DNA of 43,338 bases from the NCBI GenBank assembly GCA_027021705.1, contig JALUTT010000071.1, positions 1-43,338 on the forward strand. The letters run 5' to 3'. Shown piece after piece: positions 1 to 43,338 of this stretch. Under the pieces are notes generated by a model. It searched no databases and was not told the DNA's origin. It worked only from the letters and a program-made list of their open reading frames with translations. Origin of the DNA: Anaerolineae bacterium (GTDB lineage: Bacteria > Chloroflexota > Anaerolineae > S140-20). Position numbers and translations under genes: made by a program. Positions within the stretch are counted from its first letter, which is position 1. Each line of letters starts with the position of its first letter.

Positions 1-63
1 ACATTCGATCGGCTCCGGATAGCGCCCCGGTTCTACCTTGGAAATCTTCACCCTCAGACGCAT
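1..63 (-). CDS. 5' end of an unknown gene running off the window (MRLRVKISKVEPGRYPEPIEC...)
   Basis: Reverse-strand ATG at 63 preceded by a strong GGAGGAGG RBS, with a TATAAT-like -10 near 92-97; open to the window edge. Confidence 0.6.
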   Translation of the reverse strand, partial: MRLRVKISKVEPGRYPEPIEC

Positions 64-152
64 AGCTCACCTCCTCCTGCTACTGCCCTCATTATACACC
101 TTTTTCACCAGTTGTGGAACAGTCACCTTGTTCCGTGATTGTTCCTCCCCTC

Positions 153-182
153 TTGACTTAGTGGTAGAAAGTATGCTATAAT
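153..182 (+). promoter_or_regulatory. sigma70-type promoter
   Basis: TTGACT-18 nt-TATAAT with TG extended -10, upstream of the RBS/ATG at 345. Confidence 0.65.
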
Positions 183-344
183 AGGTGCAGGTTTGATACA
201 GAGCACACAAGCATTGGGCACCTGCGGGAGCCATTGAGGGATTGCACTACTACTCATCCCGAGATGGGCTCTGGGGTGCCCAGTATTATTTCGCCGTTAT
301 CTTGCGTCCCTCATCAGAATGCAGCTTGGAAAGGAGGCTGAGTG

Positions 345-943
345 ATGAATAAGAAGGGGTTGCTTCTTGTGGGAATTTTCGCGCTGTTGAGCTTGGCAGG
401 AGCACCCGAAGCCTCGTCGCACACAGGTGGTCTCAAGTAGAAACATTTACTTCGTTCCGCAAAGAAGGAGGGTTAAAAGGTGTAATAGTACGTGTGGGAG
501 ACCACACTACAATCACAGATGCTGCGGGGTACTACAAACTGGAGAGGATTCCTGTTGGTTTCCATCAAATGCAAGTTATCTTTGCCGGCGAAGTGCTTAC
601 TGAGCGCCCTGTGCTTGTTATCGCTGGACGCTTGCGAGATATAAATGTCTACGCTGTACACGATGCAAAGACAAGGCAGTACTCAGTAGAGCCACAAGAT
701 TCTAGCGGGGGGCAAGGAGGAGATGAAGGGAATCCTTGGACTTGTCGGGACTATAACGGCCCCTTCGGATCTCCCTACTGTGTACACGTTCATACACCTC
801 AGAATTTCTTCTTAAGCGATTGCGACCAAGCGTACTTCGCAGCTGGTTGCTGGCGTGATCATACCTCTAACCCATATTGCGATGGTTCAACGCGAAACTG
901 CTCGCCTGTCATTGGTCATTCACATTGGCACCATTGTCATTAG
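345..943 (+). pseudogene. Secreted protein (signal peptide, carboxypeptidase-regulatory-like beta domain, Cys/His-rich C-terminus) split by a frameshift
   Basis: AAGGAGG RBS then ATG345 gives MNKKGLLLVGIFALLSLAGAPEASSHTGGLK* (TAG 438-440). The -1 frame is open 353-943 and reads ...GVIVRVGDHTTITDAAGYYKLERIPVG... ending in a tail with 7 Cys and 8 His. Confidence 0.55.
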
Positions 944-957
944 TTTTGGAGGGTTTG

Positions 958-1305
958 GTGATTGCCCCGTTGCCCTTGCCCTCTGTCTTCTCTGCCTGCT
1001 TGCTCCTGGTCCTCTTGTCCCTAGCTGTTTTCTCAGCTATGGTTGGTGTGCTGACCGATAAGAAGGCCCTGTACTGGGTGGCTATGGCCTTTGGGGTATT
1101 AGTGATCATGATGGGGGTGTGGCAAACCATTGTGTACACGACTTCTGCGAGCATTCTGCTTTTCGTCTTCAGCGCTGCGGTCGTTATCTTGCTTATGGTT
1201 GCTATGTTGCTAAGGAAAAGAGCGTTGTATTGGATTGCCCTGGCCTTTGGGGGGCTAACAATACTATGGATCATATGGGTCGCCATCACGGTGTCCCATA
1301 TGTAG
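958..1305 (+). CDS. Small multi-pass membrane protein with an internal duplication
   Basis: GGAGG RBS then GTG958; about 4 hydrophobic segments; repeated K(K/R)ALYW(V/I)A(M/L)AFG motif. Confidence 0.7.
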   Translation: MIAPLPLPSVFSACLLLVLLSLAVFSAMVGVLTDKKALYWVAMAFGVLVIMMGVWQTIVYTTSASILLFVFSAAVVILLMVAMLLRKRALYWIALAFGGLTILWIIWVAITVSHM

Positions 1306-1400
1306 TTGCTTTGCGCCAGGTGCCTCAGAGCAAACCGCTCTCTGAACAAGCGAACCGACAACCTTTGACGACAAGACGGACACAAAGGGCACAAAGGGGA

Positions 1401-1945
1401 ATCCGTTCAATCCGCTCCCCCAATCCGCTGACAGCCGTCCGCTTCGGAACGGATGGCTGTCAACGGATTTGAGAACGGATTGAGCGGATGGGAGGCACAG
1501 TCCTCGGTCCTCAGTCCTCGGTCCTCAGTCCGCCGCTAAGCCGCCAGCCGCTATGCCGCTAGGCCGCTAAGCCGCCCTGGAACGGATCGCTGTCAACGGA
1601 TTTGAGAACGGATTGAGCGGATGGAAGACGATGGCTCCGCAAGCGCTTCGGCGATTCAGAGGCTCTCTGCGTCTCTGCGTCTCCGCGCCTCCGCGTTTCT
1701 AGCGTCTGGGAGCGCTCCTATCCATTCAATCCGCTCCCCCAATCCGTTGACAGCCGTCCGCAGGCTCAGTGTCTTCACCCCCCTCAGCGCTTCAGTGATT
1801 CCGGGGGCTTCTGAACCGAGCGTGACCGGAGGCTGCTGAATCGCCGAGAGCACCGAGGGCTCAGGGGCTCCGAAGGCGGAGAGAGCCGGCCGACTACGGA
1901 CTACGGACCGTGGACCGTGGACCGTGGACTGTGGACTATGGACCG
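1401..1945. repeat. Intergenic REP-like palindromes and short tandem repeats
   Basis: Imperfect hairpin 1401-1490 whose arms recur at ~1583-1624 and ~1725-1761; TCCTC(A/G)G, CCGCTAAG-like and GGACCGT tandem runs. Confidence 0.75.
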
Positions 1946-2024
1946 CGGACCCCTTGCCAGATACCCGACCCGGTGTTATACTTGGCCCGCTCATTCCCCC
2001 ACACCTTCCCGGCAAGGAGGTCCT

Positions 2025-2519
2025 ATGGAGGCAGCACGGACGGTACGCGGTCACTACTTCGAGGAGTTCGAGATCGGAGACCGGGTGGTCAGCCCGGGCC
2101 GAACGGTGACGGAAACGGACGTGGTCCTCTTCGCCGGCCTCTCCGGCGACTACAACCAACTCCACACCGACGCCGAGTTCGCCCGCAACACCCCCTTCGG
2201 TGAACGCATCGCCCACGGCGTGCTGGGCCTGGCCATCGCCACCGGCCTCGTCGCCCGCCTCGGCGTGATCGAAGGCACCGCCGAAGCCTTCACCGGCCTG
2301 GATTGGAAGTTCCGAGCCCCCATCAAGATCGGCGACACCATCCACGTCGTCGCCGAGGTCACCCGCAAGAAGGAGATGAAGCGGCTGGGCGGCGGCTTCA
2401 TCACCCTCAGCGTCCAGGTGATCAACCAGCGGGACGAGGTCGTCCAAAAGGGGAGCTGGACCGCCCTCATCCGCAGCCGCCCCCAGGAAGAGCCGGAAGA
2501 GGACGAGGCGACCCCTTGA
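2025..2519 (+). CDS. MaoC-family (hotdog-fold) dehydratase
   Basis: AAGGAGG RBS; motifs YFEEF, RTVTETDVVLFAGLSGDYNQLH, RIAHG, PIKIGDTI. Confidence 0.9.
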   Translation: MEAARTVRGHYFEEFEIGDRVVSPGRTVTETDVVLFAGLSGDYNQLHTDAEFARNTPFGERIAHGVLGLAIATGLVARLGVIEGTAEAFTGLDWKFRAPIKIGDTIHVVAEVTRKKEMKRLGGGFITLSVQVINQRDEVVQKGSWTALIRSRPQEEPEEDEATP

Positions 2520-3532
2520 CGACGGAGCCCCGCTGCCGGCCCATCGCCCCCCACCTCTACCAGATCGTCCTGCCCACCCCTTTCCCGGTGGGGCCGGTCA
2601 ACGTCTACCTCGCCACCGGCGAACCGCTGACGCTGGTGGACACAGGGCCGCGCACGGCGGAGACCCGGGCCGTCCTGGAGACGGCCCTGGCCGGGCTGGG
2701 CTACACCCTCGCCGACATCCGGCGCATCATCGTCACCCACGCCCACGCCGACCACTACGGGCTGGCGGCGACCATCGTCCGGGAGGGGGGAGCCGAGGTC
2801 TGGACCCATCCCCGCAACCGGCCCGTGCTGGCCGACTACCGGGCCGAGCGACAGCGCCGGCTCGCCTTCTACGATGCGGTGCTGACCCAGGCCGGCGTTC
2901 CCCCCCGGCTCCGCCAGGCCATCCGCCGGAGCTCCCATCGGATGGCTCCCTTCGCCCAGGCCGTGCCGGTGGCCCGGACGCTGGAGGAGGGGGACGAGGT
3001 CGTGCTGGCCGGCCGCCCCTGGCGCGTCCTCTTCACGCCCGGCCACGCCGGCGGGCTCATCTGCCTCTACGAGCCCGAGCAGGCCCTCCTCCTCTCCAAC
3101 GACCACCTGCTCCTGAAGATCAGCTCCAACCCGCTGGTGGAGCCCCCACCGCCCGGGGGTGGGGAACGGCGGCGGGCGCTGGTGGAGTACATCGCTTCCC
3201 TGGAGCGGACGGCCTCGCTGGAGGTCGAGGTCGCCTGGCCCGGCCACGGCGACCCCATCACCGATCACCGGGCCCTGATCCGGCAGCGGCTGGCCTTCCA
3301 CGAGCAGCGGGCCGGCCGGTTGCGAACGGTCCTCGACGCCGAGGGCCGGACCGTCTACCAGATCGTCCAGGCCCTCTTCCCCCGGCTCGACCCTCTCAAC
3401 ACGCTCCTGGCCGTCTCCGAGGTGATCGGCCACCTGGAATGGCTGGAGGTCCGGGGGGAGGTGCGCCGGTGGCGCGAGGGCGAGGCAGTCCGCTGGGGGG
3501 CCGTCCACGCCCCTCCGACCGCGCCGGCCTGA
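2516..3532 (+). CDS. MBL-fold metallo-hydrolase with winged-helix-like C-terminus
   Basis: THAHADH, TPGH, NDH and PGHG motifs; TTG start overlaps the upstream stop. Confidence 0.88.
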   Translation: MTTEPRCRPIAPHLYQIVLPTPFPVGPVNVYLATGEPLTLVDTGPRTAETRAVLETALAGLGYTLADIRRIIVTHAHADHYGLAATIVREGGAEVWTHPRNRPVLADYRAERQRRLAFYDAVLTQAGVPPRLRQAIRRSSHRMAPFAQAVPVARTLEEGDEVVLAGRPWRVLFTPGHAGGLICLYEPEQALLLSNDHLLLKISSNPLVEPPPPGGGERRRALVEYIASLERTASLEVEVAWPGHGDPITDHRALIRQRLAFHEQRAGRLRTVLDAEGRTVYQIVQALFPRLDPLNTLLAVSEVIGHLEWLEVRGEVRRWREGEAVRWGAVHAPPTAPA

Positions 3533-3617
3533 CAACGGCGGCCGTCCTCGGTGAAGCCCAGCCCCGCCCGTTTGACGGCGGAGCATCGGCACTTCAGGCT
3601 GGTGCTGGGCGATCTCT

Positions 3618-3646
3618 TTGACAAATTCCCCCATTTCGTTTATAAT
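3618..3646 (+). promoter_or_regulatory. Perfect consensus sigma70 promoter of the leader/tRNA/HNH unit
   Basis: TTGACA (3618-3623), 17 nt, TATAAT (3641-3646). Confidence 0.85.
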
Positions 3647-3696
3647 TTTGGTATGATTCTATCCGATGCCCATCCTTCCTATCCAGCGGCGAAAAG

Positions 3697-4023
3697 ATGA
3701 CAGGACCGTCTTTTGTTGGGACGAAACGGATGATGTTGCCCAGGGACCTGGATGCCCTCCTGGACCGCCTCGTCGGTGGGCAGGAGTTTGGCCTCCACGG
3801 CCCTATGCCGGGAGCCGTCCGGCGGGTGTCCGTGGTCGGGAGAGAGCATCCCGCCACCATCCACCCCGCAGGGCGCTCGTGGAACGCCTATGGCCCCTGG
3901 TCTGGCACGGGCAGCGAAGTGCCCGCCGTTCCGATCCTGACGTGGCTGGACTGGTTCTTTACCAACGGTTGTCCCTTACTGCTGCGTGATCCCCGCTCCT
4001 CTCCTCCATCGGGAGGAGGGTGA
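3697..4023 (+). CDS. Putative regulatory leader ORF (start may be 3697, 3730 or 3805)
   Basis: Lies between the promoter and the terminator; ends ...TWLDWFFTNGCPLLLRDPRSSPPSGGG*; its 3' end overlaps the antiterminator strand; no recognisable protein family. Confidence 0.5.
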   Translation: MTGPSFVGTKRMMLPRDLDALLDRLVGGQEFGLHGPMPGAVRRVSVVGREHPATIHPAGRSWNAYGPWSGTGSEVPAVPILTWLDWFFTNGCPLLLRDPRSSPPSGGG

Positions 4024-4061
4024 TGTTGCACCCGACGGAAGCACAAGCGCGGGGATGACGC
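3984..4061 (+). promoter_or_regulatory. Putative antiterminator helix
   Basis: GCGTGATCCCCGC (3984-3996) pairs 12/13 with GCGGGGATGACGC (4049-4061), which is the 5' arm and loop of the terminator. Confidence 0.65.
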
Positions 4062-4078
4062 CCCGCGCTTTTTCGTTT
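4045..4078 (+). terminator. Intrinsic terminator/attenuator upstream of the tRNA cluster
   Basis: AAGCGCGGGG-ATGACG-CCCCGCGCTT perfect 10-bp stem followed by TTTCGTTT. Confidence 0.8.
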
Positions 4079-4085
4079 CCGCATC

Positions 4086-4156
4086 GGAACCCCGGCTGCC
4101 AGGAGCGCCTCCCCTGGGCCGGGAGGAGGTGGGTTCGACCCCCACGGGTTCCGCCA
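4086..4156 (+). ncRNA. tRNA-like RNA (pseudo-tRNA, GGG at the anticodon position, reduced D-arm, encoded CCA)
   Basis: Acceptor GGAACCC/GGGTTCC plus GCCA; T-arm GTGGG-TTCGACC-CCCAC; anticodon arm CCTCCC-CTGGGCC-GGGAGG; D-arm only GCT/AGC. Confidence 0.65.
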
Positions 4157-4218
4157 GGGTGTTGGCTCAACACCTCCCTCGTCCGGTCAGGTCCCGTGCC
4201 TGCCGGACGAGGGACCGC

Positions 4219-4292
4219 GCGAGCGTAGCTCAATAGGGAAGAGCACCGGTCTCCAAAACCGGCGGTTGCAGGTTCGAGTCCTGCCGCTCGTG
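4219..4292 (+). tRNA. tRNA-Trp (CCA)
   Basis: Acceptor GCGAGCG/CGCTCGT, D-stem GCTC/GAGC, anticodon arm CCGGT-CTCCAAA-ACCGG, T-arm GCAGG-TTCGAGT-CCTGC, discriminator G; CCA not encoded. Confidence 0.92.
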
Positions 4293-4368
4293 CCTACGAC
4301 GGCCCCGCTGCCAGGAAGCCCGAAGGGCAATGGGGCCGGTCGTTCGAGAAGCATAGGGGAAAAGCCCT

Positions 4369-4441
4369 GCCGAGGTAGCTCAGGTGGTAGAGCGTCTGAC
4401 TGAAAATCAGAAGGTCCCCGGTTCAAGTCCGGGCCTCGGCA
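4369..4441 (+). tRNA. tRNA-Phe (GAA)
   Basis: Acceptor GCCGAGG/CCTCGGC, D-arm GCTCAGGTGGTAGAGC, anticodon arm TCTGA-CTGAAAA-TCAGA, T-arm CCCGG-TTCAAGT-CCGGG, discriminator A. Confidence 0.95.
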
Positions 4442-4444
4442 CCT

Positions 4445-4532
4445 GGGCCAGAGGGTTTCGGGGACTGTGATCCGCTGAGATGCGGACCGCTTTCCCCATC
4501 GGTGCCCTGCCGGTTCGAGTCCGGCGGCCCCC
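4445..4532 (+). ncRNA. Second tRNA-like structured element (intact T-arm, non-canonical remainder)
   Basis: GCCGG-TTCGAGT-CCGGC T-arm followed by GGCCC that can pair with GGGCC at 4445; internal hairpin TCCGC-TGAGAT-GCGGA. Confidence 0.45.
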
Positions 4533-4651
4533 GCGCCCGGTAGGGAGCGTCTCTGCGCGAGCGCACCGGGCCTGACCCCCGCGACGGCGGGTGGGCCGGT
4601 CAGGCGGTGACCAGGGCACCCGAACCCTCGGCCAGCTTGTGGAGGTGCGCG

Positions 4652-5173
4652 ATGGTATCCGTGTTGCTCCTGAACGCCAGCTTCGAGCCACTGGCCGTGA
4701 TCTCCACCCGGCGCGCCGTCTCCCTCGTCCTGCGAGGACGGGTGGAGGGGGTGAGCGGTGAGGTGGTGACGGTTCAAGGGGCCTCCCAGGCCCTCACCAT
4801 CCCCACCGTGATCCGGCTGCGTCGCTACGTCAACGTCCCCCGACGCGGTGCCCGGTGGAGCCGGCGGGGCGTGCTCCGGCGCGACGGCTACCGCTGCGTC
4901 TACTGCGGCGCTCAGGCGGGCGATCTGCAGGGAGGCCGGGTGCTGACCCGGGGGGACTTCACCGTGGACCACATCGTCCCCCGCAGTCGGGGGGGCAAGA
5001 GCACCTGGAGCAACACGGCCTGTGCCTGTCGCGCCTGCAACCAGCGGAAGCGGGACCGCACGCCTCGGGAGGCCGGGATGAAGCTCCTCTGGGAGCCCAA
5101 GACCCCCCGCGCCAGCTACCTGGTGGTCTCCGGCGAGGTCCCGGCTTCCTGGAAGGTCTACCTGCGCCTGTAG
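4652..5173 (+). CDS. HNH endonuclease (McrA-like/HNH_5-type, Zn-finger)
   Basis: GGAGG RBS; N-terminal VLLLNASFEPLAVI; RDGYRCVYCG...TVDHIVPRSRGG...WSNTACACRACNQRK. Confidence 0.92.
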   Translation: MVSVLLLNASFEPLAVISTRRAVSLVLRGRVEGVSGEVVTVQGASQALTIPTVIRLRRYVNVPRRGARWSRRGVLRRDGYRCVYCGAQAGDLQGGRVLTRGDFTVDHIVPRSRGGKSTWSNTACACRACNQRKRDRTPREAGMKLLWEPKTPRASYLVVSGEVPASWKVYLRL

Positions 5174-5186
5174 GGCGCAGAACCGG

Positions 5187-5215
5187 CTGGGGGCAGGTCT
5201 CGGACCTGCCCCCAG
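5187..5215. terminator. Palindrome/REP-like hairpin between convergent genes
   Basis: CTGGGGGCAGGTC-TCG-GACCTGCCCCCAG perfect 13-bp stem. Confidence 0.65.
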
Positions 5216-5263
5216 GGGATGATCGGCGACGGTGCAGGGGCCTGGCATCCGCCAGACCCCCCG

Positions 5264-6040
5264 TTATGCCTGCCTCTCCAGCGCTTCGACGATGGCCTTC
5301 GCCTCCTCCACGAGCCGAGGAGCCGCCTCGTAGATGGCCTTGCCCTCCATATCGGCGGCGATGGCCTCGGGGCTGTGGGAGAGGAAGCCCAGGACCGGGA
5401 GGTCGCCGGCCCAGCGGGTGATGAAGGCCCGGTCCTCCTCCCCCCGCACCTTGTTCCCCACGACGAAGACCCGGCGCACACCGATGTCGGCGGCCAGACG
5501 GGCGATCTGGCGGGCCGTCTCCAGGCTGCGTCGGCCCGGCTCCACGACGACGAGGAACCCATCCACGGCGCTGGCCGTCGCCCGTCCCAGGTGCTCCAGC
5601 CCCGCTTCCATATCCAGGATCAGGACCTCGTCCCGGTAGAGGATGAGGTGGGTGACCAGGGCCTTGAGCAGCGCGTTCTCCGGGCAGAGGCAGCCGCTTC
5701 CACCGGCTTCGATGACGCCCAGTTGCATGAGCCGGATGCCCCGGTACTCGACGCTGAAACGGTCGGGGAGGTCGTCCACGCGGGGGTTCAGCTTGAAGAA
5801 GCCCCCGTAGGTGCCCGGCTTGGCCCCCGTCCGCTCGTAGATGAGCGCCTCCATCTCGCTGATGGGCTCCAGCCGGTCCAGGAGCTCCTGGGGGAGCCCC
5901 AGGGCGTACCCCAGACAGGCCGCCGGGTCGGCGTCCACGGCGATCACAGGACGGCTCTGCTGGGCGTAGATGTGGGCCAGCAGCGCTGCCAGCGTCGTCT
6001 TGCCCACGCCCCCCTTGCCTGCCACGGCGATCTTCGTCAT
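5264..6040 (-). CDS. cooC: CooC/AcsF-like nickel-insertion ATPase (MinD/ParA family)
   Basis: KIAVAGKGGVGKTT P-loop, DADP, GSGCLCP metal motif, LDMEAGLEHLGR; start at 6040 overlaps the ADH stop. Confidence 0.88.
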   Translation of the reverse strand: MTKIAVAGKGGVGKTTLAALLAHIYAQQSRPVIAVDADPAACLGYALGLPQELLDRLEPISEMEALIYERTGAKPGTYGGFFKLNPRVDDLPDRFSVEYRGIRLMQLGVIEAGGSGCLCPENALLKALVTHLILYRDEVLILDMEAGLEHLGRATASAVDGFLVVVEPGRRSLETARQIARLAADIGVRRVFVVGNKVRGEEDRAFITRWAGDLPVLGFLSHSPEAIAADMEGKAIYEAAPRLVEEAKAIVEALERQA

Positions 6041-7023
6041 CTTGTCTCCTCCTCGGTCTCGGTTCCTTCCACCTCGATGAGCACCTTCAAGGTCCCCTTT
6101 GTGGCCGCCCACTCGAAGGCCGCCCTGCCCTCCGTCAGCGGATAGCGGGCCTGGATGAGGGGGGCCACGTCCACCAGCCGCTGCCGGAGCAGGCGCAGCG
6201 CCGGCGCGAAAGGCCCGCACCGGCTCCCCTGCAGCGTCACCTCGTCCACCACCACCATCGTCATGTTCGTCTCCAGGAGGCCGTGGTAGGTGCTCTTGAG
6301 GACGAGGCGGCCCCGAGGGCGAACCAGTTTCCGGGCCGTCTGGAAGCCGCCGGGATGGCCGGTCACCTCGACGACCACGTCGGCTTGGCCGAAGGGGCCC
6401 TCACCCTCCAGGGCGACGGGGATGCCCCGCCGGGCGAGGAGGTCCAGCTTCTCCTGATGGCGCCCGATGACCAGCAGGTCGCAGCCGGTCAGGGCCAGCA
6501 CCTGGGCGCAGAGCAGCCCCAGCTTGCCGTCGCCGATGACGATGACGCGGTCGGTGGGCCGGATGTGGGCCTGATCGGTGATCTCCAGGGCTGCCGCCAG
6601 GGGCTCGACGAAGACCGCTTCGTCGTCGGAAACCTCGTCGGGGACGGCGTGGAGGTTGACGATGGGCAGGGTCAGGTAGTCGGCGAAAGCCCCATCGCGG
6701 CCGGCGATGCCCAGCGTCGTCCGGTTAGGGCAGTGGGTCGGGCGGCCAGCCCGGCAGGTCTCGCAGGTCCCGCAGGCCGCGTTGATCTCCCCCACTACCC
6801 GCCGTCCCACCCAGGCCGGGTCGTCGTCGCAGCGGACGACTCGCCCGACGAACTCGTGGCCCGGCACCCCCCGGAAGTCCAGGTAGCCCCGGAGCAGTTC
6901 CAGGTCGGTGTTGCAGATGCCGGCCTTCAGCACCCGGACCAACGCCTCCCCCGGCGGGGGCTCCGGCGTGGGATAATCGGTGCGCAGGTGGATCTGACCG
7001 CCTTCCAGGTACAGGGCACGCAT
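6037..7023 (-). CDS. Zinc-dependent alcohol dehydrogenase (MDR family)
   Basis: GICNTD, GHEFVG, CGTCETC...C structural Zn site, GDGKLG. Confidence 0.92.
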   Translation of the reverse strand: MRALYLEGGQIHLRTDYPTPEPPPGEALVRVLKAGICNTDLELLRGYLDFRGVPGHEFVGRVVRCDDDPAWVGRRVVGEINAACGTCETCRAGRPTHCPNRTTLGIAGRDGAFADYLTLPIVNLHAVPDEVSDDEAVFVEPLAAALEITDQAHIRPTDRVIVIGDGKLGLLCAQVLALTGCDLLVIGRHQEKLDLLARRGIPVALEGEGPFGQADVVVEVTGHPGGFQTARKLVRPRGRLVLKSTYHGLLETNMTMVVVDEVTLQGSRCGPFAPALRLLRQRLVDVAPLIQARYPLTEGRAAFEWAATKGTLKVLIEVEGTETEEETR

Positions 7024-7039
7024 ACTCTCCTCCTATTGC

Positions 7040-7279
7040 AGACCGCAGACGGCCGACCGCGGACCGCCGACCACCGGACCAAGCGACAAGGGGCAAGGGG
7101 CAAGGGACAAGGACCAAGTGACCACTCGACCACCCGACCACCTGACCAGGCGACCAAGCGACCAAGCGACCAAGCGACCAAGCCACAAGGGGCAAGGGGC
7201 AAGGACCAAGTGACCATCCGACCAGGCGACCAAGCGACCACTCGACCACGACTGAGGACTGAGGACCGAGGACTAAGGA
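7040..7279. repeat. Patchwork of 7-8-nt tandem repeats
   Basis: Runs of GACCAAGC, CAAGGGG and GAGGAC(T/C), with a duplicated ~30-40-nt block. Confidence 0.8.
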
Positions 7280-7584
7280 CCCCCAGGAGCCAGCCCTCGG
7301 CGACGGGCTTCCTCCCGTAAGACGGCCATGATGGCGTGCAGGTCCAGCCCCTCCGGGCAGATCATCCCATCGGGATCAGCGTCGGCGCAGACCCAGATGG
7401 TGCGGTTGGTGAGCGCCCGCTCGTCGTCCTGCCGCACCGCCTGCATCACCTCGGACGGCAGGAGGTCCATCCTGGCGACCAGGTCATCGTCCAGGATGCA
7501 GCAGTCGCACTGGCGACAGCGACGGACATCCTGCCCCGTGGCCGCCAGGACGATGTAGACCAGAGGCCCTCGTCGGGATGCCAT
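7273..7584 (-). CDS. Small Cys-containing protein resembling a degenerate HdrC-like Fe-S subunit
   Basis: GQDVRRCRQCDCC...MDLLPSEVMQAV...TIWVCA...CPEGLDL; second cluster motif incomplete. Confidence 0.6.
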   Translation of the reverse strand: MASRRGPLVYIVLAATGQDVRRCRQCDCCILDDDLVARMDLLPSEVMQAVRQDDERALTNRTIWVCADADPDGMICPEGLDLHAIMAVLREEARRRGLAPGGP

Positions 7585-7697
7585 CGTTGCCCACCGACTT
7601 CTTCTTCCCACCGGGCCGGCGGTCTGGCAGCCGGGCGGGTCCCTGATCCACCCGGAGCGCCAAGGATGCGGAGCCGCTTTCTAAGGGGCTTCCAAGG

Positions 7698-8651
7698 TCA
7701 CGGCTTGGGGATCGCCAGGTCCTCCGGCCCCTGGTCCGAGAGCTTCAGCGTCGGGTTGGTGGCCTGGATCAGTTCGTGGATGATCTGGGCGTACTTGACC
7801 TTCTCCCGCGCCTGCCAGGCCAAGAGCTCGGGGCTGGTCCAGGGCTTGTACCAGGCCCCTGGGCCGGCGGCCAAGGCCGGCCCCGGCTCGATCTTGAAGT
7901 AGCAGGGGGCGCAGACACGGGCCATCTCCGCCCCCTCGTAGAAGCGGTTGAAGCCGCCAAAGCTGTCGGAGAGGTAGATGTGCAGGTCCATCGGGATCTC
8001 GATGGCCTGCCGGATGCTGGCCAACTGGGGCAGGCTCAGGTCGCCCAGGGGGTTGAAGGTGCTGGCTCCCAGCATCTGGAGCACCTTGCCGCCCGCGGCC
8101 GAGGCGTGGCCGGCGAAGATGCTGACCTTGAAGACCACGTCCTCAGGGATGTCGCCCCGCTTCTTCAGCTCGTTGACCAGCCAGAGCAGCCCTTCGTCAA
8201 TGACCAAGAAGCCCCGGAAGCCCAGGTCAATGCAGCGCAGGAACTCGCTGATGACGTAGCGGAGTTGGTCGGAGCCCCGATAGCGAAGGCCGGAGAGGCC
8301 CCCTTCGGGGGTGATCAACTGCCGACCCACATCCCAGCCGGAGCGGGGGCCAGGGGTGATGATCACCTCCAGCCGGGCCTCGGCCGCCATCTGGGCGAAG
8401 TCCCTGAGCTCGGCGTCATCCAGGAGCGTTGAGCCCATCACCGTGGAGATGAGGCGGTGGATGGGGATCTGCCGCTTGTTCATCTCGTCAATGAGCGCTT
8501 CGAGCACCTGGGGCCGCTCGACGCCGGAGATCTCCATCCGGTAGTGGGCTCCGTCGGGGAAGGTCTTCTCGCTGCTGGGCAGGTCGTAGGCATCCCGGCC
8601 GGGGATGCCCACGGCCTCGATCATCTTCTGGACATCGTGTTGATTGCGCAT
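7698..8651 (-). CDS. Conserved protein, probably U32-peptidase-like TIM barrel
   Basis: GAGG RBS; DLPSSEKTFPDGAHYRMEI, GFRGFLVIDEGLL, APCYFKIE; family recalled, not searched. Confidence 0.6.
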   Translation of the reverse strand: MRNQHDVQKMIEAVGIPGRDAYDLPSSEKTFPDGAHYRMEISGVERPQVLEALIDEMNKRQIPIHRLISTVMGSTLLDDAELRDFAQMAAEARLEVIITPGPRSGWDVGRQLITPEGGLSGLRYRGSDQLRYVISEFLRCIDLGFRGFLVIDEGLLWLVNELKKRGDIPEDVVFKVSIFAGHASAAGGKVLQMLGASTFNPLGDLSLPQLASIRQAIEIPMDLHIYLSDSFGGFNRFYEGAEMARVCAPCYFKIEPGPALAAGPGAWYKPWTSPELLAWQAREKVKYAQIIHELIQATNPTLKLSDQGPEDLAIPKP

Positions 8652-8667
8652 AGGGCACCTCGCTCGT

Positions 8668-9522
8668 CTATTGGTCCAGGAGGCGGAGAAGCGCTTCGTA
8701 CTCTTCGTCCTTGATGGTGAACCAGTTCTCCGGCTGGGGGAACTCCCGTTCGGTCACCTCTTTGACGTACTGCTTCAGGCCGTTGAGGATGACGCTTCCG
8801 GCGTCCCCGTAGACCTTGGCCATGCGGGGCTTGAACTTGGGGTAGAGGCGGAACATGTCGTGGAAGATGAGGAGCTGGCCGTGGGCGTGGGGGCCGGAGC
8901 CCAGGCTGATGATGGGGATGTTGGCCCGTTCGGTGATGAGCTGGCAGACGCGGTCGGGGACCATCTCCAGCAGGATGGCGAAGGTGCCGGCTTCCTCCAG
9001 GATCTTGGCGTCCTCGACGATCCGCTTCGCCCGCTCGGCATCCCGCCCCTGCACCCGGAAGCCGCCCAAGGCGGAGGCGCTCTGGGGCGTCAGGCCCAGG
9101 TGGCCCATCACCGGGATGCCGGCGTTGGCGATGGCCTCGATCCGGTCGGCCATCTCCTGTCCGCCCTCCAGCTTGACCCCGTCGCAGGCCGCTTCGGCCA
9201 TGAAACGGCCGGCGTTGCGGATGGCCGTCTCCACCGAGGGCTGGTAGGTCATATAAGGCATATCGCCGATGAGGAAGGCGTTGGGCGTGCCCCGGCGCAC
9301 GGCCTGGCTGTGGCGGATCATGTCGTCCATCGTCGCCGGCAGCGTGCTGTCGTAGCCCAACACCGTCATCGCCAGGCTATCCCCCACCAGCACGATGTCT
9401 ATCCCGGCCTCCTCGACCAGGTAGGCCATCGGGTAGTCGTAGCAGGTGATCATCGTGATGGGGATGCCCTGGGCCATCTTGTTGTAAAGGACGGGCAACG
9501 TGACCTTCTTCCGCTCGTTCAT
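8668..9522 (-). CDS. panB: 3-methyl-2-oxobutanoate hydroxymethyltransferase
   Basis: ITMITCYD, LVGDSL, GDMPY, VKLEGG, MGHLGLTPQ; GGAGG RBS before ATG 9522. Confidence 0.95.
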   Translation of the reverse strand: MNERKKVTLPVLYNKMAQGIPITMITCYDYPMAYLVEEAGIDIVLVGDSLAMTVLGYDSTLPATMDDMIRHSQAVRRGTPNAFLIGDMPYMTYQPSVETAIRNAGRFMAEAACDGVKLEGGQEMADRIEAIANAGIPVMGHLGLTPQSASALGGFRVQGRDAERAKRIVEDAKILEEAGTFAILLEMVPDRVCQLITERANIPIISLGSGPHAHGQLLIFHDMFRLYPKFKPRMAKVYGDAGSVILNGLKQYVKEVTEREFPQPENWFTIKDEEYEALLRLLDQ

Positions 9523-9634
9523 AGGGAACCTCCCTCCGCTTACCGAAACGATACCCGGCACGGGGGAACACGCTGGGGTGCCGGGCTCAAATGGCGCTCT
9601 TCCCCAGTTTAGAGAACCAGGACGGGGCTAGCAA

Positions 9635-9648
9635 GTGACAAATGTCAC
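9635..9648. promoter_or_regulatory. Palindromic operator candidate (GTGA-N6-TCAC, CRP/FNR-like spacing)
   Basis: GTGACA-AA-TGTCAC in the divergent panB/SDR intergenic region. Confidence 0.4.
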
Positions 9649-9872
9649 CTTATAGCCTCAACTCCGTCATCCCATCACCGGGATGAGAATCGGCCCGATA
9701 GGCCGCAAGCCGGGGGGTGGGGAGATTCTACGGGAAAAGCGGGAGGCTGTCAAGGGGGGCTCCCCCATAGGCCGGAATTGTGGTAAAATGACCTTGGGAA
9801 CCCATTCCGATCGCCAGCGCTCACGCGCGACCTATCCTCCACGAGGCACGAGGAAAAAGGATCACGCTGGCT

Positions 9873-10904
9873 ATGGATAACCAACCCACAGGCGCAGCCT
9901 CACCAAGTCCCTCCTCCCCCCCCACCGTGTTGGTGACCGGGGCGACCGGCTTCCTGGGAGCCAACCTAGTCGCCGGTCTCAATGCCCTGGGGTATCCTGT
10001 ACGTGCCCTGCACCGCCGTACCTCCCGCTTCGATGGACTAGAGGGTCTGGAATACGAGCCGGTCCTAGGTGACCTGCTGGACCCTGCCTCGCTGCGTGCG
10101 GCGATGGAAGGGGTGGACTGGGTCTTTCACGCCGCCGCTGTTGCCGACTACTGGCGCACTCCTCCGGAGATCCTCTACCGGGTCAACGTGGAAGGCACGC
10201 GCCACGTGATGGCCATTGCCTTGGAGAGCGGTGTCCGGCGGGTCGTCTTCACCAGTTCCGTCGCCGCCCTGGGCGTCCCCCCCGACGACCGACCCCTGAA
10301 CGAGGAGGCGACCTTCAACCTCCCTCCTCACCGCTTCCCCTACGGCCATAGCAAGCACCTGGCCGAGCAGATCGTGCAGGTCTTCGTCACCCGGGGGTTG
10401 GAGGCCGTCATCGTCAACCCCGCCGTCATCATCGGTCCCCGCGACCACCACTTCATCTCCGGCAGCCTCATCAGGGCCGTCTACCGTAGGCAAGTGCCCG
10501 TCGCCCCCCCTGGGGGAACGAACTATGTGGCCGTCGAGGATGTGGTGGCCGGTCACCTGGCCGCCATTCAGCGGGGCCGGCCAGGGGAACGGTACATCCT
10601 AGCCGGGGAGAACCTGACCTACCGGGAGATGTTCCGGATCGTAGCCGAGGTGGTGGGCGTACCTCCTCCCCGTTGGACGCTGCCCCGCCCTTTGGTCGGC
10701 CCCTTGGCCTTGGCTGTGGACCTTCTCAACCGGGTCTGGCCGGGCCACCTGCCCATAGACGGCAATCAAATCCGCTTGAGCGGACGGTTTCTCTACTTTG
10801 ACGGCAGCAAGGCCCGGCAAGAGCTAGGGCTGGGACCTCCCACCCCCTTCCGGGAGGCTGTGCGAGCCGCCTTTCAATGGTATCGGGAGCATGGGGATTT
10901 GTGA
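9873..10904 (+). CDS. NAD-dependent epimerase/dehydratase (HpnA/DFR-like extended SDR)
   Basis: VTGATGFLG, FHAAA, TSS, YGHSK. Confidence 0.9.
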   Translation: MDNQPTGAASPSPSSPPTVLVTGATGFLGANLVAGLNALGYPVRALHRRTSRFDGLEGLEYEPVLGDLLDPASLRAAMEGVDWVFHAAAVADYWRTPPEILYRVNVEGTRHVMAIALESGVRRVVFTSSVAALGVPPDDRPLNEEATFNLPPHRFPYGHSKHLAEQIVQVFVTRGLEAVIVNPAVIIGPRDHHFISGSLIRAVYRRQVPVAPPGGTNYVAVEDVVAGHLAAIQRGRPGERYILAGENLTYREMFRIVAEVVGVPPPRWTLPRPLVGPLALAVDLLNRVWPGHLPIDGNQIRLSGRFLYFDGSKARQELGLGPPTPFREAVRAAFQWYREHGDL

Positions 10905-10934
10905 GCAGGCGATGACACACATAGGAGGACCGCA

Positions 10935-12023
10935 ATGAAGATCTTCATCACCGGAGGCACAGGGTTCATCGGCAGTACGTTGGTCCGCCAACTGGTACAG
11001 CAGGGCCACCAAGTGACCTGCTTGGTGCGCAGTTCGTGGAAGGCCGAAGGGCTGCAAGCGATGGGCGTGGAGGTGGCCTGGGGGGACATCACCGACCGGG
11101 CTTCGATGCGGGAGCCTATGGCGGGAGCCGACTTGGTCTTTCACCTGGCAGCCTGGTACGAAGTGGGCCTGCCTCCCGGCGCCGGTCCCTTGATGGAGAC
11201 CATCAACGTCGGGGGAACGGAGAACGTGCTGGGGCTGGCCGTGGAGCTAGGCATACCCCGCATCGTCTACACCAGCACCATCGGCGTCTACGGCGACACC
11301 TATGGGCGGGTGGTGGATGAGACCTACCCCCGAGCCTGCCCTTTCCTCTCCCACTACGATCGCACCAAGTTCCTGGCCCACCAGGTGGCTCAACGCTACA
11401 TTGAGCAGGGCGCTCCGGTGATCATCGTCCTGCCAGGGTCGGTGTATGGTCCTGGCGATCCCAGCCAGTTGGGCCGGTTGATTCGGATGGTCCTGCGGCG
11501 GCAACTGCCGGTCCTTCTGGGCGCTGACAGCACCTTTACCTTCGTCCACGTGGATGATGTCGCACGAGGCCACTGGCTGGCCGCCGAGAGGGGAAGACTC
11601 GGCGAGAGCTACATCCTGGCCGGCGACGTGATGTCCCTGGGCGACTTCGTACGGCTGGTCGCCCGCCTGGGCCGGGTCCCTCCACCGCCCCTCATCCTGG
11701 GCTCCCGCCCGGCCATCCCGCTCTACCTGACCGCCCGTCTGATTGAGCAGGTCCTGCCTCTCCCTCCCCTCTTTGCCTCGGAATCGTTGCGCAGCCTCAC
11801 AGGGGTGACGTTGATGGTCACCTCGGCCAAGGCGGAGCGGGAGCTGGGTTACACCCACCGCCCTCTGGAAGAAGGATTGGCCGAAACGGTGGCCTGGGAG
11901 CTGGCCCACCAGAGCGGCCCACCGATCACCTGGCCGACCCGACACCAAGTCGCCGGTGGCCTGATCCTGGCTGCCGCAGGTCTACTGCTCACCTGGCTGC
12001 TGAGCCGCCGCTTCCGACGGTGA
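10935..12023 (+). CDS. Second extended SDR with C-terminal membrane anchor
   Basis: AGGAGG RBS; ITGGTGFIG, FHLAA, YDRTK; hydrophobic C-terminus followed by RRFRR. Confidence 0.9.
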   Translation: MKIFITGGTGFIGSTLVRQLVQQGHQVTCLVRSSWKAEGLQAMGVEVAWGDITDRASMREPMAGADLVFHLAAWYEVGLPPGAGPLMETINVGGTENVLGLAVELGIPRIVYTSTIGVYGDTYGRVVDETYPRACPFLSHYDRTKFLAHQVAQRYIEQGAPVIIVLPGSVYGPGDPSQLGRLIRMVLRRQLPVLLGADSTFTFVHVDDVARGHWLAAERGRLGESYILAGDVMSLGDFVRLVARLGRVPPPPLILGSRPAIPLYLTARLIEQVLPLPPLFASESLRSLTGVTLMVTSAKAERELGYTHRPLEEGLAETVAWELAHQSGPPITWPTRHQVAGGLILAAAGLLLTWLLSRRFRR

Positions 12024-12072
12024 GCCCGGTCGTCGTTCGTCCTTCAGATACCCTTGAACAGGGAGGTGTGTC

Positions 12073-12774
12073 ATGGAATCGCTTCTAGGGATCAACCTGG
12101 AGACCTTGATTGGAACGCTGGCCGCCTACTTCGCCATCATGGCTGTCCTGGCCGTAGGCACCGAGGTCGCTTTGGATGCCCTCAAGATCCGCATCTTGCG
12201 GAAACGTCCCTCGCCCCTGGAGACCCTCAAGGAGGTGGACGACTGGATTCCCGCCGACAAAGCCGGTCAAATGGAAGCCCGCCTCAAGGCCATCACCCAG
12301 GTCCTCGCCGATGTAGACCGCACTCTGGAGTCCGCCCGAAAGGAGTGGAAGCCTATCCTGGATGAGGCCATCCACAGAGGAGAGACCTATCTCAAAGAGA
12401 CGGACCTGGCCGAAGCGCTGATACGGCTGGAGGCCCGAGCCAAGGAACTGAACCGCTATCGGGTAGCCGCCATTCGGATCTTCTCCCTGATCATCGGCAT
12501 CTTCCTGGCCGCTGTGCTCCAGGTCAATACCTTCGATTTGCTCCAGCCGGTGATTCCTGGTATCTTCAGCGGCATCCTAACCCCGGGAAGCGTTTGGTTC
12601 AACATCGCCGGCATCCTCCTCAGTGGCTTGGGGGCCAGCGCCGGTTCCTCCTTCTGGCACGACCAGATGAAGCGGCTGCAGCAGACCCAACAGGTGGTGA
12701 AGGCTGCCGAAGAGCTCAAACGGGAGGCCACCATCATCCTCCAGGGCGCGGTCGCCTCGGCCCCGGAAGAGTGA
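12073..12774 (+). CDS. Hypothetical membrane protein
   Basis: GGAGG RBS; three hydrophobic segments; GLGASAGSSFWHD motif. Confidence 0.75.
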   Translation: MESLLGINLETLIGTLAAYFAIMAVLAVGTEVALDALKIRILRKRPSPLETLKEVDDWIPADKAGQMEARLKAITQVLADVDRTLESARKEWKPILDEAIHRGETYLKETDLAEALIRLEARAKELNRYRVAAIRIFSLIIGIFLAAVLQVNTFDLLQPVIPGIFSGILTPGSVWFNIAGILLSGLGASAGSSFWHDQMKRLQQTQQVVKAAEELKREATIILQGAVASAPEE

Positions 12775-12817
12775 TCGCACCGATGCTATGCTCCCTGCAC
12801 GTCGCGGAGCCGGTGCA

Positions 12818-12857
12818 TAAACTCACCGTTTACAAACCCTTGCTTCTGTGATAGAAT
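12818..12857 (+). promoter_or_regulatory. sigma70 promoter with overlapping inverted repeat (candidate autoregulatory operator)
   Basis: TTTACA(12829)-17 nt-TAGAAT(12852) with TG extension; TAAAC-N5-GTTTA (12818-12832) overlaps the -35. Confidence 0.55.
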
Positions 12858-12903
12858 GGAGGGGCAGGAACCGAGGGCCATCCCAAGACTGGGCAGGGGT
12901 GAC

Positions 12904-13536
12904 ATGCACGCGACCAAACAGAAGATTCTGACCGCCATCAAGACGCGGGGCGGCCTCACCACGGGGGAGCTGAGCGAGATCCTGGGCATCAGCACCACGG
13001 CTGTACGTCGTCACCTGGCCAATCTGGAGGCCCAAGGACTGCTCCACCACCGACGCGAGCAGCGCGGCCTGGGCCGGCCTAGCTTCGTCTACGAACTGAC
13101 GGAGCGCGCCCAGCAGCAGTTCCCCCAACGTTACGCCGAGTTCGCCCTGGACCTGCTCCAGGAGATCCAGGCGGCGGAGGGGGATGAGGAGATCATCCGG
13201 CTCTTTCGGCGCAGCGCCCAGCGCCGTCTGGAACGTTACCGCCCCCACCTCCAAGGGGATTCCCTCCCCCGACGCCTGGCGACCCTGATCCAGATGCTGG
13301 AGGAGGAGGGCCAGATGCCCACCTGGGAGGAAGCAGCTCCGGGCCGATTCCTGCTGCGACAACATCACTGCCCTTTGCTGAAGATCGCCCAACACTTCCC
13401 CCAGGTCTGCGATGTGGAGACCTGGTTCCTAAGCGAGTTGCTCCAGGCCCCCGTCGTCCGGCGATGCCACATCCTCCAGGGCGACACCGCCTGCGTCTAC
13501 GAGATTGGGAACGGGAAGAGTGCTCCCATCCTGTAG
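12904..13536 (+). CDS. SufR-like HTH transcriptional regulator with Cys-containing sensor domain
   Basis: N-terminal HTH (LGISTTAVRRHL, GRPSFVYELT); C-terminal HHCP...VCDVE...ILQGDTACVY. Confidence 0.85.
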   Translation: MHATKQKILTAIKTRGGLTTGELSEILGISTTAVRRHLANLEAQGLLHHRREQRGLGRPSFVYELTERAQQQFPQRYAEFALDLLQEIQAAEGDEEIIRLFRRSAQRRLERYRPHLQGDSLPRRLATLIQMLEEEGQMPTWEEAAPGRFLLRQHHCPLLKIAQHFPQVCDVETWFLSELLQAPVVRRCHILQGDTACVYEIGNGKSAPIL

Positions 13537-13649
13537 GCTTGCTGACCGTTGGGCACCAGATATGCCACCCAGGGCCTGGTGTCCTCGGAGCCTGCCTGAT
13601 CACTACCCGGCATCGAACTCCCAACCACCCGCTTACAGGGGACGCGGCC

Positions 13650-14303
13650 GTGGGAACCCGGCACAACCTCTCAAACCCGACGGCATCTAAAGGGATAACG
13701 GACAACGTCGAGGACGAAGCTGTCCTGCTCTCCCGGCTCCAGGCTGGTGATCGCGCTGCCTTCGCCTACCTGGTAGAGATCCACTCCCCCCACGTCTATC
13801 GGGTCGCTCTCAAGCTGTTGGGGGATGAGCAGGAGGCCGAGGAGGTGCTCCAGGAGACCTTCCTGAGAGCCTTCGAGAAGATCGGCCAATTTGAGGGGCG
13901 CGCCCGCTTGGGCACCTGGCTCTACCGCATCGCTACCAACCTGGCCCTGATGCGGTTGCGAAAGCGGCAGCTTCCCACCGTCCCCTTGGACGAGCCTCTC
14001 AGCGGGGAAGATGGGGAGGAGATGCCCCGGGAACTCCTGGATTGGAGTCAACTCCCCGAGGAGGAGCTGCTGAGTGCCGAGGCCCGGGCCGAGATGGATG
14101 CCGCCATCGCCGCCCTGCCGGAGACGCTGCGCTCCGTCTTCGTCCTGCGGGACATCGAGGGGCTCTCCACCCAAGAGACGGCCGACGTGCTTGGCCTCTC
14201 CGTGCCCGCCGTCAAATCGCGCCTCCTGCGGGCTCGCCTGGCCCTCCGCGAACGCCTTTCCGAGTACTTCGCCGAGCGGGTTCGGCAGGTGGACCATGCT
14301 TAG
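13650..14303 (+). CDS. ECF RNA polymerase sigma-70 factor (start uncertain: GTG13650 or near 13695)
   Basis: Region 2 EAEEVLQETFLRAF...TWLYRIATN; region 4 LRDIEGLSTQETADVLGLSVPAVKSRLLRAR. Confidence 0.9.
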   Translation: MGTRHNLSNPTASKGITDNVEDEAVLLSRLQAGDRAAFAYLVEIHSPHVYRVALKLLGDEQEAEEVLQETFLRAFEKIGQFEGRARLGTWLYRIATNLALMRLRKRQLPTVPLDEPLSGEDGEEMPRELLDWSQLPEEELLSAEARAEMDAAIAALPETLRSVFVLRDIEGLSTQETADVLGLSVPAVKSRLLRARLALRERLSEYFAERVRQVDHA

Positions 14304-14541
14304 AGCAATGGAATGCCGAGAACTGCTGGGAAACCTGATGGACTACCTAGACGGTGAGGCCGAGGCGGCTCTCTGCGCCGAGATCGAACGCCACCTGGCT
14401 GCCTGTCCCGACTGCCGCGTGATCGTGGACACGACCCGTAAGACCATTACCCTCTACCGGGCCTACGCCCCGCCCGTGATTCCTGAGGACGTGCGTCGGC
14501 GGCTCTACCGGGTCCTGAACCTGGAGGACTTCATCGCCTAG
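14296..14541 (+). CDS. zf-HC2 anti-sigma factor
   Basis: CRELL...DYLDGE...HLAACPDC (HxxxCxxC); overlaps the sigma gene end. Confidence 0.88.
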   Translation: MLRAMECRELLGNLMDYLDGEAEAALCAEIERHLAACPDCRVIVDTTRKTITLYRAYAPPVIPEDVRRRLYRVLNLEDFIA

Positions 14542-14557
14542 CGACAAGCACCTGTCT

Positions 14558-15292
14558 ATGGATGATAAGCCACCTCATCCCGACCAGGCTCAGAAGCTCC
14601 TGCACTACCTGCTCAAGAGGATCAACAGAGCCATCCGGGAGTTCCGGCAGATCGAGGATGGTGACCGGGTGGCCGTTGCCCTCTCCGGCGGCAAGGATAG
14701 CCGAACACTGCTGGAGGCGCTCTGCTGCCAACGCCGCTACACGCCGGAGCGCTACGAGGTGATCGCCCTCCACGTTGTGGGCACCAGCGCCGGCTTTCCC
14801 GACCTGCGGCCCGAGCTGGAGCCCTGGCTGGAGCGCCTGGGCGTCCCGTATGAGTTCGTCCCCCTGGAGCTCCCCCCAGGCGAGCCACGACCTCTCTCCT
14901 GCTTCCGCTGCAGTTGGAACCGGCGCAAAGCTCTCTTCCTGGCCGCCGATCGGTTGGGCTGCAACAAGCTGGCCTTCGGTCACCACGCCGACGATGCGGC
15001 GGCGACAGTGCTGATGAACCTGGCCTACCAGGGTCGGCTGGAGCCTCTCTGGCCCCGTCTTCGCTTCTTTGAGGGCCGGATCACCCTCATCCGACCGCTG
15101 ATCTACGTGGAGGAGCGGGAGATCCGCCGCTACGCCAGAGCGGTTGGCTACCCGGAGGCCTCCTGGGTCTGCCTCCAGGGCACCGTCTCGAAACGCCATC
15201 GGATGAAGGCCCTGCTGCAGGAGCTGACCCGGGAGAACCGCCACGTCCGAGCCAACCTTTGGCGGGCTGCCCGGCGGGCGGCCGGCTTCTAG
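14558..15292 (+). CDS. ttcA: TtcA-like tRNA thiolation PP-loop ATPase
   Basis: VALSGGKDS, CFRC...RR, GHHADD, IRPLIY; second CxxC reduced to a single Cys. Confidence 0.7.
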   Translation: MDDKPPHPDQAQKLLHYLLKRINRAIREFRQIEDGDRVAVALSGGKDSRTLLEALCCQRRYTPERYEVIALHVVGTSAGFPDLRPELEPWLERLGVPYEFVPLELPPGEPRPLSCFRCSWNRRKALFLAADRLGCNKLAFGHHADDAAATVLMNLAYQGRLEPLWPRLRFFEGRITLIRPLIYVEEREIRRYARAVGYPEASWVCLQGTVSKRHRMKALLQELTRENRHVRANLWRAARRAAGF

Positions 15293-15470
15293 CACACACC
15301 CGGCTATCTGACCGCTGTCACCCTCCTGCTAGGCGCGCGGTGTCCGATGACAGCCATGGCTTATCGCAACCTGCAGGAAGGTCCCTGGGAGATGTGAGAG
15401 ATAGCTCAGGCACACATCCCCTCTCTATCTCCTTACTCTACCTACCTAACGACCTAACGAGGAAGAGCTT

Positions 15471-16259
15471 ATGAGCAACCTGCACTGGAAGACCGCCATC
15501 ACTCAGGTCAGGCCCAACGAAATTCGCCTGCGCGGATATCGCATTGACGAGTTGATGGGCCGGGTCACCTTCGGTCAGGCCGTCTACCTGGCCCTGCGGG
15601 GTGATCTCCCTTCGCCAGAGGTGGGGCGGCTGATCGAGGCGATGCTGGTCTCTTCCATTGACCACGGAGCGACGCCTCCCTCGGCGTTGACTGCCCGGAC
15701 GGTGGCCTCTACCGGTGCTCCTCTCAACGCTGCCGTCGCCGCCGGCGTCCTGGCCATCAGCCGCTACCACGGCGGGGCCATCGAAGACGCTATGCGGACG
15801 CTCCTGGATGCTCTGGCCCGCCAGGACGAAGAGGGGACAGCGGCCGAGGCCGTCGCCGCCCAGGTGATCGCCGAGATGCGGGCGGCGAAGAGACGGGTGC
15901 CCGGCTTCGGCCACCGCATCCACACCGACGATCCCCGCACCAAGCGCCTCTTCGCCCTGGCCGAGGAAGCCGGTGTCGCCGGCCGGGGGGTGGCGATGAT
16001 GCGAGCGTTGGAGGCCGCGCTGGCCGAGGCTTTGGGCCGTCACCTGCCCATCAACGTGGACGGTGCGTTGGCCGCCCTGCTGGTGGACTTGGGTTTCTCG
16101 CCGGAGATGGGCAATGCCTTCTTCATCATAGCCCGTCTGCCTGGCCTGGTCGCCCACGTCTACGAGGAGCAGGCGCGCCAGCGGCCTATGCGCCGCATCC
16201 ACCCCACCGACCACGAGTACGACGGCCCACCGGCACGGGACGTAACCCGCGATACGTAA
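15471..16259 (+). CDS. Citryl-CoA lyase (citrate-synthase fold)
   Basis: WKTAITQV...IRLRGY, DHGATPPS, HGGAIE, PGFGHRIHTDDPR, PINVDG. Confidence 0.88.
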   Translation: MSNLHWKTAITQVRPNEIRLRGYRIDELMGRVTFGQAVYLALRGDLPSPEVGRLIEAMLVSSIDHGATPPSALTARTVASTGAPLNAAVAAGVLAISRYHGGAIEDAMRTLLDALARQDEEGTAAEAVAAQVIAEMRAAKRRVPGFGHRIHTDDPRTKRLFALAEEAGVAGRGVAMMRALEAALAEALGRHLPINVDGALAALLVDLGFSPEMGNAFFIIARLPGLVAHVYEEQARQRPMRRIHPTDHEYDGPPARDVTRDT

Positions 16260-16300
16260 CGCGCAACCCGCGACACGCAATCCACGAGGAGTGCACAGGT

Positions 16301-16846
16301 ATGGATGTCCGACGCAAACTCACCGAGATTATCCCTGAGTTCAACGAGATCCGCGACGAAGAGCTGCGGGCGAAGACCTTGGCGGTCTGGGAAGAGGCTC
16401 TGGCTCTAGGGGGATGGACCTTAGAAGCCCTGCAGCAGATCCCCTTCACTTTGCTGGCCGAAGATGTGCAGGTTACCTTCATCGAGCACGTCCGCACCGT
16501 TTGCCGCCTCTGCATTGCCGCCGAGGGGGTACTGCGGGAGGCCTATGGGGAGCGGGTCGCCGTAGATCGCGATGCCCTGGTCGCCGGTGCCCTGTTGGCC
16601 GATGTGGGCAAGCTCCTAGAGTACCGCCAGGAGCCCGATGGCCAAGTCGTCTTCACCGAGACCTACCGCTACCTACGCCACCCCTTCACCGGCGTGGCCC
16701 TGGCCTACAAGCACGGCCTTCCCGAAGCGGTCCTGCACATCATCGCCACCCACTCTTGGGAAGGGGACAAGTTCAAGCGCCGGCCGGAGTCCATCATCTT
16801 TCACCACGCTGACTTCATTGACTTCGACCTGGTACGGTTCCGGTAG
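16301..16846 (+). CDS. HD/HDIG-domain protein (HD replaced by AD)
   Basis: IPFTLL, EHVR, LLADVGKLLEY, RHPFTG, HHADF. Confidence 0.8.
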   Translation: MDVRRKLTEIIPEFNEIRDEELRAKTLAVWEEALALGGWTLEALQQIPFTLLAEDVQVTFIEHVRTVCRLCIAAEGVLREAYGERVAVDRDALVAGALLADVGKLLEYRQEPDGQVVFTETYRYLRHPFTGVALAYKHGLPEAVLHIIATHSWEGDKFKRRPESIIFHHADFIDFDLVRFR

Positions 16847-17093
16847 CCTCCAGGGGGGGCACCTCAAAGGACCCGGTTCTTACGGATTCTCCCTTGACCC
16901 GGCTCCGCTGGTGGTCACTCCCTTGGGTGGTGTTTATCAATATCTGCTCGTTTCAGCCTATCCTTCACGCCCCCGCTCCTAACGGCTCGCGGTGGTCGCC
17001 AATCCCCTGCAGGTCAAGGGGATCGCTTCAAACTCGGAACAATCACAAAAGCGGTGATTACCCACAAGTGAGCGAGGGAGTGGTCCGTAGTAG

Positions 17094-17170
17094 GCCGTCC
17101 ACGAATTTCTCACAAATGCACGAATGAGGCGGTCCTTAATTCGTGTATTCGTGCCCCATTCGTGGACGGC
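17094..17170. repeat. REP-like palindrome
   Basis: GCCGTCCACGAAT...ATTCGTGGACGGC arms with internal CACGAAT/ATTCGTG repeats. Confidence 0.65.
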
Positions 17171-17320
17171 TAGTGGTTTGTCAACCGATATTTTGTGGGC
17201 GCGAAACAGCCTTATAGGGAGGCGCTCACACCCACAAATTCAGGGTTGACGACCCACTGGTCTGCCTATCTCCAAAGATATGGGTAATCACCGGCCTGGA
17301 AGCGGCCTGGCGGCGGGCCA

Positions 17321-17463
17321 AGGACCGAGGACTGAGGACCGAGGACTGAGGACTGCCCGACCGACCGCCGACCGCCGACCGCCGACCGGGGGGAGGCACC
17401 GAGGACTGAGGACTGAGGACTGAGGACCGCATACGACCACTTGACCAAGTGACCACCCGACCA
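17321..17463. repeat. Heptamer tandem-repeat patchwork
   Basis: GAGGAC(T/C) runs, CCGACCG runs and GACCA-like units. Confidence 0.8.
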
Positions 17464-17478
17464 AAAGGAGGAGAGAGC

Positions 17479-18402
17479 ATGCAAGCTGCCAGATCGCCCG
17501 TCCGTCGAGAGGTGCTGCCTTACCTGGCCATCATCCTCGGCGTCACAGCCGTCTCCTTCGCGGCGATCTTCATCCGCTACGCCCAGCGGGAAGCGCCCTC
17601 GCTGGTCATCGCGGCTTGGCGGCTCACCCTGGCCTCGTTGATCCTGGCCCCCACCGCCCTGACCCGCTACCGGCAGGAGATCCGTCGGCTGACCCGCCGC
17701 GAACTGGGATGGGCGATCCTCTCCGGTCTCTTCCTGGCCGGCCACTTCGCCTCCTGGATCACCTCCTTGGCCTACACCTCCGTCGCCAGCTCCGTCGTCC
17801 TGGTCACCACCTACCCCCTCTTCGTCGGGCTGATCTCCACTTTTCTGCTGGGGGACCCGGCCACCGGCGCAATGTGGGTCAGCATCTTGATGGTCACGGC
17901 CGGCGGGGCGATGATCGGGATGGGAGACTTCGGCGGAGGGCGCAACCAACTCCTGGGGGACCTGTTGGCAGTGATCGGAGCGGTGACGGCGGCCGGCTAC
18001 TTCCTCATCGGTCGGCGACTACGGGCCAACCTGCACCTGGTCACCTACATCTCCGTCGTCTACGGTGCAGCAGCGATCTTCCTGATCGCCTTCGCCCTGA
18101 TCGGCGGCTACCCCCTCTTCGGCTACAGCCCCGTGGCCTACTTCTGGTTCTTGATGCTGGCCCTGGTCCCCCAGTTGCTGGGCCACTCCTCCTTCAACTT
18201 CGCCCTGCGCTACCTCTCGGCCACTTATGTGACCATCACCGTCGTCGGGGAACCGGTGGGGTCCACAGTGCTCGCCTACTTCCTGCTGGGAGAGGTGCCG
18301 GGCCTCTGGCACTTCGTGGGGGGAGCGCTCATCCTGACCGGCATCGTCCTGGCCTCTCGGGAGGAGCGGCGGATCCAGGCTGAACGGGAGCGATCCGATT
18401 GA
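17479..18402 (+). CDS. DMT/EamA-family transporter
   Basis: AGGAGG RBS; about 10 TM segments; HFASWITSLAYTSVASSVVLV, GHSSFN, EPVG. Confidence 0.9.
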   Translation: MQAARSPVRREVLPYLAIILGVTAVSFAAIFIRYAQREAPSLVIAAWRLTLASLILAPTALTRYRQEIRRLTRRELGWAILSGLFLAGHFASWITSLAYTSVASSVVLVTTYPLFVGLISTFLLGDPATGAMWVSILMVTAGGAMIGMGDFGGGRNQLLGDLLAVIGAVTAAGYFLIGRRLRANLHLVTYISVVYGAAAIFLIAFALIGGYPLFGYSPVAYFWFLMLALVPQLLGHSSFNFALRYLSATYVTITVVGEPVGSTVLAYFLLGEVPGLWHFVGGALILTGIVLASREERRIQAERERSD

Positions 18403-18434
18403 GAGTACAGGTAGATGAACAGCAAGCATTGTCC

Positions 18435-18463
18435 TTGACGGGGAAACGCCGTAATGCTATAAT
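18435..18463 (+). promoter_or_regulatory. sigma70 promoter of citrate synthase
   Basis: TTGACG-17 nt-TATAAT with TG extension. Confidence 0.8.
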
Positions 18464-18516
18464 CGGACCTCGTAATGAGCCCATAGAGCATCGAAGCTAA
18501 GGAGGAAGGAAAACCT

Positions 18517-19632
18517 ATGTCGGTCGAAAAAGGTCTGGCAGGCATCGTCGTAGCCCAGACGGAGCTGAGCTTCATAGACGGTCAGGAGGGGGTGCTCATC
18601 TATCGGGGGTACCCGATAGAAGAGTTGGCCGGGCGAGCCTCCTTCGAGGAAGTGGCCTACCTGCTCTGGTACGGTCTGCTTCCCAACCGTTCCCAACTGG
18701 ACCAGTTCGTCCAGCAGTTGAAGGCCGAACAGACACTACCCGGGCCGCTGCTGGAGGTGATGCGCTACTACCCCCGCTCCACCCATCCGATGGCGGTCCT
18801 ACGCACGGCCGTTTCAACGCTGGGGATGCTGGACGAGGAGGCGGACACGACCGATGAAGCGGCCAACCGGCGCAAGGCCCTCCGCCTGATGGCAAAGATG
18901 CCCACCATCATCGCCGCTTGGGAACGGATTCGCAACGATCGAGAGCCGATCCCACCCCACGAGGAGCTGGGCCACGCAGCCAACTACCTCTACATGCTCA
19001 CCGGTCAGGCCCCCGACGAGGCCGCCACGCGAGCAGTCGAGACCTACCTGATCCTGCTGGCCGAGCACGGGATGAACGCCTCCACCTTTGCCTGCCGGGT
19101 TGCCGTCTCCACGCTGGCGGACATCTACTCAGCGGTGGTGGCCGGCATCGGCACGCTGAAGGGGCCGCTCCACGGCGGAGCCAACGAGCGGGCGATGCAG
19201 ATGCTGCTGGAGATCGGCTCCCCGGAGCGGGCCGAGGCCTACGTGCTCGACCTGCTAGCCCGCAAGGAACGGGTGATGGGGATGGGCCATCGGGTCTACA
19301 AGACCCAGGACCCCAGGGCCCGTATCTTGAAGGGGCTGGCTGCCCGGATGAGCGACCGGCGCTGGTACGACATTGCCCTGGAGGTGGAGCGCGTCTTCCT
19401 GCGGGAGATGGTGGGCAAGCGCCTCTACCCCAATGTGGATTTCTACTCTGCGCCCGTCCTCTACGCGGCCGGCGTTCCCATTGACCTCTTCACGCCCACC
19501 TTCGCCATCAGCCGCGTCGTCGGCTGGACGGCCCACATCCTGGAGCAGTACGCCGATAACCGTCTGATCCGTCCTCGGGCCGAGTATGTCGGTCCCAAGG
19601 GCCTCAAGTGGGTACCCATCGAAGCCCGCTGA
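18517..19632 (+). CDS. Citrate synthase (dimeric/2-methylcitrate synthase type)
   Basis: EHGMNAST, GPLHGGAN, MGMGHRVYK, DPR, PNVDFYS, LIRP. Confidence 0.95.
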   Translation: MSVEKGLAGIVVAQTELSFIDGQEGVLIYRGYPIEELAGRASFEEVAYLLWYGLLPNRSQLDQFVQQLKAEQTLPGPLLEVMRYYPRSTHPMAVLRTAVSTLGMLDEEADTTDEAANRRKALRLMAKMPTIIAAWERIRNDREPIPPHEELGHAANYLYMLTGQAPDEAATRAVETYLILLAEHGMNASTFACRVAVSTLADIYSAVVAGIGTLKGPLHGGANERAMQMLLEIGSPERAEAYVLDLLARKERVMGMGHRVYKTQDPRARILKGLAARMSDRRWYDIALEVERVFLREMVGKRLYPNVDFYSAPVLYAAGVPIDLFTPTFAISRVVGWTAHILEQYADNRLIRPRAEYVGPKGLKWVPIEAR

Positions 19633-19741
19633 TCCCGACCGCCGCCGCTATTCGGGGGGGAGCGACGGCGATTCCGAAATCCAAAAGAGTGCCCGGCTCG
19701 GAGAGCCGGGCATCCTCGTTTCCAAAGCCTTCCTCCAGCGC

Positions 19742-19861
19742 AACTATTCACCCTCCCGCAGGTTAAGCGCATTTCTGACGCGAAACCGTGCTTCAAATAG
19801 CCCATCGGGGCTGAAAGTGCCTTCGACCGGTGACCTGCGGGAGGGTAGGCTGAATAGATAC
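19742..19861. repeat. Dispersed IR-bounded element, copy A
   Basis: ACCCTCCCGCAGGT (19750) ... ACCTGCGGGAGGGT (19846); near reverse complement of copy B. Confidence 0.85.
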
Positions 19862-19903
19862 CCTCCGGCGCTCTGAGCGGCCCCGGGCATCTTCCCCAAT
19901 GGC

Positions 19904-21148
19904 TCACTCCCAACGGAAGAAGCGGAAGGAGATGGCGAGGGAAACGATCAACCAAGCGGATAGGACCAATCCGTCCAGCCAGAGAGGCTTCCAAGCGCTG
20001 GCCTCCACCATCACCTGGCGTAGGGCGTCGCCCAGGTAGGTGAGGGGCAGGGCGTAGAGCACCGGTTGCATCCAGTCGGGGACGAAATCTATGGGAAAGT
20101 AGACCCCGGAGAGGAACATCATCGGGAACTGAATGGCCTGCACGATGGCGACGCTGGACTCCTCGGTGCGGGCAAAGGCGGCCACCACGTAGCCCATCGC
20201 GATGAAGGTGAGCGCCCCCAGGAAGACGAAGAGGGCCAGCATCCCCAGCCGGTTCCCCACCTCCACCCGGAAGACGAGCCAGCCCACGACGATGATGAGC
20301 ACCGTCTGTAGCACGGCAATGATCAGCCGGAAGAGGACCTGGCTGGTGACCAGGGCGGAGCGGGGCAGGGGCGTCGCCCCCAGCCGTTTGAGGATCTGGC
20401 GCTCCCGCAGTGAGACGACCGTGCCCGCCGCAAAGAGCCCCAGTTGCATCAGTGAGACGGCCAGGATGCCCGGCACCATGTAGTCAATGGTCCGCAGGTG
20501 CTCCGCCTGGAGAGGCTGGAATTGGGGCGCGAGGATGCGGGGCCGCTGGGTGACCATCTGGTCGAAGCGCTCGAAGAGGCCGCCGAGGACCCCCTGCAGG
20601 ACCTGAGCCCGGGTCGGCTGGGAGGCGTCGTAGTAGATGGTGATGGGGACCGGATCCCCTCGGGCGAAAGCCCGTCCCATCTGAAGCTGGAAATCGGCGG
20701 GGAAGACGATAGCAGCGGCCAGGTCCCCTTGCTTCAGCGCCTCCAGCACCTCCTCACGGCTATCCCGCGAGATGTAGAGGGGCAGGCGGGCCTCCTCGGA
20801 TCCTGCTTGCTCCTGCTGCCGGAGGCGTAGCGTATCGCTCGAGACGTAGCCAGCGGCAATCGCCCGCTCTAAGGCGCGTTGGCAGAGCTCCCGATCGTCG
20901 GCGGGGAACGCCTCCCCGCCTTCGTCCCGATCCATAGCTTCCATCTGACAGTAAAAGCCGGCCGCCGCCATATCCTCCGGGTCCTCCAAGACGACACCAA
21001 CCCGGAAGCCGCTGATGTCGGGGTCGCTGAAGAGCAGGCCAAAGATCAGGATGAAGAGGATGGGAAAGGCCAGGGTCCAGAAGAGGGCCATCCGGTCCCG
21101 CACGTACTCCTTCACAGCAGCGACCGTCAACGCTCGCAACGCACGCAT
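19904..21148 (-). CDS. ABC-2 type exporter permease
   Basis: FWTLAFP, DYMVPGI, RERQILKRLGATPL, MMFLSGVYFP, LPLTY. Confidence 0.92.
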   Translation of the reverse strand: MRALRALTVAAVKEYVRDRMALFWTLAFPILFILIFGLLFSDPDISGFRVGVVLEDPEDMAAAGFYCQMEAMDRDEGGEAFPADDRELCQRALERAIAAGYVSSDTLRLRQQEQAGSEEARLPLYISRDSREEVLEALKQGDLAAAIVFPADFQLQMGRAFARGDPVPITIYYDASQPTRAQVLQGVLGGLFERFDQMVTQRPRILAPQFQPLQAEHLRTIDYMVPGILAVSLMQLGLFAAGTVVSLRERQILKRLGATPLPRSALVTSQVLFRLIIAVLQTVLIIVVGWLVFRVEVGNRLGMLALFVFLGALTFIAMGYVVAAFARTEESSVAIVQAIQFPMMFLSGVYFPIDFVPDWMQPVLYALPLTYLGDALRQVMVEASAWKPLWLDGLVLSAWLIVSLAISFRFFRWE

Positions 21149-21190
21149 CAACCTACCTCCTTGCCCCCGATGGATGGTGGATCGCCGACC

Positions 21191-22111
21191 TCAGTCCCGA
21201 ATGCGCCGGCCGGTGAGCTTGAGGAAGACATCCTCCAGCGTCGCCCGGCGCACGTGAAGCGCATCCACCTGGAAGCCGGTCCGCTGCCCCCGCTCGAAGA
21301 GCGCGGCCAGGGTAGCCTCCACATCGTTGGTGTAGAGGGTGATCGTCTTGCCATCCTGGCGGACCTGGGTGACGGCCGGTAGGTCCTCCAGAGAGAAGGA
21401 GGCCGCCTGCTGGCCGTTAATCTCGAACTCCACCGCCCGTTCCTGGAAGTGGGCGCGGATCAAGGCCTCGGGGGAATCCAAGGCGATGATGCGGCCGTGG
21501 TCAATCACCGCCACCCGGTCGCACAACCGCTCCGCTTCCTCCATGTAGTGGGTCGTCAGGAAGACGGTAGCGCCCGCGCTCCGTACCTGCTCGATGACCT
21601 CCCAGAGGGAACGACGGGCCTGAGGGTCGAGCCCGGTCGTGGGCTCGTCCAGGAAGATGATCTCTGGCTGGTTGACCAGCGCCAGGGCCACGGAGAGCCG
21701 CTGCCGCTGACCGCCGGAGAGCTCCTTGGTGAGGGTGTTGGCTTTCTCCTGCAGGTTCACCATAGCGATCAACTCGTCCGCCTCCCGGCTCTGGGGGAAG
21801 AAGCTGCGGAAGAGGTTGAGCACCTCCCGAACGGTGAGCCGAGGGAAGAGGGCAGTGGTCTGGAGCTGGACACCGATGCGGGCTTTGACGGCGTCGGGTT
21901 GCCGGCGCACATCCAGCCCCAGCACGGTCACCTGACCGCTGTCGGCCCGGCGCAATCCCTCGATGATCTCCACAGTGGTCGTCTTCCCCGCCCCGTTCGG
22001 CCCCAGCATCCCGAAGATCTCGCCTCGGCCCACGGTGAAGCTAATGCCGTCTACCGCTTTAATCTCCCCGTAGTACTTGCACAGATCGCGCACTTCAACG
22101 ACGGCGCTCAT
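21191..22111 (-). CDS. ABC exporter ATP-binding subunit
   Basis: GPNGAGKTT, LSGGQ, FLDEPTTGLD, TTHYMEEAE, TLEDVFL. Confidence 0.95.
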   Translation of the reverse strand: MSAVVEVRDLCKYYGEIKAVDGISFTVGRGEIFGMLGPNGAGKTTTVEIIEGLRRADSGQVTVLGLDVRRQPDAVKARIGVQLQTTALFPRLTVREVLNLFRSFFPQSREADELIAMVNLQEKANTLTKELSGGQRQRLSVALALVNQPEIIFLDEPTTGLDPQARRSLWEVIEQVRSAGATVFLTTHYMEEAERLCDRVAVIDHGRIIALDSPEALIRAHFQERAVEFEINGQQAASFSLEDLPAVTQVRQDGKTITLYTNDVEATLAALFERGQRTGFQVDALHVRRATLEDVFLKLTGRRIRD

Positions 22112-22153
22112 CCCTCATTCCTCCTACCCAGCGGTGTTTCCGACGGTGCTCTG

Positions 22154-22411
22154 TTAAAAAGCCCGGATGATCCCCACCTCCTGGACATCCACCGGCACGC
22201 CTTCCAGTTCGGCGGGGATGCGGTCGTCGGGGGCGAGTTGGTCCAGGGGAACCTTCTCGTGCACCGAGACGACGATACAGACCTCGTCGGTCTGCCGTCC
22301 TCCCCGCTGCCGAAAGCCGATGCCCACCCCCACGACGTTGGCTTTGCGCAGCAGCTCGGCCTCGTGAGTTGCCTTCACCGCTTTTACCCGTTTCAGGTCT
22401 ATCGTTGCCAC
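22154..22411 (-). CDS. Small protein resembling a stand-alone N-terminal pro-domain of S1-like proteases
   Basis: GAGGAGG RBS then GTG22411; LLRKANVVGVGIG...IVVSVHEKVP...IPAELEGVPVDVQEVG. Confidence 0.65.
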   Translation of the reverse strand: MATIDLKRVKAVKATHEAELLRKANVVGVGIGFRQRGGRQTDEVCIVVSVHEKVPLDQLAPDDRIPAELEGVPVDVQEVGIIRAF

Positions 22412-22439
22412 TATGACCTCCTCTCGGTCGGGGCACCCC

Positions 22440-23381
22440 TCAGAAGGTAGGCGTCGGGAGGGGCAGTTGCTGGAGCAGGAAGGCCATCTCGGTGCGGGCC
22501 AGAGCCTCCAGTTGGGCGTTGTCCTGGGCAGCGGCCAACTCTGCCGTCCGCCGCAGCATTTCGATGGCCCGGTCAACTTCCCCCCGCAGAGCGGTCACCC
22601 GGGCGGCCAGGTAGAGGGCTTCAGGCCGGTCGGGCGTGAGGGCCAGAGCCACCTCAGCATCGGCCGCCGCTGCTTCCAGGTCGCCTGTCCCCAGGAAGAG
22701 CTCCCCCCGGTAGATGTAGGCCCAGCTCTCATCGGGCAGGCGACGACGGGCCTCCTGAAAGGCCCGCCGCGCCGCCGCCTCATCCCCCAACCGCCGGTAG
22801 AGGAGGTTCAGCCAGAGATAGGGCTCGTACTCCTTCGGCTGGAGTCGGGCTGCCTCCTCGAAGGCTCGGACCGCCTCCTCCAGCTCGCCCTGGGTGAAGG
22901 CCATCTGCCCTTGGTCCAACCAGTCCAGGTAGGCCCGCAGTTCCGGAGGGGGGGCCAGGAAGCGTTGGTACAGGAAGGCGGCGACGGCGATCAGGACTAT
23001 CACCGCCAGTCCGATCTTCAGAAGACGCCGCCGGGCCCGGCGTCGCTGCTGGGCAACCACCTCGTCCAGGTGCCACCACCACCGCCCACCGCGAGGACGT
23101 TCCGCCACCAGCCGAGGACCGACCTCGGCCACGAAGCGAGCAGCCTGGTGGCGGAGCTGCCCCTCGACCGTCTCCAGACGTGCCCGCTCCGGTCGCACGT
23201 CCATCCCCTTCCGCTCCAGCGTGGTGAGGAGGACAGCCACCCGGTCCAGATCGCGCAGGAGCTCCAGCGCTTGAGGACCGGCCCCCTGCAGGTGGCTCAC
23301 CCGGTGCTCACAGCGGTCCAGGAGCGCCCGCAGTTCGTCCGCCGGGGTGCGGGGCTGCTCCGGTGTGACCAGTTTGGTCAT
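22440..23381 (-). CDS. Single-pass membrane protein with TPR repeats
   Basis: WWWHLD, basic stretch, one TM, then TPR-like helices. Confidence 0.8.
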   Translation of the reverse strand: MTKLVTPEQPRTPADELRALLDRCEHRVSHLQGAGPQALELLRDLDRVAVLLTTLERKGMDVRPERARLETVEGQLRHQAARFVAEVGPRLVAERPRGGRWWWHLDEVVAQQRRRARRRLLKIGLAVIVLIAVAAFLYQRFLAPPPELRAYLDWLDQGQMAFTQGELEEAVRAFEEAARLQPKEYEPYLWLNLLYRRLGDEAAARRAFQEARRRLPDESWAYIYRGELFLGTGDLEAAAADAEVALALTPDRPEALYLAARVTALRGEVDRAIEMLRRTAELAAAQDNAQLEALARTEMAFLLQQLPLPTPTF

Positions 23382-24211
23382 TTCCGGCCCGTGCTCACCT
23401 TCTGCTCGTAGAGGTACTCCAATCCTTGCCTCAGCAGGACCTCCGCCTCCTCGGGGGATTGAGCGGAGAGGGTGAGGGGGGCAAGGAGCTCAGGGATCAG
23501 TTCGATCAGTTCGGTTCGGGGCCGACCGGCCTGGCAGAAGGCCCCAACGGCATCCCTGACCTGCTCCAGAAAAGCGATCATCGGCCCCACCGCCGAGAGA
23601 TCGCTAACCGGTCCATAGGCGGGCACGATGAGGTCCACGGCGATCTCCCCCTGCCGCAAGCGCTCCAGGGCCGCCAACCACGCCTCCAGGTCCATCTGCT
23701 CCAGGCCCGGGACGGCACCGACGACAACGGTGTCGCCGGCGAAGAGGACCCGCTGCTCCGGCACGTAGACCCAGAGGGCGGTCCCCGTGGCGTGGAGCAG
23801 ACGGATCTCCTGACCATCCACCGGCAAGATGAGGTGCCGGCTGAAGGTGATCTCCGGCAGGCGGACCGCCACCTTCTCAATGGCCGGGTCCTGCTCGCCC
23901 AGCTCTGCGACAAGGGCCTGGCGAAAGGCCTCTTCGGTGTAGGAGGCCATGGCCGGCCAGGCCGTCTCGTGGGCCACCGGCCGGCCGCCCAGGAACTCGG
24001 TCCCCAGCACTCGGTCCTGGCGGTGGTTGGTGTAGATGACGAAACGGATGGGATGATCGGTGAACTCGGCGATGCGGGCCCGCCAGTGCCGGGCGTCTCC
24101 GGGCAACAACGGGGTGTCCACACAGATCACCCCTACCTCTGTGAGGATACAGCCCACGTTGACGCCCCGGTAGCCGGTTTCGACGTAGATGTCGGGCGCA
24201 ATCTCTTCCAT
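23378..24211 (-). CDS. MBL-fold (cyclase-like) protein with degenerate metal ligands
   Basis: AAGGAGG RBS; VDTP, TNHRQDR, VLFAGD, VPAYG. Confidence 0.8.
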   Translation of the reverse strand: MEEIAPDIYVETGYRGVNVGCILTEVGVICVDTPLLPGDARHWRARIAEFTDHPIRFVIYTNHRQDRVLGTEFLGGRPVAHETAWPAMASYTEEAFRQALVAELGEQDPAIEKVAVRLPEITFSRHLILPVDGQEIRLLHATGTALWVYVPEQRVLFAGDTVVVGAVPGLEQMDLEAWLAALERLRQGEIAVDLIVPAYGPVSDLSAVGPMIAFLEQVRDAVGAFCQAGRPRTELIELIPELLAPLTLSAQSPEEAEVLLRQGLEYLYEQKVSTGRK

Positions 24212-24258
24212 GTCCGGCAGACCTCCTTGGTTGTCCGCTGTCCGCAATCCGCTGACTA

Positions 24259-25551
24259 TCACCTGCCGACCGCCCCTTGCGATCCGCCGTCCGCCCCCGC
24301 CAGACGATCCCGAACCCGCTGGACCACCAGGGCCATTGCCGCCTCCAGTTGATGGGCATCGCTCAGACGGCCACCGCCCTGGGCGAAGTCGGGCCGTCCC
24401 CCCCCACGGACCTTCTCCAGCACGCCGTCGGTGCTCCGCACCAGTTCCGCCATCGAGAGGTCGAGGGCCTCCGAACGGGCGAAGCAGAAGCGGGCCGTCC
24501 CGGCGATCTGGGAACCCAGCAGGGCGACCACGTGGGGATGGGCGATCAGGGCCCGGGCCAGAGCGGTCAGCTCTCGGGGCTCCCGCCCCCGAAAGGTGGC
24601 GACGACCAGGCGCACGGGACCGACGGTCGGCGCAGCGGCCAGCAACTCCTGGGCCTCGTGGTCGAGCAGCCGCCCCTGAGCAGCCTGCAACTCCCGGCGC
24701 AGCGCCCGGTTCTCCTCCAGCAGTCGGGTCACCGTCCTGTCCAGGTCCCCATCGCCGACGTTCAGCATCGTGACCAGTTCCTGGAGGATCTCGGTCTTAC
24801 GCCGGTAATCGGCCAGGGCCCGCCCCCCACAGCGGAAGAAGAGGCGCGTCTTCTCCCCTCGGTTCTCCACCCGGACCACCTTGATGATCCCGATCTCGCC
24901 GGTGTAGGAGACGTGGGTGCCCCCACAGGCAGAGAAGTCGAAGTCGGTGACCTCCACGACCCGTACCGCCCCCGCCACGGCGGGGGGACGGCGCAGGGGC
25001 AACTGAGCCAACTCTTCGGGGGAGACGATGCGGGCGGTGACAGGTCGGTTCTCCCAGACGATCTGGTTGGCCACCTGCTCGGCCTGGGCCACCAGCGAGG
25101 GGAGCAGCCGGCGCTGATTCAGGTCAATGGTCGCCACCTCCAAGCCCCGGTGGGTAGCCGGGCTCAGGTGGAAGGAGAGCGTCTCGGCCCGGGCGACGCG
25201 GAGGAGAGCCTGGGAGAGGATGTGCTGGCCGGTGTGCTGTTGCATGTGGTCGAAGCGGCGGTTCCAGTCCACCTCGCCCGTGACCTCATCCTCCGGGATC
25301 GGCGCGGCCAGCACGTGCAGGATGGGGGCGGTCATATCCCCCCGGTCGTGGCCCTCCTTCAGGATCAACACATCGGTCACCTCCACCCCGTTCAGTCGGC
25401 CTCGGTCGGCCGGCTGACCGCCGGAGGTGGGGTAGAAGGCGGTCCGATCCAAGACGACGGCCGGCTGGCCCTGGTAGCTCAACCGCCGGATCACCCGCGC
25501 TTGGAAGTGGGTCAGGTAGGGGTCGGTGAGGTAGAGACGTTGGGTCTCCAT
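24259..25551 (-). CDS. Alanyl-tRNA editing protein (AlaX type with DHHA1 domain)
   Basis: LDRTAFYPTSGGQPADRG, MQQHTGQH, SACGGTH, C-terminal GGGRPDFAQGG. Confidence 0.92.
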   Translation of the reverse strand: METQRLYLTDPYLTHFQARVIRRLSYQGQPAVVLDRTAFYPTSGGQPADRGRLNGVEVTDVLILKEGHDRGDMTAPILHVLAAPIPEDEVTGEVDWNRRFDHMQQHTGQHILSQALLRVARAETLSFHLSPATHRGLEVATIDLNQRRLLPSLVAQAEQVANQIVWENRPVTARIVSPEELAQLPLRRPPAVAGAVRVVEVTDFDFSACGGTHVSYTGEIGIIKVVRVENRGEKTRLFFRCGGRALADYRRKTEILQELVTMLNVGDGDLDRTVTRLLEENRALRRELQAAQGRLLDHEAQELLAAAPTVGPVRLVVATFRGREPRELTALARALIAHPHVVALLGSQIAGTARFCFARSEALDLSMAELVRSTDGVLEKVRGGGRPDFAQGGGRLSDAHQLEAAMALVVQRVRDRLAGADGGSQGAVGR

Positions 25552-25561
25552 CGGACTCACG

Positions 25562-28198
25562 CTAGCTTTCATGGGAGGCAGTGGGGGAGGCAGCGGGGGA
25601 GGCAGCGGGGGAGGCAACGGGCAGGGTGAACCGGAAGGTCGCCCCGTGACCGGGTGTGCTCTCCACCCAGATACGCCCGCCGTGGGCCTCCACGGCCAGC
25701 TTGCAGAAGGCCAGACCCAGCCCCGTCCCTCGGGGAGCCCCCTCGTAGCGGACGCGGGTGAACTTCTCGAAGATGCGCGACTGGAAATCGAGGGGGATGC
25801 CGGGCCCGGTGTCGCTGACGCTGACCATCACCATGCCCTCTTTGGCCATCAGGGAGAGCCGTATCGCGCCGCCGACGGCGGTGAACTTGACGGCGTTGTC
25901 CAGCAGGTTGACGAGGACCCGGGTGATCATGTCGGGATCCACGTAGACCGGGGGCAGGTCGGAGGGGATTTCCAGTTCCAGGGACTGGAGCTTGATGTTG
26001 GCCTGGGGGCGGACGAATTCCACTGCCTCGGCCACCAGCTTGTCCAGCGCGATGGAGCGACGCTCCAGGATCGCCTGACCGGTCTCCAACCGGCTGATGT
26101 CCAGGATGGAGCCGATCAACTGGTGCAGCCGGCGTCCGCTTCGCTGGGCGATGCTCAGCAGCTCCTCCGGGGGCACGCTGGGCTCCTCCTCGGCCAGCAC
26201 CTCCCGCAACAACTCCAGGCTGTTCATAATGTTGCCCAAGGGGTTGCGCAGGTCGTGGACGATCATCCGGGCCATATCCTCCTGCATCTTCTGCAGTTCG
26301 ATCTCCGCCGAGATGTCCCGGCCGATCCACTGGAAGAGCACCTGCCCGTCCACCCGCACCTGTTTGACCCGCACCTCGCAGGTCACCCCCTCCACGCCGG
26401 GGGGGAGCTGAGCCTGGAAGACCACCGCCTCGCCCTGCAACGCCTGCTCCAGCGCCTTGGCGAAGGGCTCTCCCAGGGAGGCGATGGGAAAAGCCTGAAA
26501 GCGCTCCTTGGACCAGCCCATCAACTGGAGGGCGCGCCGGTTGGCGTCCACCACCTGTCCATCGGCGTCGGTGATGAAGATGGGATCAGCGTTCTCCTCG
26601 AAGAGGCTCTCGTAGCGGGTCTCGGCGGCGCGGATGCGGGCGAAGAGGCGGGCGTTTTCCACAGCACTGGCTGCCAGGCCGGCCAAGGCGCTCAACAGTT
26701 CCGCCTGGTCCTGAGTGAAGGTCCCTCCGCGCGGGTTCATCGCCTCGATCACCCCCACCGTCTGCCCCTTCAGGACCATCGGCACGCAGAGGATGGTGCG
26801 GGTGGTAAACCCGCTCTGCCGGTCCACCCCCTGGTAGAAGCGGGGGTCCCGGGTGGTATCGTCCACGATGAGGGGCTGACCGGTCTCGGCCACCCAGCCG
26901 GCGATCCCCTGCCCCCGGGAAAGGCGCAGCCCTAGAACGGTCTCCGCCCCCTCACCCGAGGCGGCTGCGAAGATCAGGTCGCCGCTCTCCTCCTCCCGCA
27001 GAGCGATGGAACAGGCATCCACCCCCAGCAGGTCCCGCACCCGATCCATCAGCACCCCCAGGATGCGATCCAAGTCCAGCGTCGAGGTGATGGCCTGGCC
27101 TGTCTCGTTCAGGAAGGCCAGTTCCTGGAGGCGGCGATCGGTCTCCTGGAGGAGGCGGGCGTTGGCCACGGCCATGGCGATGGAATCGGCGAAGGCGGCC
27201 ACCATTTGCGCCTCGTCCTCGCTGTAGAGGTGGGGCGGGCGGCTCGCCACCAGGAGCAGCCCCAGCGTCTCCTGGCGGGCCGTCAGCGGTGCCCCGATGT
27301 AGCTGGGGAGATCATCCCAGCCCGGCAGGGGAAGCCCCCCGGGTGTCGTCCCGCCGTCGGTGAAGATGCGAGGGCGTCCCTCTCGGATCACCTGCCAGGC
27401 CCATCCTGCCTCCTGGCTGTCGAGGTTCAGGCTCTGGGCCTCCGGCGAAGGCTTGAGGCCCCGGCTGGCGGCCATACGCAACCGGCCCTGCTCCATCAGG
27501 AAGACCGCACAGCCCCCGCAGGGAAGGACGCTGGTCATCTGATCGAGGACGGCGTTGAGGGCCTGGCTCAGGTCGGAGGTCGCGTTGATGATGCGGGCGC
27601 TCTGGTGCAGGGCTTCAGCCAGCCGGTGTCGGTGTCGCTCCCGGGCGCGGAGGCGGGCGTTTTCGATGGCGATGGCCGCCTGCCCGGCCACCGTGGTGAG
27701 CAGCGCCAGGTCCTGCTGGCCGAAGTGGCCGGGCCGGTCGGAGACGAGGACCAGGACGCCCACCAGGTGGTCGGAGAGCATCAGCGGCACAGCGATGGTG
27801 GAGCCGTGCCGGTCCCCGGGCAAGGAGAGATCGGCGTGGCGGGGGTCGTGGCGGAAGTCGCTCACCACGATGGGCTGACGGCTGCGCATCACCTGGCTCA
27901 CCAATCCCTCTTCCAGGGTGCGCTCCTTGGCTCCTTCCTGACCCTCCGCAGCCCCCCAGCCGACGAGGGAGAGCCGATGGGTGACTCGCCCGGCCTTGTC
28001 CAGGACGACGAGGTAGCCGTCCACGGCCCCCAGGCTGCGGGCCGTGATCGAGAGCATGCGCTGCAACGTGGTCGAAAGGGCCAGCCCCGCGCTGGCATTC
28101 AGCGCCTCGCTGATGGCGTAGAGAAGGGGCAGGGGCCATTGGGCGTCACGTCGCCCTCTTTCCTGCGTCACGTCTGCGGGCTGTGGGCTTCCGTCCAT
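25562..28198 (-). CDS. Cytoplasmic multi-GAF/PAS sensor histidine kinase
   Basis: Three GAF-like repeats (AIENARL), PAS, H-box VHDLRNPL, NLLDNAVKF, DTGPGI, GTGLGL. Confidence 0.93.
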   Translation of the reverse strand: MDGSPQPADVTQERGRRDAQWPLPLLYAISEALNASAGLALSTTLQRMLSITARSLGAVDGYLVVLDKAGRVTHRLSLVGWGAAEGQEGAKERTLEEGLVSQVMRSRQPIVVSDFRHDPRHADLSLPGDRHGSTIAVPLMLSDHLVGVLVLVSDRPGHFGQQDLALLTTVAGQAAIAIENARLRARERHRHRLAEALHQSARIINATSDLSQALNAVLDQMTSVLPCGGCAVFLMEQGRLRMAASRGLKPSPEAQSLNLDSQEAGWAWQVIREGRPRIFTDGGTTPGGLPLPGWDDLPSYIGAPLTARQETLGLLLVASRPPHLYSEDEAQMVAAFADSIAMAVANARLLQETDRRLQELAFLNETGQAITSTLDLDRILGVLMDRVRDLLGVDACSIALREEESGDLIFAAASGEGAETVLGLRLSRGQGIAGWVAETGQPLIVDDTTRDPRFYQGVDRQSGFTTRTILCVPMVLKGQTVGVIEAMNPRGGTFTQDQAELLSALAGLAASAVENARLFARIRAAETRYESLFEENADPIFITDADGQVVDANRRALQLMGWSKERFQAFPIASLGEPFAKALEQALQGEAVVFQAQLPPGVEGVTCEVRVKQVRVDGQVLFQWIGRDISAEIELQKMQEDMARMIVHDLRNPLGNIMNSLELLREVLAEEEPSVPPEELLSIAQRSGRRLHQLIGSILDISRLETGQAILERRSIALDKLVAEAVEFVRPQANIKLQSLELEIPSDLPPVYVDPDMITRVLVNLLDNAVKFTAVGGAIRLSLMAKEGMVMVSVSDTGPGIPLDFQSRIFEKFTRVRYEGAPRGTGLGLAFCKLAVEAHGGRIWVESTPGHGATFRFTLPVASPAASPAASPTASHES

Positions 28199-28402
28199 CC
28201 TCGCTCAACCGTTTCGGTCTCGTGGGATCCCATCCGCCTTGGAAAAAACGCCCTCAGAAACCTTCTCTGAGGGCGTCGCGCCATCCGTCCCCATCTTTCC
28301 ACCCCCCCCTTGCTCTCCGCGATGGATAGCTGGGACCCCCATCCCCCTTCCTCTTGCTGCTTCCACCGGATGCGTCGTCCGGCGGCAGCCCGACATAGGC
28401 CG

Positions 28403-29539
28403 TCAACGCTCGACGCGCATCGGCATGATCACGTGCAGGAACTCTGTCTCCCCCACCGGGCGGATGACGCCGGGGCTCCGAGGGTTGGTGGTCTCCAGGA
28501 CCACCTCCGGCGTCTCGACGACCGAGAGCACATCCATCAGGTAGCGGACGTTGAAGGCGATCTCGATCTCCGGTCCCTCCACCGTCGCCACCACCTCGCT
28601 GGCGTTGTCCCCCCGCTCGTCGGAGCGGGCCGTTACGATCAGGGAACCCGGCTGAAGCTCTCCGCCGGGGATGATCTTCAGCCAGGCGGTGTTGGCCACG
28701 TCCCGGGCGAAGATGCTGGCCCGCTTGCAGGCTTGCAAGAACGCCTCGGTGTTGACCACGGTCCGGGTCTCGTACTGGGTAGGGATGATCCGCCGGTAGT
28801 CGGGGAACTGCATATCAATGAGCTGGCTGACCAGATCGGCGTTGGTGAGCCGGAAGATCACCTGGCCCCTCGAGGGCGTGACGGTCAACTGGACGGGCTC
28901 CTCCTGATCGGCGAGGATCCGCCCCAACTCGGCCAGAGCCCGGGCCGGGATGAGGATGCTGACCGGCTCGACGACCGGCTGGGGCAATCGGGCGGAGCGG
29001 AGGGAGAGGCGGAAACCATCGGCGGCCACCATCGTCACCTGGTCCCCCTCGAACTCCGTCAACACGCCGGTGAGCATCAACCGGCTCTCGTCCGTCGCCG
29101 CCGCGAAGACGACCTGACGGATCATCTGCGCCAACGCCTCAGGGTCCAGGAGGACCTGGGAGTCCGGCTCCGGCTCTGGGATGATGGGAAACTCCTGGGC
29201 ATCAATCCCTTTGAAGTTGGCCTGAGTACTCCCACAGGTCAACTGGAGGGTTTGGGTACGGACGGAGAGGGTCATCTCCACCGTCTCGGGCGGCAGAGTG
29301 TTCACAAAGTCAATGAAGGTGCGCGCCGGAACGGTGATCGCCCCATCCTCCTCCACTTTGGCTCCGATCCAGCAGTTGATGCTGGTCTCCAAGTTGGTGG
29401 CCGCGAGCTTGAGGCGGCCCTGATCGGTGCTGAGCAGGATGTAGGAGAGCACGGGCAGGGCTGTGCTCCGGCTGGCCACGGCACGCCCCACGATGCTCAG
29501 CCCTCTGGCCAGGTTCTCTTGCAGACAGGAGACTCTCAT
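28403..29539 (-). CDS. dnaN: DNA polymerase III beta clamp
   Basis: ATNLE, VPAR, LTGV, DGFRL, FPDY, AFN...YL, C-terminal VIMPM. Confidence 0.96.
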   Translation of the reverse strand: MRVSCLQENLARGLSIVGRAVASRSTALPVLSYILLSTDQGRLKLAATNLETSINCWIGAKVEEDGAITVPARTFIDFVNTLPPETVEMTLSVRTQTLQLTCGSTQANFKGIDAQEFPIIPEPEPDSQVLLDPEALAQMIRQVVFAAATDESRLMLTGVLTEFEGDQVTMVAADGFRLSLRSARLPQPVVEPVSILIPARALAELGRILADQEEPVQLTVTPSRGQVIFRLTNADLVSQLIDMQFPDYRRIIPTQYETRTVVNTEAFLQACKRASIFARDVANTAWLKIIPGGELQPGSLIVTARSDERGDNASEVVATVEGPEIEIAFNVRYLMDVLSVVETPEVVLETTNPRSPGVIRPVGETEFLHVIMPMRVER

Positions 29540-29582
29540 GCAGGAAACCTCCCGGTTCGTCCTATCGTATCAATCCCCGCGT

Positions 29583-29702
29583 GTATCTATTCAGCCTACC
29601 CTCCCGTAGGTCACCGGTCGAAGGCGCTTTCAGCCCCGATGGGCTATCTGAAGCACGGTTCCGCGTCGGAAACGCGCCTAACCTGCGGGAGGGTGAACAG
29701 TT
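29583..29702. repeat. Dispersed IR-bounded element, copy B
   Basis: ACCCTCCCGTAGGT (29598) ... ACCTGCGGGAGGGT (29694); inverted relative to copy A. Confidence 0.85.
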
Positions 29703-29750
29703 ACCCTCGCGTTTCAAATATAGCATCAGTCGGCGAATTTGGCAAGTCGC

Positions 29751-30602
29751 TCAAACAGGAAAGAAGTTCACCCCCACCATCCCCGGCCCAGTATGGACGC
29801 CCAGGGCTGGGGAGAGCTCGCTGACGATCTCCTCGACGCAGATGAACTTCTCACCCACCATCGCCAGCAGCCGACGGGCCTCCTCGGGGGCCGCCACGTG
29901 GGTGACGGCGATTTTGATGCGGCTCCCAAAGGGAACCCGCTCCCCCATCAACCGGATCATCTGCCGATACGCTCCCAGGCGGCTGCGGGCTCGCCCCAGC
30001 GGGACGATGACCCCATCCTCCATCCCGATGAGGGGCTTGACGTTCATGAGGGAACCGACCAGGTGCTGCGCCCGACCGATGCGTCCACCCAGGTAGAGGT
30101 AGCGCAACGTATCCGCCGTCTGGATCATCGTCCCCTTGGCCGCTACCTCACGGGCGACCTGGGCGACCTTCTCCAGGGAGGCATTGGCCAGGGCCGCCCG
30201 CGCCGCCTCGATGGCCGCCCAACCGTGCACCATCGCCACCTGAAGGGTGTCCACCACCTCAATCCGCAGTTCCGGGAGCCGCTCCTGAGCCATCTCCCGG
30301 GCGACCAAGGCCGCCTGATAGGCCCCGCTCCCCTTGGAGGTCATATGGACGGTGACGATCTCTCGGGTTCGTTGGGCAACCCGCTTGAAGGCTGCCAGGT
30401 AGTCCCCGGGACCGGGATTGGCCGTCTTGGGCAACTGCTTCGCCTTCGGCAGCCACTCGAAGAACTCCCGTCGGCCCACATCCACCAGGTCTCGCAACGT
30501 CTCCGTTCCCTTGTGGATGTAGTAGGGGACGACCTCGATCTTCAACTTGCGGACCAGCGCTTCAGGGATGCTGGCACAACTGTCCGTGATCACCTGGACC
30601 AT
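29751..30602 (-). CDS. DegV-family fatty-acid-binding protein
   Basis: VITDS, PKTANP, SGAYQAA, VVDT, LYLGGRIG, KPLI, LGVHTGPG. Confidence 0.93.
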   Translation of the reverse strand: MVQVITDSCASIPEALVRKLKIEVVPYYIHKGTETLRDLVDVGRREFFEWLPKAKQLPKTANPGPGDYLAAFKRVAQRTREIVTVHMTSKGSGAYQAALVAREMAQERLPELRIEVVDTLQVAMVHGWAAIEAARAALANASLEKVAQVAREVAAKGTMIQTADTLRYLYLGGRIGRAQHLVGSLMNVKPLIGMEDGVIVPLGRARSRLGAYRQMIRLMGERVPFGSRIKIAVTHVAAPEEARRLLAMVGEKFICVEEIVSELSPALGVHTGPGMVGVNFFPV

Positions 30603-30693
30603 AGGGCCCTCCTCGGCAGAGCTGTCAGACGGCAAAGTGGGATTCTGGAGCAGATTATAGCCCAAGCTCGAAGAGTTGTCCAGAACTTCCCGC

Positions 30694-32857
30694 ACCCTCC
30701 CGCAGGTCACAAGGTGCTCGGCAATGGCAACGGCTTACCGGCAGCGGCCTACGACGCGCTTTAGGCTGTGGGGAGAACCTGCGGGAGGGTCAGTTTCCCC
30801 CTCTTCACCCTCCCGCAGGTCACAAGGTGCTCGGCAATGGCAACGGCTTATCGGCAGCAGCCTACAGCACCCTCCCGCAGGTCCCAAGGTGCCCGGCGAT
30901 GGCAACGGCTTACCGGCAGCGGCCTACAACGCGCTTTAGGCCGTGGGGAGAACCTGCGGGAGGGTTCCCCCGGCGATGGCAACGGCTTACCGGCGCGGCC
31001 TACGACGCGCTTTAGGCTGTGGGAAGGACCTGCGGGAGGGTTCCCCCGGCGATGGCAACGGCTGACCGGCAGCGGCCTACGACGCGCTTTGGGCCGTGGG
31101 AAGGACCTGCGGGAGGGTTCCCCCTCTTCACCCTCCCGCAGGTCCCAAGGTGCTCGGCAATGGCAACGGCTTATCGGCAGCAGCCTACAGCACCCTCCCG
31201 CAGGTCCCAAGGTGCCCGACGATGGCAACGGCTTACCGGCAGCGGCCTACAACGCGCTTTAGGCCGTGGGGAGAACCTGCGGGAGGGTTCCCCCGGCGAT
31301 GGCAACGGCTTACCGGCGCGGCCTACGACGCGCTTTGGGCCGTAGGAAGGACCTGCGGGAGGGTTCCCCCTCTTCACCCTCCCGCAGGTCACAAGGTGCT
31401 CGGCAATGGCAACGGCTTACCGGCAGCAGCCTACAGCACCCTCCCGCAGGTCCCAAGGTGCCCGACGATGGCAACGGCTTACCGGCAGCGGCCTACAACG
31501 CGCTTTAGGCCGTGGGGAGAACCTGCGGGAGGGTTCCCCCGGCAATGGCAACGGCTTACCGGCAGCGGCCTACGACGCGCTTTAGGCCGTGGGGAGAACC
31601 TGCGGGAGGGTTCCCCCTCTTCACCCTCCCGCAGGTCACAAGGTGCTCGGCAATGGCAACGGCTTATCGGCAGCAGCCTACAGCACCCTCCCGCAGGTCC
31701 CAAGGTGCTCGGCAATGGCAACGGCTTACCGGCAGCGGCCTACGACGCGCTTTAGGCTGTGGGAAGGACCTGCGGGAGGGTTCTGACCCTCCCGCAGGTC
31801 CCAAGGTGCTCGGCAATGGCAACGGCTTACCGGCGCGGCCTACGACGCGCTTTGGGCCGTGGGAAGGACCTGCGGGAGGGTTCCCCCTCTTCACCCTCCC
31901 GCAGGTCACAAGGTGCTCGGCAATGGCAACGGCTTACCGGCGCGGCCTACAGCACCCTCCCGCAGGTCCCAAGGTGCCCGACGATGGCAACGGCTTACCG
32001 GCAGCGGCCTACAACGCGCTTTAGGCCGTGGGGAGAACCTGCGGGAGGGTTCCCCCGGCGATGGCAACGGCTGACCGGCAGCGGCCTACAACGCGCTTTG
32101 GGCCGTGGGAAGGACCTGCGGGAGGGTTCCCCCTCTTCACCCTCCCGCAGGTCCCAAGGTGCCCGGCAATGGCAACGGCTTACCGGCAGCGGCCTACGAC
32201 GCGCTTTAGGCCGTGGGGAGAACCTGCGGGAGGGTTCCCCCTCTTCACCCTCCCGCAGGTCCCAAGGTGCTCGGCAATGGCAACGGCTTATCGGCAGCAG
32301 CCTACAGCACCCTCCCGCAGGTCCCAAGGTGCCCGACGATGGCAACGGCTTACCGGCAGCGGCCTACAACGCGCTTTAGGCCGTGGGGAGAACCTGCGGG
32401 AGGGTTCCCCCTCTTCACCCTCCCGCAGGTCACAAGGTGCCCGGCAATGGCAACGGCTTACCGGCGCGGCCTACGACGCGCTTTAGGCTGTGGGAAGGAC
32501 CTGCGGGAGGGTTCCCCCTCTTCACCCTCCCGCAGGTCCCAAGGTGCTCGGCAATGGCAACGGCTGACCGGCAGCGGCCTACGACGCGCTTTGGGCCGTG
32601 GGAAGGACCTGCGGGAGGGTTCCCCCTCTTCACCCTCCCGCAGGTCCCAAGGTGCTCGGCAATGGCAACGGCTGACCGGCAGCAGCCTACAGCACCCTCC
32701 CGCAGGTCCCAAGGTGCCCGGCGATGGCAACGGCTTACCGGCAGCGGCCTACAGCACCCTCCCGCAGGTCCCAAGGTGCCCGGCAATGGCAACGGCTTAC
32801 CGGCAGCGGCCTACGACGCGCTTTAGGCCGTGGGGAGAACCTGCGGGAGGGTTCCCC
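30694..32857. repeat. 2.16-kb mosaic tandem array of palindromic modules (about 25 cores; periods ~62, ~77 and ~108 bp)
   Basis: Core ATGGCAACGGCT(T/G)A(C/T)CGGC recurs about 25 times, combined with ACCCTCCCGCAGGT and/or ACCTGCGGGAGGGT; no unique spacers. Confidence 0.95.
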
Positions 32858-32877
32858 AAAAAGCCCTAGCCAGCGCC

Positions 32878-32906
32878 TTGACCTTCTTCCCCAACCAGAG
32901 TAGAAT
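32878..32906 (+). promoter_or_regulatory. sigma70 promoter of asnS
   Basis: TTGACC-17 nt-TAGAAT. Confidence 0.75.
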
Positions 32907-32954
32907 GAGGGCATACAGCCGGCAACCAGACCATTGGATCAGGAGTCATCCCTT

Positions 32955-34295
32955 ATGTCTCCAGGACTGATACGCATCGAAGAAATCGCAGCCTACGAAG
33001 GCCAGGAAGTCACCATCCGGGGTTGGCTCTACAGCCGCACGGATAAAGGGCGCCTCCAGTTCCTGCGCCTCCGGGACGGCACCGGTATGGTCCAGGCCGT
33101 CGTCTTCAAGAAGGACGTCCCGCCTGATGTCTTCCGGGCTGCCCGGTCGCTCACCCAGGAGTCCTCCCTCATCGTCAGCGGTGTGGTGCGGGCCGATCAA
33201 CGAGCCCCTGGCATCCCCGGCGGCTACGAGATCGGCGTCACCGATCTCCAGGTGGTCCAACGGGCCGAGGAGTACCCCATCCAACTCAAGGAACACGGTC
33301 CCGACTTCCTGCTGGATCACCGCCACCTCTGGATCCGCTCCCCCCGCCAGTGGGCGATCCTGCGGGTGCGGGCCACGGTCATCCGGGCCATCCGAGACTG
33401 GCTGGATGATCACGGTTTCGTCAACCTAGACACGCCCATCCTAACGCCGGCTGCTTGCGAAGGGACGACGACCCTCTTCGAGACCGACTACTTCGGTGAG
33501 CCGGCCTACCTGACCCAGAGCGGCCAACTCTACAACGAAGCGACCATCGCCGCTTTCGGTCGGGTCTACTGCTTCGGCCCCACCTTCCGGGCCGAGAAGT
33601 CGAAGACCCGCCGCCACCTCACCGAGTTCTGGATGGTGGAACCCGAGATCGCCTACTGCGACCTGGACGAACTGATGGAGATCGAGGAGCAATTCGTCAG
33701 CTACATCGTCCAGAGAACGCTGCGGGAGCGGGCCGCAGAACTGAAGCTGCTGGGACGGGACACGACACCGCTGGAGCGGGTGGTTCCCCCCTTCCCCCGC
33801 ATCTCCTACGATGAGGCGCTAGAGTTGCTGGCCCAGATCCGCGAGGAGACCGAGGACGAGACGCTCCGGGCAATGCTGGAAATCGAGTGGGGAGATGACT
33901 TCGGCTCCCCCCACGAAACAGAACTGGCCCGGCGGTTCGACCGGCCCGTCTTCGTCTACGGCTATCCCACCCAGGCCAAGGCGTTCTACATGGAACCCTG
34001 GCCGGGCCGTCCCGAGGTCTCCAAGAGCGTGGACCTGCTGGCTCCCGAGGGATATGGTGAGATCACCGGCGGCAGCGAGCGGATCAGCGACCTGAAGCTG
34101 TTGGAAGAGCGTCTGGTGGAGCACAACCTGCCCCGCGAGGCCTTCGAGTGGTACCTGGACCTGCGCCGCTACGGCAGCGTGCCCCACAGTGGCTTTGGTT
34201 TGGGTGTAGAGCGCACGGTAGCCTGGATTTGCGGCATTGAGCACGTGCGGGAGACCATCCCCTTCCCGCGGATGCTCAAGCGAGCCTACCCATAG
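32955..34295 (+). CDS. asnS: Asparagine--tRNA ligase
   Basis: OB fold (LRDGTG...Q), [51 protein letters not shown]. Confidence 0.96.
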
Positions 34296-34306
34296 CGACG
34301 TTTCCG

Positions 34307-34522
34307 ATGCTACGTACAGCCTTGTTTCTCCTCCTCATCACCTTAATCGTCTGGTTCCTGCTCTGGACCTGGGAGATGGGGGATCCGGGTAAGGCCCTGC
34401 GGGCCATGGTGGACACCATCGTCCGGGCTATCCAGAAGGTGGGCAACGCCATTCGTCGTCCCATGTACCGCATCCTGCGCCGATTGCCGGGAATGGCGCT
34501 CTGGATGCCGGTGGGCCAGTAG
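34307..34522 (+). CDS. Small hypothetical membrane protein
   Basis: N-terminal hydrophobic helix then amphipathic segment; directly after asnS. Confidence 0.5.
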   Translation: MLRTALFLLLITLIVWFLLWTWEMGDPGKALRAMVDTIVRAIQKVGNAIRRPMYRILRRLPGMALWMPVGQ

Positions 34523-34711
34523 GGGTCATCGTCTGGGGACTTCTGCCGCAAACCCGGCCTGGATACCTATGTCCGGGCCGGGGGAGCAAAGTCTTCAGGA
34601 CCGCCCCCCCAGCCGGGCGGTTCGGCCCGGTGGGCGGCCGGGAAGATGGCAAGACGTCGGCAGAGGGCACCGGGCTGCACCCCTCGCAAAGCAGTCAGGG
34701 AGAATCGGGTT

Positions 34712-35215
34712 ATGAAAGGACGGGAAAGGCGCGGTGACTGGGGGATGGGTGTGTGGCGGGCCATCGTCCTGCTGATCACCCTCCTCCTCCTCCGAGGCTA
34801 CGTCGCCCTGGAGGATTGGGTGTTGGCCCAGATGGCAGGAGCACTGGAGCGAGACTTGCTGCTGGAGACGATCCCGTTGGTCCTGCCGGGGCTGGCCGGC
34901 GCGGTCCTCTACCTGGGACTGCTGCCCCAGCCGCTCCGGTTCGGGTCCTTCCGCTTCAGCAGCGCCACCTTCGTCTTCCTGGGCTTGTTGCCGACTTACC
35001 TGGCATTGGGGCGGTTCCTGGGGCTGGCCCTGGGACTGCCGATGTGGGCTGTGGGAGGCAGCCAGGCTCCCCGTCTAGCTGCCCTATGGGCGCTGATCGC
35101 CGGCGCGGGGCTGGTCGCTTCGTTCATCCGGCCCATCCCCGTTCCCCCGGCCCAACCCACTTCCCAGCGGCAGGGTTACACAATTCAACAACAGCGGGCC
35201 TCAGGCCGGGATTGA
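34712..35215 (+). CDS. Hypothetical membrane protein (start uncertain)
   Basis: About 4 hydrophobic segments; co-oriented with neighbours. Confidence 0.55.
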   Translation: MKGRERRGDWGMGVWRAIVLLITLLLLRGYVALEDWVLAQMAGALERDLLLETIPLVLPGLAGAVLYLGLLPQPLRFGSFRFSSATFVFLGLLPTYLALGRFLGLALGLPMWAVGGSQAPRLAALWALIAGAGLVASFIRPIPVPPAQPTSQRQGYTIQQQRASGRD

Positions 35216-35239
35216 GGCCAGGTCGGCCCACCCTAATGG

Positions 35240-36052
35240 GTGGCGACGCGATCCGTGGAACAACCCCACACCTTACGAGCGATGAACCCTGATCCGGTCG
35301 GCCTGGCCGCCGCGCGAGAGCGTGTGCGTCGCTGGATCTCGCTGCGAGACCCGGGCGAAGCTGCTGCCGTCTACTACGCCCTCTACCATCCACCGCAGCG
35401 TACCCAACTCTTCCTCCATCACGATGCCTCCGGCTTCGTGGATGGCTTCCTGGCTGTCTGCCAAACGGGACGGGACCTCTTCCGACCCGTGGTCGTCCTG
35501 CGGGCTGCAGAACCCTCCATCGCCGTAACCTTGTTGCAGGCGGGGTTGGTCCCCGGTCGCCCTTACATCATTCAGACCACCTCGCGTCTGGCCTCCACCC
35601 TGGAGGTGGTCCTGGAGGTGAACGTGGAGCGCCGGGGCGTCATCTTCGCCCTGGACCCCACCGCCTTCCGTCCCCTGCCCAACGTCTTGGTACAGCCGGC
35701 CCCCGGCCCCGACCGCGAGCGCTGGCGCTTCGTCATCCGCTCCCAGGGGCGGGTGGCCGCCGAGGCCGGCATCAACTGGCGCTCCCCCTTCTTCGCCGAA
35801 CTCTACGTCTGGGTGCACCCCCAGGCCCGAGGGCGGGGGTGGGGGCGGGCGGTCCTCTCCGCCTGCACCGCCTCCCTCCTGGAAAGCCAGGTGCTGCCCC
35901 TCTACGTCGCCGAAGAGAGCAACGAGGCCGGCATCCGCCTGGCCGAGACGGTGGGCTACCGGGATACGGGCCGGCGCGAGGTCGAGGTGGAAGGGGTCTG
36001 CCGCCGCCGCACCCCCCAGATCGTCCGGCACAAGGAGGTCACCGATGCCTGA
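35240..36052 (+). CDS. GNAT-family N-acetyltransferase
   Basis: VHPQARGRGWGR acetyl-CoA motif, NEAGIRLAETVGY. Confidence 0.85.
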   Translation: MATRSVEQPHTLRAMNPDPVGLAAARERVRRWISLRDPGEAAAVYYALYHPPQRTQLFLHHDASGFVDGFLAVCQTGRDLFRPVVVLRAAEPSIAVTLLQAGLVPGRPYIIQTTSRLASTLEVVLEVNVERRGVIFALDPTAFRPLPNVLVQPAPGPDRERWRFVIRSQGRVAAEAGINWRSPFFAELYVWVHPQARGRGWGRAVLSACTASLLESQVLPLYVAEESNEAGIRLAETVGYRDTGRREVEVEGVCRRRTPQIVRHKEVTDA

Positions 36053-37373
36053 GTTCACCCTCCACTTCCCCCCCGACTTCCGCTGGGGGACGGCAACCAG
36101 CGCCCATCAGGTCGAGGGCAACAACACCAACAACGACTGGTGGCGCTGGGAGCAGGAAGAGGGGCACATCCTGCGTGGCCACCGATCGGGCCGCGCCTGC
36201 GATTGGTGGGAGCGGGCCGAGGAGGATTTCGACCGGGCGGCGGCGATGCACCAGAACGCCCACCGCCTCTCCGTCGAGTGGAGCCGCATCGAGCCCCAGG
36301 ATGGGGTCTGGGACGAGGCAGCCCTGGAGCGCTATCGGACGATGGTCCAGGGGCTGCGCCAGCGGGGGATCGAGCCGATGGTCACGCTCCACCACTTCAC
36401 CAATCCCCTCTGGCTGGCCGATATGGGCGGCTGGGAGCGGGAGGAGGTGGTCATCCCCCGCTTCCGTCGCTTCGTCCGCCGGGTGGTGGAGGCGCTGGGC
36501 GACCTGGTGGACCTCTGGTGCACGCTGAACGAGATGAACGTTTACGCCGTGCAGGGCTATCTGATGGGGGTCTGGCCGCCGGGGAAGCAGGACTTCGGCC
36601 TGACGATGCGGGTGCTGCGCACGATGCTCCGCGCCCACGCCGCCGCCTACGAGGCGATCCACCAGGTGCAGCCCGAGGCCCGGGTGGGCATCGCCCACGC
36701 GATGATCATCTTTGACCCGGCCAACCCCGGCTCCCCGCTGGACCGCTGGGCGGCCCGCCAGCAGGACAAGCTTTTCAACCAGGCCATCCTGGACGCGCTG
36801 CTGCGGGGCCGGCTCCCTCTCCTGGGAGGTGGCCCCTTCCTGCGCGGTGTCCGGGGGACGCTGGACTGGATCGGCCTCAACTACTACACCCGGCGGATGG
36901 TCGCCTTCGACCGCCGGGAGGCCAAAGCGCTCTTCGGGCGCAACTTCATCAAAGAGGGGGCGGAACAGTCCGATGGGGGCTACGGCGAGGTCTATCCCAA
37001 GGGGCTCTTTCGGCTCCTGCGCCGGCTCTCCCGCTACGGCCTGCCCCTCTACGTCACCGAGAACGGCCTGCCCGACGCCGACGACGACCAGCGCCCCCGC
37101 TTCCTCATCACCCACCTGCGCCAGCTCTGGAAGGCCCTCCAGGGCAACATCCCCGTCTACGGCTACTACCACTGGTCGCTGGTGGACAACTTCGAGTGGG
37201 CGGAAGGGTGGACCCTGCGCTTTGGGCTGATCGAGGTGGACCCGGAGACCCAGGAGCGGCGGATGCGGCCCAGCGGTGAACTCTACGGCGAGATCTGCCG
37301 GGCCAACGCCATCACCCACGAGATGGTTGCCCGCTACGCCCCCGAGGTGATGGAGAGACTCTTCCCCGGATAA
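36045..37373 (+). CDS. Glycoside hydrolase family 1 (beta-glucosidase-like)
   Basis: WGTATSAHQVEG, TLNE, NYY, VTENG, WSLVDNFEWAEG. Confidence 0.95.
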   Translation: MPEFTLHFPPDFRWGTATSAHQVEGNNTNNDWWRWEQEEGHILRGHRSGRACDWWERAEEDFDRAAAMHQNAHRLSVEWSRIEPQDGVWDEAALERYRTMVQGLRQRGIEPMVTLHHFTNPLWLADMGGWEREEVVIPRFRRFVRRVVEALGDLVDLWCTLNEMNVYAVQGYLMGVWPPGKQDFGLTMRVLRTMLRAHAAAYEAIHQVQPEARVGIAHAMIIFDPANPGSPLDRWAARQQDKLFNQAILDALLRGRLPLLGGGPFLRGVRGTLDWIGLNYYTRRMVAFDRREAKALFGRNFIKEGAEQSDGGYGEVYPKGLFRLLRRLSRYGLPLYVTENGLPDADDDQRPRFLITHLRQLWKALQGNIPVYGYYHWSLVDNFEWAEGWTLRFGLIEVDPETQERRMRPSGELYGEICRANAITHEMVARYAPEVMERLFPG

Positions 37374-37385
37374 GAATGGGAGGGG

Positions 37386-37820
37386 CTATGGCCACGCGGA
37401 CAGGGAACGCACATCCAGGTCGGATCCCTTCACCCGATGCACCAGCGTCTCGTCGGCGGTGACGAGGGGGAGAGACAGACGCCTGCTCAAGGCCACATAC
37501 ACGGCATCATAGGCCGTTATCCCATAAGCCGTGCCCAGTTCCAAAGCATCGAGGACCAAATCCATTGTGGAAATCACTCGCAAGGGCAGGCGGATCAGAT
37601 CGGATACATCCTGCCGGGCGGCATCGGGTGAGTAGCCAAAGTGCTGGACGTATTTCCAGAGGATGTTGGCGCATTCGACAAAGAACAGATCTGGCACGTA
37701 AAAGCGAGCGGGCGGCGTATCAGTCAGATGATTGAAGAGGTCTTCAACACGGTCAGAGAGAGGCTCAAGGAGGAAAAGTTTGATACCCACACTGGCGTCG
37801 AGGACGCAATCAAAATTCAT
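37386..37820 (-). CDS. vapC: VapC/PIN-domain toxin
   Basis: VLDASV, E...NILWK, TAYDAVYVALS, LVTADE. Confidence 0.9.
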   Translation of the reverse strand: MNFDCVLDASVGIKLFLLEPLSDRVEDLFNHLTDTPPARFYVPDLFFVECANILWKYVQHFGYSPDAARQDVSDLIRLPLRVISTMDLVLDALELGTAYGITAYDAVYVALSRRLSLPLVTADETLVHRVKGSDLDVRSLSAWP

Positions 37821-38059
37821 CGGCCTCGATCCTGGCGGAGAAGGGTTGTGCTATCGGGGGCGTTGACGGCGGCGGGGTTAAAAAAACGACGACGACGAAT
37901 GGAGGCCAGAACAGCCTGGGGAGAGGCCTCCGCCTCCTCAAGCGCCCATTCGAGCAAGGCGATGACCTCAGCACTCAACGAGCGGCGCTGAGCTTGGGCA
38001 CGGCGTTTGAGGCGAGCGTAGAGCTCCTCGGGCACGTTCTGGACGTGGAGGATAGTCAT
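37817..38059 (-). CDS. FitA/Arc-like ribbon-helix-helix antitoxin
   Basis: LHVQNVPEELYARLKRRA...RSLSAEV; 4-nt overlap with the toxin start. Confidence 0.88.
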   Translation of the reverse strand: MTILHVQNVPEELYARLKRRAQAQRRSLSAEVIALLEWALEEAEASPQAVLASIRRRRFFNPAAVNAPDSTTLLRQDRGR

Positions 38060-38142
38060 CGGTCTTGACCTCCTACGAATTCCAAATTTATGATACCACG
38101 GACAGGCTCTTTGTGCAACTATCCTACGGTGAGGGGGACGAG

Positions 38143-39615
38143 ATGCGTTTGAACCGTGATTGCTGCACCGGCTGTGGCTACTGCCTCCTCGTCTGCCCCC
38201 ACGACGCCCTGGGCAACGATGGCTGGGCCTTCCTGCGGCCGGAACGGTGCACCGACTGCAACGCCTGCCTCTACGCCTGCCCCAACGGCTGCTTCACCCC
38301 CGACCGGCCCCCACGCCGCCGCGCCCGGAACTACGGCGATGGCTACGACGCCCTCATCATCGGGGCCGGCTTGGGCGGGCTGATGACGGCGGCAGCCCTG
38401 GCCCGTCAAGGTTGGCAGGTCGCCCTCTTCGAGCAACTGGGCTTCCCCGGCGGGCGCTACACCGAGATCCGCTACCACGGCTACCAGATCACCACCGGGG
38501 CCTGGACGCCCCTGGGGCCTCGCAGCAACATTGGGCGCTTCCTGGCCGAGGTGGGGGCCCAGGTGCGCTGGATCACCCTGCGCGACCGGGCCGTTGGCGG
38601 GCGGGTCCCCGACCTCTTCCACATCGCCTTCGCCGATGGCCGCTACTACCGCCGCTTCGACGAGTTCCTCACCTCCCGAGAGATGCGGGCCTACGCCCGG
38701 GCGCTGGCGATGGGCCGGCGGCCCGGTGCCGAGGGGATCAGCATCCACGACCACCTGGCCCGGTGGGTGCCCAACCCCGACCTGCTGGCCGTGGCCGACG
38801 CCAACGTCTGCACCGCCTCAGGGCTGCGGGCCACCCAGGTGCCGGCCAGCGAGTACACCGTCATCGTCCAGGAGACGCGGGCCGTGGGCGCCGACTTCGG
38901 CTTCCCCATCGGCGGCCCCCGGGCCATCGTCCAGGCGCTGCTCCAGGTGGTGCGGAAGGCAGGAGGACGTCTCTTCACCCGCAGCCCGGTGACCCGCATC
39001 CTGCTGGAGGACGGGCGGGCCGTGGGCGTCCAACTGGCGACGGGGGAACAGGTGCGGGCAACCCGGGTGATCCACAACGGCGGGCCGGCCCGGCTGCGAC
39101 GGCTGGTGGGCGAGGAGAACCTGCCCGCCGACTACCGGGCCCGGCTGCGGGGCCTCAAGGACGTCCCCTGCGGAGCCCTGGTCCTGGGGCTCCGGGAGCC
39201 CCTCTTCCCCGAGGTGCCGATGCTCCTCACGCCGGGAGCCCAGCGGGTCGTCGGCATCTTCGCCCCCACCTTCTTCGATCCCACCCTGGCCCCGCCGGAC
39301 CGCCACCAGGTGGACGTCTTCTTCCCCCTGGAGTCGGAGGACCGGCGGGCGGAGCTGGCCCGGGTGTGGGAGGACCTGCGCACCCTCTTCCCCCGCCTGG
39401 ACGCGCTGGTGGAGGTGGCGGTGCCGATGCTCTTCACCGGCGGCTGGACGGGGGCGGAGAGCGGGCAGTACGTGGGGCAGACGGGGGAGGCCCGCCTCTC
39501 CCCTCAGACGCCCATCGAAGGGCTCTACCTGGTGGGGATGGACCTGCAGGGGAGCGCCGTGGCCGGGGACATCGTGCCCCTGGGGGTGCGCCGGCTGCTG
39601 GAGGTGCTGGCGTGA
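38143..39615 (+). CDS. 2x[4Fe-4S] ferredoxin domain fused to a phytoene-desaturase-like FAD oxidoreductase
   Basis: CTGCGYCLLVCP and CTDCNACLYACP; IIGAGLGGL; FPIGG; TPIEGLYLVG. Confidence 0.88.
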   Translation: MRLNRDCCTGCGYCLLVCPHDALGNDGWAFLRPERCTDCNACLYACPNGCFTPDRPPRRRARNYGDGYDALIIGAGLGGLMTAAALARQGWQVALFEQLGFPGGRYTEIRYHGYQITTGAWTPLGPRSNIGRFLAEVGAQVRWITLRDRAVGGRVPDLFHIAFADGRYYRRFDEFLTSREMRAYARALAMGRRPGAEGISIHDHLARWVPNPDLLAVADANVCTASGLRATQVPASEYTVIVQETRAVGADFGFPIGGPRAIVQALLQVVRKAGGRLFTRSPVTRILLEDGRAVGVQLATGEQVRATRVIHNGGPARLRRLVGEENLPADYRARLRGLKDVPCGALVLGLREPLFPEVPMLLTPGAQRVVGIFAPTFFDPTLAPPDRHQVDVFFPLESEDRRAELARVWEDLRTLFPRLDALVEVAVPMLFTGGWTGAESGQYVGQTGEARLSPQTPIEGLYLVGMDLQGSAVAGDIVPLGVRRLLEVLA

Positions 39616-40223
39616 ACTGGCGCGATCCCTCCTACCTGCTGCGAGGCACCGAGCGCCAGCGGGCCGCCTACCGCCTGCTCCGGGAGCTGCGCCTTTTCGA
39701 GGATCTGCGGGATTACACCCCCGTCCTGGTGGGCACCATCCCCCTGGGGATTGACGTGGCGGGGAGCGACCTGGACATCGTCTGCGAGGTCCAGGTCCCG
39801 GAGATGGAGACCTTCACCCGCCGTGTGACCGCCGCCTTCGGTCACCAACCCGACTTCCACCTCAAACGGAAGCGGATCAACGGCCTCCCCACCGTCGTGG
39901 CCGGCTTCACCGCCTCGACGGAGGGGTACACCTTCCCCGTCGAGATCTTCGGACAGCCCCGGCCGGTGACGGCTCAGAACGCCTACCGCCATATGGTCGT
40001 CGAAGCCCGGCTTCTGGCCCTGGGGGGCGAGCCGGCCCGGCGGGCGATCCGGCGGCTGAAGCAGCAGGGCCTCAAGACGGAGCCCGCCTTCGCCCGCTAC
40101 TTCCGCTTGGAGGGGGACCCCTACCAGACCCTGCTGGAGCTGGCCGCCCTGGACGACGAGGCCCTGGCCGCCGTGTGCGGACTGCGGACGGCGGACCACC
40201 GAGCGCCGACCGCCGATCGCTAG
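39612..40223 (+). CDS. DUF4269-like nucleotidyltransferase-fold protein
   Basis: GTG overlapping the upstream stop; LVGTIPLGIDVAGSDLDI, EIFGQ, QNAYRHM, GLKTEPAFA. Confidence 0.8.
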   Translation: MNWRDPSYLLRGTERQRAAYRLLRELRLFEDLRDYTPVLVGTIPLGIDVAGSDLDIVCEVQVPEMETFTRRVTAAFGHQPDFHLKRKRINGLPTVVAGFTASTEGYTFPVEIFGQPRPVTAQNAYRHMVVEARLLALGGEPARRAIRRLKQQGLKTEPAFARYFRLEGDPYQTLLELAALDDEALAAVCGLRTADHRAPTADR

Positions 40224-40267
40224 GCCGCTAGGCCGCTAACCGCTAACCGCTAGGCCGCTGAGAGATT

Positions 40268-40825
40268 ATGGACCACTTCCGATGGATCGCACCCTTCTAC
40301 GACCGCCTCTTCGGCTTCCTGGAGCCGGGCCGGCTGGCAGAACTGCTGGCTCCCCGGCCAAGTGACCGTCTCCTGGACGTCGGCGGGGGAACGGGCCGGG
40401 TGGCCCAGCACTTCCGGGCGACGGTGCGGGAGGTCTGCGTGGTGGACCTCTCCCGAGGAATGCTGGACCAGGCCCGGGCCAAGGCGGGGCTGCGGGCCTG
40501 CCGGGGGCGGGTGGAGCGGCTCCCCTTCGCCGACGGGAGCTTCCAGCGCATCATCGCCGTGGACAGCTTCCACCACTTCCAGGACCACCCCCAGGCCGCC
40601 GTCGAACTGGTCCGGGTGCTGGCCCCTGGAGGGCGGCTGGTCGTCGAGGAGCCCAACATCGAGCGCTGGCCCGTCAAGCTCATCGCCCTGGCGGAGGCGC
40701 TGGCCCTGATGCGCAGCCGCTTCTACAGCCCGTCGGACCTGGCCCGCCTCTTCCAGGCCGCCGGCGCCCGCGTCACCCTGTACGACGACGATGCGCTGAA
40801 CTATTGGGCCGTCGTGGAGAAGTGA
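40268..40825 (+). CDS. Class I SAM-dependent methyltransferase (UbiE-like)
   Basis: LLDVGGGTG, DLSRGML, LPFADGSF, RVLAPGG. Confidence 0.9.
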   Translation: MDHFRWIAPFYDRLFGFLEPGRLAELLAPRPSDRLLDVGGGTGRVAQHFRATVREVCVVDLSRGMLDQARAKAGLRACRGRVERLPFADGSFQRIIAVDSFHHFQDHPQAAVELVRVLAPGGRLVVEEPNIERWPVKLIALAEALALMRSRFYSPSDLARLFQAAGARVTLYDDDALNYWAVVEK

Positions 40826-40853
40826 AGCGTGAAACGTAAAGCGTGAGGGAGGG

Positions 40854-41492
40854 ATGAAGCATTTCGTCGCCATTGCCGGCAACATCGGCGTGGGCAAGTC
40901 CACCCTGACCGGCCTCCTGGCCACCCGCCTGGGCTGGGAACCCTTCTACGAGGCGGTGGACGACAACCCCTATCTGGCCGACTTCTACCGGGATATGCGG
41001 GCCTGGAGCTTCCACTCGCAGGTCTTCTTCCTCTCCCGTCGGCTGCGTCACCACCGCCAGCTCCTACAGCGCCCCAACGCCGTCGTCCAGGACCGAAGCA
41101 TCTACGAGGATGCCGAGGTCTTCGCCCGCAACCTCTACGAACGGGGGCAGATGGACCGACGGGACTACCAGGTCTACCGGGAGCTCTACGAGACCATCGT
41201 CAACTTCCTCCCCCCGCCCGACCTGGTCGTCTACCTACGGGCTTCCGTCCCCACCCTCCAGAAGCGGATTGCGATGCGGGGTCGGGACTTCGAGCGGACC
41301 ATCACGGCGGATTACCTGGAACGGCTCAACCAGCTCTACGAACGGTGGATCGCCCACTTCACCCTCTGCCCGGTGCTCACCGTGCCGGCCGATGAGCTGG
41401 ATTTCGTGATGTACGACCGCCATCTAGAACTGATCGTCGAGAAGGTCCTGGAGAAGCTCCAGGGCCGGGACGAGGTCGTCTTCAACCCGTAA
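40854..41492 (+). CDS. Deoxynucleoside kinase
   Basis: AGNIGVGKST, NPYLADFY, QDRSIYED, PDLVVYL, RGRDFE. Confidence 0.93.
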   Translation: MKHFVAIAGNIGVGKSTLTGLLATRLGWEPFYEAVDDNPYLADFYRDMRAWSFHSQVFFLSRRLRHHRQLLQRPNAVVQDRSIYEDAEVFARNLYERGQMDRRDYQVYRELYETIVNFLPPPDLVVYLRASVPTLQKRIAMRGRDFERTITADYLERLNQLYERWIAHFTLCPVLTVPADELDFVMYDRHLELIVEKVLEKLQGRDEVVFNP

Positions 41493-41506
41493 CCCGCAGC
41501 ACGGAG

Positions 41507-42640
<1,134 letters not shown>

Positions 42641-42647
42641 CGAGCAA

Positions 42648-42682
42648 CAGACCTCCGAGGTCCTTCAGATCTCGGAGGTCTG
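42648..42682. repeat. REP-like nested palindrome after the OYE gene
   Basis: CAGACCTCCGAGGTC-CTTCA-GATCTCGGAGGTCTG. Confidence 0.65.
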
Positions 42683-43142
42683 GGAAGAAGCCGAAGCGCC
42701 GGCGGCCTCGGAGCAAGAAGCGCTAGGGGTGTTGCCCCCCACCGGCGGGAGCACCCCCGCCCCCCCTCAGGGTGAGCCGGCCTGCTCTACCGACGACCAG
42801 GGGAGGCACCAAGGGCCGAGGCACTGAGGGGCAGGGGGCAGGGGGCAAGGGACCAAGCGACCAGCCTTCCCGCCTCGCCGCTCGAACGACCCGGCCAACC
42901 CGGTGCATCTCCCAGGGTGGTGATCGTGGCCCGGTTGACGGCCGGTCGGGTTGCGCCCCCCTGACCGGGAGGGGTCTATCCCTCCCCCTCTGCCAAGCGT
43001 GCCCCCACGCTCGGCCCTCCTCGCACGCCTATCCCCACCCCCTTGACAAATCGAGAAGACGCTCTGGTATAAACACGAGAGCACCTTTGGGGTATACTAC
43101 CCCTATGTCTTATCCACCCAACTCCCTGAAGGAGGTGCTCTC

Positions 43143-43338
43143 GTGTCCCTACAAAGTATACCACCCGAAGCCCGTTTGCGCCACCTGGAGGGCCACTACG
43201 CCGACCGCGTCGCCGCCTTCCGCCAACGGCTCGCCGCCCTCGGCCCCGACCGGGTCCTCATCGTCCTCCTGGACATCGGCAAGAACGTCCACTGGGCCGG
43301 CGCCTGGACCGCCGCCGATGAGGAGCTGGTCGCCCCCT
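43143..43338 (+). mobile_element. 5' part of an IS110-family DEDD recombinase/transposase (runs off the window)
   Basis: AAGGAGGTG RBS then GTG43143; ...VLIVLLDIGKNVHWA... matches the first RuvC-like strand (GIDxxKxxH type); TTGACA at 43043 and TATAAA at 43068 upstream. Confidence 0.7.

Follow-up and report, generated by a model that had tools for sequence, protein, structure and literature searches.

The window analysed here, a stretch of 43,338 nt, carries a compact locus in which a consensus promoter, a 108-codon frame (ORF108) and an intrinsic terminator precede a tRNA-like RNA, tRNA-Trp, tRNA-Phe, a second tRNA-like RNA and an HNH nuclease gene, in this order. Its features are as follows.

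3618-3646, + strand: P3618, consensus sigma-70-type promoter (-35 TTGACA at 3618-3623, 17-nt spacer, -10 TATAAT at 3641-3646)
3697-4023, + strand: ORF108, candidate sensor/leader frame of 108 codons, ending in TWLDWFFTNGCPLLLRDPRSSPPSGGG and a stop codon
3943-3960, + strand: candidate control-codon cluster W83-L-D-W86-F87-F88, codons read from the sequence
3984-3996, + strand: antiterminator 5' strand (segment 2), within ORF108 codons 96-100 (LRDPR)
4002-4017, + strand: UCCUCC/GGAGGA hairpin, sequestering a Shine-Dalgarno-like run just before the ORF108 stop
4023-4058, + strand: predicted 11-codon mini-frame, its ATG overlapping the ORF108 stop (TGATG), ending in the terminator loop
4045-4078, + strand: intrinsic terminator (10-bp stem 4045-4054/4061-4070, loop 4055-4060, T-rich tail to 4078)
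4049-4061, + strand: switch segment 3 (terminator 5' arm and loop)
4086-4156, + strand: tRNA-like RNA 1 (cloverleaf, encoded CCA end, short D arm; ARAGORN call tRNA-Pro(GGG))
4219-4294, + strand: tRNA-Trp(CCA), divergent extra copy
4369-4443, + strand: tRNA-Phe(GAA), extra copy
about 4445-4530, + strand: tRNA-like RNA 2 (fold with acceptor-like stem and T-arm, no D arm, z = -2.12)
4640-4646, + strand: GGAGGTG, the HNH gene's own Shine-Dalgarno sequence
4652-5173, + strand: HNH endonuclease gene

The promoter proposed in the first-pass annotation, TTGACA and TATAAT separated by 17 nt, is present with 12 of 12 matches and is one of 51 perfect sites in the whole 5.19-Mb genome. In the relative contig X5, no differences are listed over the promoter (3615-3647), 55 are found over 3615-4021, and the divergence downstream of the promoter amounts to 13.5%. 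On the + strand between 3560 and 4640, no second sigma-70-like site reached 8 of 12 matches. This includes the region beyond 4078, where a separate tRNA promoter, had there been one, would have spoken against the model of the first-pass annotation. P3618 being the sole sigma-70-like site ahead of the tRNAs and the HNH gene, the terminator would gate them all. Within the 5' untranslated region, CTATCC-like repeats were seen by eye at about 3660-3685 and are altered in contig X5. A leaderless 15-codon frame from ATG 3653 was dropped because position 3654 is C in contigs X2, X3 and X5.

Both tRNAs were recovered as annotated, by ARAGORN and by Rfam, with 69.4 bits for tRNA-Trp and 75.8 bits for tRNA-Phe; the RF00005 criterion of at least 29 bits was reached by these two genes and not by the tRNA-like RNAs. 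The genome holds three tRNA-Trp genes, two of them on contig C89 behind a frame that we take to be rpmG-like, and two tRNA-Phe genes, the second within a Phe-Gly-Cys-Leu cluster on contig C170. The stems of the window tRNAs differ from those of the copies on C89 and C170. By gene count, tRNA-Trp and tRNA-Phe of the window are supernumerary copies, as the idea of back-up tRNAs implied. Encoded CCA ends were also compared, too crudely for the result to count as evidence. The two tRNA-like RNAs fared less uniformly, since an ARAGORN call or a fold speaks for each of them and neither has an Rfam match at E <= 1. The first starts 8 nt past the terminator T tail; the nucleotide 3' of its 'GGG' anticodon is a pyrimidine. 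The second was called by neither program, and contig X5 carries many insertions in it, at 4459-4484.

The HNH gene also proved to be as described, its product matching Pfam HNH_5 (2.8e-14) as well as HNH. Over its full length (158 aligned residues) the protein is 38% identical (E = 3e-32) to a homologue from Nostoc PCC 7120 whose gene, all8564, lies directly upstream of the trn tRNA array on plasmid delta. The two loci are thus alike in that extra tRNA genes stand beside a homologous HNH gene, although the order is inverted, the HNH gene lying upstream of the array in Anabaena/Nostoc and downstream of the tRNAs in the window. They differ in size as well: 26 tRNA genes are named for the Anabaena array in two reports (PMC8421152, PMC10272220) and ARAGORN finds 24 on the Nostoc trn locus, as compared with 2 tRNAs and 2 tRNA-like RNAs here. 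L-arrays encompass up to 43 tRNA genes, according to one of them (PMC8421152); with 2 true tRNAs, the window locus lies outside the long-array class of cyanobacteria and mycobacteria. Flanking genes showed no synteny with the HNH loci of relatives. In the same reports (PMC8421152, PMC10272220), the Anabaena array and its HNH gene are induced together under translational stress, by translation inhibitors, and their control is assigned to the repressor protein TrcR, which acts on repeats spanning the -10 box and the transcription start. In the window, by contrast, control would run through the candidate terminator.

The first-pass annotation took ORF108 for a leader peptide. The frame and its Trp codons (3880, 3898, 3943 and 3952) and Phe codons (3955 and 3958) were borne out by codon arithmetic. 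ORF108 is open in 4 distinct relatives and aligns with 0 gaps to contigs that carry 55, 18 and 22 differences, at a DNA divergence of 10-17%. The listed differences fall 15/8/5 on codon positions 3/2/1, that is, 15 of 28 on the third (binomial p = 0.02), and dN/dS is about 0.38 over codons 1-63, versus 0.81 in another frame. Judged by these substitution patterns, ORF108 behaves as translated sequence under purifying selection. Its coding score is the best among the six frames, yet lies below the 5th percentile of real genes, as does its GC3 of 0.73, and no good Shine-Dalgarno sequence was seen ahead of ATG 3697. Conserved blocks start from residue 1. In the 73%-identical relative P0002, the C-terminal 21 residues, whose codons span the antiterminator strand and the 4002-4017 hairpin, hold 1 change versus 28 in the first 87 (Fisher p = 0.012). 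The translated-like character of the frame is therefore upheld; the short leader is not, because 108 codons under purifying selection do not make one. For the same reasons, the product of ORF108 is probably a protein with a function of its own and not a leader peptide that the cell could spare. Its AlphaFold model was left aside because of a mean pLDDT of 42.9.

ORF108 has no family match in Pfam, NCBIfam or PADLOC and appears as a lineage-restricted protein, with relatives only at 97-98% and 73% identity; a search of 5.8 billion proteins returned relatives at 98% and 73% only. No homologue beyond its own cluster was found in a library of 1.84 billion proteins, from which three proteins, 1147-1335 aa in length and containing 4-11 repeated stretches, were regarded as compositional matches. 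DNA searches for the leader in 41 relatives and in 401 genomes of the class gave only tRNA matches or short weak ones, and a protein profile yielded nothing credible in the 401 genomes, the best match outside the own genome (E = 2.5e-6) spanning 65 residues inside longer frames. A metagenome scan returned only the window's own contig. One Promicromonospora stretch from a genome scan was rejected as a chance pattern match because its serine codon differs in all three letters, it sits within a repeat that precedes a permease, and Rfam gives no match to it.

The annotated terminator was found as a hairpin of -19.9 kcal/mol with 8 G-C pairs in its 10-bp stem, a 6-nt loop and a T-rich tail. Segment 3984-3996 pairs at 12 of 13 positions with 4049-4061, forming a duplex of -23.8 versus -19.9 kcal/mol for the terminator hairpin, and the best upstream pairing (-25.2 kcal/mol) was equalled by 1 of 1000 dinucleotide shuffles. 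Since raw alternative-duplex energies did not discriminate among terminators, we used z-scores calculated per terminator; by this measure the antiterminator (z = -3.61) ranks 4th among the 71 perfect-stem terminators of the genome. For RNAs ending at 4061-4066, 12 antiterminator pairs are present in the minimum-energy fold, which switches to the terminator from 4070 onward. The two helices are thus mutually exclusive, as had been claimed, and the alternative between them is real and statistically unusual. Over 3930-4078 the antiterminator and terminator states lie only 2 kcal/mol apart (-57.8 vs -59.8). The full-length RNA has its energy minimum in the terminator state even with a stalled ribosome masked out, so that an attenuation model needs kinetic trapping. 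Contig X5 carries about 18 differences over 3885-4021, some of which may fall in the antiterminator strand.

Other terminators at the top of this ranking offer a comparison. Rank 1 overlaps an Rfam L10 leader (42.3 bits vs a gathering score of 44). Rank 2 lies upstream of a TPP enzyme resembling acetolactate synthase, behind a frame rich in L/I/V; rank 3 upstream of an aminotransferase, with a frame rich in T; and rank 7 upstream of an ArgC-like dehydrogenase, with a frame rich in R. From their sequences, the latter three loci (on contigs C117, C88 and C74) are candidate amino-acid leader attenuators that share their stop-codon and helix geometry with the window locus: the stop-to-terminator gap is 21 nt in the window and 26, 26 and 23 nt in the three others, and the distance from the first base of the antiterminator 5' strand to the end of the stop codon is 40, 32, 34 and 44 nt, respectively. 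They differ from it in their shorter frames (46, 55 and 69 codons when counted from the earliest start listed) and in preceding enzyme genes instead of tRNAs. A perfect consensus promoter is also present at C117; promoter-like sequences were seen by eye at C74 and C88.

One must consider here that ORF108 may be nothing more than a small orphan gene flanked by a promoter and a terminator of its own, the helix and the Trp/Phe cluster being coincidental, while the tRNAs and the HNH gene would be silent, transcribed by constitutive leak-through, or served by a promoter type outside our scan. The in-frame purifying selection and the blocks conserved from residue 1 are what such a gene would show; a 21-nt gap between stop and terminator is normal for any gene; by raw energies 38% of the genome's terminators have an upstream duplex beating their own hairpin; and neither profile nor DNA searches found a homologous leader in the 401 class genomes. 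However, the z-score places the antiterminator alongside the L10 leader and the three candidate attenuators, a tRNA-like gene lacking any promoter-like site of its own begins 8 nt beyond the T tail, and the cluster matches the downstream tRNAs. Moreover, contig X5 differs at 9 of 259 places over 4011-4269 versus 55 of 407 over the frame, the former stretch being far better conserved. We consider the orphan gene unlikely, though it deserves to be taken seriously.

The codon cluster is the element that would give the switch its specificity. WLDWFF ends 23 nt before the antiterminator strand begins at 3984, and its two kinds of aromatic residue correspond to the downstream tRNA identities. At least 2 W and at least 2 F within 6 residues occur in 0.37% of 108-aa segments from the genome's own proteins, and in 0.04% when a fixed 20-aa span of the same proteome is considered. 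W83, W86 and F88 are invariant over 5 aligned rows (4 distinct sequences). In P0002, W68 is replaced by R and F87 by L, and the cluster reads TWSDWLF. The Trp/Phe control codons of the first-pass annotation are therefore rare by chance, although two of them, W68 and F87, are not conserved in this relative.

From these elements we propose the following scenario. Transcription from P3618 would meet the terminator at 4045-4078, eight bases ahead of the first tRNA-like gene. A lead ribosome keeping pace with the polymerase would cover 3984-3996, which sits inside the last 13 codons of ORF108, up to the stop codon at 4021; the antiterminator could then not form, the terminator would fold and transcription would end. 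Footprint sizes as generally given would let a ribosome at RSSPP mask the antiterminator strand. When charged tRNA-Trp or tRNA-Phe is scarce, the ribosome would be held at W83-L-D-W86-F87-F88, leaving 3984-3996 free to capture 4049-4061 once made, and the polymerase would read into the tRNAs and the HNH gene. The layout suggests that stalled ribosomes switch on replacement tRNAs. From this layout we infer how the ribosomes are positioned, the kinetics of the process and the physiological signal; a Trp/Phe-sensing ribosome-mediated attenuator gating the accessory operon is, in our estimate, close to an even chance, and some translation-coupled switch, of whatever kind, probably operates at the locus.

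Leader-peptide attenuators are well known from E. coli, where trpL, pheL and pheM control amino-acid operons and pheST. As in these systems, cognate codons cluster within a promoter-proximal translated frame, shortly ahead of the antiterminator strand, the terminator 5' arm is common to the antiterminator, and the regulated genes follow directly. Their frames, however, are 14-30 codons long whereas that of the window has 108 codons and is under purifying selection, and they control biosynthetic or synthetase genes instead of an HNH nuclease and the tRNA genes for the sensed codons. Furthermore, unlike them, the window locus would sense two amino acids at once and has no supported 1:2 anti-antiterminator. 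A candidate 1:2 helix (3933-3946/3981-3991) does appear in the minimum-energy fold, but 556 of 1000 shuffles pair as well, no better than chance; untranslated RNA should therefore read through, unlike that of the trp operon. The attenuation first proposed thus keeps its parts, their mutual exclusion, their statistical rarity and the spare tRNAs, and loses the trp-like 1:2 helix and the short leader.

An untranslated leader folding into the antiterminator is also what would be expected if the same switch sensed general translation failure, caused by antibiotics, ribosome damage or broad tRNA loss, the Trp/Phe cluster being just part of the protein. A 108-codon frame offers many places to stall, F87 and W68 vary in P0002, and the Anabaena array with its homologous HNH gene responds to translation inhibitors in the reports cited above (PMC8421152, PMC10272220). 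On the other hand, a cluster matching both tRNAs just upstream of the antiterminator is expected by chance at 0.04-0.4%, and the frames of the three other candidates abound in amino acids that suit, or could suit, the genes behind them, so that we regard a purely general sensor as rather improbable. Antibiotic-responsive ribosome-mediated attenuators do exist upstream of resistance genes, in the vmlR and lmo0919 leaders. There too, an antiterminator is released when a ribosome stalls on an upstream frame, and transcription continues into genes that counter a translation problem; their leaders are very short and sense drug-stalled ribosomes, whereas the window has a long frame and a tRNA-matching codon cluster.

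The region around the ORF108 stop could even reverse the logic. In pyrBI-type coupling, active translation prevents the terminator from forming and turns the operon on. Similarly, ribosomes might enter the terminator along the mini-frame at 4023-4058, which is preceded by a strong Shine-Dalgarno sequence: a restart at ATG 4023 behind the GGAGGAGG run would block the terminator. The Shine-Dalgarno-like run (4011-4020) lies 5 nt from this ATG, locked in a hairpin which a ribosome finishing ORF108 would melt. Stop and start codons share bases, and the mini-frame stop (4056-4058) falls in the terminator loop. Nevertheless, the codons GGA GGA GGG have a second role in specifying the conserved C-terminal GGG of ORF108, the mini-frame is a prediction, and the unusual antiterminator would be left without a role, all of which makes this arrangement very improbable. 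Counted from an upstream GTG, the mini-frame is 12 aa long. In P0001, the change P104L (CCA at 4006-4008), deduced from the protein, could be a C-to-U at 4007 that keeps a G-U pair in the hairpin.

Finally, a trans-acting factor, whether the ORF108 protein, the HNH protein or an uncharged tRNA, might act on the leader RNA. ORF108, a conserved protein of no known family, is encoded in cis, and the antiterminator encloses a structured 52-nt insert that might be recognized. Yet no T-box match was obtained at E <= 1 over 3300-5400, nor any other Rfam match apart from the tRNAs, and ORF108 has no RNA-binding family match and an uninformative AlphaFold model; we give such a factor scarcely any weight.

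Returning to the Trp/Phe-sensing attenuator, we propose, tentatively and at somewhat short of an even chance, that a translated frame monitors Trp/Phe decoding and switches on divergent spare cognate tRNAs together with an array-associated HNH nuclease. Genes of amino-acid biosynthesis and some of those for aminoacyl-tRNA synthetases are known to be under leader-peptide attenuation; in a full-text literature search we did not find it described in front of tRNA genes. If the model is true, this would be the first known leader-peptide attenuator controlling cognate tRNA genes, and it would establish a codon-specific feedback loop on tRNA supply, for instance against tRNA-cleaving toxins or phage defence. 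Extra tRNA would bring no relief from amino-acid starvation and would help only against tRNA loss. Cells would thus sense the loss of particular tRNA species, beyond amino-acid starvation, and answer with replacement tRNAs. To our knowledge, the silencing and induction of accessory tRNA genes have been explained so far only in Anabaena, through a protein repressor; attenuation would provide a direct mechanism for silencing and then inducing such genes. Given the three further candidates in the same genome, the model, if it holds, would suggest that the class uses ribosome-mediated attenuation widely. The widespread HNH genes associated with tRNAs would then likewise be tied to a response to tRNA loss.

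A ribosome-sensed attenuator is the best reading of this locus. The first-pass annotation had proposed that Trp and Phe codons gate an operon of tRNA-Trp, tRNA-Phe and an HNH gene, and every element that it listed (promoter, frame, codons, terminator, antiterminator, tRNAs, tRNA-like RNAs and HNH gene) was found in the window.

Elements of the window locus (forward-strand coordinates)
3618-3646: promoter (P3618), perfect TTGACA-17-TATAAT
3697-4023: ORF108, a frame of 108 codons with the C-terminal end TWLDWFFTNGCPLLLRDPRSSPPSGGG followed by the stop
3880, 3898, 3943, 3952: Trp codons of ORF108 (codon arithmetic)
3955, 3958: Phe codons of ORF108 (codon arithmetic)
3984-3996 with 4049-4061: antiterminator, 12/13 paired
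4045-4078: terminator, 10-bp stem and T-rich tail
4086-4156: cloverleaf (tRNA-like RNA 1), tRNA-Pro(GGG) according to ARAGORN, no match in Rfam
4219-4294: tRNA-Trp(CCA)
4369-4443: tRNA-Phe(GAA)
about 4445-4530: second tRNA-like fold
4652-5173: HNH gene

Because the antiterminator helix takes up the terminator's 5' arm and loop, only one of the two helices can form at a time (-23.8 kcal/mol for the antiterminator versus -19.9 for the terminator). When the nascent RNA was folded, the antiterminator was present for transcripts ending at 4061-4066 and the terminator instead from 4070 onward; over 3930-4078 the two states are 2 kcal/mol apart. At best, the 145 nt upstream pair with the terminator 5' arm and loop at -25.2 kcal/mol, a value that 1 of 1000 dinucleotide shuffles reached. 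Raw pairing energies did not discriminate among the 71 perfect-stem terminators of the genome, and we therefore computed a z-score for each terminator against 200 shuffles. The window terminator ranked fourth of the 71, with z = -3.61 against a median of 0.12. The attenuator interpretation is partly supported: the antiterminator goes beyond chance. The support does not extend to a trp-like 1:2 helix (3933-3946 with 3981-3991): this helix appears in minimum-energy folds, yet 556 of 1000 shuffles pair equally well, and here the locus departs from trp-type leaders. Equilibrium folding with the footprint of a stalled ribosome masked still favoured the terminator. The stretch encoding the last 21 residues of ORF108 takes in the antiterminator strand as well as a hairpin of CCUCC with GGAGG. 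An 11-codon mini-frame (4023-4058) begins at an ATG overlapping the ORF108 stop codon (TGATG) and ends in the terminator loop; upstream of it, a GGAGGAGG run is sequestered in a hairpin. Coupling through this mini-frame is a rival explanation, in which translation of its 11 codons would block the terminator.

The same ranking offers points of comparison in this genome. Its first member overlaps a match to the L10 ribosomal protein leader of Rfam, which scores 42.3 bits where the gathering score is 44. The second (locus L075, C117:44454-45090, z = -4.29) has a perfect consensus promoter, then a 46-codon frame containing LALLILVLIGLLIL and a terminator whose antiterminator is unusually strong, and the gene behind it encodes a TPP enzyme of three domains, similar to acetolactate synthase; it is likely a branched-chain amino-acid leader-peptide attenuator. 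The third (L076, minus strand of contig C88) has a Thr-rich frame with NTRTRTNTT and an aminotransferase downstream, and the seventh (L077, contig C74) an Arg-rich frame and an ArgC-like dehydrogenase downstream, the stop-to-terminator spacing being 26 and 23 nt, respectively. The candidate leaders L075, L076 and L077 have a geometry in common with the window locus: the stop codon precedes the terminator by 21-26 nt, and the 5' strand of the antiterminator begins 32-44 nt upstream of where the stop codon ends. Among the six top control loci, Rfam matched one to a regulatory leader, and another proved to be the rRNA spacer. In its proposed working, the window locus resembles leader attenuation of the trp and phe type, and also the leader attenuators that sense antibiotics.

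The claim that ORF108 is a leader holds in so far as the frame looks translated; it does not hold for a short dispensable leader, the frame having 108 codons with constraint as a protein. Family and homologue searches gave no family match and no distant homologue, and the AlphaFold model (pLDDT 42.9) was uninformative. The frame is kept open in its protein relatives P0001 and P0006 (97-98%) and P0002 (73%, likewise 108 residues). Contigs of relatives from sequencing runs X5 and X6 cross it free of gaps, the differences numbering 55, 18 and 22, in contrast to the many insertions in the tRNA-like region 4459-4484. Of the X5 differences listed in 3697-3884, 15 hit the third codon position, 8 the second and 5 the first (binomial p = 0.02), and dN/dS over codons 1-63 is 0.38, versus 0.81 in another frame. 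The codon score of ORF108 is the highest of the six frames, yet real genes score above it even at their 5th percentile (GC3 0.73). From these patterns we conclude that ORF108 is apparently translated and under weak constraint at the protein level, which sets it apart from a leader peptide that is short and dispensable. On a rival explanation, the terminator simply belongs to ORF108, an ordinary small gene. P0002 differs from ORF108 by 1 change in the last 21 residues versus 28 in the first 87 (p = 0.012).

At least two Trp and two Phe within six residues occur in 0.37% of 20,000 random 108-residue segments of the genome's own proteins, and in 0.04% when the cluster must lie inside a fixed 20-residue span. 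The weaker form seen in P0002 (two Trp and one Phe within seven residues) occurs in 4.8% of segments and in 0.7% for the fixed span. W83, W86 and F88 are unchanged in all five aligned rows, and P0002 has L in place of F87 and R in place of W68. A rival to Trp/Phe sensing is a general sensor of translation stress. We consider it fairly probable that the locus is a translation-coupled switch of some kind; that it specifically senses Trp and Phe is a tentative proposal, which we place slightly short of an even chance.

A separate promoter downstream of 4078 had been named in the first-pass annotation as evidence against gating of the tRNAs. Up to 4640 no such sigma-70-like site was found: on the + strand of 3560-4640, P3618 apart, no site has at least 8/12 promoter matches. 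The T tail of the terminator is 8 nt from the start of the first tRNA-like gene. The genome holds 51 perfect TTGACA-N16-18-TATAAT sites, and the G+C content of the window region is 65-80%. Housekeeping tRNA genes follow several of these promoters at a distance of about 20-30 nt, so the promoter type is in use in this organism; two precede the rRNA operon on contig C10. Among the differences listed for the X5 relative (55 in total over 3615-4021), 0 fall in 3615-3647 versus 9 in 3648-3681.

As for the cargo, the genome counts three tRNA-Trp and two tRNA-Phe genes. Two tRNA-Trp copies are in tandem on contig C89, behind a frame that we take to be rpmG-like, and one tRNA-Phe belongs to a Phe-Gly-Cys-Leu cluster on contig C170. 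The window copies differ from these in the stems and are alike in the anticodon loops. X5 differs at 9 of 259 places in 4011-4269 versus 55 of 407 in the frame region; the terminator, tRNA-like RNA and tRNA-Trp are therefore more constrained than the frame. The interval between tRNA-like RNA 1 and tRNA-Trp folds into a double hairpin of very high stability that has no T tail (4157-4218, -42 kcal/mol, z = -5.9, equal stability in 0 of 200 shuffles). The 10-mer GCTGCCAGGA occurs twice in the window, in the D-arm region of tRNA-like RNA 1 (4095-4104) and inside a long hairpin between tRNA-Trp and tRNA-Phe (4307-4316), so this spacer may have begun as a copy of the tRNA-like unit that later degraded. 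The convergent HNH and CbiA/ParA-like genes are separated by a G+C-rich hairpin (5188-5215, 13 bp) that lacks a T tail and may stop transcription in both directions.

Full-length alignment of the window HNH protein to its homologue from plasmid delta of Nostoc PCC 7120 gives 38% identity (E = 3e-32), and the gene for that homologue is directly upstream of 24 tRNA genes called by ARAGORN. According to PMC8421152, L-arrays have a conserved HNH gene upstream, and all8564 and the trn operon are induced jointly. PMC10272220 attributes trn control to the repressor TrcR. For the window locus, a trans-acting factor that sets the switch is a further rival to control by the ribosome. Linkage of tRNA genes to HNH genes is class-wide. 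HNH homologues were present in 147 of 151 genomes of the class, and 13 of the 29 loci fetched (L016-L044) have co-oriented tRNA genes 56-147 nt upstream, often Leu-Ala-Gly-Phe-Gln-His. All 13 belong to the 18 more distant homologues (L027-L044), and none of the 11 closest (L016-L026) has an upstream tRNA. A second HNH paralogue (C152:2345-2785, 45% identity to the window HNH) lies in the same genome on a contig where ARAGORN called no tRNA gene. The window cargo resembles, in miniature, an accessory tRNA array and the HNH gene that goes with it, and differs from such arrays in not being long. A full-text literature search brought up no account of a leader-peptide attenuator preceding tRNA genes.

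For the attenuator that we favour, we infer ribosome footprints and kinetic trapping from textbook values. A ribosome reaching codons 96-108 would prevent the antiterminator, and the terminator would form. A ribosome held at WLDWFF would leave 3984-3996 available to pair with 4049-4061 before the terminator forms, and this pairing would let the polymerase read through into the spare tRNAs.
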